8,497 bases of DNA, taken from the NCBI GenBank assembly GCA_038826135.1, contig JAWBON010000049.1:1-8497 (forward strand). The letters run 5' to 3'. The translations under genes were made by a program, and so were the position numbers. The notes below the pieces were generated by a model that worked only from the letters and a program-made list of their open reading frames with translations, did no database searches and was not told where the DNA came from. Source of the stretch: Candidatus Odinarchaeota archaeon. Lineage in GTDB: Archaea > Asgardarchaeota > Odinarchaeia > Odinarchaeales > Odinarchaeaceae. Every line of letters begins with the position of its first letter. Position 1 is the stretch's first letter. Of the stretch, positions 1 to 8,497 are shown in pieces.

Positions 1-708
1 ATCCGGTGAAGCTGGAACCGCGTCTGGGAGCCATCCGTGGAACGGGACTATTCCTATGTCGGCTCCAAGTCCGGCTACTATAAGAGCTACCGCTAGCAGT
101 GTTAGATTAGGGTTAGCTTGCAACAGCTCCGGTTTATCATATAACCCGTATATCGTGAAGTCCCCTGCCAGGTTGAATAATATTATTATGCCGGCTAAAA
201 ACAGGATGGCGCTGATGGCGGTTATAATCAGGTATTTGAAGGCTGCTTGAAGCGCGAATTTACCATGGCTGTGCGTTACAAGTATCACGGTTACGCCTAT
301 AGTTGTCTCAACTAATATGAATAATACTATTATATCGTAGAATAATACCAGCCCAAGCATCACACTTAATAATAATAGTATGAATATGCTGAAGACTGGT
401 GGTGAAAGCCGGCCCCCTTCTTTTTCAACCGTGAAATTATAAAGCGAGGATAGGAACGCTACTGTCGTGATAGCTAATAGGATTCCTATTGTTGACGGTT
501 TAACCTGGATTGGTAGGATCGGGTGCTGTATTATGCTGGCTTGCAAAGTGACTGACGGTATCATAAGTAGACTGGTTGATAATGTGATAAGTGTGGCGGC
601 TATAAGGAGTATTCTACTGCTTTTAGCCCAGACTAGTTCGAATGGTGTAACTATTAGAGCCGCTACTAGCGGGGTGAAGAAGCAGATGACAGGTAATATT
701 TCAATCAT
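1..708 (-). CDS. Antiporter-like membrane subunit (HyfF/NuoN/MrpD-type; proton-conducting membrane transporter family), 3' end outside the window
   Basis: Not in the ORF track; I translated it by hand. The ATG at 708-706 overlaps the stop of the upstream gene (ATGATTGA, 8-nt overlap), and the frame is open for 236 codons to position 1: MIEILPVICFFTPLVAALIVTPF...LFILVETTIGVTVILV...ALQAAFKYLIITAISAILFLAGI...GLGADIGIVPFHGWLPDAVPASPD. It contains the family signatures TM5 Glu (LVE, E134), 'AAFKY' and 'PFHxWLPDA'. Confidence 0.9.
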   Translation of the reverse strand, partial: MIEILPVICFFTPLVAALIVTPFELVWAKSSRILLIAATLITLSTSLLMIPSVTLQASIIQHPILPIQVKPSTIGILLAITTVAFLSSLYNFTVEKEGGRLSPPVFSIFILLLLSVMLGLVLFYDIIVLFILVETTIGVTVILVTHSHGKFALQAAFKYLIITAISAILFLAGIIILFNLAGDFTIYGLYDKPELLQANPNLTLLAVALIVAGLGADIGIVPFHGWLPDAVPASPD

Positions 709-1381
709 AGTTTACACTCCACTCTGAAACGTTGATAGTCTTATATTTTTTAAGCATTTCAACTATTATGAAAACGGCGATAATATTTACAAGGATTAGA
801 GATGTTAACTCTAATATAATGTAGGGTAAAGGTAAACTTGACAGTAAAGGCGTGAAGGCGTTAATCGCCATGTTTAAGGCTACTATTATTTTAACAGCGT
901 CTCTGTTTAATATCATACCTATCACGCTGTTAATGAAAATCAGTATTGATAAAGGTAGCATTAGAAGCTCTCCTGGTAGTATGCTGGTGTAAAACATGTA
1001 GATTGAGAAACATAGGAAAACTGTGTTGAAGCCTAGTATCGCTGGCAGGGTTTTTTTGAATTCGATAATTGGTGGAATGTAAGATGGACTGGCTGTTTTC
1101 AAAGCTTTACTTATTAGGAAAGAGGCTTTAACAATTCTGATTATTAAGGGTATTACTATAATTGTTACGAGAATCTCTATTACTAGGGCTTCCAGATCGT
1201 ATATTGAAAGCTGGTAGGCTCCGAGTATTATTTGCTGAAGATAATAGACTAAATTTACTAGTATGACTGTTAGAGCTTGAGCGGCCAGTATTTTCACGCT
1301 TTTCATATTATCTTTAACAGTTATACCTGTTATTGTTAGTCCGGCGGCTAATATGTAGAATACGAGTTGTATGATACTCAT
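701..1381 (-). CDS. hyfE: HyfE-like membrane subunit (C-terminal half NuoK/MrpC-like)
   Basis: 226 aa, about 7 hydrophobic segments. It resembles HyfE as recalled: TVKDNMKSVKILAAQAL vs SVKSYRLSCGFYACQSL; IIVIPLII vs VLLVPLIM; C-terminal YKTINVSEW vs HGTLDVNNL. It sits between NuoL/HyfD-like and HyfF-like genes, as in the hyfD-E-F order. Confidence 0.7.
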   Translation of the reverse strand: MSIIQLVFYILAAGLTITGITVKDNMKSVKILAAQALTVILVNLVYYLQQIILGAYQLSIYDLEALVIEILVTIIVIPLIIRIVKASFLISKALKTASPSYIPPIIEFKKTLPAILGFNTVFLCFSIYMFYTSILPGELLMLPLSILIFINSVIGMILNRDAVKIIVALNMAINAFTPLLSSLPLPYIILELTSLILVNIIAVFIIVEMLKKYKTINVSEWSVNYD

Positions 1382-1393
1382 TTTGAATGCGCC

Positions 1394-1436
1394 TTTATAT
1401 TTTATTTGATGTGTTTTTAGTTTCTTGAATTTTTAA
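1394..1436. repeat. Two motifs shared with the spacer upstream of the NuoC-like gene (copy 1)
   Basis: TTTATATTTTATTT at 1394-1407 and CTTGAATTTTTAA at 1424-1436. Exact copies lie at 3904-3917 and 3888-3900. Confidence 0.7.
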
Positions 1437-1442
1437 CGGGAA

Positions 1443-3428
1443 TTATATTATTAACGCGATTAACGTTATTATCAGTGTTCCAGTTAGGAACATTAATACC
1501 GCTTTCAGATAGGGGCCTACATCTAATTTTAACATTTTCCTGCTCAATCTGTCAATTAGGCTTGTGATTTTTTCCAGTGCTTTATCCACATCTAATATGC
1601 GGGCGGTTTTTTTAAGTTTAAGCAGATCCACCAAGTAATAGTAGAATTGCTCTGTATAGGTGGTTTTAATAACGGTTATATCCTCCCCACCTATGAACGG
1701 TTTCTCGGCTTCAACGCTTTTCTTTCTTGTTTTTCTCCGTCTACCGACTAAAACCACGTAGGCTAGCATTCCCGATATGGTTAGAGCTGATGCGCCTATC
1801 GTTATAAAGCTTAGAAAACCGGTTCCGGTGATGATTAAATCAAAGCTTTCCAGTATTGGGAGGGTTAAGCCTGATTGAATTATAGCTGGTTTGATGAAAA
1901 CATCTAATAGAATTGTTGGTGCTACTCCGAATATGAATACCAGTATTGCCACGGTGAAGATGGGTGCAAGCATTATTTTAGAAGGGTCCTTAAATGTTTT
2001 CTTATCGCTTGTTGTATAGGTTGTGGTTAAAAACACGCTATTAAGTATTCTGATCGCGATAACGATGTGGAGGGCGGCTCCTATGAACATAATTATTATG
2101 AAGAAGGGGGAGCCTACGCTTAGAGCCGCGTTTATGATTAGATATTTACCTATGAACTCGCTTAGAAGGGGCATCCCTCCGACTGCTATTACACTTATAA
2201 TCGCTCCGACAGCTGTCAGAGGCATGTACTGGTATAGGTTTCCGATCTCGTTTATATTTGTTTTACCGGTAGCGTATTCAACTGAACCGTATGATAGGAA
2301 TAAGAGGGTTGAAATCAGTGTGTGAGATATTGTATAATATAGGCAGGCGGTTATTCCTAACGGTGTTGAAAGACCAGCGGCTATCAGTATTAGACCTGTC
2401 TCTGAAACTGTTGTGAAGGCGATGATTCTTTTATAATTGTTTTCCAGCATTCCGTAGACTGCGCCTATGATAAGGGTGATTGAACCTATCATCATCACTG
2501 TGAAATTCCAGATTGTGATATCTCCGAATATGAGTGGGAGAGGCATTAGCGGTAGTGCTGCAAGTTGGTGGCTGAAAATATGGAATAGAAATCTTAATAA
2601 TAAGTAGACGCCGACTTGGAAGCCGCATACGTGGAAAACTATTATTGAAGGCGAAGGCGCGGTGGTGCTGTCAGGGAACCATGTGTGGAATGGGATTTGA
2701 TCTGTTTTCGGCATTGCAGCGCATAGTATAAGGGTTGCTCCGACTATTATTAGCGGGGTGCCTGGCGGGAGGATATCTTTTAGAGCTGTTATTTGAGTTG
2801 TGCCTGTGGCGGTTAACATTATTAACGTGAACGTTAAGAGGGCTAGGCCGCCTATATGGGTTAGTATGAGGCTTTTAACAGCAGCTTTCAAGCTTCTTTC
2901 AGTCTGCCCCGGATAGTTTATGAACAGATAGGTGCAGATTGTTACCAACTCTATGCTGAATAGAAGGCCTATAAGATCAGCTGAAAAAACCGCTCCTATT
3001 AAAGCCCCTGTGAAGATAAGGGTGAGCGGGTGGCTTCTATTATAACCTGTTATATTATAAGCATTATTTTCTTGGGAATAATAATTTAAAGTATATATTT
3101 GAAGGGATAGACATATGAAAGTTGATATGAGCGCGGGGATTATTGCTATGTAGTCGATGTATAATCCGAGTTTAATTAAACTTGAGCCTAGAGGGATGGT
3201 AAAATATTCTATGCTAACCGGCGCGGCTTGTATTATTATAGCTAACCATACTAGTATTGCGAGTGTGGCTGTTAAAGCGATTATACTCGTTTTTAACAGA
3301 ATTTTTCTAAGGCTTATCACTTTAGCTAAAAAAAATATTATAAGACCAGTTATAACAGGTAAGAGAATACTAGCCAGCGAGAGTATCTCTGTGAACACGG
3401 TATTCACCTTACCTTGTTTAAAAGTCAT
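1443..3428 (-). CDS. nuoL: NuoL/MrpA/HyfD-type antiporter-like subunit with C-terminal lateral-helix region
   Basis: 661 aa, highly hydrophobic. It has TM5 Glu (FSIELVT, E160), KTDQIPFHTWFPD (KSAQxPxxxWLPD-like, K241), TM8 His (VFHV, H266) followed by GVYLLLR, YKRIIAFTT, SHxLxxxLLFLxxGSV, and GGMPLLSEFIGK (K428). The His in TM8 points to the NuoL/MrpA/HyfD class. The symbol denotes family, not proven complex I orthology. Confidence 0.88.
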   Translation of the reverse strand: MTFKQGKVNTVFTEILSLASILLPVITGLIIFFLAKVISLRKILLKTSIIALTATLAILVWLAIIIQAAPVSIEYFTIPLGSSLIKLGLYIDYIAIIPALISTFICLSLQIYTLNYYSQENNAYNITGYNRSHPLTLIFTGALIGAVFSADLIGLLFSIELVTICTYLFINYPGQTERSLKAAVKSLILTHIGGLALLTFTLIMLTATGTTQITALKDILPPGTPLIIVGATLILCAAMPKTDQIPFHTWFPDSTTAPSPSIIVFHVCGFQVGVYLLLRFLFHIFSHQLAALPLMPLPLIFGDITIWNFTVMMIGSITLIIGAVYGMLENNYKRIIAFTTVSETGLILIAAGLSTPLGITACLYYTISHTLISTLLFLSYGSVEYATGKTNINEIGNLYQYMPLTAVGAIISVIAVGGMPLLSEFIGKYLIINAALSVGSPFFIIIMFIGAALHIVIAIRILNSVFLTTTYTTSDKKTFKDPSKIMLAPIFTVAILVFIFGVAPTILLDVFIKPAIIQSGLTLPILESFDLIITGTGFLSFITIGASALTISGMLAYVVLVGRRRKTRKKSVEAEKPFIGGEDITVIKTTYTEQFYYYLVDLLKLKKTARILDVDKALEKITSLIDRLSRKMLKLDVGPYLKAVLMFLTGTLIITLIALII

Positions 3429-3445
3429 ATTATTTAAATATGACT
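3423..3445. repeat. Perfect 9-bp inverted repeat overlapping the start codon of the NuoL-like gene
   Basis: AGTCATATT (3423-3431), 5-nt loop, AATATGACT (3437-3445). The minus-strand ATG is at 3428-3426. Confidence 0.85.
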
Positions 3446-3451
3446 AGTAAA

Positions 3452-3886
3452 CTATGTTTTACGCTTAAGCATGACCGGTTTATCCGTCGAGTCGTCGGGC
3501 ATTATAATTCTACCCTGTTTTAATCCTTTAAAATTTAAGCCGTACAAGTCTCTGGCTTCTTTTTCAAGGTTTTCAGCCCCTTTCATTATATCTGCTATGC
3601 TTTCCACAGTTAAATCATCACAGGATATTTTTATTTTTAAAGCAGCTAGGACTCCATTATTCTCCAAGTAATAGATTAGCTGAATTGCTCCTTCTAATTC
3701 CACCGGTATAATGGTGATTATACTATTGTAGCCTTGCTGTTTAAAAAATAGGGCGGCTTCTTTTATTTTACCGGGATTTAACTCTACTTCTATATCATTA
3801 TTTTTAAATTTCACATCTATGATCTCACCAGCTCCTATCCGATTTTTCAACAATTCTATTATGCTGGGTTCACTCACTTGTATCAA
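3452..3886 (-). CDS. nuoC: NuoC/EchD-like (complex I 30 kDa family) soluble subunit
   Basis: 144 aa with TTG start (in-frame GTG at 3877 is an alternative). The C-terminal motif VESIADIMKGAENLEKEARDLYGLNFKG...RIIMPDD matches the NuoC pattern vpSi..i...A...ErEa.DlfGi.F.G...RillP.d. The symbol denotes family. Confidence 0.85.
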   Translation of the reverse strand: MIQVSEPSIIELLKNRIGAGEIIDVKFKNNDIEVELNPGKIKEAALFFKQQGYNSIITIIPVELEGAIQLIYYLENNGVLAALKIKISCDDLTVESIADIMKGAENLEKEARDLYGLNFKGLKQGRIIMPDDSTDKPVMLKRKT

Positions 3887-3887
3887 C

Positions 3888-3917
3888 CTTGAATTTTTAA
3901 TTTTTTATATTTTATTT
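3888..3917. repeat. Two motifs shared with the NuoL-like/HyfE-like spacer (copy 2, swapped order)
   Basis: CTTGAATTTTTAA at 3888-3900 and TTTATATTTTATTT at 3904-3917. Confidence 0.7.
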
Positions 3918-3939
3918 TTCCGTGATTTAACTATATTAC

Positions 3940-3954
3940 AGTTTACGTTAAACT
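3940..3954. promoter_or_regulatory. Palindrome, possible transcription-factor operator upstream of the membrane-complex operon
   Basis: AGTTTA-CGT-TAAACT has 6-bp arms and a 3-nt spacer, and lies about 55-70 nt upstream of the NuoC-like start. Confidence 0.3.
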
Positions 3955-4022
3955 ATGCCATTGACAGGGTTTAACCTGGTTGGCGAAGTGTAAAGTTTTT
4001 GATGCATAATATATTGGGTGTT

Positions 4023-6623
4023 TTAGGCGTTTTTTTTATAGAATCTTTTTTTAGCGAATTCAACTGTTGCCAGGTATGCGCCGACTATTAAGATTAAAAC
4101 TATGTAGAATAATATTGGTGGTTCTGTGAATCCGAAGATTTTGCCGAGAGTAGTGTAGGGGAGTATTAGAGCGGTAACTGTTACTATTATACCTGCGAGT
4201 AATAATGGTTTGCTGGGTTTGCTCTTATAGAATGGGCGGCTTGTCCGTATAAAGTATACTACTAGTGTCTGGGTTATCAAGGATTCTGTGAACCATGCTG
4301 TTTGGAAGAGTGCCGGTGTAGCGTTGAATACTAGTAGCATTACGAAGAATGTTATGAAGTCGAATATGGAGCTTATCGGTCCGAAATATAGCATGGCGTT
4401 TTTTATCCGATGCATATCCCATCTTCTAGGTGTTTGAATGAATTCTTTGTCAACGCTGTCTGTCGGTAAGGGTATTTGAGCTGTATCGTATAATAGATTG
4501 TTTAATAGTATTTGCCCTGGTAGCATTGGTAGGAATGGTAGGAAAAGGGATGCTCCTGCTACGCTGAACATGTTTCCGAAGTTGGAGCTTACGCCTATCG
4601 ATATATATTTTAAGGTGTTCGTGAAGGTTTTCCGGCCTTCTATTACACCGTCATGTAGTACTCTTAGCTTTTTTTCAAGTAGGATTAGGTCGGCGGCTTC
4701 TTTAGCAACATCTACAGCGTTATCTACTGATATTCCCACGTCAGCGGTTTTAAGGGATGGAGCGTCGTTTATTCCATCTCCTAGGAATCCCACTACGTGG
4801 CCGTTTGCTTTAAGCGTGGCGATTATGCGCTCTTTGTCAGCGGGTGTTACCCGGCAGAAAATATTGTTTTCCTCCACTATTCTGGAAAGGGCCACACCGT
4901 CGGCTTCGCTCACCTGTTCGCCTACTATTATTCCTTTAATTTCAAGATCTATGTACTCGCAGATTTTTTGAGTTACAAGCTCGTTATCGCCTGTTAGGAT
5001 TTTAAGCTCTATGCCTGCTTCTTTTAACAGTTTTATAGATTCTTTGACTGATTCTTTCGGGGGATCTATGAATGCAACGTATCCTAGGAAAATCATATCA
5101 GTTTCGTCGTTGACCGTGTAGAGTGTTTTACTACTACTGTCCTTCTTATAGCATACGCCTAAGACTCTGAAGCCTTCTTTGCTTAACTCTGTATATTTAT
5201 CCAATATTTTCCTGTTATCTTCATCTGTAAGGTTTTTTATGATACTGTCTTCTTCTATGCGATTACAGATTTTCCGGATTTCTTCGGGTGCTCCTTTCGA
5301 TATTAATATTTTTTCATCGCTTGATTCAACTACTATAGTTATTCTTTTTCTTGTGAAGTCGAACGGTATTTCATCTATTTTCTTATATTCTTGAACTTGG
5401 AGTTCTCTATGTTTCAGTATGGCTTCATCTAGTGGGCTTTTAAGCCCGGTTTGATGCAGGCTATTAAGATACGAGTATAGTAATACTTTTTCATCATCAT
5501 CACCGTCTACGTCGATGTGTTTTACTAGAACTATTTTATTCTCTGTGAGGGTTCCTGTTTTATCAGCGCATAGGATGTTCATGCCGCCGAAGTTTTGTAT
5601 CGCGGCTAGTTTTTTCACGATTACGCCTTTTTTAGCCATTTCTATGGCTCCTGATGTAAGATTTACTGATAGTATCATTGGCAGTAGATCTGGGGTTAAC
5701 CCTACTGCTAAGGCTACTGAGAATATTAACGAGTCTAGTATTCCATGTTTTAGGAGAGCGTTTATGAAGAACACGAATATTATTAATGTGAATGTGACTT
5801 GCAGTAATAGATAGCCGAACCGTCTTAAACCTCGCTGATACTCTGTTTCAGGGGCTTTAGCTGCAAGCCTTGCAGCTATTTTCCCGTATACTGTGTAAGG
5901 CCCTGTTTTAAGAGCTAGCGCTGTGGCTGTTCCGCTGACTACTGATGTGCCTAGGAAGACGGCGTTACTGTATTCCGTGATATTCTTGTAAGCTTTATCC
6001 AGTATTGGTTTCTTCTCCACCGGTATTGATTCACCGGTTAAAGCGGACTGGTTTACGAAGAAGTCTTTAGCGGTTATTACTCTGCTATCGGCTGGGATCA
6101 TGTCTCCGGCTGATAGGAATACTATGTCTCCGGGAACTATCTCTGATAATAGGATTTCTTTTTTAACCTGGTCTCTTAGCACTGTAGCCGTGGTTGTGAC
6201 TTTTTGTTTAAGCAGGGTTGCGGCTTTATCAGCTTTAGCTTCTTGATAATAGTCTAAGGCTACGCTTACACCTATTATCGTGAATATTATTACGGCGTTA
6301 AGTGCTTCACCGAAGAATATTGATATTAACCCTGCTCCAAGCAATATCAATAATATAGGGTTTTTAAAATGAGCTAGAAATTGGAGGATGCTTATTTTTC
6401 TTTTTTTACCTATGAATTCATTATACCCGTATATGTCTAATAGAGCTTCAGCGTTTTCAGAGCTGAGACCCTGCTCTGAAGTGTTTAAATAATAATATGT
6501 TTGCTCAACTGGCTGTGACAGTAATTTATTTATTTCAATTATTTGCTGGGGGTTAACTTCTCGACTGAACTGCTTATTCTTCATTAAACTGGCTCTGTAT
6601 GTTACCCCCGCCAAATCTATCAC
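4023..6623 (-). CDS. mgtA: Magnesium-translocating P-type ATPase (P3B, MgtA/MgtB-like)
   Basis: 866 aa with TGES (NQSALTGES), phosphorylation motif DKTGT (D354, codon 5564-5562), KGAPEE, TGDN and GDGINDAP. It also has MgtA-typical membrane motifs SSNFGNMFS, LLYDTAQ, GPISSIFD and WFTESLITQTLV..IRT. The true start is uncertain: GTG 6623, TTG 6614 (preceded by GGTGA) or ATG 6584. Confidence 0.9.
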   Translation of the reverse strand: MIDLAGVTYRASLMKNKQFSREVNPQQIIEINKLLSQPVEQTYYYLNTSEQGLSSENAEALLDIYGYNEFIGKKRKISILQFLAHFKNPILLILLGAGLISIFFGEALNAVIIFTIIGVSVALDYYQEAKADKAATLLKQKVTTTATVLRDQVKKEILLSEIVPGDIVFLSAGDMIPADSRVITAKDFFVNQSALTGESIPVEKKPILDKAYKNITEYSNAVFLGTSVVSGTATALALKTGPYTVYGKIAARLAAKAPETEYQRGLRRFGYLLLQVTFTLIIFVFFINALLKHGILDSLIFSVALAVGLTPDLLPMILSVNLTSGAIEMAKKGVIVKKLAAIQNFGGMNILCADKTGTLTENKIVLVKHIDVDGDDDEKVLLYSYLNSLHQTGLKSPLDEAILKHRELQVQEYKKIDEIPFDFTRKRITIVVESSDEKILISKGAPEEIRKICNRIEEDSIIKNLTDEDNRKILDKYTELSKEGFRVLGVCYKKDSSSKTLYTVNDETDMIFLGYVAFIDPPKESVKESIKLLKEAGIELKILTGDNELVTQKICEYIDLEIKGIIVGEQVSEADGVALSRIVEENNIFCRVTPADKERIIATLKANGHVVGFLGDGINDAPSLKTADVGISVDNAVDVAKEAADLILLEKKLRVLHDGVIEGRKTFTNTLKYISIGVSSNFGNMFSVAGASLFLPFLPMLPGQILLNNLLYDTAQIPLPTDSVDKEFIQTPRRWDMHRIKNAMLYFGPISSIFDFITFFVMLLVFNATPALFQTAWFTESLITQTLVVYFIRTSRPFYKSKPSKPLLLAGIIVTVTALILPYTTLGKIFGFTEPPILFYIVLILIVGAYLATVEFAKKRFYKKNA

Positions 6624-6655
6624 CCTAGTAATCTATTCTTAAAAAACCAGTTTTC

Positions 6656-6719
6656 TCTTATAAGGATTTATATAAGTATAATAATATATTTTAACCAGCC
6701 CGCTTTAAAGGTTTAAAAT
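6656..6719. promoter_or_regulatory. Divergent mgtA/mscL promoter region with TATA-like boxes
   Basis: Palindromic CTTATAAG (6657-6664) and TTATATAA (6668-6675) could serve mgtA on the minus strand. TTTAAAGG (6704-6711) or TTTAAAAT (6712-6719) could serve mscL. The region is AT-rich, so individual assignments are tentative. Confidence 0.4.
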
Positions 6720-6735
6720 TAAACGGGGATTGGAA

Positions 6736-7107
6736 ATGTCTGATGAAGAAATACTAGAAGAGTTGAAAAAGATACGTGCAGTTCTTGAACCTAAACCAGC
6801 CCCTCCACCGCCTAAACCTAAGAATCTTGTAGAAGAATTCAAAATGTTCATAGCTAAATACAAGATTTTAGGGCTCGCTGTCGCCTTCGTCATGGCTATC
6901 TACGTCGGTAATTTGATTCAAGCATTAGTCAACTCGTTCATTCTCCCGATCGTGAACTTTGTTCTACCGCCAGGTATCGGCTGGGAGACGTGGGCTATAG
7001 GACCGTTTACTATTGGTCTTTTCCTCAGCGCGTTGATAACATTCATCATCGTGATGTTCGTTATCTTCCTGATGGTTAAACTAACCTCAAGGCTTGGCAT
7101 AGAATAA
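6736..7107 (+). CDS. mscL: Large-conductance mechanosensitive channel MscL family protein (atypical, N-terminally extended)
   Basis: The ATG at 6736 has GGGGA 6 nt upstream and is preferred over TTG 6730. The 123-aa product has the S1 helix EEFKMFI (F7/F10 equivalents), TM1 LAVAFVMAIYVGNLIQALVNSFILP, and TM2 GLFLSALITFIIVMFVIFLMVK (G.FL.A.I.F.I..F.IF...K pattern). Confidence 0.88.
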   Translation: MSDEEILEELKKIRAVLEPKPAPPPPKPKNLVEEFKMFIAKYKILGLAVAFVMAIYVGNLIQALVNSFILPIVNFVLPPGIGWETWAIGPFTIGLFLSALITFIIVMFVIFLMVKLTSRLGIE

Positions 7108-7113
7108 AAAGCC

Positions 7114-7130
7114 TATTTCTTTATTTTTTT
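7114..7130 (+). terminator. Oligo-T (archaeal-type) terminator of mscL
   Basis: TATTTCTTTATTTTTTT begins 7 nt after the mscL TAA and ends in a T7 run at 7124-7130. Confidence 0.5.
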
Positions 7131-7233
7131 AATTATTGGGTTAATTTTTTAAGATATTAATTAGTAATAGCTGGTTTAATAATATCTGGTTTTAACTATT
7201 AGTAGGGTAAAGAATTATTATGCGTTTTTAGTT

Positions 7234-7290
7234 AAATGTTACTGTTCGCGAATTTGACGTGATGCTAGTTTAGCGAGCTGAAAAGCTTTT
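7234..7290 (+). ncRNA. Candidate box C/D-like small RNA or k-turn element
   Basis: ATGTTA (7236-41, poor C box), 12 nt, TTGA (7254-57, D'), C, GTGATG (7259-64, C'), 13 nt, CTGA (7278-81, D), then a T-run. I counted 42% GC in 7241-7290 against 21% in 7111-7230. Confidence 0.25.
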
Positions 7291-7296
7291 TACGTG

Positions 7297-8214
7297 TTAT
7301 TTTCCGGTTTTTCTCTCGTATTCTAGTATTTTACTGCATATTAGTCCGCGCCTGTATTTTACTCCTTTACAGTCTTCGATTTTATAGCTGGAAGGGTCTA
7401 GTTTACACTTGGATTTGAGAGTTGGGTCGTAGTATTCGCAGATGTTTTCTTTTGAAGTGTGTTTTAATAATAGGGCTGTGATTCTTTCATCGCTCTGGTT
7501 TAGGCTTAAAAGTTTGCCTGTTTCTAAGCTGATTAATTGGAGGCTTTCTTTATGCTTGTATGTTACGGCCATGGCTCCTAGTATTGTGAATGGTATGATG
7601 AGGGCTAAACCTGTTACGAACCGGTAGGGGTAGAGTTGGTTTCCTGGTATGCTTATGATTAAAACTTCTATTAGGAGGCAGGTGACTGCTATGATCAGTA
7701 ACTCAAGTTTCGCTTTTAATAGTGGTGTTTGAGTTTTTCTATGAGCGGCGCCAGCTACTATTACCAGGCTTATTACTACTAGTGAGAACAGAGTGTTTGC
7801 TATCGTTAGTGATAGTTCCGCATTCGGTAAACCTGTTACTGTCCAGTCGAGGTAATCGTAGAATTTGAATATAAAGATTGTAGCGCAGACTATTATTATG
7901 AGAAGGCCTGTTTTCACATTCGCCGGGTTGAAATATATTTTTGCCATGCCGTATATTAGAGTTAACACGCCGATGAGGATTAAAACCGTGTAGATTAGGT
8001 TTGCGGTTGCGTAAACCGGGCTGGTTACTGGATAGAATAACTCTGTTGTTAACAGTGGCATTGCGATTGTTATTGTTAAGCTTAATGTGATGAAGCTTTT
8101 AGTTAAAGTGTTGAATCCTGAACGGCTTTGATAATACATGTATACTGTAGCAGCCAGCCACAGGATTGTCACTCCTATGATTGTGGGAAATAGTATGAAA
8201 GGTGGTTCCTGCAT
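7297..8214 (-). CDS. Hypothetical 7-TM membrane protein with cytoplasmic C-terminal four-Cys motif
   Basis: 305 aa ORF from ATG 8214 with GGAGA about 9 nt upstream. It has seven hydrophobic stretches within about residues 6-218, then a hydrophilic tail containing C259-x10-C270-x11-C282-x10-C293. I recognise no family. Confidence 0.8.
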   Translation of the reverse strand: MQEPPFILFPTIIGVTILWLAATVYMYYQSRSGFNTLTKSFITLSLTITIAMPLLTTELFYPVTSPVYATANLIYTVLILIGVLTLIYGMAKIYFNPANVKTGLLIIIVCATIFIFKFYDYLDWTVTGLPNAELSLTIANTLFSLVVISLVIVAGAAHRKTQTPLLKAKLELLIIAVTCLLIEVLIISIPGNQLYPYRFVTGLALIIPFTILGAMAVTYKHKESLQLISLETGKLLSLNQSDERITALLLKHTSKENICEYYDPTLKSKCKLDPSSYKIEDCKGVKYRRGLICSKILEYERKTGK

Positions 8215-8280
8215 TATTGTATCTCCGGCGCTTCTTATTATATTTTATCTTTTACTACGTTATTAATTTTTGCTGTTATA

Positions 8281-8497
8281 TGTCGTAATATATTTTTATT
8301 TATGGTATATTCTTAGTATAAATAATAAATATGTTATATTTTGATATTATTATCATAATATTTTAAATATTAGAATTTTACCTAATATTAATGAATTTAT
8401 TTTATAATAAATATATACTATTTAATTAATTTTTTATTAGATTATTAAAATTTGTGGTTAAGTATATTATTTTCTAAAAAAATACAATATTATCATT
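8281..8497. other. Extremely AT-rich non-coding tract
   Basis: I counted 23 G+C in 217 nt (about 11% GC). The ORF track shows no ORF here. Confidence 0.85.

Follow-up and report, generated by a model that had tools for sequence, protein, structure and literature searches.

Results

The window analysed is one entire contig (C49, 8497 bp) of an archaeal MAG, and its DNA is present in hot-spring metagenomes. An open reading frame on the forward strand at window positions 6736–7107 (123 codons plus TAA) is the mscL gene, of the N-helix subfamily described below, as indicated by the ORF list, its translation and the Pfam family PF01741. It encodes a 123-residue protein whose translation matches exactly the one quoted in an earlier, sequence-only reading of this DNA, and it is the sole MscL of the source MAG (1.26 Mb, 93% complete). 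Divergent from mscL, across a 112-bp AT-rich spacer, lies the gene of an 866-residue magnesium-translocating P-type ATPase of the MgtA type (4023–6623, reverse strand; GTG start; TIGR01524, 922 bits against a cut-off of 611). A putative TATA-like element, TTTATATAA, is located at 6667–6675, with no strand assigned, in this AT-rich divergent intergenic region common to mgtA. On the other side, a T-rich run 3′ of the mscL stop codon (7116–7130, forward strand) is read as a likely archaeal terminator, and the reverse strand of 7297–8214 encodes a 305-residue polytopic membrane protein whose cytoplasmic tail is rich in Cys and which matches no Pfam or NCBIfam family. The reverse strand of 1–3886 carries part of a Mrp/Mbh-type membrane complex, including a 144-residue NuoC-like 30-kDa domain protein, a 661-residue antiporter-like subunit (Proton_antipo_M), a 226-residue membrane protein without family match and a membrane ORF running off the contig end.

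ATG 6736 is the preferred start codon over the in-frame TTG at 6730, because homologues open with M-S/K-, because a putative Shine-Dalgarno-like GGGGA (6725–6729, forward strand) sits 7–11 nt 5′ of the ATG and, weakly, because a 1-nt insertion in one strain contig separates the two codons. This insertion (window position 6733, run X3) would throw TTG 6730 out of frame; the depth is about 5 and the insertion may be an error. One contig over 6779–7015 comes from a run labelled metatranscriptomic that is probably DNA, and the contigs are uninformative on starts.

Judged by its sequence, the protein is a genuine member of the MscL family, predicted to form a pentameric, tension-gated pore of large conductance, and belongs to a large archaeal N-helix subfamily. 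Residues 31–117 match positions 1–95 of the 123-position Pfam MscL profile (PF01741; 49.8 bits, cut-off 27.4), while positions ~96–123, corresponding to the C-terminal cytoplasmic helix, are unmatched, residue 123 being the last of the protein. Aligned by BLASTP with E. coli MscL (from NC_000913), residues 30–121 correspond to 2–103. The constant offset of 28 proposed from the letters alone (F35/F38 = F7/F10, G58 = G30) is thereby borne out, as is, from the translation and the Pfam match ending at 95 of 123, the stop a few residues beyond TM2, with the usual C-terminal linker and helix missing. None of the NCBIfam MscL equivalog models (TIGR00220, NF010557-60, NF001841-3) reached its curated cut-off: the best match scored 44 bits against 176, and TIGR00220 scored 35.2 against 71. 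These matches were restricted to residues 29–120, and the N-terminal extension (residues 1–30) is covered by no curated model.

An AF2 monomer model built from the family alignment (mean pLDDT 82.6) consists of a helix at residues 3–17, coil at 18–30, S1 at 31–42, TM1 at 44–76 and TM2 at 93–119, and together with BLASTP shows the canonical MscL order of S1 with its conserved Phe pair, TM1 and TM2. The amphipathic S1 helix (6826–6861, forward strand, as are all parts of the gene) contains the invariant F35 and F38; the pore-lining TM1 (6865–6963; pLDDT 90–97) and TM2 (7012–7092) align to their E. coli counterparts. They are joined by a short, non-helical periplasmic loop (residues 77–92, PPGIGWETW...; 6964–7011) close to that of Methanosarcina acetivorans MscL. 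A short C-terminal tail (...LGIE) and the stop codon follow at 7093–7107, without linker or helix; G121 is at least 90% conserved. Codon 42 (6859–6861) encodes a Tyr where E. coli MscL has its hinge glycine, G14, between S1 and TM1; conservation of Y42 within the subfamily is at least 90%, and M. acetivorans MscL also has Tyr here. Foldseek of the monomer against the PDB, a method uninformative for a two-helix hairpin, returned no match at E ≤ 0.001, its top row being 4y7j (archaeal MscL; E ~1).

The nearest solved structure is that of M. acetivorans MscL (PDB 4Y7K, 4Y7J; fusion), with E 1.5e-14 over residues 29–116. Like the query it is archaeal, lacks a C-terminal helix, carries the loop motif P-G-x-G-W-E-T and has Tyr at the hinge position held by G14 in E. 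coli; unlike the query, it begins directly at S1, without N-terminal helix or polyproline spacer.

The extension before S1, noticed in the sequence-only reading, is real and conserved, and resolves into two parts: an N-terminal amphipathic helix (residues 3–17; 6742–6786, forward strand; block pLDDT 76–82) and a Pro-rich spacer (residues 18–30, E-P-K-P-A-P-P-P-P-K-P-K-N; 6787–6825, forward strand) that is non-helical in the model (pLDDT ~69). The helix is short and markedly acidic. In a 75-sequence alignment its residues I13 (100%), L7 and L10 (99%), E9 (97%), L17 (95%) and R14 (93%) are highly conserved, and P19, P21 and P23 of the spacer are conserved at 95–97%. Averaged over the same alignment, conservation reached 0.73 in the helix and 0.76 in the spacer, compared with 0.68 in S1, 0.78 in TM1 and 0.79 in TM2. 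The extension is thus conserved about as strongly as the membrane helices, and as this holds across several archaeal phyla, a function is implied for it. The homologues share the motif (D/E)-E-I-L-E-E-L-K/R-x-I-R-x-L-L-E-P-K-P-A-P-P-P...K-G, and the stretch between the equivalents of L17 and E34 measures 14–17 residues and is 43% Pro (121 homologues). The helix can be fitted to a heptad, with I/M6 assigned to d, L7 to e, E9 to g, L10 to a, I13 to d, R14 to e, L/A/V16 to g and L17 to a. An HMM of the extension identified MscL as the sole genuine match in its own genome; the next (E 0.012–0.077) were unrelated helices, and a Cas4-like ORF ranked lower. In the ESM Atlas, residues 1–30 gave no usable feature match once MscL clusters were excluded, and the structural rows were generic single helices.

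We then surveyed the taxonomic range of this N-terminus, as the sequence-only reading had proposed. A search of 5.8 billion proteins yielded 1662 matches, counted as 90%-identity clusters. The 120 of these that were listed are 48–89% identical to the query, 116–154 residues long and cover 82–100% of it (all but one at least 95%); every one of the 120 carries the extension and the motif above. In contigs sampled at one genome per species, relatives turned up in at least 402 species. The best 80 of these species are all Archaea, spread over several phyla: Bathyarchaeota (38), Asgard phyla (12), Thermoplasmatota (10), Nitrososphaerota (8), Thermoproteota (4), Hadarchaeota (2) and Woesearchaeota (1), with 5 unassigned. 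At all 80 of these best loci the extension and the core lie in one ORF, the canonical C-helix occurs at none, and 77 end no more than one residue from the core match. In runs X1 and X2, a second contig from the same hot-spring samples matches only the TM1 stretch 6862–6908, with 5 differences; its flanks differ, with N-E-F-I-D-F-I-S-K-Y upstream, and it probably represents the N-type MscL of another community organism.

The arrangement of cytoplasmic parts across the family was examined with HMMER, in a complete scan of 1.84 billion proteins that used the core alone as query and was reduced to 150 representatives (50%-identity clusters). The 118 complete representatives comprise 21 with the N-helix, 21 with the canonical C-helix, 13 with a C-terminal zinc ribbon and 63 with none of these; N-helix and canonical C-helix were found together in 0 of the 118. 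Neither a tandem MscL nor a dual-helix form was encountered among 23 longer homologues or the 118 complete representatives, in searches that were non-exhaustive. The zinc-ribbon-like C-terminus (C-P-x-C ... C-x-x-C, without bundle helix; P0167, P0168, P0172, P0187, P0194, P0244 and others) constitutes a third cytoplasmic-domain variant of MscL. Three proteins (P0195, P0201, P0233) end in another type of C-terminal helix (...N-A-E-Q-N-A-R/K-I-I-E-L-L-E-Q/K-I...) that the canonical C-helix HMM misses. In P0157, whose core belongs to the N-type clade, a kinase-like fragment with a P-loop (G-F-P-G-S-G-K-T-T) takes the place of the helix; this is a genuine fusion or else a chimera produced by assembly.

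Twenty-two longer relatives (P0123–P0144; 272–329 residues) carry two YegP/HVO_2922 domains (PF07411, NF041908) upstream of the helix, spacer and core. They share the N-helix, Pro-rich spacer and core with the query (48–55% identity over 95–99% of it) and differ from it in the two PF07411 domains and in a long, low-complexity Ser/Thr/Glu-rich linker between these domains and the N-helix, together a cytoplasmic add-on. Helix and spacer stay directly before the core in all 22 fusions, indicating that the helix is part of the channel rather than a free leader.

In a quick maximum-likelihood tree of 98 core columns, a single clade (SH-aLRT 86) contains 23 of the 27 N-type rows and another (96*) contains every C-helix and zinc-ribbon type, with helix-less lineages between them; the M. 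acetivorans type is placed outside the N-type clade. The tree is short, unrooted and poorly resolved, so the order of gain and loss cannot be read from it. Monophyly of the N-type was not rejected by the AU test (p 0.81), which is compatible with a single origin.

The sequence-only reading had taken the N-helix for the C-terminal bundle helix, moved to the other end by circular permutation. To compare the two, a canonical C-tail HMM was started from the E. coli tail and extended iteratively through the C-terminal extensions of the 150 representatives, gathering 22 tails in which a Pro/Ala-rich spacer precedes LL-x-E-I-R-D-L-L. Against the C-helix HMM, 75 N-extensions scored a median of −0.2 bits, equalled by 20% of composition-matched shuffles; against the spacer-plus-helix HMM they fell below shuffles. 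The MscL N-terminus ranked 380 among 8575 six-frame ORFs of its own genome against the C-helix HMM. The E. coli C-tail alone matches the Pfam MscL profile at positions 95–123 (E 0.0035), whereas none of seven N-extensions matched this profile; scanned against Pfam at E ≤ 10, the seven returned stray weak matches to RPAP1_N, Ada3 and HNH_repeat only, and none to MscL. In the HMM comparison of the extension with MscL C-termini suggested in the earlier reading, scores thus did not rise above those of shuffles.

Profile–profile alignment was more favourable. With hhalign, the N-extension scored 17.9 against the full C-tail profile and 17.0 against the helix only, pairing eiLEELkkIRxlLe with e--LLtEIRDlLk; among column shuffles, 1 of 200 and 4 of 400 attained scores of 17–18, about 1 in 100. 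When the N-extension profile was reversed, it gave 8.6–9.4 against the helix but still 15.0 against the full tail, which marks much of the signal as generic. The absent HMM signal is in turn weak evidence against descent, as the C-helix type of P0195, P0201 and P0233 escapes the canonical HMM too. A likeness of motif to the C-terminal helix therefore persists at the profile level and is lost in the Pfam and HMM comparisons. It appears weak, as expected between two short coiled-coil helices, and on these sequence comparisons provides no evidence of descent.

Like the N-helix, the helix of the bacterial C-terminal bundle (E. coli; M. tuberculosis 2OAR) is short, amphipathic and cytoplasmic, and a Pro/Ala-rich spacer of comparable length links it to the membrane domain. 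Its motif LLxEIRDLL is related to the LEELkkIRxLL of the N-helix, although the HMM similarity is not significant. The N-helix is one hydrophobic step longer. The bacterial helix is attached to TM2 at the opposite terminus, with the spacer before it, whereas the N-helix is attached to S1, with the spacer after it. The canonical order is therefore TM2–spacer–helix, and here helix–spacer–S1, TM2 being followed by a few residues only; the placement of the spacer mirrors the canonical one and is not a permutation of it. The proposed circular permutation thus finds partial support: the N-terminal helix and spacer stand as a real, conserved architecture with the C-helix absent, homology to the C-helix could not be demonstrated, and the cyclic order differs from that of a strict permutation.

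Complex prediction with four copies of residues 1–30 and the family alignment gave a median score of 0.37, where the mark was 0.42 and controls scored 0.03–0.13, and so counts neither for nor against a bundle.

Discussion

MscL is the textbook model of force-from-lipid gating. Parallel higher-order coiled coils are marked by hydrophobic a/d positions, partly hydrophobic e/g positions and an acid–base pair from g to e′. In MscL, the S1 helix couples bilayer tension to TM1 (PMC4917966). The canonical C-terminal bundle serves as a sieve and oligomer stabiliser, and in E. coli its lower part stays assembled during opening (PMC5722894); whether the cytoplasmic bundle acts as sieve, oligomer stabiliser or threshold tuner is debated (PMC6167328, PMC5722894). 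The helix is dispensable for family membership: M. acetivorans MscL is functional without it (PMC6167328), which agrees with the earlier remark that some archaeal MscLs lack the helix.

We propose, with a probability of about 0.58, that the N-helices assemble in parallel into a coiled-coil bundle, which hangs from S1 and is the functional analogue of the C-terminal bundle of bacteria. The pentamer would keep its five N-helices at high local concentration, promoting their packing into a short parallel coiled-coil hub under the pore and on its axis. Its a/d positions would be filled by I6, L10, I13 and L17, with L7 and L16 broadening the hydrophobic stripe, and E9 (g) of each helix would form an ion pair with R14 (e′) of its neighbour. 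The hub would hang from the S1 helices on stiff polyproline spacers of about 13 residues, which as polyproline II (~3.1 Å per residue) would span ~35–40 Å, a reach that should suffice for outward S1 movement on opening with the hub still assembled. Such a bundle could do the job of the C-terminal one, stabilising the oligomer and sieving large solutes; as it would also tether the tension-coupling S1, the gating threshold could change.

This model is favoured because, on the heptad assignment above, the conserved residues fall on a/d/e/g positions, including the g–e′ acid–base pair; because none of the 118 complete representatives combines the N-helix (present in 21) with the canonical C-helix (present in 21); because both designs put a Pro/Ala-rich spacer of similar length between helix and membrane domain; and because the two helix profiles are weakly alike, at the level of about 1 in 100 column shuffles. 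Several points weigh on the other side. A 15-residue helix is by itself a marginal coiled coil, and its markedly acidic character would suit a partner-binding motif too. A simply extended spacer would send the helix towards the membrane, opposite to the bacterial C-helix, so the same geometry cannot be assumed. Finally, since M. acetivorans MscL works without a cytoplasmic helix (PMC6167328), the N-helix could have another purpose.

One such purpose would be docking or regulation, with the N-helix acting as a partner site, an autoinhibitory plug or a surface amphipathic sensor on a proline rod, and forming no homo-oligomeric bundle. The helix is short and acid-rich, the N-terminal side accepts extra soluble domains in the YegP/HVO_2922 fusions, and the channel core needs no bundle (PMC6167328). 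We nevertheless regard this as unlikely: what is strictly conserved is a hydrophobic stripe with one g/e acid–base pair, a signature of self-association; an acidic helix is ill-suited to an anionic membrane surface; and the mutual exclusion with the C-terminal bundle helix suggests that the two do the same job. That the extension is an annotation artefact, an untranslated leader ahead of a true start further downstream, has nothing in its favour beyond an in-frame ATG at codon 37, and its probability is negligible. Residues 3–30 are conserved at the amino-acid level across phyla, with I13 invariant, and the helix–spacer module is internal in the YegP/HVO_2922 fusion proteins. A start at M37, raised in the sequence-only reading as a possible refutation, would remove the essential S1 residue F35; this loss and the conservation of the extension in all 120 listed homologues and all of the best 80 genome loci rule it out.

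The N-helix might also be the C-helix by descent, through a true circular permutation in which the C-helix was relocated through tandem duplication or fusion with truncation of both ends and still forms a COMP-like five-helix bundle. A shared L..IR(D/E)LL-type motif, the hhalign scores with their rarity among column shuffles, the mutual exclusion of the two helices and the cytoplasmic location of both termini speak for it, and the C-helices of P0195, P0201 and P0233, although presumably homologous, are likewise missed by the canonical HMM. Against these stand the lack of any Pfam MscL match for the seven N-extensions, as compared with the E. coli tail; C-tail HMM scores at the level of shuffles and the poor rank of the N-terminus among its own genome's ORFs; and the high score of the reversed profile against the full tail. 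Moreover, a permutation would leave the Pro-rich spacer after TM2, not between helix and S1, no tandem or dual-helix protein appeared among the 23 longer matches or 118 complete representatives, and helix-less lineages separate the C-type and N-type clades in the poorly resolved tree. We therefore judge permutation by descent improbable. Descent from the bacterial C-helix is not demonstrable, and we lean towards an origin that is independent or else unresolvable.

Returning to the bundle of N-helices, a hub with rigid polyproline spokes to S1 leads to a further prediction, which we offer tentatively and hold to be rather unlikely: in the majority of TACK, Asgard and Thermoplasmatota archaea, a cytoplasmic tether, and not the bilayer alone, may set the gating threshold and the maximal expansion of MscL. 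A full-text search of open papers turned up no account of MscL being permuted or having an N-terminal helix or polyproline spacer, and MscL N-termini go unmentioned in a 2026 survey of minimal channel sets.

These results disclose a large natural MscL family (at least 402 species genomes; more than 1600 clusters at 90% identity) with a comparable helix on the other end of the subunit, attached to S1. Current Pfam and NCBIfam models of MscL overlook this conserved domain of 30 residues, which most MscLs from uncultured archaea possess, Asgard lineages among them. If the N-helix formed such a hub and were also a relocated bacterial C-helix, the family would represent a natural circular permutation of the channel's oligomerisation domain. 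If the N-helix does bundle, either the same problem was solved twice or a module was moved, and the bundle would matter more than the E. coli truncation studies suggest.
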